The notes: generated by a model not told the origin, from the letters alone. Shown: positions 1 through 64,000, counted from the stretch's first letter. The stretch is DNA of 64,000 nt from an uncultured Pelagibacteraceae bacterium (GCA_902531175.1 CACADE010000004.1:1106-65105); one strand, 5' to 3'. Numbers and translations: made by a program.

Positions 1-2
1 CA

Positions 3-701
3 AGTAATATCATAGACGCATGCATAAAAAATAATGTAAAAAAAATTGTTTGTTTAAGCACTGATAAAGCAGTTTACCCTATAAATGCAATGGGAATGTC
101 CAAGGCACTAATGGAAAAAATTGCAATTGCTAAATCAAGAAATTTAACAAAAAATCAAACTCAAATTACTATTACAAGATATGGAAACGTTTTACTTTCT
201 AGAGGTTCAGTGCTTCCATTGTTCATAAATAAAATTATTAATAATGAAAGTCTTACAGTTACAGATCCTAGTATGACAAGATTTTTGATGAATTTAGATC
301 AAGCTATAGATTTAGTTTTTTTTGCAATAATGTATGGAAAAAATGGTCAAACTATTGTGCCTCAAACATCAGCTACAACAATAGAAACTTTAACTAAAGC
401 ATTATTAAAAATTTATGAAAAAAAAAATTACAAAATTAATATTATAGGTACTAGGCATGGTGAGAAAAAACATGAAACATTGATGAGTAGGGAAGAGAGA
501 TTTTTTGCGAAAAAAATAAAAGATTTTTATATAATAAATTCTGATACTAGGGAGTTAAATTATGATTTATATTTTGAAAAGGGTAAAAAACAATTAAAAA
601 AGTTTCAAGATTATACTTCAGAAAATACAAATCAGCTTAACGTATCCCAAACTATAAATATGATTAAGCCTTTAATCAAAAATTTTGATATTGAAAAATG
701 A
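3..701 (+). CDS. fnlA: UDP-GlcNAc 4,6-dehydratase/5-epimerase (FnlA/WbjB/Cap5E type), 5'-truncated by window edge
   Basis: Frame open from base 3: ...VCLSTDKAVYPINAMGMSKALMEK, TRYGNVLLSRGSV, GTRHGEKKHETL, DYTSENT C-terminal motif. Confidence 0.8.
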   Translation, partial: SNIIDACIKNNVKKIVCLSTDKAVYPINAMGMSKALMEKIAIAKSRNLTKNQTQITITRYGNVLLSRGSVLPLFINKIINNESLTVTDPSMTRFLMNLDQAIDLVFFAIMYGKNGQTIVPQTSATTIETLTKALLKIYEKKNYKINIIGTRHGEKKHETLMSREERFFAKKIKDFYIINSDTRELNYDLYFEKGKKQLKKFQDYTSENTNQLNVSQTINMIKPLIKNFDIEK

Positions 702-1816
702 AAATTAAAATCCTTACTTTATTGGGCACAAGACCTGAAATCATCAGACTTTCTAGAATAATAAATAAATTTGATAGTTTATTTAATCATGTAATTGTAA
801 ATAGTAACCAGAATTTTGACAAAAACCTAAATTCTGTATTTTTTAAAAATTTAAAAATAAGAAAATCGGACTACAGTTTGAATTGCAAAAACAATAGACC
901 GGCTACATTTATTTCAGAGCTATGTAAGAAATTTGATGAAATATTGGATAAAGAAAAGCCTGATGCTGTTTTAATTTTAGGTGATACAAATACGGGATTA
1001 GCCACTATTTTTGCTAAGAAAAGAGCAATTCCAATATTTCATATTGAAGCCGGAAATAGATGTTATGATGCTAGAGTTCCTGAAGAAATAAATAGGAAAA
1101 TTATAGATAATCTTGCCGACGTTAATTTAACTTACAGTGAGGTTGCAAAACAAAATTTAATACGAGAGAATTTTCCTCCAGACCGTGTTATAAAAATTGG
1201 TAGTCCACTATTTGAGGTATTGAAATATTATAAGGACGATATAGAAAAATCTACAATACTAACTAAACTAAAACTCTCAAAAAAAAATTATTTTTTAATT
1301 AGTACTCATAGAGAAGAAAATTTAGATAACAAAAAAAATTATATGACTATTCTTAATACAATGAAATTTCTTTATAAAAAATTTAAATTACCAATTATTG
1401 TTACAACACACCCTAGATTGAGAAAAAAATTAAAACAAAACAAGGTATCAAAAAATAAAAATATTTTGTTTAGCGAACCATTTAATTATTTTGATTATAT
1501 CAAACTTCAAATTCATGCTAAACTCACAATTTCAGACAGTGGCAGTATTGTAGAAGAAGCTAATATTCTTAATTTTCCAGCTATAAACTTTAGAGAAACG
1601 ACTGAAAGACATGAAGGATTGGAGGAGGGATGTTGTTTGTTTTCAGGTATGAAATATGAATCTATATTAGGATCCATTAATTTGATATTAAAATCTGAAA
1701 ATTCAAAAATAAATAGAATTCATTCTGACTATTGTGTTGAAGGGCTCTCCAACAATGTTGCAAAAATAATTCAAAGTTATAAAGATTATATTAATACTAA
1801 AGTTTGGTTTAAATAA
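698..1816 (+). CDS. fnlC: UDP-2-acetamido-2,6-dideoxy-L-talose 2-epimerase (FnlC/WbjD; UDP-GlcNAc 2-epimerase family)
   Basis: GTRPEIIRLS, HIEAGNRCYD..VPEEINR, SDSGSIVEE, RETTERHEG motifs; ATGA overlap with fnlA. Confidence 0.8.
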   Translation: MKIKILTLLGTRPEIIRLSRIINKFDSLFNHVIVNSNQNFDKNLNSVFFKNLKIRKSDYSLNCKNNRPATFISELCKKFDEILDKEKPDAVLILGDTNTGLATIFAKKRAIPIFHIEAGNRCYDARVPEEINRKIIDNLADVNLTYSEVAKQNLIRENFPPDRVIKIGSPLFEVLKYYKDDIEKSTILTKLKLSKKNYFLISTHREENLDNKKNYMTILNTMKFLYKKFKLPIIVTTHPRLRKKLKQNKVSKNKNILFSEPFNYFDYIKLQIHAKLTISDSGSIVEEANILNFPAINFRETTERHEGLEEGCCLFSGMKYESILGSINLILKSENSKINRIHSDYCVEGLSNNVAKIIQSYKDYINTKVWFK

Positions 1817-1838
1817 TTTTATAACTTACTTTTAATTT

Positions 1839-3737
1839 ATGAAAATTCTAGTCGTATCCCAATATTTTTGGCCAGAATATTTTAGAGTAAATGACTTAGT
1901 TGAAGAACTGACAAATAATGGGATTGAAGTTGAAATTTTAACATCTTATCCAAATTATCCTGGTGGAAAAGTTTTCAAAGAATTTCGTGATAATCCAAAA
2001 AAATTTAAAAAATTTAATAATTGTAAAATATATCGTGTTCCACAAATAAGTAGGGGTAAAGGGACATTATCAAGATTAACTTTTAATTATATGAGTTTCC
2101 TTATTTGTTCATTATTTTTCTCTTTTTTTAAATTAAGAAAAAAAAATTATGATTATGTATTTACATTTGCAACATCACCAATAATTGTTGCATTAAGCAG
2201 TATATTTCTTTGTAAGTTTACCAAATCAAAACATATTCTTTGGGTTTTAGATTTGTGGCCGAATGTATTAAATGATTTAAACATATTTAAGGAAAATACT
2301 TTTATCTACAGATTGTTTGAAAAAATTGTTAAATTTATTTACAGTCGTACAGATATTATTCTTTGTCAGTCACTGACTTACAAAAAAAAAATAAGAAACA
2401 TCAGCAAGAGTTTTATTGACAAAACAGTTTATTTTCCATCATGGCCGGAATTACCTTCAAAAATCAAAAATTCTTCTAGTCATGATTATAAAAGTGAGGC
2501 AATTTCAAAAAAAAAGTTTAATTTATTGTTTACAGGTAACATTGGAGATGCTCAAAATTTTGGTTTAGTTTTAGAATTAGTAAAAGTTACTAAAGATAGA
2601 ATTAATTGGATAGTTGCTGGAGAAGGAAGGAGATTCAGTGTTTTACAAAACGAAAAAAAAGTCCATTCATTGGATAATTTAAAACTATTAGGATTACTAA
2701 AATTTGATGATTTGCAATATTATGTAAATAAATCAGACGCTCTTTTGATTAGTTTGAAACCAGGACAGTCATTTGATGCAACAATTCCTGGAAAATTTCA
2801 AACATATTTAAATTATAAAAAAAAAATATTTGGTCTGATAGGTGGAGAAGTCAAAGATATAATCAATAAATATAAAATTGGTTTTGCAACAAATTCACAA
2901 GATATATCCAAATTAAAAACCGATCTGATGAGGTTTCTATCTGATGATTTAGATAAAAAAGAATTTGAAAATAAAATAAATACATTAAATAAAATCTTTA
3001 ACAAACAGAGAAATATGAGCAAATTAGTAAATTATTTAAGTAAGATTATTTCATTTAAAAAGATTAATTTAAAGTTTTTAAACGACCCTAAAAAATTATT
3101 TTTTAAACAAAATTTTGTTTTATCTGCTTTTAATCTTGCATTCCTTGGTGCGTATGCGAAAGGTCAAATTGAAATAAACAAAAATTTTTTCATTTGGCCA
3201 GATGGCTATTATTTTAAAAAAATTTCAAAACTACATATAGATAAGTTACCTGGTAGAGAATTTTTAAATCAACTAACCATTCCTGAAGAAATAAAAGATA
3301 TTTATATTTTAGGAAATCTATCAAAAAGTGGAAAAATATATCTAGAAGAAAAATTTAAAAAAAAAATTAATCATGTACAATTACCATACGGTGAATTGGA
3401 TGATTTTAAGAAATTTATACCTATATTTAAAGAAAACGAAATTTGTTTCTTAACCTTACCCACCCCAAAGCAAGAAATTGTAGCTAATTATATACAAAAA
3501 AAACAAAAATTTTACAAAATATTCTGTTTTGGTGCTGCGATTAATATGGCATGTGGTTTTGAGAGACCTCTTCCAAAATATTTTGAAAAATTTTTTTTTG
3601 CAGAAACAATATGGAGATTACAATTTGAGACAAAGAGAAGAACTTTAAGATTACTTCAAAGTTTTAATAACTATCTTTATGGAAAAAGAAAAGGATATTT
3701 TAACAATATAACTTTTACAAATATTCATGAAGACTAA
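1839..3737 (+). CDS. Fused glycosyltransferase: N-terminal WbuB-like GT4 plus C-terminal WecB/TagA/CpsF (GT26)-like domain
   Basis: N-term VSQYFWPE..RVNDL, YPNYPGG, WVLDLWP, GNIGDAQ, IPGKFQTYL; C-term WPDG, KLPGREF, LPTPKQE, FGAAINMACG, ETIWRL. Confidence 0.75.
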   Translation: MKILVVSQYFWPEYFRVNDLVEELTNNGIEVEILTSYPNYPGGKVFKEFRDNPKKFKKFNNCKIYRVPQISRGKGTLSRLTFNYMSFLICSLFFSFFKLRKKNYDYVFTFATSPIIVALSSIFLCKFTKSKHILWVLDLWPNVLNDLNIFKENTFIYRLFEKIVKFIYSRTDIILCQSLTYKKKIRNISKSFIDKTVYFPSWPELPSKIKNSSSHDYKSEAISKKKFNLLFTGNIGDAQNFGLVLELVKVTKDRINWIVAGEGRRFSVLQNEKKVHSLDNLKLLGLLKFDDLQYYVNKSDALLISLKPGQSFDATIPGKFQTYLNYKKKIFGLIGGEVKDIINKYKIGFATNSQDISKLKTDLMRFLSDDLDKKEFENKINTLNKIFNKQRNMSKLVNYLSKIISFKKINLKFLNDPKKLFFKQNFVLSAFNLAFLGAYAKGQIEINKNFFIWPDGYYFKKISKLHIDKLPGREFLNQLTIPEEIKDIYILGNLSKSGKIYLEEKFKKKINHVQLPYGELDDFKKFIPIFKENEICFLTLPTPKQEIVANYIQKKQKFYKIFCFGAAINMACGFERPLPKYFEKFFFAETIWRLQFETKRRTLRLLQSFNNYLYGKRKGYFNNITFTNIHED

Positions 3738-4767
3738 AAAGAATATTTTTGTTTGGTGTAATGATTTTGAAAATTATACTGGAGAAGGCATACTTGCTAG
3801 GAATTTTATAAATAAAATATTTTCAAACTCTTCACATAAAATAAATATCAGAAGTAATAATGCAGAATATCTATATTATAATAGAAAAATCAAAACTATT
3901 AGATATTCGAAATATAAAAATAATTTTATAAATAAATATATAAAACTATTTTGGGGAATATTTCTTATTCGATTTCATAATTTTTATGGTTATAAAACTT
4001 TTTATATAAATTATTTACCTTTATGGAATTTTTTGATTTTTTTAATGTTGCCTAAAAATACTTATTTAGGTCCAATAACCGGAGGCACTCATATTGAAAA
4101 AGAAGATGGGATTAATTACATTGTCAGAAAGTACTTTTTTCCAATATTTTATAAGTTTAGTTCAAATATTATTAATAAAAAATACGATTTTTTGATGTTT
4201 TCAACTGAAATGCTAAGAAAATATTTAAACAAAGAGAATATAAAAAAATCTTTATTTAATTTAACTCTTATTTGTTTCGATAATAATAAAAAGCGAAAAA
4301 TTAAAGATATTGACTTTCTCATTTATTACAGAAAACATTCAAACAAATCTAATTATTTTCTAAAAAAAATCACACAAAAATTAAGTATTCAAAAAAAAGT
4401 ATTTGTAGCAGGCGATAAAATCAGTGGTAAGAATATTACAAACTTAGGAAATATTAATCGAGATAAATTATTTAAATATTTGGCAAGAACAAAATTTTCA
4501 GTAAGTAGTAGTGAAAACTTTTATTCACTTTTTGCACTTGATTGTATAGCAAATGATGTTCTCTTATTCATAAATAAAAAAAACTACTTAAATAAAAATT
4601 ATTTTCCTAGATATTCCCTCAGGACAATTAATTTTAATCATTTTAATCAAAGTTTTAAGCAATTAATAAGAGTAAAAAAAAAAAATAAAGCTGAAGAAAA
4701 AATTGAATTAATTAAAAAAAAAAAAGAATTAATAAAGAAGATAATTAGTCAAATTAAAATTAATTAA
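3727..4767 (+). CDS. Hypothetical protein, possibly a divergent GT-B glycosyltransferase
   Basis: 346-aa ORF overlapping upstream stop; C-terminal LGNINRDKLFKYL...SSENFYSLFALDC resembles the GT4 donor-binding segment. Confidence 0.45.
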   Translation: MKTKKNIFVWCNDFENYTGEGILARNFINKIFSNSSHKINIRSNNAEYLYYNRKIKTIRYSKYKNNFINKYIKLFWGIFLIRFHNFYGYKTFYINYLPLWNFLIFLMLPKNTYLGPITGGTHIEKEDGINYIVRKYFFPIFYKFSSNIINKKYDFLMFSTEMLRKYLNKENIKKSLFNLTLICFDNNKKRKIKDIDFLIYYRKHSNKSNYFLKKITQKLSIQKKVFVAGDKISGKNITNLGNINRDKLFKYLARTKFSVSSSENFYSLFALDCIANDVLLFINKKNYLNKNYFPRYSLRTINFNHFNQSFKQLIRVKKKNKAEEKIELIKKKKELIKKIISQIKIN

Positions 4768-5725
4768 TTTTTTTAATATAATAAGACGTAGGAGATGAGC
4801 TCTGATTTAAGTAAGGACAAATTTTTTTCATTTCTTTATAATTTTCTTTTTTTAAAAAATATAATGGTGCTAAAGTTTTATATTTTTTCTTATCCATCAA
4901 AATAGCTTCTAATAAAAATTGTTCATTCCAAAAAATGTTATGATTTACAACCCAGTCCTCAGGATAGGAAAATGGAGTAAAGATATCATGGATACAAATA
5001 TTAACATTTTTTTTTAAACTAGGTATAATTTCAAGATAAATTTTAAGTACATCTCCATATGGTTTAATTATGTGAGTTGAATCTATAAATAATAAATCAT
5101 TTTTTTCTAATGATCTAAATTTATCTAATTTAATGTCTTCAATTTTTTTTTTAATATGATTTATTTTCAACTTAGAAATAATTTTAATAATATTCGGGTC
5201 AATACAAGTTATTTCACATTGTCTAGTTTTGTCATTTTTTAATTTTGCCTGATAAGCTATTAAAGTAGAAAAACCAGATCCAATTTCAATTATTCGTTTT
5301 GGTTTTGTATGTCTAATGAATTGATACAAAAACTCTGCATCACCTTCAGAAAAAAAAGGATTTCTAATATTAAAATTATTATTTAAATTTTTCTTATTCA
5401 ATTTAAGATTTTTAATTTCGTTAGAATACCTTAGTTTATTTAAAATTTTAAAATCAGATTTTCTATAATTAAATATCTTGTCAATTTTTCTTTTCTTATT
5501 AAATTTGTGAATAATATGATCATGTATAAATTGAGGCTCGTAATAGTGGTTACGTATTGGATAAATTCCGATTTTCCTGATTAATTTTGTCGAAAGAGTT
5601 AAATTTTTTACTCCCAAAAGTTTATAGATTTTGAGAATTATTGCGCTAAAAAAAACAAAAACTAAAATAGATACATCAAATAATAATCTAGATTTAACTA
5701 TAGTTTTTTTTAATAATTGTTTCAT
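4760..5725 (-). CDS. Class I SAM-dependent methyltransferase (Methyltransf_24-like)
   Basis: DAEFLYQFIR..KPKRIIEIGSGFST, LFIDSTH, IHDIF.P..YP, WNEQFLLEA. Confidence 0.8.
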   Translation of the reverse strand: MKQLLKKTIVKSRLLFDVSILVFVFFSAIILKIYKLLGVKNLTLSTKLIRKIGIYPIRNHYYEPQFIHDHIIHKFNKKRKIDKIFNYRKSDFKILNKLRYSNEIKNLKLNKKNLNNNFNIRNPFFSEGDAEFLYQFIRHTKPKRIIEIGSGFSTLIAYQAKLKNDKTRQCEITCIDPNIIKIISKLKINHIKKKIEDIKLDKFRSLEKNDLLFIDSTHIIKPYGDVLKIYLEIIPSLKKNVNICIHDIFTPFSYPEDWVVNHNIFWNEQFLLEAILMDKKKYKTLAPLYFLKKENYKEMKKICPYLNQSSSPTSYYIKKIN

Positions 5726-7133
5726 GACTATTTAAATATAAAAAAGTAAATAAAAATAAAGCTAAATCGAAGTTATAAACAGCAAATGAATTTTCTATCA
5801 AAGTTCGTAAAATAATAAAAACATTTATTAAAAAACATGTTTTGTAAATAACCTCTCCTTTCTTACTAAACAATTTTTCAATAAAAACAATTTTTATATA
5901 TTTAAATATAATTATGAAGACTACCATTGCAAATAAAAATAAACCTAAAATGCCAGATGATATTAAAGAATAAAAATAGGAGCTTGATGCAGAGGTTTTT
6001 ATTAAATATCTATCTGCTTGAAAGCCATATCCAATGATTAATTTTTCTTTTGATAAATTAATTATTTTTTTCCAATCATTAACTCTTCCAGATGATGAAA
6101 AATCTTCTAAAATTCTAACTTTAAACTCTAAAGATCCATATGTATTTCTATGGTCTTCCCAATTTTGTTTAATTATTTTTTGTTCACATTCAGTAAACCC
6201 CCATTTCTTCTGACAGTTTTTATCACTAGGAATAATTTTATTTTCTTCAATTACAATTTCTTCTTTTGCTATGAATTTATTGTATGCTTTTAGAGCACCT
6301 TTTAATTTAGGGAAAATCATTTGGTAAGTTGAGCATAGTAAAATTAAAGTTATAAAAACTATAAGCTTTTTATAAATTTTATAATTTTTATCAAAAAAAC
6401 ACAAAAATAACCCTATTAGCAAAAATGCAATCAAAGAGCTTCTTGCTTGTGTTAGAAATAGTGAACCGCTAAGAAATAAAAGAATTAAAAATGAAAAGAC
6501 TTTATTTTTACAATTTAACAAAATAATACTATTACAAATTATTAATAATAATAATGTTCTAGCAATACCCGTAACTCTTGGAACTCCTTGTTCCATAAGT
6601 CTACTTTCTGGACTTACAAAATACGAATAATAAAAACTATTTGATTTATTTTTTATGACATCAATATACATATTTGTTAGTAATATAATTACAACTAAAG
6701 CAACAAATAACATTAGAATCACAAAAAAATATCTTAATTCATCTTTATTGAAAATCGAATTTATTGCGTAAAAGAATATTAAAATTAAAAAATAATTTAA
6801 CCAAAAATAAACTTGATCAAGCTCTTCTACCAAATCTCTATTAAGAACAAATGCAACTAATTGAATTAAAATATAAATAAAAAGTAAATTTAAAATATAA
6901 TTTTTTTTATGGAAAATACTTTTTGAAAAAAATAAAATTATAAATATTGATATAATATAAATACTGATAGATCTAATAAAATTTAGAAATACTGTAATGG
7001 ACAAATTTCCACTCTTACTAAAAAATATATCGTAAAATTTGTACATATCATTGTAATGAGAATTAAAATTAATTAAAACTCCAAACCACATTAATAAAAA
7101 CAAAAATAATTTGTTGTCATTTATAATTTTCAT
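5694..7133 (-). CDS. O-antigen ligase/polymerase (WaaL/Wzy_C)-like membrane protein
   Basis: About 12 hydrophobic segments; LTQARSSLIA, SSGRVNDW, IIGYGFQADR, SGILGL. Confidence 0.65.
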   Translation of the reverse strand: MKIINDNKLFLFLLMWFGVLINFNSHYNDMYKFYDIFFSKSGNLSITVFLNFIRSISIYIISIFIILFFSKSIFHKKNYILNLLFIYILIQLVAFVLNRDLVEELDQVYFWLNYFLILIFFYAINSIFNKDELRYFFVILMLFVALVVIILLTNMYIDVIKNKSNSFYYSYFVSPESRLMEQGVPRVTGIARTLLLLIICNSIILLNCKNKVFSFLILLFLSGSLFLTQARSSLIAFLLIGLFLCFFDKNYKIYKKLIVFITLILLCSTYQMIFPKLKGALKAYNKFIAKEEIVIEENKIIPSDKNCQKKWGFTECEQKIIKQNWEDHRNTYGSLEFKVRILEDFSSSGRVNDWKKIINLSKEKLIIGYGFQADRYLIKTSASSSYFYSLISSGILGLFLFAMVVFIIIFKYIKIVFIEKLFSKKGEVIYKTCFLINVFIILRTLIENSFAVYNFDLALFLFTFLYLNSHETIIKKNYS

Positions 7134-7225
7134 TTTATTAGATAATTATCAAAATTAATTTGCACTTATATATATAAATAAATACTACAAAGTTATAAAA
7201 TATATTATAATTATTAATATCTCAA

Positions 7226-8860
7226 ATGAACAAAAATTTACTTCTAAATATAAATTCTTATTTACTAATTTTATTGCCCGCATTTCTAGTAACTGGACCA
7301 TTATTACCAGAAATAGTGTTATTAATTACCTTTATAATTTTTTTAATACTTTGTTATTCTGAAAAAGAATTCAAATATTTTAATAATAATTTTTTTAAAA
7401 TTTTTTTATTATTCTACTTAATTATAAATTTATCGACTTTTCTAAATTTTAATTTACTTTCGCTGAAAAGTTCACTTTTTTACTTTAGATTCGGTTTTTT
7501 ATCTTTAGTCATTTGGCATTGTATTGACAAAAATCCTAAATTTATTAAATATTTTTTTACTTCTTTGATCATACTTTTGATAGCAATATTCCTAGATTCT
7601 TTAATTCAATTAATTTTCAAAAAAAATATTTTAAGTTTCCCAATTTCTCAAACTGGCAGAGTAAGTAGTTTTTTTGGAGACGAGTTAGTTCTAGGTAGCT
7701 TTTTAACTAGAATATTTCCTTTATTTGTTGCTTTGATATTTTTATTAAATATTTCAAATAAGAAATATATTTTACCAGTTGTTACAATTTTATTTTTAAT
7801 AAATATTTTTATTACTTCTTCGAGAACATCACTTGCCATGTTTATTTTTTTTGTGATAAGTTTTTTAATTTTTCTGAAAAATATTAGATTATTTGTCATC
7901 TTTTCATTAATAACCCTAATATTAGTATCTTTAACTTACTCCTTTAATAAAACGGGTTTTAACAGGTTATTTGTTCATACTTTTAATCAATTTTCTGAAA
8001 ATAATACAATTCAAATTCATAGTTTTAGGCATACTTTGCATTATTTGACTGCATGGAAAATTTTTAAAGAGAAGCCTTTATTAGGATATGGCCCTAAATC
8101 TTTTAGGTTAAATTGTTTTAAAAAACAATTTGTTCCTAATAAATATATACAGAACAATAATACTTTTTTTACAAATCAAACGGCTGAATTAAATATTTTA
8201 ATCCAAGGTATTAATTACGATGTTAATGGTAACGAAATAATTGAAAAATTTTATAACAATGAAGTCCTAAATTTTTTACCAATTCTAAATAATACTGAAA
8301 GTCAGAAAAAAGTTTATGACTTAACAGATAATTTCTTGTTATTTGATATTTATAAATTTAATGAAATCAATAAACTCTCTTCATCTGTGGTTACATTATA
8401 TATTAAAAATTTAAATTCAAATGAAGATAAGTTTATATTCAAGAATAAACAGAACGCAAAATTTTATCTTAATATTAATGCCATATCCACAAAAGAGAAC
8501 AAAATTTTAATTCAAAAAAATACAAAATATTTAGTAAATTATAGCGAATATTTTAATGGATGTAATACTCATCCACATAATTTTCACCTTCAAGTACTTT
8601 CTGAAACAGGATTAATAGGCTATTTTATTATTTTTAGTTTATTTATGTACATCGTATATGCTTTATTAATAAATTTATTTAAAATTAATTCTAAAACTTT
8701 AAATTTAAATAATCTTTCAGCACCATCAATTATTCTTTTAATTGGATATATGATTATTTTATTTCCTCTATTTCCATCTGGTAATTTCTTTAATAATTGG
8801 TTATCAATTTCAATATATCTTCCATCTGGTTTCCTGCTATCTGAATTATACAAAAAATGA
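7226..8860 (+). CDS. O-antigen ligase family protein with large loop insertion
   Basis: GRVSSFFGDELVLGSFL, ITSSRTS, AWKIF.EKPLLGYGPKSFR, THPHNFHLQVLSETGLIG, PSGNFFNNW. Confidence 0.8.
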   Translation: MNKNLLLNINSYLLILLPAFLVTGPLLPEIVLLITFIIFLILCYSEKEFKYFNNNFFKIFLLFYLIINLSTFLNFNLLSLKSSLFYFRFGFLSLVIWHCIDKNPKFIKYFFTSLIILLIAIFLDSLIQLIFKKNILSFPISQTGRVSSFFGDELVLGSFLTRIFPLFVALIFLLNISNKKYILPVVTILFLINIFITSSRTSLAMFIFFVISFLIFLKNIRLFVIFSLITLILVSLTYSFNKTGFNRLFVHTFNQFSENNTIQIHSFRHTLHYLTAWKIFKEKPLLGYGPKSFRLNCFKKQFVPNKYIQNNNTFFTNQTAELNILIQGINYDVNGNEIIEKFYNNEVLNFLPILNNTESQKKVYDLTDNFLLFDIYKFNEINKLSSSVVTLYIKNLNSNEDKFIFKNKQNAKFYLNINAISTKENKILIQKNTKYLVNYSEYFNGCNTHPHNFHLQVLSETGLIGYFIIFSLFMYIVYALLINLFKINSKTLNLNNLSAPSIILLIGYMIILFPLFPSGNFFNNWLSISIYLPSGFLLSELYKK

Positions 8861-9858
8861 ATACTGAATATATTATTTTTTTCACAATTTTATTTTTATT
8901 GAATATTTTTTTAGCATTTAATTTTGATAAATATTCCAACTTTTTTAAAATAGTGGACAAACCAGATGATTTAAGAAAGCTTCACAAAAAAGATACAAAA
9001 GTATTTGGTGGCACGATAATTTTATTAAATCTTTTGTTTACAATGATTTTTTTTTTAATTTTTGATTATGATTTAATTGATCAAATTTTTGATGATAAAA
9101 AAAAATTAATAATATTTGCTTTTACAGTTTTATTGATATTTTTAACAGGTATTTATGACGATTGGATTAATTTACCACCAATTAATAAAACGATAATTCT
9201 TATTTTAGTTTTGTCAATAAGTTTATATTTAGATAAAAATTTAATAACAGATATAAATATTTCTTTTTATAAAATTATATTTCTCAATAAGTTTGCAATA
9301 TTCTTTACAATATTTTGCTATTTAGTTTTTATGAATGCATTTAATATGCTCGATGGTATAAATCTTCAAACAGGATTCTACTCTATTTTTTTAACGATTT
9401 TTTTGATAATAAATGATTTAAATATAATTTTTGGAATAACATTATTAATTGCAATATTTACCTATTTAAAATTAAACTATCAAAATAAAATATTTTTGGG
9501 TGATAATGGTTCATTGTTGCTATCCTTCTTATTTTCATATCTTTTTATAAAATTATATAATCAAGGGAAAATTAATTACTCAGATGATATTCTTATTGTT
9601 CTTTTAATACCAGGATTAGAGGTTATTAGACTAACTTTAAAAAGAATTATATCTAATAAAAGTATATTACGCCCAGATAGAAATCATATCCATCATTTAA
9701 TAATCTTTAAAAACAAACCTCATATTGGTTTTCTTTTAATTCAATTTATTTTAATTTTTCCTTATTCAATAACTTATCTCATTCCCAATAATTTATATGT
9801 TATAATTTTATCAGTAATAGTTTATTCCTTTGTAATTTATCTTTTCTCAAAAAAATGA
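8857..9858 (+). CDS. wecA: Undecaprenyl-phosphate GlcNAc-1-phosphate transferase (WecA/MraY family)
   Basis: DKPDDLRKLH, GIYDDW, NAFNMLDGIN, IFLGDNGS, PDRNHIHH. Confidence 0.8.
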   Translation: MNTEYIIFFTILFLLNIFLAFNFDKYSNFFKIVDKPDDLRKLHKKDTKVFGGTIILLNLLFTMIFFLIFDYDLIDQIFDDKKKLIIFAFTVLLIFLTGIYDDWINLPPINKTIILILVLSISLYLDKNLITDINISFYKIIFLNKFAIFFTIFCYLVFMNAFNMLDGINLQTGFYSIFLTIFLIINDLNIIFGITLLIAIFTYLKLNYQNKIFLGDNGSLLLSFLFSYLFIKLYNQGKINYSDDILIVLLIPGLEVIRLTLKRIISNKSILRPDRNHIHHLIIFKNKPHIGFLLIQFILIFPYSITYLIPNNLYVIILSVIVYSFVIYLFSKK

Positions 9859-10805
9859 GTGAAAATTTTATTGTAGAATTTCAAAGAAGTTTAAGGGCAA
9901 ATTTATCCTTTATTTTTAATAAGTATGAAAAAAATAATAATAAAATTCAAACTCTAATTAATGAGGTTTATGAAAAATCTAAAAACCTGATAGAGAAAAA
10001 AAATTCAAAAAGAAAAACACATAAAATATTTAGTAAAAGTGTTTTAAAGATCATAACCGAGAAAAAATTACTAAATTTTATGAGATATGGTTTTATTCAA
10101 CAAATGTTTTTCATACATAATCGACTATATTTATATCATTACCTGTTAGAATTAAAAAAAAGCATTAAATGGAAATATTGGAAAAAATTGATTAAAGAAA
10201 ATAACGTAGGAAGCCCAATAAAATATTTTTTATATCCAGAGAGCAGTGGAAATAAAATATTTCAAATTTATCACTTAAAAAAATATGAAGATTTTCTAAA
10301 GATTAATCTAAAGAATATTGATCAAATAATTGAATTTGGCGGTGGATATGGGAACATGGCAGAAACATTTAAGAAGATTAATCCAAAATTAGACTATACT
10401 ATTTTTGATACACCTGAGGTTAACCTTTTGCAATATTATTATCTAAAAAGATTAAGATTAAAAGTAGAATTAAATTCGCATAAACATAACAACTATATTA
10501 AATTAATTAATTCATCGAGTATATTAAAATCAAAATTTGCAACTATAAAAAAAAGTAAAAAAAAATTATTTATAGCAAATTGGTCACTTTCAGAAACTCC
10601 GCTTAAATTTAGAGATAAATTTAAATTTATAATTGATAATTTTGACTTTCAATTAATATCATTTCAAAAAGAATTTGAGGGTATAAATAATTTATCATTT
10701 TTTCAAAAATTAAATAAACTAAATTTAAGCAAAAATAGAATTTCTAAAATTTTTCCTATTAAAAAAATGAACGAACATTTTTATTTTTTTTCTAAAAAAA
10801 ATTAA
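9855..10805 (+). CDS. Putative sugar O-methyltransferase (NanM-like)
   Basis: IIEFGGGYGNMA, YTIFDTPEVNLLQYYYL, FIANWSLSETP. Confidence 0.7.
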   Translation: MSENFIVEFQRSLRANLSFIFNKYEKNNNKIQTLINEVYEKSKNLIEKKNSKRKTHKIFSKSVLKIITEKKLLNFMRYGFIQQMFFIHNRLYLYHYLLELKKSIKWKYWKKLIKENNVGSPIKYFLYPESSGNKIFQIYHLKKYEDFLKINLKNIDQIIEFGGGYGNMAETFKKINPKLDYTIFDTPEVNLLQYYYLKRLRLKVELNSHKHNNYIKLINSSSILKSKFATIKKSKKKLFIANWSLSETPLKFRDKFKFIIDNFDFQLISFQKEFEGINNLSFFQKLNKLNLSKNRISKIFPIKKMNEHFYFFSKKN

Positions 10806-11992
10806 AGACTCTTACTTAATTGTCTACTAATCTTTTTTCCAAAATTTATAAAATTGTGTTTTTTATTTACTTCATTAAAGTTATATTTTATTTTTTTTTT
10901 AAAAATTGCATTAATAGTTTTAATTAATTTTGTTTTATTTTCTAAATCAACACTCTTACCAACTTTAAATATTTTGCCATACCAACCGATTACTCCATGA
11001 TCTGAGGTAATTACTGGGATTCTATTTAAGCAAGATAAGAAAAATACTCCACTGGACCCATAAAAATCTTTTGAATAACCTGTCCAAGTTAAGTCTGAAG
11101 CTCTAAAAATAATATGTTCCATTTTATCAGGTATGTACCTATTTATAATGATAACTTTATTTCTCAAATATTTACTCCTTTTTAGTTTATTTTTTATATA
11201 AATTTTAGTCATTTCATCTTGCTCTCCAGCAATTAAAATTTTAATTTTATTTTGATTATTTATATATTTTAAAACAGCAAAAAGCTCACTTAGGCATTTA
11301 TTAAGTCTAATTTTTCCATAAACTAAAATTATAAAATCTTTTTCATTTATGTTTAGTATTTTTCTACAATATTTTTTTTTTAATATAATTTTTTTTTCTA
11401 TATTTCCTGTTCCTAAATCTTCAACATAGCAAATTTTGTTAAATTTGGTTTCTTGGTTTTTAAGATATTGATAACATAAAGGATCTACAAAAAATAAATT
11501 GTCTAAACTCTTAATATTTATAAGTCTTCTGAATAAAGCCTCATATATATTTTTTTTAAAAAAATTTTGGGATAAATAAGTGAAATTTTTATAAAATTTA
11601 GGATTTAGGTATAATGCAGAAAATTTTACCTCTTTAAAAGGTGAACCTAATATTGAAATTGGTTTATCAAAAAAATCTATAGTATTAACATAAACATGGT
11701 CAATATCATTTTTTTTTATAATCTTCTCAAAACTCTTTTTTATATTTTCATAATAATTAAATTGAAACTTGAGAAGATTGAAATAATTTTTATTAATTGG
11801 ATATTCAATTTTTTTTGTAAAAATAATTTTTGTTTTTTTTTTAAAAAAATTATAATAATCTTTTTTTTTAATATCAGCAGATGTTAATAAAATAATTTTT
11901 TTGTTTTTATTTGATAGGTAATTTACCACAGATCGTAAGTAACTCGTGATATGGTGCCCGCTGGTTTCTAGTTCAACTAGTAAAATTGACAT
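10802..11992 (-). CDS. Glycosyltransferase, GT-B/GT4-like
   Basis: N-term ELETSGHH, VYGKIRLNK, ILIAGEQ, YGSSGVFFLSCLNRIPVITSDHG. Confidence 0.65.
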   Translation of the reverse strand: MSILLVELETSGHHITSYLRSVVNYLSNKNKKIILLTSADIKKKDYYNFFKKKTKIIFTKKIEYPINKNYFNLLKFQFNYYENIKKSFEKIIKKNDIDHVYVNTIDFFDKPISILGSPFKEVKFSALYLNPKFYKNFTYLSQNFFKKNIYEALFRRLINIKSLDNLFFVDPLCYQYLKNQETKFNKICYVEDLGTGNIEKKIILKKKYCRKILNINEKDFIILVYGKIRLNKCLSELFAVLKYINNQNKIKILIAGEQDEMTKIYIKNKLKRSKYLRNKVIIINRYIPDKMEHIIFRASDLTWTGYSKDFYGSSGVFFLSCLNRIPVITSDHGVIGWYGKIFKVGKSVDLENKTKLIKTINAIFKKKIKYNFNEVNKKHNFINFGKKISRQLSKSL

Positions 11993-12909
11993 TAAAATCT
12001 TTTTTTTAAATCATTATAAGAGCAATATAAAATACCTAAGTAGTTACCAATAAACCTACTAATCCAATTAATTCTGAAATTTATCAAACCTAAAAATAAA
12101 TAATTGGATTTTAAAAACGCCCCTAAATAGAAAAGAACTTTGCTCAAATTGAATTTATTTACAAATTTATACCTATTAATTATTTCAATATATCCAAAGC
12201 TAATATCGTTTCTATCTATAAAGTTTGGATTATTAACTGTAGCTTTTGCTATCACAATATGTTTCATTTTTTTTTTAGTTAGTCTATATGAAAAATGTAA
12301 ATCTTCTAAATAATTAAAACCTTTATTTAAATTTTCGAACTTCATTTTTTTTATCTTATTAAGTACAAATATAGTTGCACCAGAGTAAATCCATTCAACC
12401 ACTGTGTCTCTATTTAAATTTGAAATTTTGGTATGCCATCCACTTTTTAATACTTTACCAGGCTTACTTGAATAAAGTCCGACAAATTCTGTAAAAAAAT
12501 TTACTTTTAGCTTTTCATTTTTAAATTTATTTTTGTCTGATTTTAAATTAAATGCATATGAGCATATATTTTTAAAATTTCTATATTTGATTATGCCATT
12601 ATTCATATGATAAAATGATTTTTTTTTTAATTTAATATCGTCATCAAGAAATAATACGTATTTAGAATTTTTAACTTTTTTTAATCCTAGATTTCTCTGA
12701 AAAGTTGTAGATGGAAATGTATCATAAATTTTTATTTTCTTATTTTTTATGAATTTTTTGATTTTGATTTTATGATTATAATTTGAGCTATCAATTATAA
12801 ATATATCTTTAAAAATTATCTTATTCTTTTCTAAATACTTTAATAAAGTAATAATTTTTTGACTTCTATCTTTAGTTGGAATTATTAAAGTAGTTTTTTT
12901 TTCAAACAT
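11992..12909 (-). CDS. Glycosyltransferase family 2
   Basis: LIIPTKDR, IIDSS, QRNLGL, LFLDDD, YLEDLHFSYR. Confidence 0.85.
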   Translation of the reverse strand: MFEKKTTLIIPTKDRSQKIITLLKYLEKNKIIFKDIFIIDSSNYNHKIKIKKFIKNKKIKIYDTFPSTTFQRNLGLKKVKNSKYVLFLDDDIKLKKKSFYHMNNGIIKYRNFKNICSYAFNLKSDKNKFKNEKLKVNFFTEFVGLYSSKPGKVLKSGWHTKISNLNRDTVVEWIYSGATIFVLNKIKKMKFENLNKGFNYLEDLHFSYRLTKKKMKHIVIAKATVNNPNFIDRNDISFGYIEIINRYKFVNKFNLSKVLFYLGAFLKSNYLFLGLINFRINWISRFIGNYLGILYCSYNDLKKRF

Positions 12910-12973
12910 AAATTTTGATATAAATATGTAATTACTATTGATTTATTAAAATTTAACAATTAATAATCTTTTA

Positions 12974-13972
12974 ATGAAATCTAAGTATTTAATTGCTGGT
13001 GCCGGAGGATTTATTGGTGGACATTTAGCTAAAAATCTACTTGAAGAAGGGCATGATGTAGTCTGCGCAGACCAAAAACCCTTAGTAGATTGGTTCCAAA
13101 TTAATGAAGATTGTGAAAATTATTCATTGGACCTTAAAGATTACGATAATTGTCTAAAAGTAACTAAGAATGTTGAATATATTTATAATATGGCCTGCAA
13201 CATGGGTGGCATGGGATTTATTGAAAACAATAAAGCTGAGTGCATGTTGTCTGTGCTAGTTAATACAAATCTTTTAAGGACCGCTCTAAAAAATGATGTA
13301 AAAAAATATTTTTTCTCTTCAAGTGCTTGTGTTTACAACGCCTCAAAGCAATCTCAAACTTTTATTGATGGTTTAAAAGAAACTGATGCATATCCAGCTG
13401 ATCCAGAAGATGGTTATGGATGGGAAAAATTGTTTAGTGAAAGAATGTGTAGACATTTTACAGAGGATTTTAAACTTGAAACTAGAGTGGCTAGATATCA
13501 CAATGTTTATGGTCCTTTAGGAACATATGATGGAGGTAGAGAAAAAGCACCAGCAGCGCTCTGTAGAAAAATTATTCTTGCGAAAGAAAATGGCGAAAAA
13601 AAAATTGATGTTTGGGGAGACGGTGAGCAGACAAGAAGTTTTATGTATATTGATGATTGCATTATTGGAACAAAAAAATTGTTTAATAGTGAATACTCGG
13701 GAAGTATTAATATAGGAAGTGAGGAGCAAGTTTCAATAAATCAGATGATTGATATAATCTCAGAAATAGCAAATTATAAGATTGATAAAAACTATCAGCT
13801 TGATAAACCAAAAGGCGTAAGGGGTAGATCCAGTAATAATGATCTTATCAGAGAAAAAACAAATTGGGACATTACATATACTCTTAAACAAGGCTTAGAA
13901 AAAACATACAAATGGATTTATGATCAATTAAAAAGTAAATCTAATACAAATAAGTTTACTAAATCATACTAA
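12974..13972 (+). CDS. GDP-mannose 3,5-epimerase-like extended SDR
   Basis: GAGGFIGGHL, ACNMGGMGFI, SSSACVY, YPADPEDGYGWEKL, REKAPAALCRK, WGDGEQTRSF, PKGVRGRSS. Confidence 0.8.
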   Translation: MKSKYLIAGAGGFIGGHLAKNLLEEGHDVVCADQKPLVDWFQINEDCENYSLDLKDYDNCLKVTKNVEYIYNMACNMGGMGFIENNKAECMLSVLVNTNLLRTALKNDVKKYFFSSSACVYNASKQSQTFIDGLKETDAYPADPEDGYGWEKLFSERMCRHFTEDFKLETRVARYHNVYGPLGTYDGGREKAPAALCRKIILAKENGEKKIDVWGDGEQTRSFMYIDDCIIGTKKLFNSEYSGSINIGSEEQVSINQMIDIISEIANYKIDKNYQLDKPKGVRGRSSNNDLIREKTNWDITYTLKQGLEKTYKWIYDQLKSKSNTNKFTKSY

Positions 13973-13991
13973 AATCATAACTAATACACTA

Positions 13992-14019
13992 TTGATTATT
14001 AAATAAAGAATTGTATAAG
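13992..14019 (+). promoter_or_regulatory. Putative sigma70 promoter of 5S rRNA
   Basis: TTGATT(13992-97)-N16-TATAAG(14014-19), 5 nt upstream of the 5S helix I. Confidence 0.55.
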
Positions 14020-14024
14020 TACGT

Positions 14025-14140
14025 GCCTGGTGATTATTGCGAAAGTGTAATACCCGATCCCATTCCGAACTCGGAAGTCAAGCCTTTCTGCGCCGATGGT
14101 ACTTTGTCTTAAGACATGGAAGAGTAGGACGTTGCCAGGC
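14025..14140 (+). rRNA. rrf: 5S rRNA (not linked to 16S/23S here)
   Basis: GCCTGG...GCCAGGC terminal helix; ACCCGATCCCATTCCGAACTCGGAAGT and GCGCCGATGGTACT...GAGAGTAGG-type consensus blocks. Confidence 0.97.
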
Positions 14141-14149
14141 TTTATCCGC

Positions 14150-15049
14150 ATGAAAAACTTTATAGCTATTACTGGTGGGGCAGGCTTTGTTGGTTCAAAT
14201 CTAATCGATTACTTATTAAATAAAACAAATCTTAAAATTATTAGTATAGATAATTATTCCTCTGGCTCCAAATCAAATCACTTAAATTCAAATAGAGTAA
14301 CTTATCTAAAAGGACACACAAAAAATACAGATAACTTACTAAAAAAATATGAAAAAAAAATTGTTGCTTTTTTTCATTTTGGCGAATTTGCAAGAATCTA
14401 TCAAAGCTTTAAATATTTAAATGATTGTTTAGAGTCAAATTCAATTGGAAGTATGGAGGTTTTCAAATTTTGTTTAAAAAATAAAATAAAATTAATTTAT
14501 TCTGCTACTTCAGCAAGCTTAGGCAACAAAGGAAATGATAAAAATTTGTCCCCATATGCATTTACAAAGGCAAAAAATTTAGAAATATTAGAAAATTTAA
14601 AAAAATGGTTTAATTTTAAGTATGAAGTAGTTTACTTTTATAATGTATATGGAAAAGGACATATTAAAACAGGAGAAATGGCGACTGTGATCGGGATCTT
14701 CGAAGATCAGTATAAAAGAAAAAAACCTTTAACTGTCGTTAAGCCAGGCTCTCAATCTAGGAGATTTACTCATATTTCAGATACAATTAAAATTTGTTAT
14801 GAGGCATGGAAAGCTAATAAGTGCAAACATTACATAATCTCTCATAAAGAGACATTTACAATCTATCAAGTCGCTAAAATGTTTAAATCGCCTATTATTT
14901 TTAAACCAAAAAGATTAGGAGAAAGATATGCGTCAACATTAACTGAATATTCCTTAAATAATAAAGTAACAATAAAATATGGAAAAATAAGTTTGAAAGA
15001 TTACATTTCTTCGTTTATTAAGAAAAAAATTAATTATGAAAATAGCTAG
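14150..15049 (+). CDS. NAD-dependent epimerase/dehydratase (extended SDR); start corrected to ATG 14150
   Basis: [42 protein letters not shown]; ORF-track extension overlaps 5S. Confidence 0.85.
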
Positions 15050-15161
15050 CTCACTTAAATCATTAAAAAAAAGAGATCTTAACTCAAAATTAGTTAGGAG
15101 GAGAGGTAGAGTATATATAATTAATAAAAAAAATCCTAAATTTAAAGCAAGACAAAAATAA
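15036..15161 (+). CDS. rpmJ: 50S ribosomal protein L36 (Cys-free type), not in ORF track
   Basis: Read directly: [41 protein letters not shown]. Confidence 0.95.
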
Positions 15162-15162
15162 T

Positions 15163-15273
15163 ATGGACAATGAGAGTCATAAAAACACATGGAATAACTT
15201 TACAAAGTTTGTACTTTGGGGCTCAGTTGCAGTAGTAATAGTTCTTGTTTTAATGGCAATATTTCTTCTTTAA
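15163..15273 (+). CDS. 36-aa single-TM protein resembling aa3-type cytochrome c oxidase subunit IV, not in ORF track
   Basis: MDNESHKNTWNNFTKFVLWGSVAVVIVLVLMAIFLL; fills the rpmJ-pntA gap exactly (1-nt and 3-nt spacers). Confidence 0.7.
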   Translation: MDNESHKNTWNNFTKFVLWGSVAVVIVLVLMAIFLL

Positions 15274-15276
15274 AAA

Positions 15277-16365
15277 ATGATTATTGGTTCTATTTCTGAA
15301 AATAAAGATATTGAAAAGAGAGTTGCTATAACTCCAGAGATAATCAAAAAGTATAAATCACTAGGAATGGAAGTTTGTGTAAACAAAAATTATGCTGACC
15401 ATCTTGGATATCAAGACTCAGATTATGAAATTGAGGGTGCTAAAATTTATGAAAATAAAAAAGATATAATTGAAAAATCAAATGTAATTTTACAACTTTC
15501 TATTCTTGAGGATAATGAATTAAAACAATTAAAAGAAGGTCAAACTATTATTGGTACACTGGATCCTTATTCTAATAATGAAAAACTAAAAAATTTAGTA
15601 AACAATAATATAAACTGTTTTTCTCTCGAATTGTTACCAAGAATAACAAGGGCTCAATCAATGGACATATTATCTTCTCAAGCAAATCTTGCTGGATATA
15701 AAGCGATAATTGACTCTTTTGCAATTTTTGAGAAAGCTATACCAATGATGATGACTGCAGCAGGCACAATTTCCGCAGCAAAAGTATTAGTAGTAGGAGC
15801 AGGTGTTGCAGGTTTGCAGGCAATTGCTACAGCAAAAAGAATGGGAGCAATAGTATTTGCAACAGATGTAAGAATGGCTTCAAAAGAACAAGTCGAAAGT
15901 TTGGGAGGAAAATTTTTAATAGTCGAGGGTTCAGAAAATTTAGAGACCGAAGGAGGTTATGCTAAAGAAGTATCTGATGATTTTAAAAAAAAACAAGAAA
16001 ATTTATTAAAAGAAACATTAAAAAATATTGACGTTGTTATTTGTACAGCGCTTATTCCAGGAAAGAAAGCACCAGTTATTATTAACAAAAATATGATAAA
16101 TGAAATGAAAAGCGGTTCAATAATTTATGATTTAGCTGCTATCCAAGGTGGTAACGCTGAACTAACAAAGTTAAATGAAATAATTAATCATAACGGTGTA
16201 AAAATTGTCGGTGAAAAGAACATTCTAAATAAATTACCGGTTTCATCCTCCAATCTTTACTCAAAGAATGTTTTTAATTTTGTAAGTAATCTATATGATA
16301 AAGAAAAAAAACAAATTACTATTAATTTAGAGGATGAAATTGTAGAGAAGACGATGATTAAATAG
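15277..16365 (+). CDS. pntAA: NAD(P) transhydrogenase subunit alpha part 1 (domain I)
   Basis: EKRVAITPE, LPRITRAQSMDILSSQANLAGY, GAGVAGLQA, TALIPGKKAP. Confidence 0.95.
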   Translation: MIIGSISENKDIEKRVAITPEIIKKYKSLGMEVCVNKNYADHLGYQDSDYEIEGAKIYENKKDIIEKSNVILQLSILEDNELKQLKEGQTIIGTLDPYSNNEKLKNLVNNNINCFSLELLPRITRAQSMDILSSQANLAGYKAIIDSFAIFEKAIPMMMTAAGTISAAKVLVVGAGVAGLQAIATAKRMGAIVFATDVRMASKEQVESLGGKFLIVEGSENLETEGGYAKEVSDDFKKKQENLLKETLKNIDVVICTALIPGKKAPVIINKNMINEMKSGSIIYDLAAIQGGNAELTKLNEIINHNGVKIVGEKNILNKLPVSSSNLYSKNVFNFVSNLYDKEKKQITINLEDEIVEKTMIK

Positions 16366-16367
16366 TT

Positions 16368-16670
16368 ATGGAAATTGATCCTTTTATATTTAGATTAAGC
16401 ATTTTTATTTTATCAATATTTGTTGGGTATTATGTAGTTTGGAGTGTTACGCCATCTTTACATACACCCTTAATGTCAGTAACAAATGCTATTTCATCAG
16501 TAATTATTGTTGGTGCTATAATAGCTGCATTAGCTGGATCTGGAGAGAATATATTTGAGACGTCAAGCATTTTTGGATTTTTAGCAATTATTCTTTCTGC
16601 GGTGAATATTTTTGGAGGCTTTTTGGTTACTCAAAGAATGTTGCAAATGTATAAGAAAAAGAAAAAATAA
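16368..16670 (+). CDS. pntAB: NAD(P) transhydrogenase subunit alpha part 2
   Basis: SVTPSLHTPLMSVTNAISS, NIFGGFLVTQRMLQMY. Confidence 0.95.
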   Translation: MEIDPFIFRLSIFILSIFVGYYVVWSVTPSLHTPLMSVTNAISSVIIVGAIIAALAGSGENIFETSSIFGFLAIILSAVNIFGGFLVTQRMLQMYKKKKK

Positions 16671-16672
16671 CT

Positions 16673-18067
16673 ATGTCAGCAAATTTATCAGCATTTTTTT
16701 ATTTGATTTCAGGAATTCTGTTTATACTAGCATTGAGAGGGCTATCTTCACCCGAGACTTCCAGACAAGGAAATTACTTTGGTATAGCAGGTATGACAAT
16801 AGCCATTGTTGTAACATTTCTATCTGTAGGAAATTTTGGCTTAGGAATTGTATATGTATTATTTTTTCTTTTAATTGGTGGTTCAATTGGAGCTTTTATA
16901 GCTTTTAGAATTCCCATGACAGCTATGCCAGAACTTGTAGCTGGATTTCATAGTTTGGTTGGGTTGGCCGCAGTTTTTGTCGCTATATCTGCTTTTTTAA
17001 AACCGGAAGCATTTAACTTAGGTGTAACAGGCAATATTAAACTTGCTAGTTTGATTGAAATGTCATTAGGCGCAGCAATAGGAGCAATAACTTTCTCAGG
17101 CTCAATTATTGCCTTTCTAAAATTAAGGGGAATAATGTCAGGAGCTCCTATAACTTTCAAAGGTCAGCATATTTTAAATTTAATATTAGGTTTTTCAATT
17201 ATAGTATTGATATATTACTTGTGTAACTCACAACTTACCACAGTATTCTGGACAATTGTTGCCATCTCTTTTTTAGTTGGTGTTTTGTTAATAATACCAA
17301 TTGGAGGAGCAGATATGCCTGTAGTAATATCAATGTTAAATTCATACTCAGGATGGGCTGCAGCTGGAATTGGTTTTACACTTGAAAATTCAGCATTAAT
17401 TATAACAGGTGCGTTAGTAGGTTCATCGGGTGCAATACTATCGTACATAATGTGTAAAGGAATGAATAGATCTTTTTTTAATGTCATATTAGGTGGTTGG
17501 GGAGCAACAGATCAATCAAGTTCAAAAGAGAGAAAAGAGCAAAAACCAGTTAAAAATGGTAATGCTGATGATGCTGCATTTTTGATGAAAAATGCTTCAT
17601 CAGTTATAATTGTTCCTGGATACGGTATGGCGGTAGCACAAGCACAACATGCTCTCAGAGAAATGGTAGATGCACTTAAAAAAAATGGAGTAAAGGTTTC
17701 CTATGCGATACATCCGGTTGCAGGAAGAATGCCAGGTCATATGAATGTACTTTTAGCTGAAGCAAATGTTCCTTATGATGAAGTTTTCGAGTTAGAGGAA
17801 ATAAATAATGACTTTGCAAATTGTGATGTAGCCTATGTAATTGGAGCTAATGATGTTACTAATCCAGTGGCAAAATCTGATCCACAGAGTCCAATTTATG
17901 GAATGCCAGTCTTAGATGTTGAGAAGAGTAAATCAGTGCTTTTTGTTAAAAGAAGTTTGTCTCCTGGTTACGCAGGAATAGATAATGATTTATTTTATAG
18001 AGATAATACATTAATGCTTTTTGCAGATGCAAAAAAAATGACAGAAGAAATAGTAAAAAGCCTATAA
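16673..18067 (+). CDS. pntB: NAD(P) transhydrogenase subunit beta
   Basis: MTAMPELVAGFHSLVG, IGGADMPVVISMLNSYSG, HPVAGRMPGHMNVLLAEA. Confidence 0.97.
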   Translation: MSANLSAFFYLISGILFILALRGLSSPETSRQGNYFGIAGMTIAIVVTFLSVGNFGLGIVYVLFFLLIGGSIGAFIAFRIPMTAMPELVAGFHSLVGLAAVFVAISAFLKPEAFNLGVTGNIKLASLIEMSLGAAIGAITFSGSIIAFLKLRGIMSGAPITFKGQHILNLILGFSIIVLIYYLCNSQLTTVFWTIVAISFLVGVLLIIPIGGADMPVVISMLNSYSGWAAAGIGFTLENSALIITGALVGSSGAILSYIMCKGMNRSFFNVILGGWGATDQSSSKERKEQKPVKNGNADDAAFLMKNASSVIIVPGYGMAVAQAQHALREMVDALKKNGVKVSYAIHPVAGRMPGHMNVLLAEANVPYDEVFELEEINNDFANCDVAYVIGANDVTNPVAKSDPQSPIYGMPVLDVEKSKSVLFVKRSLSPGYAGIDNDLFYRDNTLMLFADAKKMTEEIVKSL

Positions 18068-18128
18068 CTCTTCACAAAAATATCTAACTTTGTTTAAACT
18101 ATATTTGAAAATTTGACGTGCTTACAAT

Positions 18129-18205
18129 TGGTTGCGGGGGACGGATTTGAACCGCCGACCTCAAGGTTATGAGCCTTGCGAGCTACCAGGCTGCTCCACC
18201 CCGCG
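18129..18205 (-). tRNA. tRNA-fMet (initiator, CAT)
   Basis: Reverse complement CGCGGGGTGGAGCAGCCTGGTAGCTCGCAAGGCTCATAACCTTGAGGTCGGCGGTTCAAATCCGTCCCCCGCAACCA; C1:A72 mismatch. Confidence 0.97.
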
Positions 18206-18208
18206 ATA

Positions 18209-18403
18209 TTAAATCCTATTCTTTAACTTATTTAGCTTTTTAACCCTTTTTATATTTTCTTGCAGAATTCTCTTTTTCTTTTCTGATGGTTTTTCGTAAT
18301 TATTTTTTAGCTTAATAATTTTATAAAAACCATCTCTTTGAAGTTTTCTTTTTAAAACTCTAAGAGCTTGTTCAATATTATTATCTTTGACTTCTATTTT
18401 AAT
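18209..18403 (-). CDS. rpsU: 30S ribosomal protein S21 (probable ATT start at 18403; ORF track uses TTG at 18415)
   Basis: KIEVKDNNIEQALRVLKRKLQRDG, YEKPSEKK. Confidence 0.9.
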   Translation of the reverse strand: MKIEVKDNNIEQALRVLKRKLQRDGFYKIIKLKNNYEKPSEKKKRILQENIKRVKKLNKLKNRI

Positions 18404-18463
18404 AACTACCTCCAAAAAGAAATTTACATATCATTTAAATTTTTATTTGTCTATTGTTTATAC

Positions 18464-19033
18464 CTATGGTTTAATTTTGGATTTATCTTTGTTAAGTTTT
18501 TCTTTTTCTGCTTTTTTCTCAGCTTTACTTATAGCATTTATCAAATCTTTTTGAGAAAAAAGACCCATAGCAACAGGGTCTTTTGCACTAAGATTGTTAA
18601 AATTCCAATAGCTTTTATTTCTAATTGCTGAGACTGAATTTTTAGTAACTCCTACAAGCTTAGCTATTTGGGAGTCTTTTAAAATTGGGTGTTGCTTAAT
18701 TAGCCATAAAGTTGAGTCCGGTTTGTCTTGTCTTTTTGAAAGAGGCACATATTTTTTAATTTTTTTATTTTCATTTTTAATTTCTATTTCATCAGATATT
18801 AAATTTAACGATCTTGTATTATCATTTGATGATAGATCAATTTCTTCTTTAGTTAATTGTCCAGATATTATTGGATTGTAACCTATTATTCCTTTTGCTA
18901 CCTCTCCATCAGCAATGCCTTGAACTTCTACTTCATGCAAGTTGCAAAAATCTGCAATTTGTTTAAAAGTTAATGAAGTATTTTCCACAAGCCATACAGC
19001 AGTAGCCATTGGCATTAAAGGTGCTTTCGACAT
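18464..19033 (-). CDS. trcR: DUF1013 family cell-cycle transcription factor (TrcR-like)
   Basis: PLMPMATAVWLVENTSLTFKQIADFC.LH..EV.GIADG, YVPLSKRQDKP, DPVAMGL. Confidence 0.85.
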   Translation of the reverse strand: MSKAPLMPMATAVWLVENTSLTFKQIADFCNLHEVEVQGIADGEVAKGIIGYNPIISGQLTKEEIDLSSNDNTRSLNLISDEIEIKNENKKIKKYVPLSKRQDKPDSTLWLIKQHPILKDSQIAKLVGVTKNSVSAIRNKSYWNFNNLSAKDPVAMGLFSQKDLINAISKAEKKAEKEKLNKDKSKIKP

Positions 19034-19261
19034 TTAATTATTCTCAGATCTAAAATTTTGGAATTTTTTATTAAATTTACTAATTCTTCCTTTATCTAAA
19101 ATTTTCTGCTTCCCACCAGTCCACGCAGAATGAGATTTTGGATCGATCTCCAATTTTAACACTTCATTTGCATTGCCCCATGTAGATTTTGTTTCAAATT
19201 GAGAACCATCAGTCATCTCAACTTTTATGGTGTGATAATTTGGGTGCAAGTTTTTTTTCAT
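19034..19261 (-). CDS. rpmE: 50S ribosomal protein L31
   Basis: [43 protein letters not shown]. Confidence 0.95.
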
Positions 19262-19283
19262 GGGCAGCCTTATAGCAAAAAAC
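19262..19283 (-). promoter_or_regulatory. Extended -10 promoter of rpmE (TG-C-TATAAG) with GC-rich discriminator
   Basis: Minus strand TTGTTT-N16-TATAAG with TGC before the -10, then GCTGCCC, then ATG. Confidence 0.55.
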
Positions 19284-19296
19284 AGGTTAAAAACAA

Positions 19297-20043
19297 TTAA
19301 AAGTTAGTGAGTTTTTTTAACATTTTATCATAAATATTTGGGTTTGAAGCCCTTATATCTATTTTATTCATTTCAAAATTATTAATATCATTAACTTTTC
19401 CACCAGCTTCTTCTATAATTATTTTACCAGCGGCAATATCCCAAATATTAATTTCATTATGAAAATATCCATCAAACCTTCCACATCCAACGTATGCCAA
19501 ATCTAGAGCTGCGCATCCAGTATTTCTTAAATTAATATTAGGATATATTGATTTAATTCCCTCACTATTTGAGGCAAATAAGCATTCATCGAGATTTATT
19601 TTATTTGAAACTCTGACTCTGCTATTGTTAAAAAATGATCCATTATTTTTTTCAGCATAAAAAATCTCATTTTTTATTGGATCGTAAACCAAACCACACA
19701 CAATCTCCCCCTTTTTTTGTAAAGCAACTGAAATTGCAAAATGAGGAATGCCGTGTAAGAAGTTTGTTGTACCATCAATAGGATCTATAATCCAAAATAT
19801 ATCTTTATTTTTATTTATTATTTTTCCTGTCTCTTCAGTTATGAAAGAATAGTTTTTTTTAGATTTTGATAATTCTTCTATGAGAATTTTTTCTACACGT
19901 TTATCTGTTTTTGTAACAAAATCCTTTGGTCCTTTTTTAGAAACTTGTAAATTTTCTAATTCACCAAAATCTCTTATTATTACTTTTGAAGCTTTCTCAC
20001 ATGCTTTTATTATTAAATTTAAATTTGGAGATATTGAATTCAT
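19297..20043 (-). CDS. suhB: Inositol monophosphatase family protein
   Basis: [28 protein letters not shown]. Confidence 0.92.
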
Positions 20044-20044
20044 T

Positions 20045-20605
20045 TTAAATTTTTTTTACATACTCCATTGTTCTTGTATCTATTATTACAGTATCTCCAC
20101 TTTCTATAAATGGGGGGACCTGTATATTTAAGCCATTATTAAGAACAGCTGGTTTATAAGAAGAAGAAACAGTTTGTCCTTTTAATGCAGCATCAGTCGT
20201 TTCTATTACAAATGTTAATTGATTTGGTAGCAAAACACTTAAAGGTTTTTCATTGTGAAAATTAATTGTTACTTCTAAATTTTCAGTAAGCATTTTACCT
20301 TTATCACCCAATATGTTATTACTTAAATTAATTTGTTCAAATGAACTTGGATTCATAAAATAAAAATTACTATCATCACTGTATAAAAAATTAAATTTTA
20401 CTTCTTCTAATAAGGCTTTTTCTACCGTCTCACTTGATCTAAATCTTTCATTCAATTTTGTATTTTTATTCAAACTTTTCATTTCAACTTGGGCAAATGC
20501 TCCACCTTTCCCAGGCTTTACATGGTTAGTTTTTAAAACCTCCCATAGATCATTTTTATGCTCTAATATCATACCAACCCTTATTTCAGTCGCATTAATT
20601 TTCAT
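20045..20605 (-). CDS. efp: Elongation factor P
   Basis: HVKPGKGGAFAQVEMK, GQTVSSSYKPA, VPPFI. Confidence 0.97.
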   Translation of the reverse strand: MKINATEIRVGMILEHKNDLWEVLKTNHVKPGKGGAFAQVEMKSLNKNTKLNERFRSSETVEKALLEEVKFNFLYSDDSNFYFMNPSSFEQINLSNNILGDKGKMLTENLEVTINFHNEKPLSVLLPNQLTFVIETTDAALKGQTVSSSYKPAVLNNGLNIQVPPFIESGDTVIIDTRTMEYVKKI

Positions 20606-21219
20606 ATTAAATTTTTAATTGCTTGTTGCGGTTTAAGTTTTTTATTATTCCAAATGTAGCCTGAGATAGCTAAAAAATCTGCTTTATTCAATAACAGATT
20701 TTTATAATTTTTCGCATTTATTCCACCAATAGCAACTACTGGTAAATTAGTTGTCTTTTTTATATTAATCAAAGTTTTGATGTGTGCTTTGTAAATGGTC
20801 TTTTTGGTTTTTGATTTATAGAATGCTCCTAAAGCAATATAATCAGCTCCATCTAATGACGCTTTTTTAGCCAATTTAATTGAATTGTGACAAGTAACTC
20901 CAATAATTTTTTTTTTTAAAATTTTTTTAGCTTTTTTTATACTCATATCCTTTTGACCTAAATGACAACCATCAGCATTAACTTTTAAAGCAAGATAAGG
21001 ACTATCATTAATAATAAATTTTACTTTGTTCTCTTTACAAATTTTTAGAACTTTTTTTGCAATTATTATTTTCTTGCTATAACTTTCTTTTTTAAGCCTG
21101 AGTTGAAAAAATTTTATTTTTTTTGATTTTAATACTAGAGTTAAATTATCATAGAATAATTTATCTAAATTTTTGCTGGGAGAAATTAAATAGATAAATT
21201 TCTTATTGCGATTTCTCAA
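20602..21219 (-). CDS. thiE: Thiamine phosphate synthase
   Basis: FQLRLK, FIIND, DGCHLGQKD, GVTCHNS, GADYIALG, VAIGGI. Confidence 0.9.
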   Translation of the reverse strand: MRNRNKKFIYLISPSKNLDKLFYDNLTLVLKSKKIKFFQLRLKKESYSKKIIIAKKVLKICKENKVKFIINDSPYLALKVNADGCHLGQKDMSIKKAKKILKKKIIGVTCHNSIKLAKKASLDGADYIALGAFYKSKTKKTIYKAHIKTLINIKKTTNLPVVAIGGINAKNYKNLLLNKADFLAISGYIWNNKKLKPQQAIKNLI

Positions 21220-22216
21220 GATTTTCTGACCATTTTCCTTGTGAAGCTAAAGTACACATTTTAGCTCTATGATCAAATATTTCCTGTGTTCCAATTGTAT
21301 TATTTATATCTTTTGACCAAAATTTTAATGCACTTTGTTGTAGAGCTCTTCCATAAGAATAAGTCATTATAAAATCTGTATTATTTTTGATATTAATTTG
21401 ATTAAGGTTTTCAGTTGCTTCTATTTCTGTTTGGCCCCCCGAGAGAAAAGCTATGCCTGGGACTGATGAAGGTACATTATTTTTTAAACAATCTATAGTT
21501 AGTTCTGCTATTTCTTCACTGGAAATTTTTTCACCAGAATTTTTTCCTGGTAAAATCATGTTTGGTTTTAATATTGTTCCCTTTAAATCAACATTATTTA
21601 ATTCTAACTCTTCATAACATTTATTTATTACTTCAGATGTTTTCATCAAACAATCTTTAGCAGAATGATCACCATCCATTAAAACTTCGGGTTCAATTAT
21701 TGGAACCATTCCTGCTTCTTGAGCTAAAGCGGCGTATCTAGCCAACGCATGAGCATTTGCCGAAATAGATAGTTTGCTAGGATATTTATCAGAAATTAAG
21801 TAAACACCTCTCCATTTCGTGAATCTTGCTCCAAGTTTATAATAATCTTTTAATCTTTCCCTCAAACCGTCTAAACCTTCTGTAATTTTTTCTTCTTTAG
21901 ATCCTGCCAATATTTTGGCTCCTGTATCAACTTTAATCCCTGCTAATGAACCACTTGAGTTTATTAGTTCAGGTATAGTTTTTCCATTAGATGTTCTTTG
22001 CCTTATTGTTTCATCATATAGTATTACTCCACCTATACATTCACTCATTGATGAAGATGAAAAAAGAGTTTGTCTAAAAAGGAGTCTATTATTTTCGTCA
22101 GAATGTACTTTTACTGAGTCTAATCTTTTTGTCATTGTGGCTGTACTTTCATCAGCTGCAAGTATACCTTTGCCATTTGACAATATTTGAAGAGCTATTT
22201 TGTTTAATTCAGACAT
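21203..22216 (-). CDS. fba: Fructose-bisphosphate aldolase class I
   Basis: GILAADES, GIKVDTG, KWRGV, PIIEPEV, LKPNM, FLSGGQ, YSYGRALQ. Confidence 0.95.
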   Translation of the reverse strand: MSELNKIALQILSNGKGILAADESTATMTKRLDSVKVHSDENNRLLFRQTLFSSSSMSECIGGVILYDETIRQRTSNGKTIPELINSSGSLAGIKVDTGAKILAGSKEEKITEGLDGLRERLKDYYKLGARFTKWRGVYLISDKYPSKLSISANAHALARYAALAQEAGMVPIIEPEVLMDGDHSAKDCLMKTSEVINKCYEELELNNVDLKGTILKPNMILPGKNSGEKISSEEIAELTIDCLKNNVPSSVPGIAFLSGGQTEIEATENLNQINIKNNTDFIMTYSYGRALQQSALKFWSKDINNTIGTQEIFDHRAKMCTLASQGKWSENLEKSQ

Positions 22217-23389
22217 TTAATTTAATGCTTTTATACCAGGGAGAACTTTGCCTTCAAGATATTCTAAAAACGCTCCACCTGCAGTTGAAACAAAATTAAA
22301 TTTATCTTTCATATTTAGTGAATTAATTACCGCAACCGTATCGCCTCCACCAACAACGGAAAATATTTTGTTCCCTCTATTTGCTATATATTTTGCAACT
22401 TCTAAGCTTCCTAATGAAAAATTCTCATTTTCAAAGTAACCTAATGGTCCGTTCCATAATATTGTCGAGGAATCGTCAATAATTTTTTTTATTTCAACTA
22501 ATGTTTTTGATCCTACATCAAGTATCATATCATCATCTTCAATGTCTTTAAAATCTTTTTCAAAAGATTTATCGTTCAATTTTTTCCCAATTTTAACATC
22601 TTTAGGAAAATATATTTTACATTTATTTTTTTCAGCATAGGAGAAAATTTCTTGAATTATGTTATCAATATTTTTTTCATATACAGAGCTACCAATTTTT
22701 AAACCTTTGAATTTCAGTATATTATTTGCCATAGCACCAACTATTATAATACTGTTAAATTTTGGTATTAAATTTTTTATTATATTTATTTTCGAAGATA
22801 TTTTAGATCCACCAATTATACATGTTATAGGCTTTTTTATTTCAGAAGTTATCTTGTTGAGAGCATTTACCTCTGCATTAATTTGAATTCCACTATACGA
22901 TGGAATATACCTTGTTATTTTTGATACAGAGGCATGATCTCTATGTGAACACGAAAATGCATCATTAACATATATTTCACCTAAGCTTGCTAATTTCTTT
23001 GAAAATTTATCATCGTTGGTTTCTTCTTCGGGATAAAATCTAATATTTTCAAGTAATACCAAGCCATCATTTGAATTCTTAAAAATGTCTTCTTTATTTA
23101 AATTAAAAATGTTTTCTTTAAGTAACGATACTTCTTTTTTAATTTTACTTTTAATATACAAGGATACCAATTCTAGAGAAAGTTCCTTAACTATTTTACC
23201 TTTTGGCCTTCCAATGTGAGAAATTATTATAATCTTTGCTTTTTTCTTTAATAGAAATTCTAGTGTAGGCATAACCTTATCAATTCGGTTAGAGTCTGTT
23301 ATTTTTCCATTTTTTATTGGAACATTTAAATCAAGTCTAAGAATTACTCTTTTATTTTCAATATTTTCTATATTTTCAATGGATTTCAT
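22217..23389 (-). CDS. pgk: Phosphoglycerate kinase
   Basis: RLDLNVP, SHIGRPKG, LENIRF, GGSKISSK, WNGPLG, GGGDT, STAGGAFLEYLEG. Confidence 0.97.
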   Translation of the reverse strand: MKSIENIENIENKRVILRLDLNVPIKNGKITDSNRIDKVMPTLEFLLKKKAKIIIISHIGRPKGKIVKELSLELVSLYIKSKIKKEVSLLKENIFNLNKEDIFKNSNDGLVLLENIRFYPEEETNDDKFSKKLASLGEIYVNDAFSCSHRDHASVSKITRYIPSYSGIQINAEVNALNKITSEIKKPITCIIGGSKISSKINIIKNLIPKFNSIIIVGAMANNILKFKGLKIGSSVYEKNIDNIIQEIFSYAEKNKCKIYFPKDVKIGKKLNDKSFEKDFKDIEDDDMILDVGSKTLVEIKKIIDDSSTILWNGPLGYFENENFSLGSLEVAKYIANRGNKIFSVVGGGDTVAVINSLNMKDKFNFVSTAGGAFLEYLEGKVLPGIKALN

Positions 23390-24396
23390 TATTTGATCTT
23401 GCTTACATACTCAGCAATATCACACATTCTGTTCGAGAAACCCCATTCATTATCATACCAAGCTGAAATTTTACCCATATTATTACCAACAACATTAGTA
23501 AGCGATGAGTCTATGATGGCAGATGCACTATTATGATTAAAATCAACTGAGACTAGCTTCTCATCTGTAACATTTAGAATATTTTTAAGCTTCGTTTTAG
23601 AAGCTGAAAATAAAGAATTATTTAATTTTTTTACGGTAATATTTTTTTTTACATTAAATATAAATTCTATTAATGAAACATTTGGTGTTGGCACTCTCAT
23701 TGCTACTCCCTCTAGCTTACCTTTCAATGAGGGTATAATCTCACCAATAGCTTTTGATGCTCCAGTAGATGTGGGTACAATTGATTGACTTGCAGATCTC
23801 GCTCTTCTTGGATCTTTGTGAGAATTATCTAATATTCTTTGATCACTTGTAAAAGCATGTATGGTTGTCATAAAACCATTAAGAATTATAAAATTTTTAT
23901 TAATTACGTCTGCAACAGGAGCTAAACAATTTGTTGTGCAAGAAGCTGCTGAAATAATACTATCATTCTTCTTGATCTTGTTATGATTTATGCCAAAAAC
24001 TATAGTTTTATCTGCCATTTTACATGGTGCTGATACAATAACTTTTTTTACCCCGTTTTCTATATGTGGCATTAATTGATCTTTAGAATTAAAATTACCT
24101 GTGCATTCAAAAACATAATCCACACCATATTTTTTCCACTTTATGTCATTAATTGTAGAGTGTTGTGTGTAAGATATTTTTTCTTTATTTATTTTTATGT
24201 AATTTCCTCCAGATTTAACTAGAGAACTAAAATTACCATGAATTGAATCATGTTTTAATAAATTTGCACAAATTTCAGAGCTCGATCTATTATTAATATG
24301 TTTGATAATTATTTTACCTTTGTAATTTTCATAAATTGACCTCACAATCATTCTGCCAATTCTTCCCATACCGTTAATGCCAACTTTTATTGTCAT
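23389..24396 (-). CDS. gap: Glyceraldehyde-3-phosphate dehydrogenase type I
   Basis: GINGMGRIGR, SAASCTTNCLAP, PTSTGA, WYDNEWGFS. Confidence 0.97.
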   Translation of the reverse strand: MTIKVGINGMGRIGRMIVRSIYENYKGKIIIKHINNRSSSEICANLLKHDSIHGNFSSLVKSGGNYIKINKEKISYTQHSTINDIKWKKYGVDYVFECTGNFNSKDQLMPHIENGVKKVIVSAPCKMADKTIVFGINHNKIKKNDSIISAASCTTNCLAPVADVINKNFIILNGFMTTIHAFTSDQRILDNSHKDPRRARSASQSIVPTSTGASKAIGEIIPSLKGKLEGVAMRVPTPNVSLIEFIFNVKKNITVKKLNNSLFSASKTKLKNILNVTDEKLVSVDFNHNSASAIIDSSLTNVVGNNMGKISAWYDNEWGFSNRMCDIAEYVSKIK

Positions 24397-26348
24397 TTTT
24401 TTAAATAAAATTTAATTTTTTTACTAATTTTTTCACTACTTAAACCAAAATGATCATAGACTTTTTTATAAGGAGCGCTTTTACCAAAGTCTTCTATTGA
24501 AAAAGACAAGCCTTTTTCAATATATTTTTCCCAAGGCATTTTTGATCCTGCCTCAATTGAAAAAGTGTTTTTGCTTTCTTTTAAGATTTTATCTTTATAG
24601 CTCTTGTTTTGTTTGTCAAAAATTTCTTGGCAAGGCATTGATATTACTTTTGAATAAATTTTTTGTTTGGCCAATTTATGACTAGTCTCAATTGCAAGAT
24701 TAACCTCTGATCCTGAGGCTAAAATAGTTAAATTTATGTTTTTTCCGGTCCTTATAACTTCGTAAGCTCCCATAGAGCATTGATTTTTTTTGCTAAAGCT
24801 ATTTCTTATGGGTTTTAAGTTTTGTCTGGTTAAGGCCAATACGCTAGGTGTTTTGTTGCTATTTAAAGCAATATCCCAACATTCAATTGTTTCAGTTTGA
24901 TCTGCTGGTCTTAAAACATTTAAGTTTGGAATAGATCTTAAAGCAGCAAGTTGCTCTACTGGTTGATGCGTAGGACCATCTTCTCCTAGTCCTATCGAGT
25001 CATGTGTCATTATATAAATTACCTTCTGTTTCATTATAGCAGACAGTCTTATTGAAGGTTTGCAATAGTCTGAAAATATTAAAAAAGTACCTCCATAAGG
25101 AATAAAATTACTATGAAGAGCTAATCCATTCATTATTCCACTCATAGCGTGTTCCCTAACACCATAGTGAATATAATTACCATCAAAGTTACTTGAATTA
25201 ATAATTTTATGTAACTTAGTTTTTGTATTGTTTGATCCCGCTAAATCAGCAGAGCCACCAATTAAAGTATTTCTCTCTTTTAATATAGCTGATAAAAACT
25301 CTTCTGAGGATTTTCTTGTAGCTATAGTCTTATAATTTTTTATCGCATCTTTTTTTTGTTTTATAATTGAACTTGAGAATTTATTTTTTATAATATTTTT
25401 AAATTTTAGTTTGTGTTTGCTAAAAGTTTTATTCCATATTTTTTCTTTTTTAATACCTTTTTCTCCAATTTTCCTCCAATCAATTAAAATTTTTTGAGGT
25501 ATTTTAAATGGTTTATAATCCCAATCTAATTTTTTTCTAACTAACTTAATTTCATCTACTCCAAGAGGACTTCCATGGGAAGAGGCCTTTCCACTTTTAT
25601 TTGGAGATCCAAATCCTATTTTAGTTTTACACGAAATCACTGTTGGTTTTTTTGATGTTTGCGCTTTTTTTAACGCATTATAAATTTCTCTGTAATTATG
25701 CCCATTGATTAAAATATAATTCCATCCATAGCTTTTAAATCTGTTTTTATAGTCATCTGAGACTGCTAAACTAGTAGGACCATCTATTGAAATAGAATTA
25801 TTATCAAAAAGCATTATAAGATTATTAAGTTTAAGGTGTCCAGCTAAACTCATCGCTTCATGACTTATTCCTTCCATAAGGCACCCATCACCAGCCAAGA
25901 CATAGGTTTTGTGATTTATTAAATTACTTCCTAATTTTTTCTTTAAAATTTTTTCTGCAATTGCAAAACCCACAGAATTTGCAATTCCTTGACCTAAAGG
26001 ACCAGTTGTTGTTTCAATGCCTGAGTTTGGGTGATACTCTGGGTGTCCAGCACAAATTGAATTTAGTTGTCTAAATTTTTTGATGTCGTTAATTGATACA
26101 CTTTTATATCCAGTTAAGTACAATAGCGAGTAAAGCAACATTGATCCATGTCCAGCTGACAAAATAAATCTATCTCTATTAAGCCAGTTTGGATTTTTTG
26201 GATTAAATTTTAGAAAATACTTAAATAAAATTGTTGCAACGTCAGCCATACCCATTGGCATACCTGGGTGACCAGAATTAGCGTTTTGAACCGCATCCAT
26301 TGATAAAAAACGAATAGCATTTGATAAATTTTTTTCTATATTTTTCAA
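24393..26348 (-). CDS. tkt: Transketolase
   Basis: SGHPGMPMG, GHGSMLLY, TTGPLGQG, GDGCLMEG, GVREHAM, GEDGPTHQP. Confidence 0.97.
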   Translation of the reverse strand: MKNIEKNLSNAIRFLSMDAVQNANSGHPGMPMGMADVATILFKYFLKFNPKNPNWLNRDRFILSAGHGSMLLYSLLYLTGYKSVSINDIKKFRQLNSICAGHPEYHPNSGIETTTGPLGQGIANSVGFAIAEKILKKKLGSNLINHKTYVLAGDGCLMEGISHEAMSLAGHLKLNNLIMLFDNNSISIDGPTSLAVSDDYKNRFKSYGWNYILINGHNYREIYNALKKAQTSKKPTVISCKTKIGFGSPNKSGKASSHGSPLGVDEIKLVRKKLDWDYKPFKIPQKILIDWRKIGEKGIKKEKIWNKTFSKHKLKFKNIIKNKFSSSIIKQKKDAIKNYKTIATRKSSEEFLSAILKERNTLIGGSADLAGSNNTKTKLHKIINSSNFDGNYIHYGVREHAMSGIMNGLALHSNFIPYGGTFLIFSDYCKPSIRLSAIMKQKVIYIMTHDSIGLGEDGPTHQPVEQLAALRSIPNLNVLRPADQTETIECWDIALNSNKTPSVLALTRQNLKPIRNSFSKKNQCSMGAYEVIRTGKNINLTILASGSEVNLAIETSHKLAKQKIYSKVISMPCQEIFDKQNKSYKDKILKESKNTFSIEAGSKMPWEKYIEKGLSFSIEDFGKSAPYKKVYDHFGLSSEKISKKIKFYLKK

Positions 26349-26400
26349 AAAGTATCCTATCTAGACTTAGGTGATTCAATTTACTAATATAGATATATAT

Positions 26401-26724
26401 ATGAAAAACATTGATGAAAAAGAAAAAAAACTAAAGGATACTTTAAAAAAATTAGGAGAGATAAACATTCAACATAATGAAGAATTAGATAAAGTTGCAA
26501 TTTTAAAAGATCAAAAAAATCAATTAGAAATTGAAAAAAAACAGATAACCACATCTCTCCAAAGCTTAGAAGAAGAAAACTTAAAACTTAGAAGTCAAAT
26601 AAATGAATTAAAAAAGGATTACGAAACTTCAAAAAGAAAAGAAAATCAATTTAATGAAAAAATTGATGAATTAAATCAAGAAACAGATAATTTATTGGAA
26701 GAAATAGATAAATGGCAAATGTAA
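26401..26724 (+). CDS. Coiled-coil protein upstream of zapA (ZauP/ZapB-like); ATG 26401 preferred over GTG 26371
   Basis: Continuous heptad E/K/L pattern; position directly before zapA. Confidence 0.55.
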   Translation: MKNIDEKEKKLKDTLKKLGEINIQHNEELDKVAILKDQKNQLEIEKKQITTSLQSLEEENLKLRSQINELKKDYETSKRKENQFNEKIDELNQETDNLLEEIDKWQM

Positions 26725-27158
26725 ATATAAAATTTAATGGTAAAGAATATTTATTATCTTGTGAAGATGGTCAAGAGGAACATTTGGAAGAATTATCCTT
26801 GAGTTTAAATAAAAAATTTAATGATCTAAAATTTGATCTTGGAAATATTGGAGAGAATAAATTATTACTAATATCTTCTATAAAAGTCATGGATGAGTAT
26901 TTTGAAACCAAAAAAAAAGTAGATGCGCAAAAAAAAGAGCTTCAAGAATTAAAAGAAAAATTTAAAGAATTAAAATCTTTAGTTTATCAGTACAAAGATA
27001 ACAAAGAAAATGAAATTAAAAATTTAAGCTCATCACAAGAAGAACTTGAGAATGATATTGAAAACTACAAAATAAGTTATGAAAATTTAATAGACAAAGT
27101 AACTTTAGAAATAGAAGACTTTGTCAAAAAAAATAGCACAAATACTTCTGTTTCATAA
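26712..27158 (+). CDS. zapA: Cell division protein ZapA
   Basis: VNIKFNGKEYLLSCEDGQEEHL, LLLISSIKVMDE, coiled-coil tail. Confidence 0.9.
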   Translation: MANVNIKFNGKEYLLSCEDGQEEHLEELSLSLNKKFNDLKFDLGNIGENKLLLISSIKVMDEYFETKKKVDAQKKELQELKEKFKELKSLVYQYKDNKENEIKNLSSSQEELENDIENYKISYENLIDKVTLEIEDFVKKNSTNTSVS

Positions 27159-27165
27159 AATATCA

Positions 27166-27705
27166 GTGTCAAAATTAAAATTAAGAAAAAAAATTATTAA
27201 CTTAAGAAAAAAAAAATATTTTGAAATCAAAATAGGCAATAATATTATAGATAGTTTTCATAATAAAATTAATCTATCAAAAAATAAAATTATTGGAGGT
27301 TATTTTCCAATAAATTTTGAATTTGATTGTTTGCAAATACTAAATAAATTTTATTCTCACGGTTATAGTATTTCGTTGCCAATTATAAAAAGAAATCATC
27401 AAATGGATTTTTATAAATGGAGTCCAAATGATCCTTTAACAATAAGCTCATTAGGAATTCCTGAGCCACTAAAATTGAAAAAAGTATACCCAGATATAAT
27501 ATTTGTACCAATAGTTGCTTTTGATAAATTCGGGAACAGAATTGGCTATGGTGGTGGATTTTATGATAGATATTTAGAAAAAATTTCTCAAATTAAAAAA
27601 TGTACAACAATTGGACTGGCTTTTTCACATCAAAAAGTTAATAAAATTAATGTTGAAAATTTTGATAGAAAATTAGATTTAATTTTGACAGAAAAATTAA
27701 TGTAA
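27166..27705 (+). CDS. ygfA: 5-formyltetrahydrofolate cyclo-ligase (probable GTG start 27166)
   Basis: KLRKKII..R, ISLP, GIPEP, VPIVAFDKFGNRIGYGGGFYDR, DRKLD.ILTE. Confidence 0.9.
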   Translation: MSKLKLRKKIINLRKKKYFEIKIGNNIIDSFHNKINLSKNKIIGGYFPINFEFDCLQILNKFYSHGYSISLPIIKRNHQMDFYKWSPNDPLTISSLGIPEPLKLKKVYPDIIFVPIVAFDKFGNRIGYGGGFYDRYLEKISQIKKCTTIGLAFSHQKVNKINVENFDRKLDLILTEKLM

Positions 27706-27706
27706 A

Positions 27707-28513
27707 ATGAAGATTTTATTTTTAGGTGATATAGTTGGAGATGCAGGTTTCAAATCAGTAAAAAAAAACTTGCCAAATATAGTCTCAAAAAAAGGTATAG
27801 ATTTTGTTTGTGTTAACGGTGAAAATGCAGCCAGTGAAGGTGTGGGTCTAACGGAAAATATTGCTAATGAACTTTTTAATGTAGGTGTAGATGTAATTAC
27901 AACAGGCAATCATGTTTGGGATCAAAAAGAAATTTATGAATATATAAAAACTGAAAAAAAATTATTAAGACCAATAAATATGAGTGGAAATTTACCTGGC
28001 AAAGGTTTTTCCATATTCAATTCAAAAAAAAATCTGAAAGTTGGTGTATTAAATCTTATGGGTAACGTTTTTATGAAAAAGTGTGATGATGTTTTTAAAA
28101 TTGCTACTGAATTTATTGCAGAAAAAAAAAAATCAAAAGATTATGATTTTTTAATAGTGGATTTTCATGGAGAAATAACAAGTGAAAAAATGGCTATAGG
28201 TAATCTATTTGATGGATATGCAACTTTAGTTGTAGGTACTCATACGCACGTGCCAACAAATGATGCAAGAGTCTTAAAAAATGGAACTAGCTATATTACT
28301 GATGCTGGAATGTGTGGCGACTATGACTCGGTAATTGGTATGAATACACAAAATTCAATTAACAGATTTCTAAAAAAAGAAGCTGTAAAACATTTTCCTG
28401 CCAATGGAGAAGCATCTCTGAGTGGGGTAGTTGTAGATTGCGATGTAAGAAATGGACTTGCAAAAAATATAGAGAGTTTCATTTTTGGTGGGAGTTTAAA
28501 TAACGTAAATTAA
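27707..28513 (+). CDS. YmdB/TIGR00282 family metallophosphoesterase
   Basis: LFLGDIVG, NGENAA, TTGNHVWD, VDFHGEITSEK, VGTHTHVPT, TDAGMCG. Confidence 0.92.
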   Translation: MKILFLGDIVGDAGFKSVKKNLPNIVSKKGIDFVCVNGENAASEGVGLTENIANELFNVGVDVITTGNHVWDQKEIYEYIKTEKKLLRPINMSGNLPGKGFSIFNSKKNLKVGVLNLMGNVFMKKCDDVFKIATEFIAEKKKSKDYDFLIVDFHGEITSEKMAIGNLFDGYATLVVGTHTHVPTNDARVLKNGTSYITDAGMCGDYDSVIGMNTQNSINRFLKKEAVKHFPANGEASLSGVVVDCDVRNGLAKNIESFIFGGSLNNVN

Positions 28514-28515
28514 TT

Positions 28516-29238
28516 ATGGCTGGACACTCACATTGGGCGGGTATTAAACATAAAAAAGGCAAAGCTGACAAACAGAGATCAAAAATTTTTTCTAAACTCT
28601 CTAGAGAAATCACAGTAGCCGCAAAACTAGGAGATAAGAATCCCGATATGAATTCGAGACTAAGATCAGCAATACAAGCAGCTAGATCAGCTAACATGCC
28701 AAAAGAAAATATTGAGAGAGCAATTGAAAAATCCTCTAACAATGATCAATCAAACTTTGAAAATATTAGGTACGAAGGTTTTGGACCGAGTAAATCTGCT
28801 GTAATAGTTGAAGCATTGACTGACAATAAAAATAGAACCGCTTCTAATATAAGAACAATATTTTCAAAAAATAATGGTTCTTTAGGAACCCAGGGTTCTG
28901 CATCACATAATTTTCAAAGACTGGGTGTAATTAAAATAGACAAAAATGAAATTGAACAAGATAAAATTTTTGAATTAGCAATCGAATCGGGTGCAAATGA
29001 TTGTATTTCTCGTGATGAATTTCATGAAGTGCATACGGATATAGATGAAATATATGAGGTAAAAAAAAAATTTGAAAAAGTTATTGTTAATTTTCTTTCT
29101 ACTGAAATTGAGTGGCTACCTATAAATAAAGTATCCCTTAAAGGCGAAGAAAATCAAAATATGGCAAAATTTTTAGAGACTCTTGAGGATGAGGATGATG
29201 TACAAAATGTTTATACAAATGTTAACTTTGAAGGTTAA
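28516..29238 (+). CDS. yebC: YebC/PmpR family protein
   Basis: MAGHSHWAGIKHKKG, NMPKENIERAI, YEGFGP, TDNKNRT, DDVQNVYTN. Confidence 0.95.
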   Translation: MAGHSHWAGIKHKKGKADKQRSKIFSKLSREITVAAKLGDKNPDMNSRLRSAIQAARSANMPKENIERAIEKSSNNDQSNFENIRYEGFGPSKSAVIVEALTDNKNRTASNIRTIFSKNNGSLGTQGSASHNFQRLGVIKIDKNEIEQDKIFELAIESGANDCISRDEFHEVHTDIDEIYEVKKKFEKVIVNFLSTEIEWLPINKVSLKGEENQNMAKFLETLEDEDDVQNVYTNVNFEG

Positions 29239-29736
29239 ATGATAATCGTTGGAATTGATCCAGGAATAGCAGGTGCTATTTGTTTTTTTTCTGATGGGAA
29301 AGTTATTGATGTCATTGACATGCCTACAATGGCAGAAGGGAAAAAAAATAAAAAACAAGTTAATGGTAGGCAAATTTATAATGAAATAATGCTAATAAAA
29401 AATAAATTTATGAATGAAAAAATGAGTGTAATAGTCGAACATGTTTCTGCTATGCCGGGACAAGGTGTAACAAGCATGTTTAATTTTGGACAATCATTTG
29501 GAGTTATTAAAGGCATATGTTCTGCAATGGAGCTTCCCGTTTTCTATGTTAGACCAGCAAAATGGAAAAAATATTTTAACTTAATAAATTCTGAAAAAGA
29601 CGCAAGTAGAACTAAAGTAATAGAAATGTTTCCAAAAATATCTCATAAGCTATCTAGAAAAAAAGATAACAATAAAGCCGATGCCATCTTAATTGCTCAA
29701 TACTTTGAAAACACAAGGGAAAATAACTATTACTAG
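29239..29736 (+). CDS. Holliday-junction resolvase of the RuvC fold, MOC1/phage-like subtype
   Basis: GIDPGIAGA, VEHVSAMPGQGVTSMFNFG, VRPAKWKK, KDASR, FP, RKKDNNKADAILIA; acidic residues D7, E67, D143/D148. Confidence 0.75.
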   Translation: MIIVGIDPGIAGAICFFSDGKVIDVIDMPTMAEGKKNKKQVNGRQIYNEIMLIKNKFMNEKMSVIVEHVSAMPGQGVTSMFNFGQSFGVIKGICSAMELPVFYVRPAKWKKYFNLINSEKDASRTKVIEMFPKISHKLSRKKDNNKADAILIAQYFENTRENNYY

Positions 29737-29791
29737 TGATTTAGATTTCTTAAAGTCAAATTAATGACATATTTTAATGAGAAACGATTGA

Positions 29792-30466
29792 ATGGAAGCG
29801 GATATTGCAACACAAAGTTTAGGTCTAGCTAGCAACACAGATTTTTCTTTAATAAGTCTCTTTTTAAGAGCAGATATAATTGTTAAATCAGTTATCATAA
29901 TATTAATACTCAGCTCTATTTATTCATGGGCAATAATATTCGAAAAAATAAGAATGTTCAGGAAAATTAATAAAAGCGCAGAAGAATTTGAAGAAAAATT
30001 CTGGAAATCAAAGTCTGCAGAAACATTTTATAATAGTCTACCATCAAATATTGAAGATCCTATGGCAAAATTATTTAAAAGTTCCATGCAAACAGTTATT
30101 AAAACTAGATCTAAATCAAATTTGTCTGAGAGACTGTCTAGTGTTTTAGAAGTAAATATTGAAAAACAAATGGTATCAGTTGAAAAGTATAATAGTTTTT
30201 TAGCTACTGTGGGATCAACTGCTCCTTTTATAGGTCTCTTCGGAACAGTTTGGGGTATTATGAATTCGTTTCAATCAATTGCTATTTCAAGAAATACTAG
30301 TCTTGCAATTGTTGCACCTGGTATTGCAGAAGCTTTATTTGCAACTGCACTCGGGTTATTAGCTGCTATTCCTGCAGTAATTGCGTATAATAAATTTAAC
30401 TTAGACTCTAAAAAATACGCTCAAAAATTAGAAAATTTTTCAAAAAGATTTTTATCAATAATTTAA
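29792..30466 (+). CDS. tolQ: Tol-Pal protein TolQ
   Basis: LATVGSTAPFIGLFGTVWGIM, VAPGIAEALFATALGL.AAIPAV. Confidence 0.95.
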   Translation: MEADIATQSLGLASNTDFSLISLFLRADIIVKSVIIILILSSIYSWAIIFEKIRMFRKINKSAEEFEEKFWKSKSAETFYNSLPSNIEDPMAKLFKSSMQTVIKTRSKSNLSERLSSVLEVNIEKQMVSVEKYNSFLATVGSTAPFIGLFGTVWGIMNSFQSIAISRNTSLAIVAPGIAEALFATALGLLAAIPAVIAYNKFNLDSKKYAQKLENFSKRFLSII

Positions 30467-30883
30467 ATGGCATTTAAGTTTAAAAGCTCAAGAAATGATC
30501 CTATGAGTGAAATTAACGTTACACCATTTGTTGATGTTATGTTGGTTTTGCTAATTATTTTTATGGTTACTGCGCCGTTACTTACTGTTGGTGTTCAGGT
30601 AGATCTACCTGAAACTTCCGCTGACACTCTGCCAGAGGAAAATGAACCTTTAACTTTAACAATTAATTCTAAAGGTGAAATCTTTATTCAGGAAACAAAG
30701 GTTGAATTTAATAATTTAATTGTAAAAATATTAGCAGTGTCAAATAACAGAACTGATACAAGAATATATGTTAGGGGAGACAAAGCTATTAACTATGGAA
30801 GAGTTCTTGAAATTATGGGAATGCTTTCAGGATCAGGATTTACGAAAGTTGCTTTAATATCTGAACCGAACAAAGAGAGATAA
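30467..30883 (+). CDS. tolR: Tol-Pal protein TolR
   Basis: SEINVTPFVDVMLVLLIIFMVTAP, RGDKAINYG. Confidence 0.95.
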   Translation: MAFKFKSSRNDPMSEINVTPFVDVMLVLLIIFMVTAPLLTVGVQVDLPETSADTLPEENEPLTLTINSKGEIFIQETKVEFNNLIVKILAVSNNRTDTRIYVRGDKAINYGRVLEIMGMLSGSGFTKVALISEPNKER

Positions 30884-30888
30884 AGATT

Positions 30889-31857
30889 ATGTATCGAGGT
30901 CTTTTAATCTCATCTGGATTTCATGTTGCTATTGTAATGGTAAGTATTTTGGCTTTGCCATTTGTTGCAAAAAAACCTCTGGATATTCCACCTCTTATTT
31001 CTGTTGAACTTATTCAAATAGCTGAAAAGACAAATATTCCTTTCGCACCAAAAGCATCAAAAATAATTGAGAAGGCAAAAAAAGAAAATGAAAAACTTTT
31101 ATCTGAACAGGCTCCTCCTAAAAAAGTAAAAAAAGATGAAAAAAAAGAAGTTCAAACAGATAAAAAAAAAAATAAAATTTCTAAAGTTGCATCAAAAAAA
31201 ACACCAACCAACGAAAATAAGATAGAAAAGTTAAAAAAAGAAAAATTAAATGCTGTACCTATGCCAGATGAAGATAAACAAAAAATTCAACCTAAAGAAC
31301 AAAAAAAGCAGAAACCTTCAAAAGAAATCAATGACGAAAATATCAATAAAATAGTTCAAACTAAAAAACCTATTTTAGATGAAAAAAAAGTTAAACAAGT
31401 GTCTGAATTTGAAAAAAAAGAAAAATTAGATTTAAATGAAATTGCAGCTTTAATTGATAAAAAAAGAGAAAATTTAGCAGAAACAAAAAAAGAAGTTGAT
31501 AAGATTTCTCAATCAACTGATGAAACTATGGACTATTCAAAGCTAACATTAAGTGAGGAAGATGCTTTAAAGGCTCAAATATTTACATGTTGGAGTGTGC
31601 CTATAGGTTTGCCTTTTAGTGAAGATTTATTAGTTAGAGTTAAACTCCAATTAAAACCAGACGGAACAATTGAAAAGCTTGAAATGCTAGATCATGTAAA
31701 AATGAATACACCTGGTAAAGAAAAATTTAGAACATTAGCAGATAGTGTGAGAAGAGCTATTCAGTTGTGTAATCCATTAAAAGTTCCTACAAGTGGTTAT
31801 GAAAGATGGAAAAATATGATTTTAAATTTTGATGCTCGTGATATGCTTGGAGGATAA
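30889..31857 (+). CDS. tolA: TolA-like protein
   Basis: N-terminal TM with S..H motif, K/E-rich linker, C-terminal [19 protein letters not shown]; between tolR and tolB. Confidence 0.8.
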
Positions 31858-33203
31858 TGATTAGAATTTTTAACTTAACCTTTTTAGTATTTTTCTTTTT
31901 AATAACGAAAGCAAATTCTTTAATAGAAATTGATATAACAAGAGGTAATTTAGATCCTTTGCCAATTGCAGTTTCACCATTATTTCAAGACGATAACTCA
32001 AAAAAAAATTCAATTAATGAATTAAAATTAGAAAATGTGGGTTCTGAAATTTCTTCTGTAGTAGAAAATAATTTAAAAATTTCAGGTTTATTTAATCCAC
32101 TAAGTAAAGAGGCATTTTTACAAAAACCTGATATTGCTCATTTAAAACCTAGGTTTGAAGATTGGGCACTTATTAAAGCGCAAGCTTTAATTACAGGAAA
32201 AGTAACGATTGAGAACAAAAAATTAAAAGTTGAGTTTAGACTTTGGGATATTTTAGCTGGTAGAGAAATGATGGCTTTAGCATTTACAACAGTGCCAAGT
32301 AATTGGAGAAGAGTTGGGCATATAATCTCTGATAAAGTTTATGAAAGATTGACCGGAGAAAAAGGATACTTTGATACTAGAATTATTTATGTTTCTGAGG
32401 AAGGACCTAAGACAGCGAGAGTGAAGAAATTAGCCATTATGGATCAAGATGGTTTTAATACAAAATATTTAACTTTAGGAAATGAATTAGTATTAACCCC
32501 TAGATTTAATCCAACAAGTCAGATGGTAACTTACTTATCATATTTCAAAAATCTCCCAAGAGTGTATTTATTAGATATTGAAACTGGAACACAGGAAGTA
32601 GTTGGCGATTTTCCAGGAATGACATTCGCTCCAAGATTTTCACCAGATGGAAAAAAAATTATTATGAGTTTTGCAAAAGATGGAAACTCAGATATTTATA
32701 CAATGGATTTAGAAAATAGAGTTGTTGAGAGAATAACTAATCATCCATCAATTGATACTTCGCCATCATATTCCCCAGATAATAAATTTATTACATTTAA
32801 TTCTGATAGAAGTGGGTTTCAACAAATCTATGTAATGAAATCTGATGGTTCAAATGTAAAAAGAATATCTTTTGGTAAAGGTTTGTATGGCACCCCAGTA
32901 TGGTCTCCAAGAGGTGATTTAATTGCGTTTACAAAATTACATAAAGGAAAATTTTATATCGGTGTTATGCGAACCGATGGTTCCGGAGAAAGATTGTTGA
33001 CTGAAAATTACTATCAAGAAGCTCCTTCTTGGTCTCCAAATGGAAGAGTGTTAATTTTTTATAGAGAAACTAAATCAAATGACAAAGGAGAGGGATTTAG
33101 TGCCAAGTTATGGTCTATAGATCTTACAGGATATAATGAAAGGCAAGTTCAAACAGAGACGGATGCCTCTGACCCATCTTGGTCGTCTTTATTAAGTAAT
33201 TAG
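31857..33203 (+). CDS. tolB: Tol-Pal beta-propeller protein TolB
   Basis: PLPIAV, GYFDTRI, repeated P.FSPDG / PSWSP propeller motifs. Confidence 0.95.
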
Positions 33204-33302
33204 GGCTTTTTTATTAATTTTTAATATAATTTAAGTTGATTTTTATGCTTGAAACATCTAATTAGTTGTGAAAAAGTTCTAATAAATTATTAAGGAGCAT
33301 TA

Positions 33303-33791
33303 ATGAATTTTAAGAAATCATTTAGAAATACTTTTCTAGTTATTTTATTAAGTTTAATCGTATCGGCTTGTGCAACGAAAAAAACCACTACTACTGTAGA
33401 GGGTCAAATGCAAGGTGATGTCTACACAGGAACTGATACAGTTAAATATTTAGCTGACGGTGTTCCAGACAGAGTATTTTTTGCGACAAACGAATCTATT
33501 TTAACAACTAAATCAAGAGACACATTAAGAAAACAAGCAAATTGGTTAAGAGAGAATTCTAGCATCAATGTTGTAGTCGAAGGTCATGCGGATGAAAGAG
33601 GAACAAGAGAATATAACTTGGCATTAGGCGAAAGAAGAGCAAATGCTGCCAAAGATTATTTGATCACTTATGGAATATCTGCTGATAGAATTTCAGTAAT
33701 AAGTTATGGAAAAGAAAGACCGGTTGACTCAGGCTCAAATCCGCTTTCTTGGTCTAAGAATAGAAGATCTGTAACCGTAAAGGCTAACTAA
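33303..33791 (+). CDS. pal: Peptidoglycan-associated lipoprotein Pal
   Basis: Lipobox VSAC; EGHADERGTREYNLALGERRA, SYGKERP, NRR. Confidence 0.95.
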   Translation: MNFKKSFRNTFLVILLSLIVSACATKKTTTTVEGQMQGDVYTGTDTVKYLADGVPDRVFFATNESILTTKSRDTLRKQANWLRENSSINVVVEGHADERGTREYNLALGERRANAAKDYLITYGISADRISVISYGKERPVDSGSNPLSWSKNRRSVTVKAN

Positions 33792-33809
33792 AGCTATTTT
33801 AAATATTTT

Positions 33810-33853
33810 AAAGACCCTGAAATTATTATATATAATTCAAGGGTCTTTTTTTT
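33810..33853 (+). terminator. Rho-independent terminator after pal
   Basis: AAAGACCCT...AGGGTCTTT stem followed by a T-run. Confidence 0.75.
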
Positions 33854-33881
33854 GCCATCATTATAATTAAAGAATAATTAG

Positions 33882-34886
33882 ATGTTTAAAAAGTCTATTA
33901 ATATTTTTATTTATATAATTTCTATTTTTTTTATTACATTCAGTGCAGGTTCTGAGGAGTTGAATATGAGAGAAATCTTAGAAATTATTCAAAAAGATCT
34001 TAGAACTTTGGAAAGAGCAGTTTATTCAGAGTCATTTCAGAAAAAAACTGGAGCAGAAACCTCTTTGTCAAATAAAGAAACAGAAGATGCTTTGACAAGA
34101 CATTTGTTAAAACTATCTGAAATAGAAAAACAATTTCAAAATTTAACTAATAAATTTGAGGAAATTAATTTTAAAGTAGACAAATTATCATCTAGACTAT
34201 CTAAAACACAAGCTGATAACCAATTAAGATTTCAAGATTTAGAAAACAATTCTAATCTTGTTCAAAAAAGTGAAAACAATCAAGATAATAAAATTACAAA
34301 TGAAAATTCAGAGACAAATCTAGCCAGCAAAAAAATTATGCCAGGCACATCTCAACCTCAAGATTTGGGAACAATATCTTATAAAGATATGACAGATACA
34401 AGTGAGACACAGGCAATTCAATCTGTCGAGACAACTAATACTATCTTGACTGAAAATTTTATTAATGAGGAAAAAATTTTACCTGATGCATCTCCTTTAG
34501 AACAATATGAATTTGCAACAAGTTTTTTAAAAGTTGGAGATTATAATATGGCAGAAAGAGCGTTTAGAGAATTTGTGGACACAAATCCAGATAATGATCT
34601 TTCTGGAAATGCACAATATTGGTATGCAGAAACTTTTAGAATAAGACAGCTTTACACGGATGCGGCATCTGCTTATTTAGAAGGTTATCAAAAATATCCC
34701 AAGAGTGAAAAAGCACCTATTAACCTTTTGAAGCTTGGTGTATCTTTAGTTCAAATAGGAGAGAAAGATCAGGGTTGCTTAATGATTGCTGGTGTTGAAA
34801 AACAGTATCCAAATGCTACTCAATCAGTTCTTCAAAAAGCTAAATATGAAGAGAAAAAGTTTGAGTGTAACAAAGAAAACTCTTAA
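33882..34886 (+). CDS. cpoB: Tol-Pal-associated CpoB/YbgF
   Basis: Coiled coil plus TPR (GNAQYWYAET, YPKSEKAP.NLLKLG.SL); follows pal. Confidence 0.88.
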   Translation: MFKKSINIFIYIISIFFITFSAGSEELNMREILEIIQKDLRTLERAVYSESFQKKTGAETSLSNKETEDALTRHLLKLSEIEKQFQNLTNKFEEINFKVDKLSSRLSKTQADNQLRFQDLENNSNLVQKSENNQDNKITNENSETNLASKKIMPGTSQPQDLGTISYKDMTDTSETQAIQSVETTNTILTENFINEEKILPDASPLEQYEFATSFLKVGDYNMAERAFREFVDTNPDNDLSGNAQYWYAETFRIRQLYTDAASAYLEGYQKYPKSEKAPINLLKLGVSLVQIGEKDQGCLMIAGVEKQYPNATQSVLQKAKYEEKKFECNKENS

Positions 34887-35898
34887 TTTTTATCTAACAA
34901 AATTAAAGGATCCTCAGGTAAGAAAATTATACAGCCTATTTTCAAATAATATCGCATCTTTGGATTTTACCAATAAAAAGATTATGGTTGGGGTATCTGG
35001 TGGTGCTGACAGTTTAGCTGTTTTATTTTTCTCTCAGTGCTATGCTTTAAAACATCATATTAAATTGTACCCTGTAATAATAGATCATAAACTAAGAAAA
35101 GAATCTACTATCGAAGCTAAAAACTTGAGGTATAAACTTAAACAAAACTTTAAAATTAATTGCAAGATTCTCTCAAAAAAAATTGTTAAAATTAATAATA
35201 ATATACAGTCTTATGCAAGAGACTTAAGATATGATTTATTTTTTGAAGAGTGCAATAAACAAAAAATAGACTACCTTATATTAGGCCATCATAAAGATGA
35301 TTTAATTGAAAATTTTTTTATAAGATTTCTGAGAGGCTCTGGTTTAAAGGGACTTGTTTCTTTTGATAAAAATATAATAAATTATAATGGCATTAAGGTT
35401 ATTAGACCATTTCTTTCTACTTCAAAAAAAGATCTACTTAAAATAAATAAAAAAACTTTTGGATTTTTTATAGAAGATCCCACAAATAATGATGATAAAT
35501 TTTTAAGGAGTAGAATAAGAAAACTCCTAATAAATTTAGATAAAGAAGGTCTAAAGTTTAATAAATTCTATTTAACTTTAAAAAATTTGTCAAAAAGTAA
35601 TCAAGTTATTGAATTTTTTGTAGAGAAAAATGTTGTTGAAAATTCAAAATATTTTGAGAAAGACAAAAAAGTAATATTAAACCATTCTTTCTTTAAAAAT
35701 CCAGAAGAAATAATTTTGAGAAGCTTTACACAAGTAATTCAAAAAATTAGTAATAAAAAAAACTACCCACGAGGTAAAAAGATTTCTGGACTTGTAGACT
35801 CTTTAAGGTTTTCAAACAAAAATGTAAAATTCACACTTTCTGGATGTATTATTGAAAAAATCAGCAATTCAGTGATTATTTACCATGAAAATCGATAA
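34846..35898 (+). CDS. tilS: tRNA(Ile)-lysidine synthetase (start probably ATG 34846)
   Basis: VGVSGGADSLA, IDHKLR, ARDLRY, GHHKDDLIENFF, GSGLKGL, IRPFL, RSRIR. Confidence 0.92.
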   Translation: MKRKSLSVTKKTLNFYLTKLKDPQVRKLYSLFSNNIASLDFTNKKIMVGVSGGADSLAVLFFSQCYALKHHIKLYPVIIDHKLRKESTIEAKNLRYKLKQNFKINCKILSKKIVKINNNIQSYARDLRYDLFFEECNKQKIDYLILGHHKDDLIENFFIRFLRGSGLKGLVSFDKNIINYNGIKVIRPFLSTSKKDLLKINKKTFGFFIEDPTNNDDKFLRSRIRKLLINLDKEGLKFNKFYLTLKNLSKSNQVIEFFVEKNVVENSKYFEKDKKVILNHSFFKNPEEIILRSFTQVIQKISNKKNYPRGKKISGLVDSLRFSNKNVKFTLSGCIIEKISNSVIIYHENR

Positions 35899-35963
35899 TT
35901 TTTTTTGTTAAATGATCAAAATGACACTTGTTAATTTATTAATAATTCTTAATTTAATGCTTT

Positions 35964-37856
35964 ATGAATTTTAAAAACTTAGCAATGTGGGGAATAATCG
36001 TAATTTTGACGATTGGCCTTTACAATATGTTTAAAAACCCGCAAGGTTCGATTTCTCAAAAAAATAAAATTATTTTCTCAGAATTTTTGACAGAAGTAGA
36101 TAATGGAAGAGTTGTTAAAGTTGAGATACAGGGAAAAAATATAAAGGGTGTATTATCAAATGGAAATCAATTCACCACTTATGCTCCTGAAGACCCGAAC
36201 TTAATTCAAAAATTAAGTGACAAAGGTGTTAGCATCTCAGCTAGTCCATTAGAAGAGAAGATGCCGTCATTATTGGGTATACTACTTTCATGGTTCCCAA
36301 TGCTTTTACTAATTGCAGTTTGGATTTTTTTCATGAGGCAAATGCAAGGAGGAAAGGGTGGCGCTATGGGATTTGGCAGATCAAAAGCCAAAATGATGAA
36401 CGAGGTAAAAGGTAAAGTTACTTTTAATGATGTTGCTGGGGTTGAAGAGGCAAAAGAGGAAGTAGAAGAAGTTGTTGAATTTTTAAAAGATCCGAGAAAA
36501 TTCAGTAGACTAGGTGGAAAGATACCTAGAGGATGTTTATTAGTAGGTCCTCCTGGAACTGGTAAAACACTTTTAGCAAGAGCAATTGCTGGAGAAGCTG
36601 GCGTACCATTCTTCACGATTTCTGGATCAGATTTTGTTGAAATGTTCGTTGGTGTTGGAGCTTCAAGAGTAAGAGATATGTTTGAACAAGGTAAGAAACA
36701 TTCTCCGTGTATAATTTTCATAGACGAGATTGATGCTGTAGGAAGAAGCAGAGGTGCAGGTCTTGGTGGTGGAAATGACGAAAGAGAGCAAACACTAAAT
36801 CAGCTATTAGTTGAGATGGACGGCTTTGATACTAATGAAGGTGTAATTATTATCGCTGCAACTAATAGACCAGATGTATTAGACCCTGCTTTATTGAGAC
36901 CAGGAAGATTTGATAGACAAGTTGTAGTTTCCAATCCAGATCTAATTGGTAGAGAAAAGATTTTAAAAGTTCACGCAAAGAAAATATCAATGGCACCTGA
37001 TGTAAATTTAAGAACAGTAGCTAGAGGAACTCCTGGATTTTCTGGAGCAGATTTAGCAAATCTTGTTAACGAAGCTGCATTACTAGCTGCAAGAAAAAAT
37101 AAAAGGATTGTGACATATCAAGAATTTGAAGAAGCTAAAGATAAAGTAATGATGGGATCTGAAAGAAGATCTATGGTGATGTCGGAGGAAGAGAAAAAAC
37201 TAACTGCTTACCATGAAGCTGGACATGCTATTGTAACTATAAATGAAAAAGCTGCCTATCCAATACATAAGGCAACAATTATACCTAGAGGAAGAGCTTT
37301 AGGAATGGTAATGCAATTACCTGAAAGAGATGAAGTTTCTCAAACTAGAGAACAACTTCACGCACAAATGGCCATTGCTATGGGTGGAAGAGTAGCTGAA
37401 GAAATAATATTTGGAGATGATAAAGTAACCACAGGAGCAGCAAGTGATATTGAACAGGCAACTAAAAGAGCAAGGGCTATGGTTATGAGAGCTGGATTAA
37501 GTAAGGAAATGGGACCAGTTGCTTATGGAGAAAACGAAGAGGAAGTATTTTTGGGAAGATCTGTTGCAAGACAGCAAAATATGTCTGAGGAAACGGCTAG
37601 AAAGGTAGATAGTGAAATTAGAAAATTTGTTGATATGGGATATGAGAGAGCAAGAAAAGTATTAACGGAAAAAATTGATGATCTTCACAAATTAGCAAAA
37701 GCTTTGCTTACTTACGAAACCTTGACAGGTGCAGAAATTGAGGATTTGATAAATAAAAATATATACCCAAAAAATAAAGAAGATCTAAAAGTTGAAGATG
37801 ATGATCAAAGCTCAGCACTTGGTTCAATGGGCCTTAAACCAAAGATAGTGCACTAA
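35964..37856 (+). CDS. ftsH: ATP-dependent zinc metalloprotease FtsH
   Basis: [39 protein letters not shown]. Confidence 0.98.
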
Positions 37857-37865
37857 CAAGCACTA

Positions 37866-38915
37866 ATGAATAAATATTACACTAGAGCGTGTAATTTTTA
37901 TTACGGAATAGCATCAAAAACGTATATTGAAAAAAAAAAAACCATTCCTCTTTATGATAACAGCGATATCTCATTTGATAAAATAGAAATAATAGAGAGA
38001 ACAAAAAGCAAAATTATTAGCGTCAAAGATATTGTCAAACTTCCAAAAAATATAAAAAATAAAGTTAATTTAGATTTAAAAAATATAAAAAAAAAGAGAA
38101 CTTTTAAAAAATTAAATCTGTCTAATATCCCAATTTTAATGGGTATAATTAATTTAACTCCAGATAGTTTTTCAGATGGTGGCAAATATAATAAAAATAA
38201 TTTAGCTAAAAAACATGCGAATAACCTATTATTAAGTGGTGCAAGAATAATTGATATAGGTGGAGAATCTACAAGGCCTGGTGCAAATGATATTCATCCT
38301 GGGAGAGAATGGAATAGAATTAAGTCAATTTTAAAAATTTTAAAGAATAAAAAAAGTTTTATTTCATTAGATACCAGAAAAAGTTTTGTAATGGAGAAAG
38401 CTTCTAAAATAAAAATAGATCTTATAAATGATGTATCTGGACTAACTTATGACCCAGAAACTATAAATTTTTTAAAAAAATCAAAAAAACCTTTTGTTAT
38501 TCATCATATGCAAGGGACACCAAAGAATATGCAAATTAAGCCTAAGTATAAAAATGTTCTACTTGATATTTATGACTTCTTTGAAACAAAATTAAAATAT
38601 TTGAGAAAACAAGGTATTAAACATAATAATATTATATTGGACCCTGGTATTGGGTTTGGAAAAAATTTGAAACATAATATTACTTTAATAAAGAATGTTT
38701 CTATTTTTCATTCATTAGGACTTCCTATAATGTTGGGCTTGTCTAGAAAAAGATTTATTAAGGATATTTCAAAAGAAAATGATACTAAAAATAGGATTGG
38801 CGGAACCATATCTTCATGCATTCAAGCATATCTTCAAGGAGTTCAAATTCTTAGGGTTCATGATGTACAAGAAATTAATCAGGCATTTAAAGTCTTTAGA
38901 GAATTACAAAAATAA
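37866..38915 (+). CDS. folP: Dihydropteroate synthase
   Basis: MGIINLTPDSFSDGG, DIGGESTRPG, DPGIGFGK, SRKRF, RVHDV. Confidence 0.95.
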   Translation: MNKYYTRACNFYYGIASKTYIEKKKTIPLYDNSDISFDKIEIIERTKSKIISVKDIVKLPKNIKNKVNLDLKNIKKKRTFKKLNLSNIPILMGIINLTPDSFSDGGKYNKNNLAKKHANNLLLSGARIIDIGGESTRPGANDIHPGREWNRIKSILKILKNKKSFISLDTRKSFVMEKASKIKIDLINDVSGLTYDPETINFLKKSKKPFVIHHMQGTPKNMQIKPKYKNVLLDIYDFFETKLKYLRKQGIKHNNIILDPGIGFGKNLKHNITLIKNVSIFHSLGLPIMLGLSRKRFIKDISKENDTKNRIGGTISSCIQAYLQGVQILRVHDVQEINQAFKVFRELQK

Positions 38916-38917
38916 AA

Positions 38918-40249
38918 ATGATTAAAAAATATTTTGGTACAGATGGAATTAGAGGAAAAGTTAATGGATCTAAAATAAATGGAGAAATGTTTTTTAAATT
39001 TGGCTTAGCTGCTGGGACATATTTTAAAAATTTAAAAAAAAGTAAACAAACAGCAATTATTGCAAAAGACACTAGACTATCAGGTTATACGCTTGAACCA
39101 GCGTTAGTGTCTGGATTGGCATCAGCGGGAATGCACATTTATACATTGGGTCCACTACCTACAAATGGTCTAGCAATGCTAACCAAAAAAATGAGAGCAA
39201 ATATGGGTATAATGATTACGGCATCACATAACCCATATCATGATAATGGATTAAAGTTATTTGGGCCTGATGGACTTAAACTTTCTGATAAAATCGAAAA
39301 AAAAATTGAAAAGTTAATTGACTCAAAGATTATCAAAAATCTCTCAAAACCAATTGAGTTGGGCAGAGTTAAAAGATTAGAAGATGCCAACGAAAGGTAT
39401 ATAAAAATATTAAAACAAAATTTTCCATCTTCATTTAGTTTGAAAGGTATTAAAATTGCTTTAGATTGTGCCAATGGAGCTGGATATAAAGCTGGTCCAG
39501 ATTTATTTAAATCATTAGGTGCTAAAGTATATAACTCTGGCACTTCTCCGAATGGATTAAATATAAATCTTAAATCTGGATCTACTTATCCAAGTAAAAT
39601 ATGTCGAATGACAAAAAAAAATAAAGCTCATATAGGAATTTCATTAGATGGTGACGCAGACAGAATAATTATCTGTGATGAAAAAGGAAAAATTATTGAT
39701 GGAGATAAAATTCTTGCAATGTTAGGTGAGAGATGGAAAAGAAAAAAGATTTTAAAAGGAGGTGTTGTTGGTACATTAATGTCAAATTATGGTTTAGAAA
39801 ATTTCTTTAAAAAGAATGGAATTAAATTTTTAAGATCAAATGTAGGAGATAGATACGTGAAAGAAAAAATGAAAAAAAATAAATTTAATTTGGGAGGAGA
39901 ACAATCTGGACATATAATTCTTGGAAAGTTTGCAACTACTGGAGATGGATTATTGGTTGCATTAGAAATTCTTTTTTCATTGAGAAAAAGAAAAAAAGCA
40001 AGCGAACTTTTTAATAAATTTAAACCAACTCCTCAAATATTAGAAAATATAGAAGTTAAAGATAAGTCAATTATTAATAGTCCAAAATGTAAAAAAGCAG
40101 TTAATGAAGCAAATAAAATAATTAAAAATAAAGGTAGAATATTAGTTAGAAAATCAGGTACTGAACCAAAAATTAGAATTATGAGTGAGTCGGAAGACAC
40201 AAGTTTAAATAAATTGTGCGTTAATATAATTAAAAAATCTATTCAGTAA
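38918..40249 (+). CDS. glmM: Phosphoglucosamine mutase
   Basis: FGTDGIRG, ITASHNP, DGDADR, GGEQSGH, RKSGTEP. Confidence 0.96.
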   Translation: MIKKYFGTDGIRGKVNGSKINGEMFFKFGLAAGTYFKNLKKSKQTAIIAKDTRLSGYTLEPALVSGLASAGMHIYTLGPLPTNGLAMLTKKMRANMGIMITASHNPYHDNGLKLFGPDGLKLSDKIEKKIEKLIDSKIIKNLSKPIELGRVKRLEDANERYIKILKQNFPSSFSLKGIKIALDCANGAGYKAGPDLFKSLGAKVYNSGTSPNGLNINLKSGSTYPSKICRMTKKNKAHIGISLDGDADRIIICDEKGKIIDGDKILAMLGERWKRKKILKGGVVGTLMSNYGLENFFKKNGIKFLRSNVGDRYVKEKMKKNKFNLGGEQSGHIILGKFATTGDGLLVALEILFSLRKRKKASELFNKFKPTPQILENIEVKDKSIINSPKCKKAVNEANKIIKNKGRILVRKSGTEPKIRIMSESEDTSLNKLCVNIIKKSIQ

Positions 40250-40250
40250 A

Positions 40251-41063
40251 TTGAAAATCAAATCTAAAATATTAATTATTGCAGGATCAGACTCCTCTGG
40301 AGGAGCGGGTATTCAAGCAGATATTAAATCGGTTACTTCTCTTGGTTCTTATGCTATGACAGCAATAACTGCAGTTACAGCTCAGAATACTACAGGTCTT
40401 AAATCTATAATACCAATATCAAGTAAGGAAATTTTTAATCAAATCGAATTTACGTCAAAAGACATTAAACCAGACTCAGTAAAAATAGGAATGCTGCATT
40501 CTACTGAAGTTATAAACTCAGTTTTAAAATCAATAAAAAAATCAAATTTAAAAAAAATAATATTAGATCCCGTTATGGTAGCCAAAGGTGGAACCAAGCT
40601 TATTGACAATAAAGCTATTTTAGTTTTGAAAAAAAAACTAATGAAAAAAGTTGATTTAATAACACCAAATATTCCTGAAGCAGAAATACTAACTAAAATT
40701 AAAATTAATTCTGTGCTGGATATGAAAAATGCTGCTAAAATATTATTAGATTTGGGCGCAAAGAATGTTTTAATTAAAGGTGGTCATTTAAGTTCTAAAA
40801 CCATGAAAGATATTTTCGTAAATAAAAAAGAAAGTACAATATTTACAAATAAAAAAATTAAAACAAAAAATACTCATGGAACTGGATGTACATTATCCAG
40901 CGCAATTGCAACATATTATGGATGTGGAAAAACTCTAAAGAAATCTTGTGAGTTAGGTATTAGATATGTAAACAATGCCATTAAGACAAGGCCAAACTTT
41001 GGAAAAGGGAATGGACCAATTAACCATTTAAATAGTTTTATAATAGAAAAGAAATTTAGATGA
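40251..41063 (+). CDS. thiD: HMP/HMP-P kinase (TTG start)
   Basis: [51 protein letters not shown]. Confidence 0.95.
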
Positions 41064-42349
41064 ATAATGTAGTCGTTGTTGGATCGCAGTGGGGAGATGA
41101 GGGAAAAGGAAAAATAGTTGACTGGTTATCCAGTGAAGCAGACGTTGTTGTTAGATTTCAAGGAGGACATAATGCTGGTCATACGTTAGTCATAGATGGT
41201 ATTACTTATAAATTAAGATTATTACCATCAGGAATTGTAAGAAAAAATAAAATTTCAATTATAGGAAATGGAGTTGTTGTAGATCCTTGGGCGCTTTTAG
41301 ATGAAATTGAAGAAGCGAAATCTAAAGGTGTAGAAATCAATGAAAATAATCTGATTTTATCTGAGGCTGCCACATTAATTTTACCATTTCATAGAGAGAT
41401 GGATGAAATAAGGGAAGACTCTGCTGGTAAATCAAAAATTGGAACTACTAGAAGAGGAATTGGGCCAGCTTATGAAGATAAAGTTGGACGAAGATCTATA
41501 AGAGTAATGGACCTTGCATCCAAAAAAAATCTAGAAAATAGATTAGCTGTAGTTTTAGAACATCATAATGCTATCCGAAAGGGATTGGGTAAGCCAATAT
41601 ATGAAAAAGATAAACTAGTTGAGGACTTATTAAAAATAGCCCCAAATATATTAAAATATTCAGCTCCTGTTTGGAGAAAGATAGATCAATTTAAATCAGA
41701 AAATAAAAAAGTATTATTTGAAGGAGCTCAAGGAATATTACTTGATGTGGATCATGGGACATATCCATATGTAACTTCTTCCAATACAGTAGCAGCTTCA
41801 GCAGCAACAGGATCTGGATGCGGTCCAAATTCAATAAACTATGTGTTAGGAATTACAAAGGCATACACAACAAGGGTAGGTGAAGGACCTTTTCCAACAG
41901 AACTAACAGATAATATTGGTAATCATTTAGGTGAAAAGGGACATGAATTTGGAACTGTAACTAGTAGAAAAAGAAGATGTGGATGGTTTGATGGAGTTTT
42001 AGTAAGACAAACAATAAAAATCTCAGGCATTGATGGAATAGCATTAACTAAATTAGATGTATTAGATGAACTTGATGAAATAAATCTATGTGTAGCTTAT
42101 GAATTAAATGGAAATAAAATAGATTATTTCCCTGCTGCTGTTGAGGATCAATTAAATGTAAAACCAGTTTACAAAACATTCAAGGGTTGGAAATCTAAAA
42201 CTCAAGGTATTAAAAAATATGATGATTTACCTAATAATGCAAAGATTTATGTAGAAGCTATTGAAGAGTTCATTGAGACAAAAATATCTAGTATTTCAAC
42301 AAGTCCAGAAAGAGAGGATACTATCCTTTTAATAGATCCATTTAATTAA
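41060..42349 (+). CDS. purA: Adenylosuccinate synthetase
   Basis: [36 protein letters not shown]. Confidence 0.98.
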
Positions 42350-42397
42350 TATTAAAATTAATTTAATTAATAATAAAATTCAGCATATATTACCAAT

Positions 42398-44203
42398 ATG
42401 AACAATAAATATATTCACATATTTATTTTTTTTTTTGTTATTTTAATCAATCCTAAGCATGTATACGCTGTTGATTTATCATCAACTACTCCTGCAGATA
42501 ATGCAACACAGATTGCAGTGAATACTGGAATAGATCTTGTGTGGCTAGCATCAGGGTCTGTATCAGCAAATAACGGAAATGTAATTTTAAAAAAAACATC
42601 AGATGACAGCACTGTTGAAACTTTTTCAACTAATGGAATGTTTTTAGCTATGAGTTTGTCCGCTCCAGCAACAATTACAGCTACATTTGCTTTATCATCA
42701 AATTTAGATGAGGATACTGAATATTATATCCTAGTAGATAGTGCAGCATTTAATAATTTTGATGGTATTTCAAGTAAAACAGAATTAAATTTTAAAACAG
42801 TTGACAATAATAATCCTACTTTAACATCTTCTTCGCCATCTGATGATGCATCTAATGTTAGTGTATCATCAAATATAGTTCTTTCATTTAATGAAGCTGT
42901 AGATGCCGAAAGTGGAAATATTGATATAATAAATACATCAACAGGCGAAGCGATAGAGATTGATGTAACCGGATCTTTATTATCTGGAAGTGGAACAACC
43001 GAAATTACTATTAATCCCTCATCTAACTTAGAAAATGACACATCCTATCACGTAAAAATAGACTCAACAGCTTTTGATGATGCAGTTGGAAACTCTTATG
43101 CTGGTATTTCAAATACAACAACTTTAAATTTTACTACTGCAAAAGGACAAATTTTTAGCGATACTGTAAAAACTTTAGTAAAAAATCAAACAACAGCTTC
43201 AATTCAATCAATGACACAGTCATTAAATAGAGTAAATAGCCGTTTAAATTTTATAAGACCAATTCAAAATAGTAACACTTCAAGAAATAAAATAGCATTA
43301 AATTTTAATGACTCATACGCAAACAAAATAGTTGGTGCTTTAACTACTAACTTAATAAAATATGAAAAAAAGGAGAGAAAATTTGCTTTTTGGAGTGAAG
43401 GCAACCTCTCTTTTGGAAGAATAAACAACAAAGGTAAAGACTTGGGTCAGGATCTTAGCACGAAGGGTTTTACTGTAGGATTTGATAAAAAAATTACAGA
43501 TCTAAAAACTATAGGTTTAGCATTAAATCAATCTGAGCAAGAAACTCAAATTGGAAGTAATGATGCACATATGGATGCAACAGCAAAATCTTTATTAATC
43601 TATGGAAGCAACCAATTTTTTGAAAATCGATATTTCGAGGCTGCAATTGGATTTGGAGAAACAGAAATTGATATCAATAGAAAAGTATCTGGAGGAAATA
43701 ATAAAGGCCTCAGAGATGGAAAACAATTATTTGGGAGCTTCACTTACTTGTACGAACCACTAGAACAAAAAGAAAGTAAAAACTTAAATTATTATTCTAG
43801 GATTGATTTGGGTTATACTATATTAGATAATTATATTGAAAGTGGTGATGGTGATTCAATTAATTATAATGATCAAAATATAAAAAGTTCGTCATTATCT
43901 TTTGGATTTAATTTTTCAAATATATTAGAGATAGATCAAGGATTTATTACTCCTTTAATACAGTTTGAAATTGGTAAAAATAAAACAATAAATTCACTAT
44001 CAGAAGCTTATTATGTAAATGATTCCTCAACTATTTATGCTAATGCAATATCTGATCAAAATACATCACATGCAAAACTAACCCTTGGAATAGGGGCTGC
44101 GTTGGAAGATGGTTTAAATATAAGTTTCATGGTCGATCATTATAGAAATGATAACGAAGCATTTAATACTAGTTTAACTGCAAATATTAGAAAAGAATTT
44201 TAA
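42398..44203 (+). CDS. Autotransporter with two Ig-like (Big_5/SbsA-type) passenger domains
   Basis: Signal peptide ending VYA; two related domains (LSSTTPADNA / LTSSSPSDDA; LDEDTEYYILVDS.AF / LENDTSYHVKIDS.AF); beta-barrel with terminal Phe. Confidence 0.75.
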   Translation: MNNKYIHIFIFFFVILINPKHVYAVDLSSTTPADNATQIAVNTGIDLVWLASGSVSANNGNVILKKTSDDSTVETFSTNGMFLAMSLSAPATITATFALSSNLDEDTEYYILVDSAAFNNFDGISSKTELNFKTVDNNNPTLTSSSPSDDASNVSVSSNIVLSFNEAVDAESGNIDIINTSTGEAIEIDVTGSLLSGSGTTEITINPSSNLENDTSYHVKIDSTAFDDAVGNSYAGISNTTTLNFTTAKGQIFSDTVKTLVKNQTTASIQSMTQSLNRVNSRLNFIRPIQNSNTSRNKIALNFNDSYANKIVGALTTNLIKYEKKERKFAFWSEGNLSFGRINNKGKDLGQDLSTKGFTVGFDKKITDLKTIGLALNQSEQETQIGSNDAHMDATAKSLLIYGSNQFFENRYFEAAIGFGETEIDINRKVSGGNNKGLRDGKQLFGSFTYLYEPLEQKESKNLNYYSRIDLGYTILDNYIESGDGDSINYNDQNIKSSSLSFGFNFSNILEIDQGFITPLIQFEIGKNKTINSLSEAYYVNDSSTIYANAISDQNTSHAKLTLGIGAALEDGLNISFMVDHYRNDNEAFNTSLTANIRKEF

Positions 44204-44208
44204 TAAGC

Positions 44209-45099
44209 TTAATTAGCTGGTAATAGATTTTTTGATTTAGCAGAGTTCAGCATATGTTTTTGAAGTTTTTCAAAAGCTTTATTTTCAATTTGTCTTATTC
44301 TTTCTCTGCTTATTTTGAATTTCTTACTTAAGTCCTCTAAAGTTATTGGATTATCCGTCAATCTTCTAGAGTTAAGGATTTCTTTTTCTCTTTCATTTAA
44401 AATTTTAATTGAATCTTGAAGAAGATCCTTTCGTTGTTCCATTTCTTCTTTTTGTGCAAATTTAAGCTCTTGATCCATGTCATTATCAACGACCCAATCT
44501 TGCCATTCATCACCGTCTTCTCCAATCGGTGCATTTAAAGACTGTTCTTTTCCTGAAAGCCTTCTATTCATAGATACTACTTCTTGTTCGCTAACATCTA
44601 ATCTGTTTGCTATATCTTTCACGTGCTCATCACGTAAGTCACCCTCAGATCTAGGTGCAATTTGATTTTTTAATTTTTTTAAGTTGAAAAAAAGCTTTTT
44701 CTGAGCAGTTGTTGTTCCTATTTTTACTAAGCTCCATGATCTTAGAATATATTCTTGAATAGAAGCTTTAATCCACCACATTGCATAAGTTGCAAGTCTA
44801 AAACCTTTTTCCGGTTCAAATTTTTTAACAGCTTGCATTAAACCTACGTTACCTTCTGAAATCATTTCATTAAGAGGCAAACCATAGCCTTTGTAACCCA
44901 TCGCTATTTTAGCAACTAGTCTTAAATGACTTGTAACAAGTTTTTCAGCTGATTTAACATTTCCTGTAGTTTGCCAATTTTTTGCAAGCATGTATTCTTC
45001 TTCTGCATCTAGCATAGGGAATTTTTTTATCTGAGCTAGATAAGCTGCTAAGCCACCTTCATTTGAAAGAGTTGGCAAATTATATGTATTATTACTCAT
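44209..45099 (-). CDS. rpoH: RNA polymerase sigma factor RpoH
   Basis: HLRLVAKIA, EGNVGLMQAVKKFEP, ATYAMWWIKA, RpoH box QKKLFFNLKKLK. Confidence 0.96.
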   Translation of the reverse strand: MSNNTYNLPTLSNEGGLAAYLAQIKKFPMLDAEEEYMLAKNWQTTGNVKSAEKLVTSHLRLVAKIAMGYKGYGLPLNEMISEGNVGLMQAVKKFEPEKGFRLATYAMWWIKASIQEYILRSWSLVKIGTTTAQKKLFFNLKKLKNQIAPRSEGDLRDEHVKDIANRLDVSEQEVVSMNRRLSGKEQSLNAPIGEDGDEWQDWVVDNDMDQELKFAQKEEMEQRKDLLQDSIKILNEREKEILNSRRLTDNPITLEDLSKKFKISRERIRQIENKAFEKLQKHMLNSAKSKNLLPAN

Positions 45100-45142
45100 C
45101 GGAAGTATTTATGTAATAGAGAAATTTTTTTTTACAATCGTT

Positions 45143-46123
45143 TTATTTACTCAATTTTCTTAGTTTTTTTAAGATATCATTTAATTCGATTGGGATATTT
45201 GATGAAAATTCTAATCTTTCTCTTATCCTAGGATGGTCAAAACCTAACTGTTTTGCATGCAAAAATTGTCTATCTAGATTTAAAATTTTATTATTAAGAT
45301 CTTCATCAATGTTTTTAAATTTCTTAAATTTCTTTTTATATTTTTTATCTCCAAGAATGTTGTTACCTTTGTATGACATATGAACTCTTATTTGATGAGT
45401 TCTCCCAGTTTCTAATTTACATTGTATAAAACTAAAAGTTGGAACTTTATCATTCTCAAAAACTTCTAATGTTTCATAATGTGTAATTGCCTTTTTACCT
45501 TTGCTAGATGAGACCTCCATCATCTGTCTGTTTTTAGAACTTCTAGTTATGAACGTTTCAATAGTTCCTTTTTGGGGTCGTAATTTTCCCCATATTAAAG
45601 TTTGATAAACTCTTGTTATAGTGTGTTCAGAAAACTGAAGTGATAATTTTTCATGGGTTGAATTATTTTTTGCAATTACAATTAATCCTGATGTATCTTT
45701 ATCAATTCTATGAACTATACCAGGTCTAAGTTCATCTCCAATATCAGATAAATTTTTACTATCATAATTCATTAATGCGTTAACTATTGTATTATCGTAA
45801 TTACCAGCACCAGGATGCATTGAAATTCCAGAAGGTTTGTCAATTACAATTAAATCTTCATCTTCATAAATTATGTTTAATTTAAAATTATAAGGTTTTA
45901 AGCTTTGTTTCTTAGGTTCAACAATTTCAAGATCAATTTTGTCATTTAATTTTGTTTTAACTGAAGGGTCTATTATAATTTTCTCGTTAATTTTTAATTT
46001 ACTATCTAGAATTAAATTTTTTACTCTGGTTCTGCTTAACCTCTTATCATGATTTGCTAATATCGTATCTACTCTCTTGTTAATATCATCTTCTTTAATA
46101 ATAAAATTGATGAAATTTTTCAT
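45143..46123 (-). CDS. rluD: RluA-family pseudouridine synthase (RluD-like, with S4 domain)
   Basis: RPGIVHRIDKDTSG, LETGRTHQIRVH, RQFLHA. Confidence 0.9.
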   Translation of the reverse strand: MKNFINFIIKEDDINKRVDTILANHDKRLSRTRVKNLILDSKLKINEKIIIDPSVKTKLNDKIDLEIVEPKKQSLKPYNFKLNIIYEDEDLIVIDKPSGISMHPGAGNYDNTIVNALMNYDSKNLSDIGDELRPGIVHRIDKDTSGLIVIAKNNSTHEKLSLQFSEHTITRVYQTLIWGKLRPQKGTIETFITRSSKNRQMMEVSSSKGKKAITHYETLEVFENDKVPTFSFIQCKLETGRTHQIRVHMSYKGNNILGDKKYKKKFKKFKNIDEDLNNKILNLDRQFLHAKQLGFDHPRIRERLEFSSNIPIELNDILKKLRKLSK

Positions 46124-46136
46124 AAATTATTATATT
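46108..46136 (+). promoter_or_regulatory. Putative sigma70 promoter of tRNA-Arg, overlapping the rluD start
   Basis: TTGATG(46108-13)-N17-TATATT(46131-36). Confidence 0.45.
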
Positions 46137-46146
46137 AAATTACTAT

Positions 46147-46223
46147 GCGTTCGTAGCTCAACTGGATAGAGCGCCAGATTTCGGCTCTGGAGGTTCAGGG
46201 TTCGACTCCTTGCGGGCGCACCA
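46147..46223 (+). tRNA. tRNA-Arg (anticodon TCG)
   Basis: GCGTTCG/CGGGCGC acceptor stem, CCAGA-TTTCGGC-TCTGG anticodon arm, GGTTCGACTCC T-arm, encoded CCA. Confidence 0.93.
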
Positions 46224-47015
46224 CTATTCCCCCATATTAATAAGCGTTCCTTTTTTTTTTGCGACATTGAAAGAATAATAGAATAATGCAATTGATAATA
46301 CAAAGTAAACCCCATTCCAAATGAATGCATTGTAGATATTTTGAATGTCTACAGTTTGATTAATCAAAATATTTCTTGCTTCTTCGAAAATGTATACCAA
46401 TGGTAATAAGTAAGCTATTTTTTGAAACAATTCTGGCAATATTTCTATTGGATAATATATACATCCAAAAGGTGCTAATAGAAACATTGTGGACCATGCT
46501 ATATTTTCAAAAGAGGGTCCGTATCTCAATAGACCAGCTGACACAAGGATGCCAAGTGTTATTCCAAATAAATAAAGGCTCAAAAATAAAAAGAATAAAA
46601 ATATTCCTAAATCTAAAATAGAAATACCAAACAACGGAGAGGTTAAAAGTACTGCTGGTATTAAACCTATAAGAGCTCTTATTAAAGCTGTGGCAACAAG
46701 TGAAGTTAATATTTCACCAATTTTCATTGGTGCAATAAATAAATTTGTAAAGTTTCTGCTCCAAATTTCCTCAAGAAATAGCATATTAAATCCAATACTA
46801 GTTCTAAAAAGAAAATCATAAAGGATCGCGCAAGTTAATATAACTCCAACTGCATTATTATAATATGTTGTATGTGTAGCAAAAAAATTTGAGATAAATC
46901 CCCACAAAGTAATTTGAATAGTCGGCCAATAAACAAGATCCAAAACCCTTGGGAAAGATCTGGTAATTAAATAAAAATGTCTTAAAAAAAGACCATACAT
47001 TCTAGTTAAGCTCAT
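46224..47015 (-). CDS. ABC-2 type transporter permease
   Basis: Six hydrophobic segments; FLEEIWSRNFTNLFIAP, GCIYYPIEILP. Confidence 0.85.
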   Translation of the reverse strand: MSLTRMYGLFLRHFYLITRSFPRVLDLVYWPTIQITLWGFISNFFATHTTYYNNAVGVILTCAILYDFLFRTSIGFNMLFLEEIWSRNFTNLFIAPMKIGEILTSLVATALIRALIGLIPAVLLTSPLFGISILDLGIFLFFLFLSLYLFGITLGILVSAGLLRYGPSFENIAWSTMFLLAPFGCIYYPIEILPELFQKIAYLLPLVYIFEEARNILINQTVDIQNIYNAFIWNGVYFVLSIALFYYSFNVAKKKGTLINMGE

Positions 47016-47739
47016 TTTTACTCCTTGATAATTTTAAAAAAACTTCCTCAAGGTTTTTTCTGCCATGTTTATTTATTAATTCTTCAGGATTTCCTTTATC
47101 GATAATAATTCCGTCTTTCATCATAAGAATAGATTTGCAAAGCCTAGTGACTTCATTCATATTATGAGAAGCAAGAAGTATAGATATTTTTTTTTCTTTT
47201 TTATAATCTTCCAAAAAAGATCTAACAAAATCACCTACTTCTGGGTCTAATGATGCAGTTGGCTCATCTAGTAGTAATACTTTTGGTTCGTTGATTAATG
47301 CTTTTGCCAAACTAACTCTATTTTTTTGTCCAGATGATAATTCACCTGTAATGCTATTAAGTAATCCTCTCAATCTTAATTTTTCCGATAAAAATTCAAT
47401 CCTCTCATTAATATTATTTATTTTATATAATTTTCCATAAACAGTTAGATTTTGTTTAACCGTAAGTTTTTTTGGTAATTCAATATATGGAGATATGAAG
47501 TTTATTTGTTCCAAGATTTCAATTCTATTTCCCTCCAATTTTTGACCATTTATCAAAATTTCTCCACTAGTTGGTTTTAAAAGTCCTAATAGCATACCAA
47601 TAGTGGTCGTTTTGCCTGAGCCATTTGGACCTAATAGGCCTAAAATTTCATCTTCTTTTATGTTAAAGCTTATACCTTTGACGGCTTCATTCTTTCCATA
47701 ATTTTTTTTTATATTTTTTACTTCGACTAAATTTTTCAT
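47002..47739 (-). CDS. ABC transporter ATP-binding protein
   Basis: GPNGSGKTT, LSSGQ, LLLDEPT, SH. Confidence 0.92.
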   Translation of the reverse strand: MKNLVEVKNIKKNYGKNEAVKGISFNIKEDEILGLLGPNGSGKTTTIGMLLGLLKPTSGEILINGQKLEGNRIEILEQINFISPYIELPKKLTVKQNLTVYGKLYKINNINERIEFLSEKLRLRGLLNSITGELSSGQKNRVSLAKALINEPKVLLLDEPTASLDPEVGDFVRSFLEDYKKEKKISILLASHNMNEVTRLCKSILMMKDGIIIDKGNPEELINKHGRKNLEEVFLKLSRSKNELN

Positions 47740-48671
47740 TTTTTTGATGCTCTAAGAAGTCTATCGTTAATCACTAATCCAAAGTTTCGGTTTGGTATTC
47801 TTTGCACAGCTATTTTTCTGTAACCTAGCTTCTTAATTTTTCTCAACGTTTTATACAAATTTTTACCACTCTCCATCAGATTATTTGTCTTACTTAAATA
47901 AAAATAATTCTTATTATTTTCTTTTTTCTTCTTGATTAGGATAAAAGCCTCATCTTTTTTTATTTTCATTGCGTTTAATCTAATGGGTATACCTGGTGAA
48001 TAATGAACCCTCCCTCTTCCTGGAGAATTTATACTGGTTTTATTATGTAATTTAGTTTTTAAATTTGTTTTTAATTTTTTATTTAATATAGAAATATCTA
48101 AACCGCCCAATCTTAAAATTTGGGGTTTTTTTACTAAACTTATTATTGTGGATTCAACCCCAACTTTTGATCTTCCACCTTCTAGAATAAATTTAATTTT
48201 TTTTCCAAATTCATCATATACATCATCTTTTGTCACCGGACTTATCCCTTCAGAAATATTTGCGCTTGGTGCCGCTAAAGGATATTTTAAAGATTTTAAT
48301 AATATTCTAGCAGTTCGATGACTTGGAAATCTTACACCTAATGTTTTTTTGTTATTAGTAACGTTTTTTGAAATTTTGCTTTCATTTTTTAGTTTTAATA
48401 TAAAGGTAATCGGTCCAGGGCATAATGAATTATAGAGTTTATAAAACAAAGTATTTGTCTCACAATCTTTTTCCAAATCTTTAATATTATAATAATGAAC
48501 TATTAAGGGGTTATCAGAAGGCCTACCTTTTAATTTAAATATTTTTTTAGTGCCTTTATCAGAATAGGCATTAGCAGCTAATCCATAGACAGTTTCTGTA
48601 GGTATTCCAATACATTCGTTATTATTTAAATATTTTACTGCTTTTTTAATATTTGAATCATTAATTTTCAT
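47736..48671 (-). CDS. tsaC: Threonylcarbamoyl-AMP synthase (Sua5/TsaC)
   Basis: PTETVYGLAA, KGRPSDNPLIVH, PGPITF, AAPSANIS, GVESTI, SPG...HYSP. Confidence 0.93.
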   Translation of the reverse strand: MKINDSNIKKAVKYLNNNECIGIPTETVYGLAANAYSDKGTKKIFKLKGRPSDNPLIVHYYNIKDLEKDCETNTLFYKLYNSLCPGPITFILKLKNESKISKNVTNNKKTLGVRFPSHRTARILLKSLKYPLAAPSANISEGISPVTKDDVYDEFGKKIKFILEGGRSKVGVESTIISLVKKPQILRLGGLDISILNKKLKTNLKTKLHNKTSINSPGRGRVHYSPGIPIRLNAMKIKKDEAFILIKKKKENNKNYFYLSKTNNLMESGKNLYKTLRKIKKLGYRKIAVQRIPNRNFGLVINDRLLRASKK

Positions 48672-48691
48672 ATAATATTACAAACTATTAT

Positions 48692-48946
48692 ATGAATGAA
48701 AAAATTTTGCCAGATGATATTGAATTAAAATCTTTGAGTGAACTCACAGATATAGCAGATCGTTTAATTCAAAAATTAGAAAATAAAAAAAATTTGGAAG
48801 AATCCATTGAAGATTATCAATATTTAATAAAGTTAAACAATATAATAGAGAAAAAATTTCAAAAGGACTCAAAAAATATATCTGAAAGTACCAAGCTAAA
48901 AATAGACGAATTAACCTCAAAAAAAAATGAAAAAAAAATTAGTTAA
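48692..48946 (+). CDS. xseB: Divergent exodeoxyribonuclease VII small subunit
   Basis: Short helical protein with L..LI.KLE...LEESI..Y; xseB-ispA-dxs synteny. Confidence 0.6.
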   Translation: MNEKILPDDIELKSLSELTDIADRLIQKLENKKNLEESIEDYQYLIKLNNIIEKKFQKDSKNISESTKLKIDELTSKKNEKKIS

Positions 48947-49796
48947 AACTGTTAATGAAGTAAATAAATTTTTAAAAAATTACTTAGCAAAACAAAAAAA
49001 AACAGATCTAATTATACCTATTAAATATGGTTTATTTCCTGGAGGAAAAAAAATAAGATCTAAGCTTATTTTTGATGTTGGAAAAATTTTTAATGTAGAA
49101 AAAAAATATCTTTTATATTTAAGTTCAGCTGTTGAATGTATACACGCTTATTCACTAATACATGATGATTTACCGTGTATGGATGATGATGATATTAGAA
49201 GAGGCAAGCTAACTACACATAAAAAATTTGGAGAATCAACAGCAGTTTTAGCTGGAAACTCCCTTTTGACATTAGCGTTTGAAATTTTATCTGATCCAAA
49301 GTTCAATATAAATAACAATAAAAAAATATCCTTAATAAATCTAATATCTCAATCATCAGGACACCAAGGAATAGCTGGAGGTCAATTTTTGGATTTAAAT
49401 TATGAAAGAAAAAAAGTTTCTAAAAAAAAAGTTATAGATATGGAGATTAAAAAGACTGGAAAATTATTTTCATTCAGCTGTTTATCTCCAGTTATTTTGA
49501 CAAATAAAAAAGATCAAATTAAAAAATTCTCAATTATTGGTGAAAAAATTGGTTTACTTTTTCAAATTGCAGATGATTTAATTGATTATAGCAGTACATC
49601 AAAAACTGCAGGAAAAAAAACAAATAAAGATTCAAAAAGGGGAAAAGCAACATTAATAAGTTTACTAGGATATAAAAATGCTATTAAATATGCTTCAAAG
49701 CTAAAAAAAGAAATATTTAATAGTTTAGTTAGCTATGGAAATAATGCTAGCGATTTAAAAGAGACAATTGAATTTATATTAAGTAGAAATAAATAA
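48927..49796 (+). CDS. ispA: Geranyltranstransferase / FPP synthase
   Basis: GGKKIRS, HAYSLIHDDLPCMDDDDIRRG, GQFLD, FQIADD. Confidence 0.93.
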   Translation: MKKKLVKTVNEVNKFLKNYLAKQKKTDLIIPIKYGLFPGGKKIRSKLIFDVGKIFNVEKKYLLYLSSAVECIHAYSLIHDDLPCMDDDDIRRGKLTTHKKFGESTAVLAGNSLLTLAFEILSDPKFNINNNKKISLINLISQSSGHQGIAGGQFLDLNYERKKVSKKKVIDMEIKKTGKLFSFSCLSPVILTNKKDQIKKFSIIGEKIGLLFQIADDLIDYSSTSKTAGKKTNKDSKRGKATLISLLGYKNAIKYASKLKKEIFNSLVSYGNNASDLKETIEFILSRNK

Positions 49797-51707
49797 ATGC
49801 AAAATTATAAATATTTAAATAATATTAATTTTCCTTCAGATATTAAAAAACTGAATAATGAAGAATTAAAAGTCCTATCAGAAGAAGTAAGAAGCGAAAT
49901 GATTGATGCTGTTTCAAAAACAGGTGGTCATCTAGGTGCAGGCCTAGGTGTTGTAGAATTAACAGTAGCACTTCACCATATTTTTGACACCCCAAAGGAC
50001 AAATTGATATGGGATGTTGGCCATCAATCATACCCTCATAAAATTTTAACAGGAAGAAAAGATAAAATACGAACCTTACGACAAGGAAGTGGATTATCTG
50101 GTTTTACAAAGCGATCAGAAAGTGAATTTGATCCCTTTGGTGCAGCTCATAGTTCTACTTCTATTTCTGCCGGACTTGGCATTGCAACAGCAAATAAATT
50201 ATCAAATAAATCAGATCAGGTTATAGCAGTTATTGGTGACGGTGCCATGAGCGCAGGAATGGCATATGAAGCTATGAATAATGCTGGAGACTCAAAAACA
50301 AAAATGATCGTAATTTTGAATGACAATGATATGTCAATTGCAAAACCAGTTGGTGCAATGAAATCTTATCTTGCTAAAATTTTTTCAGGTAAGATTTATT
50401 TTAGTTTCAGAGAAACAGTTAAAATGATTATTTCATCATTTTCAAAAAGATTTAGTAAAAAGGCTGGAAAGGCTGAAGATTTTTTGAGATCAGCTGTCAC
50501 AGGTGGTACATTATTTAACTCGTTAGGTTTTTATTATGTTGGTCCAATAGATGGTCATGATTTAGATGTTTTATTACCAATTTTAAAAAATGCAAAAGAA
50601 AGCAATCATAATGGTCCAATACTAATTCATATAAAAACACAAAAAGGGAAAGGATATAGTTTTGCTGAAAAATCTGATGATAAATATCATGGAGTTACAA
50701 AATTTGATGTTCAAACTGGGGTTCAACAAAAATCAACAACTAAGGCTCCTGCTTTTACAAAGGTATTTGCAAATACATTAATAGAGCATGCAAAGAAAGA
50801 CAGTAAAATTGTAGGTATAACCGCTGCTATGCCATCTGGGACAGGAATGGATGCATTTAGCAAAGTTTTCCCAGACAGAACTTTTGATGTTGGTATTGCC
50901 GAACAACATGCTGTTACTTTTGCTGCAGGCTTAGCTACAGAGGGTTATAAGCCTTATGCAGCAATTTATTCAACATTTTTACAAAGAGCATATGATCAGG
51001 TAGTTCATGACGTTGCAATTCAAAGTTTACCAGTAAGATTTGCAATTGATAGAGCTGGTTTAGTTGGTGCCGATGGAGCTACTCATGCAGGTGCTTTTGA
51101 TATTACATATTTATCAACTTTACCTAATTTTATTGTTATGGCAGCAAGTGATGAAGCAGAATTAGTAAGAATGGTTAATACTTCAGTAAATATTAATAAT
51201 AAACCAAGTGCGTTTAGATATCCAAGAGGAAATGGAGTAGGATTGGAATTACCCGATATCAACGAAACAATAGATATTGGAAAAGGAAGAGTAATAAGAG
51301 AAGGAAAGAAAGTTGCCTTAGTTAGTTTTGGAAACAGATTAAAAGAATGTTTATTGGCTGAAGAAAGTTTAAAAAAAATGGGAATTAATCCAACAATTGT
51401 AGATGCTAGATTTGCAAAACCTCTGGATGAAAATCTTATTTGGCAAGTTGCAACAAATCATGAAGCGCTTATTACATTGGAAGAAGGTTCTATTGGTGGT
51501 TTTGGAGCCCATGTAAATCATTTTTTAAATGAAAAGAATTTATTAGATAATAATTTAAAATTTAGATCAATGATTTTGCCTGATAAATTTTTAGACCAAG
51601 ATAAACCAGAAGAAATGTATAAAGAAGCTGGTCTAGATGCCAAATCTATTGAAGCAAAGGTTTTAGAAACTTTAAATTCTAAAGTTGTGATTAAAAAAAC
51701 TAATTAA
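49797..51707 (+). CDS. dxs: 1-deoxy-D-xylulose-5-phosphate synthase
   Basis: [47 protein letters not shown]. Confidence 0.97.
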
Positions 51708-52789
51708 TTGCCACATTGAGCTTTATTCATTAGGTAGTGATCAAGAATAACACAATGCATCATTGCTTCACCTATAGGCACTGCTCTAATACCAACGCAA
51801 GGATCATGTCTACCTGTGACTGAAATTGAAGTATTTTTTCCAAATTTATTAATTGTTTTTCTTTGAGAAAGAATTGATGAAGTCGGTTTTACTGCAAAAG
51901 AAACTATTATTTCTTGACCACTAGAAATTCCTCCAAGAATTCCTCCGGCATTATTTGATTTAAATTTTGTTTTCTTTCCTGTCTGGGACATTTCATCAGA
52001 ATTTTGTTCACCAGAAAGTTGAGCAGAGTTCATTCCTGATCCTATATTTACCCCTTTTACAGCGTTAATACTCATCATAGCTGACGCTAAATCCATATCT
52101 AATTTAGAATAAATTGGAGCCCCTAATCCTACAGGCACACCTCTTGCTCTTACTTCAATAATAGCCCCACAAGATGAGCCAGCTTTTCTTATCCCAAGTA
52201 AATATTTTTCCCATAATTTTAAAACTGTTTTATCAGGACAAAATAGAGGGTTTTTTGCAATGAATTTGTTATTCCATTTTTCTGTGTCACATCCTAGTAT
52301 TCCTAATTGTGTTACGGCTCCAATTACACTGTATTTTTTCCCAATAATATTTTGCAAAACTTGTTTTGCTATTGCTCCTGCTGCTACTCTTGATGCAGTC
52401 TCTCTTGCTGACTGTCTGCCTCCACCTCTATAATCTCTAATTCCATATTTTTTAAAATATGTGTAATCAGCATGACCAGGTCTAAATTTATCTTTAATAT
52501 TTTTATAATCCTTAGAACGCATATCTTTATTGAAGATAATCATTGAGATAGGCGTACCAGTTGTTTTGCCCTCAAATGTTCCTGATAAAATTTCCACTTT
52601 ATCATCCTCTTTTCTTTGAGTTGTGAATTTAGACTGACCAGGCTTTCTTTTATTTAATTCTAACTGAATGTCTTTCATGTTAAGCTTAATATTCGGAGGA
52701 CAACCATCAACAATACATCCTATAGCTGGACCATGAGATTCACCCCATGTAGTAAATCGAAAAAATTTTCCAAATGTATTAAAAGACAT
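51704..52789 (-). CDS. aroC: Chorismate synthase
   Basis: [42 protein letters not shown]. Confidence 0.97.
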
Positions 52790-52821
52790 TATATTATTAT
52801 ATAAATTATTTTGGTTAAATT

Positions 52822-53445
52822 ATGAACGAAAAAAATTCTTTAGGGTTAGATAAATGCTTTCTAGATCTCGATAATCCAATACTATTATTCACTGAATGGT
52901 ACAACGAGGCAAAGAAAACAGAAATAAATGATCCAAATGCATTAGCTCTAGGTACTATTGATGAAAAAGGTTACCCGAATGTAAGAATGGTATTACTCAA
53001 AGACTATGGAGAAGATGGATTTGTTTTTTACACCAATTTTAATAGCAATAAAGGAATTGCTATAAAGCAGAATCCAAATATTTCAATGTGCTTTCACTGG
53101 AAAAGTTTGCTCAGACAAATCCGTATAGTTGGTACTGCTGAAAAAGTTTCAGATGATGAGGCAGACAATTATTATAATTCCAGAAGTTATGGAAGTAGAA
53201 TTGGTGCTTGGGCCTCAAATCAAAGCTCAATTTTAAAAGATAGAGAAGAACTTAACCAATCAATAAAAAAATTTAAAGATCTCTATAAAGAAGAAAATAA
53301 TGTTCCAAGACCTGATCATTGGTCAGGCTGGAGGTTAAAACACCACGAAATTGAATTTTGGTTAGATGGTGAAAATAGAATTCACGAAAGATTAAAATAT
53401 ATTAAAGAAGATAATGCTTGGAAAAAAATTCTCTTATCACCTTAA
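52822..53445 (+). CDS. pdxH: Pyridoxamine 5'-phosphate oxidase
   Basis: RMVLLK, FYTN..S.KG, RQIRI.G, SRIGAWASNQS, PRPDHWSG, IEFW, RIHER. Confidence 0.95.
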   Translation: MNEKNSLGLDKCFLDLDNPILLFTEWYNEAKKTEINDPNALALGTIDEKGYPNVRMVLLKDYGEDGFVFYTNFNSNKGIAIKQNPNISMCFHWKSLLRQIRIVGTAEKVSDDEADNYYNSRSYGSRIGAWASNQSSILKDREELNQSIKKFKDLYKEENNVPRPDHWSGWRLKHHEIEFWLDGENRIHERLKYIKEDNAWKKILLSP

Positions 53446-54455
53446 AATTTTCTATTAATACTAAAAGCAGTTAAATTTTTAAGTATAGTTTTTTCATCAC
53501 AATCTTGAAATATACTTAATGAATTTGATGCTAAACTTATATAGTGTTCCGCTTTTTTGTAACACTCATTAATTATATTATATTTTTTTACTAATTTAAG
53601 TACATATTCAAATTGTTCTTTAGATCTGATATTTTGTTCAAATATTTTTTTTAAAACTAATTTTTCATCTGAAGATAATTTTTGATTTAATAGAATAATA
53701 GGGAGAGTTACCTTGCCCTCAAAGAAATCTTTCCCTATCTCTTTACCAAACATTTTTAATTCTGAGTTATAGTCAAGTGTGTCATCTGCAATCTGAAATG
53801 TTAATCCAAGGTTCTTTCCATAGAATTCTAGTGCATCTTTAAATTTATTGTCCTTATCAGCAATAATCGACCCAACCTTTGAAGATGCTGAAAATAAAGC
53901 TGCAGTTTTAGAAGAAATTATATTCAAATATGTTTCTTCTAACATTTCAGAGTCACCTTTATGTTGTAATTGCAAAACTTCTCCTTGAGCAATAGTTGAT
54001 GATGTAGAAGATAAAAGTTTTAATACTTCAATACTTCCATCCTCAACCATCATTTCAAAACATCTACTTAATAAATAGTCCCCAACAAGAATTGATGACT
54101 GATTTCCCCAAATTTTATTTGTAGTTTTTTTGCCTCTTCTTAAATCTGCGCTGTCAATTACATCATCATGCATAAGAGTTGCTGCGTGTATAAGTTCAAC
54201 ACATGCAGCTAGGTTCACATCTCTACTACCTTTTGTATATCCACACAATTTAGCACACTCCAAAGTAAGCAATGCTCTTAATCTTTTACCTCCACTAGTC
54301 ATGTGGTAAGCTGTCATTTCTTTAACAAGCTCAACTTTACTATCTAATTTATAAGAAATTTTATCTTCAACTAAACTTAGTTTTTCATCAACAGAATTTA
54401 CTAAATCTGTATATGCATTAGTTATTTGCTTTTTTAATTGGACTACTGAACCCAT
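53442..54455 (-). CDS. ispB: Long-chain polyprenyl diphosphate synthase
   Basis: GGKRLR, ELIHAATLMHDDVID...RRG, GDYL, FQIADD. Confidence 0.9.
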   Translation of the reverse strand: MGSVVQLKKQITNAYTDLVNSVDEKLSLVEDKISYKLDSKVELVKEMTAYHMTSGGKRLRALLTLECAKLCGYTKGSRDVNLAACVELIHAATLMHDDVIDSADLRRGKKTTNKIWGNQSSILVGDYLLSRCFEMMVEDGSIEVLKLLSSTSSTIAQGEVLQLQHKGDSEMLEETYLNIISSKTAALFSASSKVGSIIADKDNKFKDALEFYGKNLGLTFQIADDTLDYNSELKMFGKEIGKDFFEGKVTLPIILLNQKLSSDEKLVLKKIFEQNIRSKEQFEYVLKLVKKYNIINECYKKAEHYISLASNSLSIFQDCDEKTILKNLTAFSINRKF

Positions 54456-54497
54456 AAATTCAAAATATTACATTAAGTTTATTAATATACTTATCAA

Positions 54498-54525
54498 TTG
54501 ACGCACCTATTTCTTCAACTATAAG
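54498..54525 (+). promoter_or_regulatory. Putative sigma70 promoter of sppA-glyQ-glyS-ppdK
   Basis: TTGACG(54498-503)-N16-TATAAG(54520-25). Confidence 0.55.
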
Positions 54526-54563
54526 TAGCTTTATAATTAATTAAAATTTTTATAATCATTTAT

Positions 54564-55370
54564 ATGTTTTCATTTTTTAAAAAAAAAAAAATTGTTAGTC
54601 ATTTAAGACTTACCGGCGTCATTGGAAATGTCGGAAAATTTAAACAAGGAATAGAATATTCCTCTCAAGAAGAAATTATAAAAAAAGCTTTTTCAGTAAA
54701 AAAAGCAGAAGCTGTTGCAATTTCAATTAATTCCCCAGGTGGTTCACCCGTTCAATCACATCTAATATATAAATTTATTAGAGAACAATCTACGAAAAAC
54801 AAAAAAAAAGTAATAGTTTTTGCAGAAGATGTTGCTGCATCTGGAGGCTATCTAATTGCATGCGCAGGTGATGAGATTTATGCTAATGCAAGTTCTATAA
54901 TCGGATCAATAGGAGTTATTTATTCTTCTTTTGGTTTTAAAGATTTAATTCAAAAAATTGGGGTTCAAAGAAGAGTTTATACAGCTGGAAAAAATAAAAG
55001 TACTCTAGATCCTTTTTTAGATGAGAAAGAAGAAGACATTCAAAGATTAAAAAATATTCAACTGGAACTTCACAAAGAATTTATTAATGTTGTAGAAGAG
55101 AGTAGATCAACTAAATTAAATAAATCTGATGTTGAACTTTTTTCTGGAGAATTTTGGTCTGGCAAAACATCATTAAAACTTGGTTTGATAGATGGAATAG
55201 GGAATGCTGAACAGATATTAAGAGAAAAATTTGGAGAAGATGTTGAAATTAAAAAATTTGAAAAGTCTAAAGGGTGGCTTGCCAAAAAACTTTCATCTTC
55301 GGAAGACCATGCAGATAAATTGATTAGTGTTTTAGAAGAAAGATCTATTTGGCAAAAATATGGTTTCTAA
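54564..55370 (+). CDS. S49 family peptidase (SppA-like)
   Basis: [39 protein letters not shown]. Confidence 0.92.
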
Positions 55371-56244
55371 AAAAAAAAAAACAAATTCAAAATCATTTAT
55401 TTCTTTTCAAGATACAATATTAAATCTTCAAAAGTACTGGTCAAAAAAAGGTTGCGTTATTTTACAACCTTATGATTTAGAAGTTGGGGCAGGAACATTT
55501 CACCCAGCAACAACTCTGAGATCATTAGGTCCTAAACCATGGAAAACAGCTTACGTTCAACCATCAAGAAGACCAACGGATGGAAGGTATGGAGAAAATC
55601 CTAATCGTTTGCAACACTACTATCAATTTCAAGTTTTAATAAAACCTTCACCAAAAGATATTAAAAAAATGTATCTTAATAGCCTTTCATCAGTAGGTAT
55701 TAAATACGAAGAGCACGATATCAGATTTGTAGAGGATGATTGGGAAAGTCCAACCTTAGGTGCTGCTGGTCTTGGATGGGAAGTATGGTGTGATGGCATG
55801 GAAGTTACTCAATTTACTTATTTTCAACAAATGGCGGGGATGGAATGCTATCCAATATCTGTTGAAATTACTTATGGATTAGAGAGACTATGCATGTTTA
55901 TTCAAGATAAAAAAAATGTTTTTGATTTAATTTGGAACGATGAAGGAGTTTTATATAAAGATGTTTTTCATCAAGCCGAAAAAGAATTTTCTGCCTATAA
56001 TTTTGAGTATGCAAATACAGATAACTTATTTAAAATTTTTGATATGCTCGAAGAAGAAGCAAAATCTTTAATTGAAAAGAAAATTTCTCTTCCAGCATAT
56101 GATCAATGTTTAAAATCCAGTCATGTGTTCAATATTTTAGATGCTAGAGGAGTTATAAGTGTTGCTCAAAGAGCAGAATATATCGCAAGAATCAGAGATC
56201 TTACAAGGGAAATTGGAAAAATTTGGGTAGAAACACAAAATTAA
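55360..56244 (+). CDS. glyQ: Glycine--tRNA ligase alpha subunit
   Basis: [42 protein letters not shown]. Confidence 0.98.
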
Positions 56245-56245
56245 A

Positions 56246-58309
56246 ATGTCTGAATTTTTTCTTGAATTATTTAGTGAAGAAATACCTTCCAGATTACAAA
56301 TTAATGCTAGAAATGAACTAATACAAATCTTTAAAAAATTTTTTCATGACAATGAAATTAAAATTAAAGGTAAAATAAATATTTACTCAACTCCGAATAG
56401 GCTTATTATTCATGCAAATAAGATATCTAAAGATGTTATAAAAAAAGCAGAGGAAATTAGGGGGCCTAATATAAATGCTCCCGAAAAAGCTTTAGAAGGA
56501 TTTTTAAAATCCAATAACATTGGTAAAGAAAAAGTTTTCAAAAAAAGCACTGAAAAAGGTATATTCTACTTCTACAACAAACCATCGAAAAAAATCAAAA
56601 CTTACGATTTATTAAAAGAGAATATTGCAAGTTTACTTTTAAAAATTACATGGAAAAAATCAATGAAATGGGGCAATCATAACTTGTATTGGGGGAGACC
56701 ATTGAAATCAATATTATCTTTATTTGATAAAAAAATAATTGAATTTAAATTAGACCATTTACAGAGTTCAAATAAAACTTTTATAGATAAAGATCTCGAA
56801 GATGAAGTGAAAAGTTTTAATGATTTTAAATCTTATATGAAATTTTTTAAAAAAAAAGGAATAAAAATTGATCAAAATCAAAGAAAAGAATTTATAATTA
56901 AAGAAATAAATAAGGCAACTAATAAAAAAAAAATTCACGTAGACTTTAATGAAAGACTTATAGATGAAATAACAAATATTGTTGAAAAACCAAAAATTTT
57001 AGTATGTGATTTTAATAAGAAATTTTTAGAAATTCCCCAAGAAATACTAATTATTACAATGCAACATCACCAAAAATATTTTCCAACATTTGATAATAAA
57101 AATAAAATAACAAATAATTTTATAGTTGTGGCAGACTGTAACGACAAAAAAGGATTAGTCAAATTAGGGAATCAAAACGTTGTAGAAGCAAGGTTAGCAG
57201 ATGCAGAATTTTTTTGGAATAGAAATAAGTCTCAAAATTTAGTGAAACAGGTATCTAAATTAAAGCAAATTAATTATTTTAAAGGATTGGGAAGTTATTT
57301 TGACAAAATACAGAGAGTAAGAAAACTTAGCGGAATAATATCAGATGAACTTCTAATAAGTAAAGAAAAGATAGAAATTGCCTCTTCAATTTGCAAAGTA
57401 GATTTAATGTCAGATTTAGTTGCAGAGTTTCCCGAATTACAGGGTGTGATGGGGGGATACTTTGCAAGAGAGCAAGGTTTCGATGAAGAAATAAGCTTAG
57501 CTGTCTCAGAGCATTATTTGCCAAGCGGTATTGATAGTAAAGTACCAAAAAAACCATACAGTATAGCATTATCTTTAAGTGACAAAATTGACTCCTTAGT
57601 TGGATTTTTTGGAATTAATCTCAAACCAACTAGTTCAAAAGATCCATATGCTTTAAGAAGAATGGCTATTAGTTTATTGAGGTTAATAATTGAAAATCAA
57701 AAAAAAATAAAATTAAGAGATCTGATAAATTATTCAATAAATTTATACAGACATCAAAACTACTCTTTTGACTCAAAATTGATTAATGATGAATTAGGAG
57801 ATTTTATTTTAGATAGATTAAAGAATTATTTGAAAGAAAAAAATATTAGATCAGATATTATTGAATGTTCTACTAATTCATATGGATTAGACGATTTACT
57901 AAAAATTTTTAATAAATCACTAAATTTGAATAAAAATATTAAAAAAGATTTTGGTCTTGATGTTATTGCAATTTACAAAAGATCTACAAACATTTTAAAT
58001 AGTGAAAGTAAATCAAAATTAGATATTGTAGGATCTGCTGATCCAGGCCTATTTAAAAATGATTATGAAAAGAATCTTTATAAAAAAATACATATCATAA
58101 GAAAGTATTTTTCGAGTATAGGTAGAGACGAGGATTATGATGAAAGTCTTAAAATTCTCTCAAGTGCTAAAATAGAGGTAAATGAGTTTTTTGATAATGT
58201 AATTGTTAATGATCAAGAAGAAATAATTAAGAAAAACAGACTAGAACTTTTAAAAATGTTGTGTAAAAGCTTCGATAATTATTTTAACTTTTCTAAGATA
58301 GAAGCATAA
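56246..58309 (+). CDS. glyS: Glycine--tRNA ligase beta subunit
   Basis: FLELFSEEIP, TPNRL, WKKSMKWG, RPLKSI, EFPELQG.MG, SKDPYALRR, NRLELL. Confidence 0.96.
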   Translation: MSEFFLELFSEEIPSRLQINARNELIQIFKKFFHDNEIKIKGKINIYSTPNRLIIHANKISKDVIKKAEEIRGPNINAPEKALEGFLKSNNIGKEKVFKKSTEKGIFYFYNKPSKKIKTYDLLKENIASLLLKITWKKSMKWGNHNLYWGRPLKSILSLFDKKIIEFKLDHLQSSNKTFIDKDLEDEVKSFNDFKSYMKFFKKKGIKIDQNQRKEFIIKEINKATNKKKIHVDFNERLIDEITNIVEKPKILVCDFNKKFLEIPQEILIITMQHHQKYFPTFDNKNKITNNFIVVADCNDKKGLVKLGNQNVVEARLADAEFFWNRNKSQNLVKQVSKLKQINYFKGLGSYFDKIQRVRKLSGIISDELLISKEKIEIASSICKVDLMSDLVAEFPELQGVMGGYFAREQGFDEEISLAVSEHYLPSGIDSKVPKKPYSIALSLSDKIDSLVGFFGINLKPTSSKDPYALRRMAISLLRLIIENQKKIKLRDLINYSINLYRHQNYSFDSKLINDELGDFILDRLKNYLKEKNIRSDIIECSTNSYGLDDLLKIFNKSLNLNKNIKKDFGLDVIAIYKRSTNILNSESKSKLDIVGSADPGLFKNDYEKNLYKKIHIIRKYFSSIGRDEDYDESLKILSSAKIEVNEFFDNVIVNDQEEIIKKNRLELLKMLCKSFDNYFNFSKIEA

Positions 58310-60967
58310 ATGCAAAAATTAGTATTTAATTTTAAATCTAAGGATACAAAAAAAATAAAAAACCCAAAAAATATTTTAGGAGGCAAAGGTGCAAATTTAT
58401 CAGAGATGGGAAGGATGCTATTGCCTGTCCCACCAGGATTTACAATTTCTACTGAAGTTTGTGATTTATTCTATAAAAATAAAAAGAAATTAAAGCCTAA
58501 AATCATAACTGAAATATTTAAAGAATTAAAAAATATTGAAAATGATTCTGGTAAAAAATTTGGAGATTTGAAAAATCCTTTATTGCTATCTGTAAGATCT
58601 GGCGCAAGAGTTTCCATGCCAGGAATGATGGATACTATTTTAAATCTTGGACTAAATGATAAAACTGTGATTGCTTTAGGAAATAAAACATCAAATATGA
58701 GATTTGCAAAAGATAGTTATAGAAGATTTATACAAATGTATGCAAATGTTGTTATGGGTGTTGAAAGTTACAATTTTGAAGAAATAATTGAAAATTATAA
58801 ACTTACAAAAGGTGTTTTGTTAGATACCGATTTGGATGCAGATGACTGGGATGGATTGATTAAAGACTTTAAAAATATTGTAAAAGAAAAAACAAAAAAA
58901 GATTTTCCTCAAAATATAAATGAACAATTGCTGGGCGCAATTAGTGCAGTGTTTTTGTCATGGGAGAGTAACAGAGCAAAGGTTTATAGAAAACTAAATC
59001 ATATTCCATCAGAGTGGGGAACTGCTGTAAATGTTCAGTCCATGGTTTTTGGTAATATGGGTAATGATTGTGCAACAGGTGTTGTATTTACACGTAATCC
59101 ATCCAATGGGGTTAATGAAATCTATGGTGAATATCTAATAAATGCTCAAGGAGAAGATGTTGTTGCGGGAACAAGGACACCTCAACATATAACTAAGAAA
59201 GCTAGAAAAGATGCAAAAGAAATACTGCTTTCAATGGAAGAGACTATGCCTAGAGTTTACAAAAATCTAAAAAAAATTCTTATTAAACTAGAAAAACATT
59301 ACAAAGATATGCAGGATGTAGAGTTCACAGTCGAAAATAATAAGTTGTGGATGTTGCAAACTAGATCAGGAAAAAGAACTGCAAAATCATCAGTAAAAAT
59401 TGCTGTTGATATGGAAAGAGAAAAGCTCATTACAAAAAAAGAGGCAGTGCTTAGAGTACAACCAAATTCACTAGATACTTTGCTTCATCCAACTTTAGAT
59501 GAAACAGTGAATATAGAAGTAATAGCCAAAGGCCTTCCAGCTTCGCCGGGGGCAGCTAGCGGAAAGGTAGTATTTACTTCTGAACAAGCTGAAAGATTAA
59601 ATGGAATGATGCAAAATACAATCCTGGTAAGAGTAGAAACATCACCCGAAGATATCAATGGAATGCATGCTGCTAAAGGAATTCTTACTGCAAGAGGAGG
59701 AATGACCAGTCATGCTGCGGTAGTAGCAAGAGGTATGGGTAGACCTTGTGTATCTGGCTCAAGCGAAATAGAAATAGATTACCAAAATAGAATTTTTAAA
59801 ACGAAAAATAATGAAATTAAAGAGGGCGATTTAATTACTATTGATGGATCAACTGGTAGAATTATAAAGGGAGAGGTTAAAACCGTTAAACCTGAAATTT
59901 CAGGAGATTTTTCTAAACTAATGAGCTGGGCTGACAAATTTAGAAAATTAAAAATTAGATCTAATTCTGAAACACCTCTAGATAGTAAAACTGCTAGAGA
60001 ATTTGGAGCTGAAGGAATAGGTCTTTGTAGAACAGAACACATGTTTTTTGATGAAGAAAGAATTTTATCTGTGAGAGAAATGATATTATCAAAATCAAAA
60101 GAAGATAGGTCTAATGCTTTAAAGAAACTTCTTCCTTTTCAAAAAAAGGATTTTATTGATATCTTTAAAATCATGAATGGTCTTCCTGTCACAGTTAGAT
60201 TACTAGATCCACCACTTCATGAATTTTTACCAAAAAATCAAAAAGAAATTAGCGATGTAGCAAATGCTTTAAACGTAAAAAGTTCTGAATTAGAGGGTAG
60301 AATAACAGAACTTCATGAACAAAATCCAATGCTCGGTCATAGAGGTTGTAGATTAGGCATATCATTTCCAGAAATATATGAAATGCAGTGTACTGCGATT
60401 TTTCATGCCTTAGTTGAATGTAAAAAACTCAAGATAAAATCTATAATTCCAGAGATCATGATACCTTTGGTATCAACTGAAGCAGAAATAAAAATAATGA
60501 AAGATTTAGTAATTAGAGTTGCAAAAGAAGTTGAAAATAAGACTAAAATTAAACTAAATTTTTTAGTTGGCACAATGATTGAGCTCCCAAGAGCAGCGAT
60601 CAAAGCAGATGATATATCTAAACATGCAGAATTCTTTAGTTTTGGAACAAATGATTTAACACAAACAACTTTTGGAATTAGCAGAGATGATAGTGGTAAG
60701 TTTTTAAATGATTATATTGACAATAAAATCTTCGAAATTGATCCATTTATTTCTATAGACGATGGAGTTGGGGATTTGATAGAAATGGCAACAAAAAAAG
60801 GCAGAAAAATAAACAAAAAAATTAAACTTGGTATATGTGGTGAACACGGAGGCGATCCTAAAAGTATAGACTTTTGTGCACGTGCTGGTTTAGATTATGT
60901 TTCCTGTTCCCCTTATAGAGTACCTATTGCAAGACTTGCTGCTGCTCAAGCTCAATTAAAAAAATAA
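58310..60967 (+). CDS. ppdK: Pyruvate, phosphate dikinase
   Basis: LGGKGANL, SVRSGARVSMPGMMDT, GGMTSHAAVVARG, GLCRTEHMF, NPMLGHRGCR, CGEHGGDP. Confidence 0.98.
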   Translation: MQKLVFNFKSKDTKKIKNPKNILGGKGANLSEMGRMLLPVPPGFTISTEVCDLFYKNKKKLKPKIITEIFKELKNIENDSGKKFGDLKNPLLLSVRSGARVSMPGMMDTILNLGLNDKTVIALGNKTSNMRFAKDSYRRFIQMYANVVMGVESYNFEEIIENYKLTKGVLLDTDLDADDWDGLIKDFKNIVKEKTKKDFPQNINEQLLGAISAVFLSWESNRAKVYRKLNHIPSEWGTAVNVQSMVFGNMGNDCATGVVFTRNPSNGVNEIYGEYLINAQGEDVVAGTRTPQHITKKARKDAKEILLSMEETMPRVYKNLKKILIKLEKHYKDMQDVEFTVENNKLWMLQTRSGKRTAKSSVKIAVDMEREKLITKKEAVLRVQPNSLDTLLHPTLDETVNIEVIAKGLPASPGAASGKVVFTSEQAERLNGMMQNTILVRVETSPEDINGMHAAKGILTARGGMTSHAAVVARGMGRPCVSGSSEIEIDYQNRIFKTKNNEIKEGDLITIDGSTGRIIKGEVKTVKPEISGDFSKLMSWADKFRKLKIRSNSETPLDSKTAREFGAEGIGLCRTEHMFFDEERILSVREMILSKSKEDRSNALKKLLPFQKKDFIDIFKIMNGLPVTVRLLDPPLHEFLPKNQKEISDVANALNVKSSELEGRITELHEQNPMLGHRGCRLGISFPEIYEMQCTAIFHALVECKKLKIKSIIPEIMIPLVSTEAEIKIMKDLVIRVAKEVENKTKIKLNFLVGTMIELPRAAIKADDISKHAEFFSFGTNDLTQTTFGISRDDSGKFLNDYIDNKIFEIDPFISIDDGVGDLIEMATKKGRKINKKIKLGICGEHGGDPKSIDFCARAGLDYVSCSPYRVPIARLAAAQAQLKK

Positions 60968-60976
60968 AATTGAATT

Positions 60977-61813
60977 CTAGATTTCCAATTTTAAGTCTAA
61001 TGCATTCATCGTGTGAGTTAAAGAGCCTACGGAAATTCTATCTACACCTGTAGAGGAAACATTTCTAACATTCTTTAAGCTAATTCCTCCTGATGCTTCA
61101 GTCTCATAGAATTTCCTAGACATTTTCACTGCTTTTTTTAAATTTTTTGAGCTCATATTATCTAATAGAATTCTATCAAATTTCAGACCTAATATTCTCC
61201 TCAACTGAGATAAATTATCAACTTCTACTGTAATTTTTTTTCTCCCTTTCTTTTTGATGGCTCTTTGAATTAAATTTTCAAAATTTTCTTCAGAACTTAT
61301 ATGATTGTCTTTTATTAAGTATTCATCACTTAAGTTAAATCTGTGGTTTGTTCCACCACCTAATTTAACTGCATATTTTTGGATTACTCTAAGATTTGGG
61401 ATCGTTTTTCTTGTACAACATATTTTGGTTTTTTTTCCAACTTTTTTTACATACATGTTTGTTTTCGTTGCTATTCCAGAAATATGAGAAACAAAGTTTA
61501 ATGCTACTCTTTCGCCGGTTAAAATATTTTTTAAGCATCCATCAATAGTTGCTACTACTTCACCTTTTTTAATTAATGTTCCGTCTTTCTTATTATTCTT
61601 AAATTTTATTTTATGATCAATTAATTTAAATGTTTCTTTAGCAAATTCTATTCCACCTAAAATTCCATTTTGGTTACTTATCATTTTAACTTTCTTTTTA
61701 ATATTTTTATTAATTAGTTCTGAAGTAATATCGCCTAATGGATATAAGTCCTCATTCAAAGCTAATTTACATGATGATTTTATAAAACTTTTACTTAATT
61801 GAATTTTAGACAC
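60977..61813 (-). CDS. nadC: Nicotinate-nucleotide diphosphorylase (QAPRTase)
   Basis: GDITS, ERVALNF, TRKT.P.LR, NHRFNLSD, LIKDNH, VEVD, LLDNM, EASGG. Confidence 0.95.
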   Translation of the reverse strand: MSKIQLSKSFIKSSCKLALNEDLYPLGDITSELINKNIKKKVKMISNQNGILGGIEFAKETFKLIDHKIKFKNNKKDGTLIKKGEVVATIDGCLKNILTGERVALNFVSHISGIATKTNMYVKKVGKKTKICCTRKTIPNLRVIQKYAVKLGGGTNHRFNLSDEYLIKDNHISSEENFENLIQRAIKKKGRKKITVEVDNLSQLRRILGLKFDRILLDNMSSKNLKKAVKMSRKFYETEASGGISLKNVRNVSSTGVDRISVGSLTHTMNALDLKLEI

Positions 61814-61818
61814 AGATT

Positions 61819-62808
61819 TTATCTGCCTATTTCTGCCATTCTCTCTACAGATTTTCTTGCTTTTTGAATTGTCTCATTGTCCATTATTAATTCGTTAGTT
61901 TCATTTTCTAAACAATCTAAGATTTTGGGTAAAGTAATTCTTTTCATATGAGGACAAAGATTACATGGTCTAATAAATTCAACACTTGGATTATCAATTT
62001 GGACATTATCGCTCATCGAACATTCTGTGACCATCATAACTTTTTCTGGTTGATTATCTCTAACATATTTAATCATTCCACTTGTAGAGCCTGCAAAATC
62101 AGATGCTTGTATTACATCAGGAGGACATTCAGGATGCGCTATTATTTTTATGCCTGGATTGGCTTTTCTAATATCATTAATCTCTTGATCATTGAATTGT
62201 TCATGCACTTCACAAGTTCCCTTCCAAGAAATAATCTCTATATCGGTTTGTGACGCTACATATTTAGCTAAAAAATCATCAGGTAAAAATATTACTTTTT
62301 TTACTCCTAATGACTCTACAATTTTTACTGCATTTGCAGATGTACAGCAAATATCAGTTTCAGCTTTAACATCAGCAGATGTATTTACATATGATACCAC
62401 TGGAATACCTGGGTATTTTTTTTTGAGATTTCTAACATCATCACCTGTTATAGACGAAGATAGTGAACATCCTGCTTTCATATCTGGTAATAATACTTTT
62501 TTTTCAGGACACATTAATTTTGCAGTTTCAGCCATAAAATGAACTCCACACATTACAATGATATCTGCTTTTGTTTTTGCAGCCTCTACTGCTAACGCTA
62601 ATGAATCAGCTGAAAAATCTGAGATACCATGATATATTTCTGGTGTTTGATAATTATGAGCAAGAATTACAGCATTCTTTTTTTTTTTTAATCTATTAAT
62701 TTCATAAATGTATGGCGCATGAGTTGCCCATTCAATCTCTGGAATTTTTTTGGACACTTTATTGTAAATTGAGCTAGTAGCTTTTTTTATCTCACTTGTG
62801 AATTCCAT
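61819..62808 (-). CDS. nadA: Quinolinate synthase
   Basis: LAHNYQ, CGVHFMAE, AGCSL, SYVNTSA, HPEC, CPHMK. Confidence 0.96.
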   Translation of the reverse strand: MEFTSEIKKATSSIYNKVSKKIPEIEWATHAPYIYEINRLKKKKNAVILAHNYQTPEIYHGISDFSADSLALAVEAAKTKADIIVMCGVHFMAETAKLMCPEKKVLLPDMKAGCSLSSSITGDDVRNLKKKYPGIPVVSYVNTSADVKAETDICCTSANAVKIVESLGVKKVIFLPDDFLAKYVASQTDIEIISWKGTCEVHEQFNDQEINDIRKANPGIKIIAHPECPPDVIQASDFAGSTSGMIKYVRDNQPEKVMMVTECSMSDNVQIDNPSVEFIRPCNLCPHMKRITLPKILDCLENETNELIMDNETIQKARKSVERMAEIGR

Positions 62809-62866
62809 AAATAAAACTTATCAACTTGAATAAGAATTGTCATTCATTTAATCTGACGCATTACGA

Positions 62867-62952
62867 GCGGTCATGCTGAAATTGGTAGACAGGCACGGTT
62901 GAGGGCCGTGTGGGCTTTGCCCTTGAGAGTTCAAGTCTCTCTGACCGCACCA
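62867..62952 (+). tRNA. tRNA-Leu (GAG)
   Basis: GCGGTCA/TGACCGC acceptor stem, CACGG-TTGAGGG-CCGTG anticodon arm, long variable arm, encoded CCA. Confidence 0.95.
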
Positions 62953-62985
62953 TACAAATGATTTAAATCCTTAAATTATAAGTAT

Positions 62986-63606
62986 TTAGTATTTTCTCAG
63001 TAAAAAAATCATAGAATTACTAAAAGGATAAATTCTGCCACTAAATTTAATATCTTCAATTTTAATTGGACAATTTGATACTTCTATAAGTTTTTTTAAA
63101 CTTTTAACTGAAAAAAACTTGATATGACCATGTTTCCATAAAACACCATAATGTTTATCGTTTAAATTTAAAATGCTAATTAATAAGTTTTTAAAGTATC
63201 CATGAAATGGAGTTGAAATCAATATTAAACCATTTTTATTTGTCACTTCATTAATTTCTTTAATATATTGTAAAGGATCATATTGGTGCTCAATAACTTC
63301 AATTGATGAAATAAAGTCATACTTTATATTTTTATTTATCAGATCTTTCATTCCTGTATGTTGAAATTTTAGTTTCTCGTTCTCATATTTTTTTGCAAAA
63401 TGTATTCCTTTGTCAGAAAGATCTATACCCAGAGAGCTTTCAAAATGATTATAAATCTTAGATGTTAATGCTCCATTACCACAACCAACATCTAAATGTT
63501 TCATTTTTTTATATTCTTTTTTGTTAAGAATTTTTGATAGAGTATCAACTATATTTGGAGTATGATGTTTCTCCTCCGTCCAACTGTAATCTAAATTGTC
63601 TGTCAT
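62986..63606 (-). CDS. Class I SAM-dependent methyltransferase (UbiG/Methyltransf_23-like); start corrected to ATG 63606
   Basis: HLDVGCGNG, GIDLS, YDFISSIEVIEH.YDP, ISTPFHGY.KN, WKHGHIKFFS. Confidence 0.85.
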   Translation of the reverse strand: MTDNLDYSWTEEKHHTPNIVDTLSKILNKKEYKKMKHLDVGCGNGALTSKIYNHFESSLGIDLSDKGIHFAKKYENEKLKFQHTGMKDLINKNIKYDFISSIEVIEHQYDPLQYIKEINEVTNKNGLILISTPFHGYFKNLLISILNLNDKHYGVLWKHGHIKFFSVKSLKKLIEVSNCPIKIEDIKFSGRIYPFSNSMIFLLRKY

Positions 63607-63610
63607 AATT

Positions 63611-63870
63611 ATTTGGGGGCGTTCTGTTGCCAGGTGCCCCAAACCCCGTAACTTAATTAATAATTAATTAAGCTGCAAGTGCATAACTTTCGTTAGCATT
63701 TATAATTTTGTCCTTTTCGGTGGTACAATACCGAACGAAAGAATAGCCTTTAGTCACCCGTCGATCCTAATTCACCCCCATATTTAATTTGGTGGAGGTG
63801 GTGGGTACTGCCCCCACGTCCGTAATGGTTATTACGAAATTCATTTATCGTCATAGTTGGAAAACCAACA
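63611..63870 (-). ncRNA. ssrA: Circularly permuted two-piece tmRNA; tag ANESYALAA (63697-63668); ends approximate
   Basis: Acceptor piece ends ...GTGGGGGCAGTACCCACCACCTCCACCA at 63790; 10-nt spacer; coding piece starts GGGGGTGAATTAGGATCGAC at 63779; GCT AAC GAA AGT TAT GCA CTT GCA GCT TAA. Confidence 0.93.
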
Positions 63871-63876
63871 AATAAT

Positions 63877-63905
63877 GTATAATAATTAAATTTGATATTT
63901 TCAAT
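63877..63905 (-). promoter_or_regulatory. Putative ssrA promoter
   Basis: Minus strand TTGAAA-N17-TATACA just upstream of the acceptor piece. Confidence 0.45.
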
Positions 63906-63922
63906 ATGAAAATACTTCTAAT

Positions 63923-64000
63923 ATGAAACTAAAAGTAATTTACGACAAAACTGAAATTGGAATTAATGGAAATATTTTTAGACTTTTCCCTCATTTATTA
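63923..64000 (+). CDS. Possible CDS start, truncated by window edge, unidentified
   Basis: ATG then 26 open codons MKLKVIYDKTEIGINGNIFRLFPHLL. Confidence 0.3.
   Translation, partial: MKLKVIYDKTEIGINGNIFRLFPHLL

Follow-up and report, generated by a model that had tools for sequence, protein, structure and literature searches.

Since the widely conserved RuvC-RuvA-RuvB machinery finishes DNA recombination in most bacteria, and since in many Alphaproteobacteria its genes lie between yebC and tolQ, we wondered what a single small gene is doing at this position in a SAR11 (Pelagibacter) genome. To address this, we analyzed a window of 64,000 nucleotides (GCA_902531175.1, CACADE010000004.1:1106-65105; positions below are counted from its first letter). 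The initial annotation had proposed that a MOC1/phage-type resolvase sits in the ruvC slot, that ruvA, ruvB and ybgC are gone from the locus, and that this reflects an old, probably phage-derived, in-situ replacement of RuvABC by a stand-alone resolvase. What it described at the locus was confirmed by our analysis, and its interpretation was largely supported, with qualifications on the direction of transfer, the link to MOC1 and a pelagiphage source that are given below.

A single gene occupies the position of ruvC-ruvA-ruvB

All genes of the locus lie on the + strand. A 5-formyltetrahydrofolate cyclo-ligase-like gene (MTHFS; 27121-27705) and a YmdB-like metallophosphoesterase gene (27707-28513) form the upstream syntenic anchors, and are followed by yebC (TACO1/YebC family; 28516-29238; Pfam PF20772 plus PF01709, E 1e-53). 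The TAA stop of yebC directly abuts the ATG of an open reading frame of 165 codons (29239-29736; TAAATG), which has a GAAGG Shine-Dalgarno-like motif 6 nt upstream. A spacer of 55 nt follows (29737-29791), which is too short to hold any remnant of ruvA or ruvB, and then the tol-pal cluster with tolQ (29792-30466; Pfam MotA_ExbB, E 2.5e-37), tolR (30467-30883), tolA (30889-31857), tolB (31857-33203) and pal (33303-33791). A consensus scan detected no + strand promoter-like or terminator-like site between 27600 and 30000; co-transcription of the resolvase gene with yebC was not examined with expression data. All motifs that had been reported for the protein are present, namely GIDPGIAGA, EHVSAMPGQGVTSMFNFG, PAKWKK, KDASR...FP and RKKDNNKADAILIA.

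We next verified that the order assumed to be usual is indeed found in relatives. Three outgroup alphaproteobacterial genomes (here G531, G755 and G559) have yebC-ruvC-ruvA-ruvB-ybgC-tolQ, with recognizable RuvC, RuvA, RuvB and YbgC proteins in the roughly 2.5 kb between yebC and tolQ. In blastp comparisons the MTHFS gene was syntenic in two outgroup loci (L047 and L049), tolQ was syntenic with outgroups, and the YmdB-like gene was conserved upstream of yebC in SAR11 loci and in G531. Since G531 shares both the MTHFS and the YmdB-like gene with the window, the comparison is between clearly homologous loci. One refinement concerns ybgC. This gene is gone from the locus, as had been claimed, but a ybgC-like thioesterase gene lies elsewhere in the same genome (contig C2, 27061-27420; E 5e-15). 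The order YmdB-yebC-resolvase-tolQ holds across the genus, while in a sister genus of the same family the order is yebC-resolvase-ybgC-tolQ. The replaced block is therefore precisely ruvC-ruvA-ruvB, and ybgC left the locus later.

The protein belongs to the MOC1/phage RuvC-like family

The 165-aa protein failed the canonical RuvC models. It scored 17.0 bits with Pfam RuvC (PF02075; cut-off 22.2) and 26.9 bits with the NCBIfam RuvC equivalog (NF000711; cut-off 163). In contrast, it matched the PHROGs family phrog_1770 ('Holliday junction resolvase') with E 5.2e-35, with residues 1-159 on profile positions 4-150 of 158. Among solved structures, the best sequence matches (phmmer) were the chloroplast resolvases NtMOC1 (E 2.7e-15, residues 3-161) and ZmMOC1 (about 1e-10), while the best canonical RuvC reached only E 0.037. 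The family is named cd22992 in CDD, as judged from the annotation of a 37%-identical phage protein; CDD itself was not searched. An AlphaFold2 model built on 29 sequences was confident (pLDDT 91.6, pTM 0.88), and in a Foldseek search of the PDB with this predicted structure ranks 1-12 were all MOC1 entries (TM 0.79-0.86, rmsd 2.1-2.6). These were followed by canonical RuvC (TM 0.57-0.71) and then by Lactococcus phage bIL67 RuvC, fowlpox resolvase and Ydc2.

The acidic tetrad is intact. D7 (codon 29257-29259, in GIDPG), E67 (29437-29439), D143 (29665-29667, in RKKD) and D148 (29680-29682, in KADA) align with NtMOC1 D116, E175, D253 and E258, which form the catalytic tetrad and whose mutation abolishes cleavage, as in the inactive 6lct construct (PMC7078210). 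D7 was invariant in both of our alignments (A1 and A2) and E67 in the family alignment A2. Such DEDD carboxylates on an RNase H fold are shared with canonical RuvC and by the whole superfamily. One difference matters for the mechanism. The base-recognition loop of NtMOC1 (Y180-P-Q-D183) contains Y180 and D183, which intercalate and read the cytosine before the cut (PMC7078210). Its counterpart here is M72-P73-G74-Q75 (29452-29463), so that Tyr and Asp are replaced by Met and Gln within the motif AMPGQGV, which is nearly invariant in the SAR11/phage group, as are P73 and Q75. We infer, and it is inference only, that the cleavage preference is probably not MOC1's cleavage after a cytosine.

Relatives and phylogeny

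The family is large (13,125 cluster representatives at E <= 0.001) and rich in viruses. We found 126 cultured-phage records at 23-40% identity, including Salmonella phage epsilon15 (gp43), Planktothrix phage PaV-LD (ORF119) and Stenotrophomonas (for example Bhz63 gp56), Pseudomonas, Caulobacter and Microcystis phages, and at least 550 IMG/VR contigs with up to 47% identity. Two phage records already carry the label MOC1. No pelagiphage homologue appeared among the 70 of these 126 records that were inspected, the other 56 not having been seen. The phage genes lie in phage replication or recombination modules, whereas the SAR11 gene is a chromosomal core gene of a free-living bacterium with host-like composition and no phage genes nearby. 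In a class-wide scan with phrog_1770, SAR11 scored about 122 bits and ordinary alphaproteobacterial RuvC 30-48 bits. Four other genomes have high-scoring copies, and the one examined in detail lies between Cro/CI-like repressors and a phage AAA protein, which is a prophage context.

To place the SAR11 proteins, we built a maximum-likelihood tree of 64 sequences, comprising SAR11, viral contigs, three cultured phages, two MOC1, prophage copies, unnamed representatives and five alphaproteobacterial RuvC. A 100/100 branch separated canonical RuvC from everything else, and SAR11 was recovered as one clade (100/97) inside an unresolved star of viral sequences (27 of 60 forks open). MOC1 formed its own long branch (100/100), and there was thus no specific sister relation between SAR11 and MOC1. 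SAR11 proteins are 17-21% identical to alphaproteobacterial RuvC, 28% to MOC1 and 35-46% to viral proteins, so that the bearing on the origin of MOC1, which the initial annotation had raised, is weak. Nesting within canonical alphaproteobacterial RuvC had been named in advance as an outcome that would overturn the proposal, but forcing SAR11 to group with the RuvC of its nearest syntenic outgroups was rejected (delta lnL 102.6, p-AU 3.5e-6). Placing SAR11 next to the whole canonical branch, however, cost only 7 lnL units and was not rejected (p-AU 0.37). The tree thus leaves unresolved where the canonical branch joins the phage/MOC1/SAR11 star, and with it the direction of transfer, the donor and the order of events. 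Transfer from phage to cell is favored by parsimony alone, as one tight SAR11 clade stands against thousands of diverse viral sequences.

RuvA, RuvB and canonical RuvC were not found

The second outcome named beforehand as contradicting a replacement was the presence of intact ruvAB plus a canonical ruvC elsewhere in the genome. This was not observed. In the genome of the window (1.30 Mb in 25 contigs, 96.9% complete), profile searches gave no match for RuvA_N, PF02075, RadA/Sms or RusA (PF05866). RuvB searches returned only weak generic AAA+ hits of about 28 bits or less, two of which (27.8 and 25.3 bits) touch the domain-level PF05496 cut-off, while none approaches the cut-off of 299 bits of the full-length RuvB model. 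A tblastn search with RuvA, RuvB and RuvC of G531 and G755 found nothing. RecG is present and full-length, and RuvX (YqgF) is present as well. Across the order Pelagibacterales, RuvB was found in 0 of 301 genomes with at least 85% completeness, including dozens of closed genomes and many single-contig genomes at 99-100% completeness. PF02075 was found in 0 of 61 genomes, and RecG in 61 of 61. The same RuvB search detected the gene in 145 of 151 other Alphaproteobacteria (one per genus) and in all ten bacterial control genomes.

The resolvase gene itself was found in 271 of 280 Pelagibacteraceae genomes, in all seven sampled genera, and in none of 20 genomes of the order's second family. Orthologues showed a dN/dS of 0.05-0.07 at unsaturated distances and of 0.07-0.15 at larger ones, pointing to strong purifying selection. 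Its GC content is 30%, against 28% for the window. By this distribution and the host-like composition the event is old, as had been suggested.

A stand-alone resolvase as the favored explanation

We consider it likely that the gene encodes a stand-alone Holliday junction resolvase of the MOC1/phage RuvC-like family, with an RNase H fold, presumably acting as a homodimer and carrying a D-E-D-D metal-binding tetrad. In an ancestor of the Pelagibacteraceae it would have taken the chromosomal place of ruvC-ruvA-ruvB, directly downstream of and probably co-translated with yebC, and it would have been a core gene ever since. In this view, RecA makes the joint molecule, RecG, as the only dedicated branch-migration motor left, moves or reverses junctions, and the resolvase dimer binds the junction in its basic cleft and nicks two strands symmetrically through the D7/E67/D143/D148 two-metal site, as MOC1 does in plastids, with no RuvAB needed to deliver it. 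Our data show the family membership, the predicted fold, the intact tetrad, the absence of RuvABC, the presence of RecG, the conservation and the synteny. Enzymatic activity, a role as the main cellular resolvase, independence from any partner, cleavage specificity and transfer from phage to cell are inferred from these data. Dimerization and junction cleavage were not assayed here, no biochemical or genetic data exist for any SAR11 member, and plant MOC1 is only 28% identical.

Several known systems are close to this one. Chloroplast MOC1 (NtMOC1 6kvn/6kvo/6lct; ZmMOC1 6is8, 6jrf, 8kfr) is the best solved-structure match by sequence and by predicted fold (TM 0.82-0.86), shares the motifs GxDPG, WK, KDxSR and RKKDxGRAEA, and works without RuvAB, which plastids lack. 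It differs in being a nuclear-encoded plant protein with an N-terminal extension. Phage proteins of phrog_1770 share length, motifs and the AMPGQGV loop at 35-47% identity. Canonical RuvC of the RuvABC resolvasome shares the fold, the tetrad, the position after yebC and the presumed substrate, but not the sequence signature or the partners. The functional logic is that of E. coli RusA, a cryptic-prophage resolvase of unrelated fold and family that is normally silent and suppresses ruv mutants provided that RecG is present. SAR11, where the gene is the resident core gene, looks like the natural, fixed version of that laboratory state.

We also weighed whether the gene could be a vertically inherited ruvC orthologue that diverged quickly after the loss of ruvAB and only looks like the phage/MOC1 family, or whether that family itself descends from such a bacterial gene. 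The shared slot, the same tight coupling to yebC as ruvC in outgroups, the common fold and tetrad, and the placement next to the canonical branch that was not rejected would fit this view. Accelerated divergence, however, does not produce 35-46% identity and E 5e-35 profile matches to one specific other family while identity to the parent family falls to 17-21%. Together with the rejected nesting, and with the nucleases of unrelated fold in the same slot of three other lineages (see below), which cannot be diverged ruvC, this makes the possibility improbable. Similarly unlikely, though slightly less so, is that the gene is a domesticated phage nuclease with another role, such as processing of branched replication or phage DNA, or defense, and that SAR11 removes junctions mainly by RecG-driven reversal, topoisomerase-mediated dissolution or RuvX. 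Function is untested, RuvX could in principle contribute to junction processing, junctions could also be dissolved without a nuclease, and phage RuvC-like enzymes often cut a range of branched substrates. On the other hand, the gene occupies the ruvC slot exactly and is a core gene under strong purifying selection, no other recognized resolvase (RuvC, RusA or the PDDEXK type of the sister family) was found in the genome, and in E. coli RuvX acts mainly in 16S rRNA maturation. In addition, four lineages that lost RuvABC each retain one small resolvase-like nuclease in this slot, which points to a required function. An assembly or detection artefact of a 25-contig draft genome is effectively ruled out by the order-wide absence of RuvB, the performance of the same search in other Alphaproteobacteria and controls, the negative tblastn result, and the fact that the slot itself is contiguous in the window.

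The protein is a new cellular member of a family that was already known, and databases label it simply 'RuvC' or 'crossover junction endodeoxyribonuclease', which hides this difference. What appears undescribed is the system-level picture, as we found no paper, in the literature that we could search, describing SAR11 as lacking RuvAB or as carrying a MOC1-type resolvase. One Red Sea metagenome table lists a 'putative Holliday junction resolvase' as a SAR11 core gene without comment, and a SAR11 recombination paper does not mention Ruv at all. RuvAB is among the most conserved bacterial DNA-repair machines, and SAR11 is the most abundant bacterial group in the ocean, with very frequent homologous recombination. 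If the whole order lacks RuvA, RuvB and canonical RuvC and relies on a borrowed single-protein resolvase plus RecG, textbook late-stage recombination does not apply to a large share of the planet's bacterial cells, and there is a natural counterpart of the E. coli 'ruv rus' suppressor state and of the RuvAB-free resolution used in chloroplasts.

Other nucleases in the same slot of related lineages

We finally asked what occupies this position in other lineages without RuvABC. In the order's second family, which also lacks RuvABC and keeps RecG, the yebC-tolQ slot holds a different gene of 126 aa. Its product matches Pfam PDDEXK_15 ('phage putative PDDEXK endonuclease'; PF24608) above the cut-off and phrog_244 at E 2e-20, and has an unrelated PD-(D/E)xK fold with invariant E14, D50, E60 and K62. 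The gene was found in 48 of 60 genomes of that family and in 13 of 13 high-quality ones, and is also a core gene. Its nearest non-SAR11 relatives lie in marine phage contigs beside Prim-Pol, AAA_24 and integrase genes, and it is 53% identical to the 'Holliday junction resolvase' of Roseobacter phage CRP-810. The best structural matches of its model are archaeal Hjc, but these are weak (E about 0.01, TM 0.40-0.48). Two further alphaproteobacterial genomes, G392 (closed, 1.4 Mb) and G413 (1.4 Mb), lack RuvA, RuvB and RuvC, and each carries yet another small PD-(D/E)xK gene directly after yebC, matching phrog_2002 at E 1.5e-8 in G392 and PDDEXK_15 at 76.8 bits in G413. A common origin of the PD-(D/E)xK nucleases of the three lineages was not supported, as their proteins showed only marginal pairwise similarity (BLASTP E 0.002 over 41 residues; hhalign E 0.17), and we therefore treat them as non-orthologous.

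The presence of different phage nucleases in the same slot of related streamlined lineages points to strong selection to keep exactly one resolvase while shedding about 2 kb of motor genes, a concrete and testable example of non-orthologous displacement driven by streamlining. A more far-reaching possibility, which we consider doubtful at present, is that the position just downstream of yebC is a recurrent replacement site, at which genome-streamlined marine bacteria repeatedly exchanged the ATP-driven RuvCAB resolvasome for a single small phage resolvase. At least four alphaproteobacterial lineages show this with four non-orthologous nucleases, one RNase H-fold enzyme and three divergent PD-(D/E)xK enzymes. 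If the swap also changes how junctions are moved and cut, it could be one mechanistic root of the exceptionally high recombination-to-mutation ratio of SAR11, the relevant changes being RecG-only branch migration and a resolvase with a different or relaxed sequence preference in a 28% GC genome. The other RuvB-negative genomes of the class sample, G458 and G384, are not further replacement cases, since G458 is a fragmented assembly that still has canonical RuvC and G384 is a 0.5 Mb symbiont with a partial RuvC.

Nuclease genes downstream of yebC in other lineages

The MOC1-type gene of the window lies between yebC and tolQ. In the second family of the order, a 126-aa PDDEXK_15 / Hjc-like phage-type nuclease was found between these two genes, as seen in genomes G038 and G037 of that family (locus L032, 2318-2698 on the + strand, and locus L034, 1017-1397 on the - strand). 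This nuclease was found in 13 of 13 high-quality genomes of the family, which also lacks RuvB and canonical RuvC. In addition, two other small-genome Alphaproteobacteria from different families (G392 and G413) lack RuvA, RuvB, and RuvC, and each of these carries a further, non-orthologous PD-(D/E)xK gene directly after yebC. The gene of G392 (locus L138, 1137-1505, - strand) matched phrog_2002 with an E-value of 1.5e-8, although its TTG-start ORF overlaps yebC by 35 nt and the true start may therefore be internal. The gene of G413 (locus L137, 948-1454, - strand) matched PF24608 with 76.8 bits.

Within the window's own family, ybgC is retained between the resolvase and tolQ in a sister genus (genus g5; L036:1134-1484 and L037:1134-1451). 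In the window's genus, by contrast, ybgC has left the locus, and a ybgC-like gene lies on contig C2 of the window's genome (27061-27420). Of note, two draft genomes (G196 and G223) gave 3 and 2 matches to the resolvase, respectively, where all others gave one, and these extra matches are probably split or duplicated contigs.

Branch-migration helicases

A search of the whole genome to which the window belongs returned no RadA/Sms, with Lon, RecA, and DnaB as the only hits. Together with the loss of RuvAB, this leaves RecG as the only recognized branch-migration helicase. In two closed Pelagibacter genomes, however, the recG match covers only the C-terminal two thirds and contains 4-5 in-frame stops (G101, contig C1, 628139-629431; G091, contig C1, 620759-622021), and either recG may be disrupted in these strains or the sequence may contain errors. 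The initial annotation of the window also listed, at 18209-18415 and 1839-3737, a possible AUU start for rpsU and a GT4-GT26 glycosyltransferase fusion ORF, neither of which was examined here. Finally, genomes of the second family have a second RecG-like helicase ORF of about 790-800 aa, divergently adjacent to recG (G037, contig C2, 177728-178909; G038, contig C2, 16696-17883; G039, contig C11, 3367-4587; G040, contig C21, 54807-55994). This ORF may be Mfd or a paralogue, and no such second match was reported in the window's own family.
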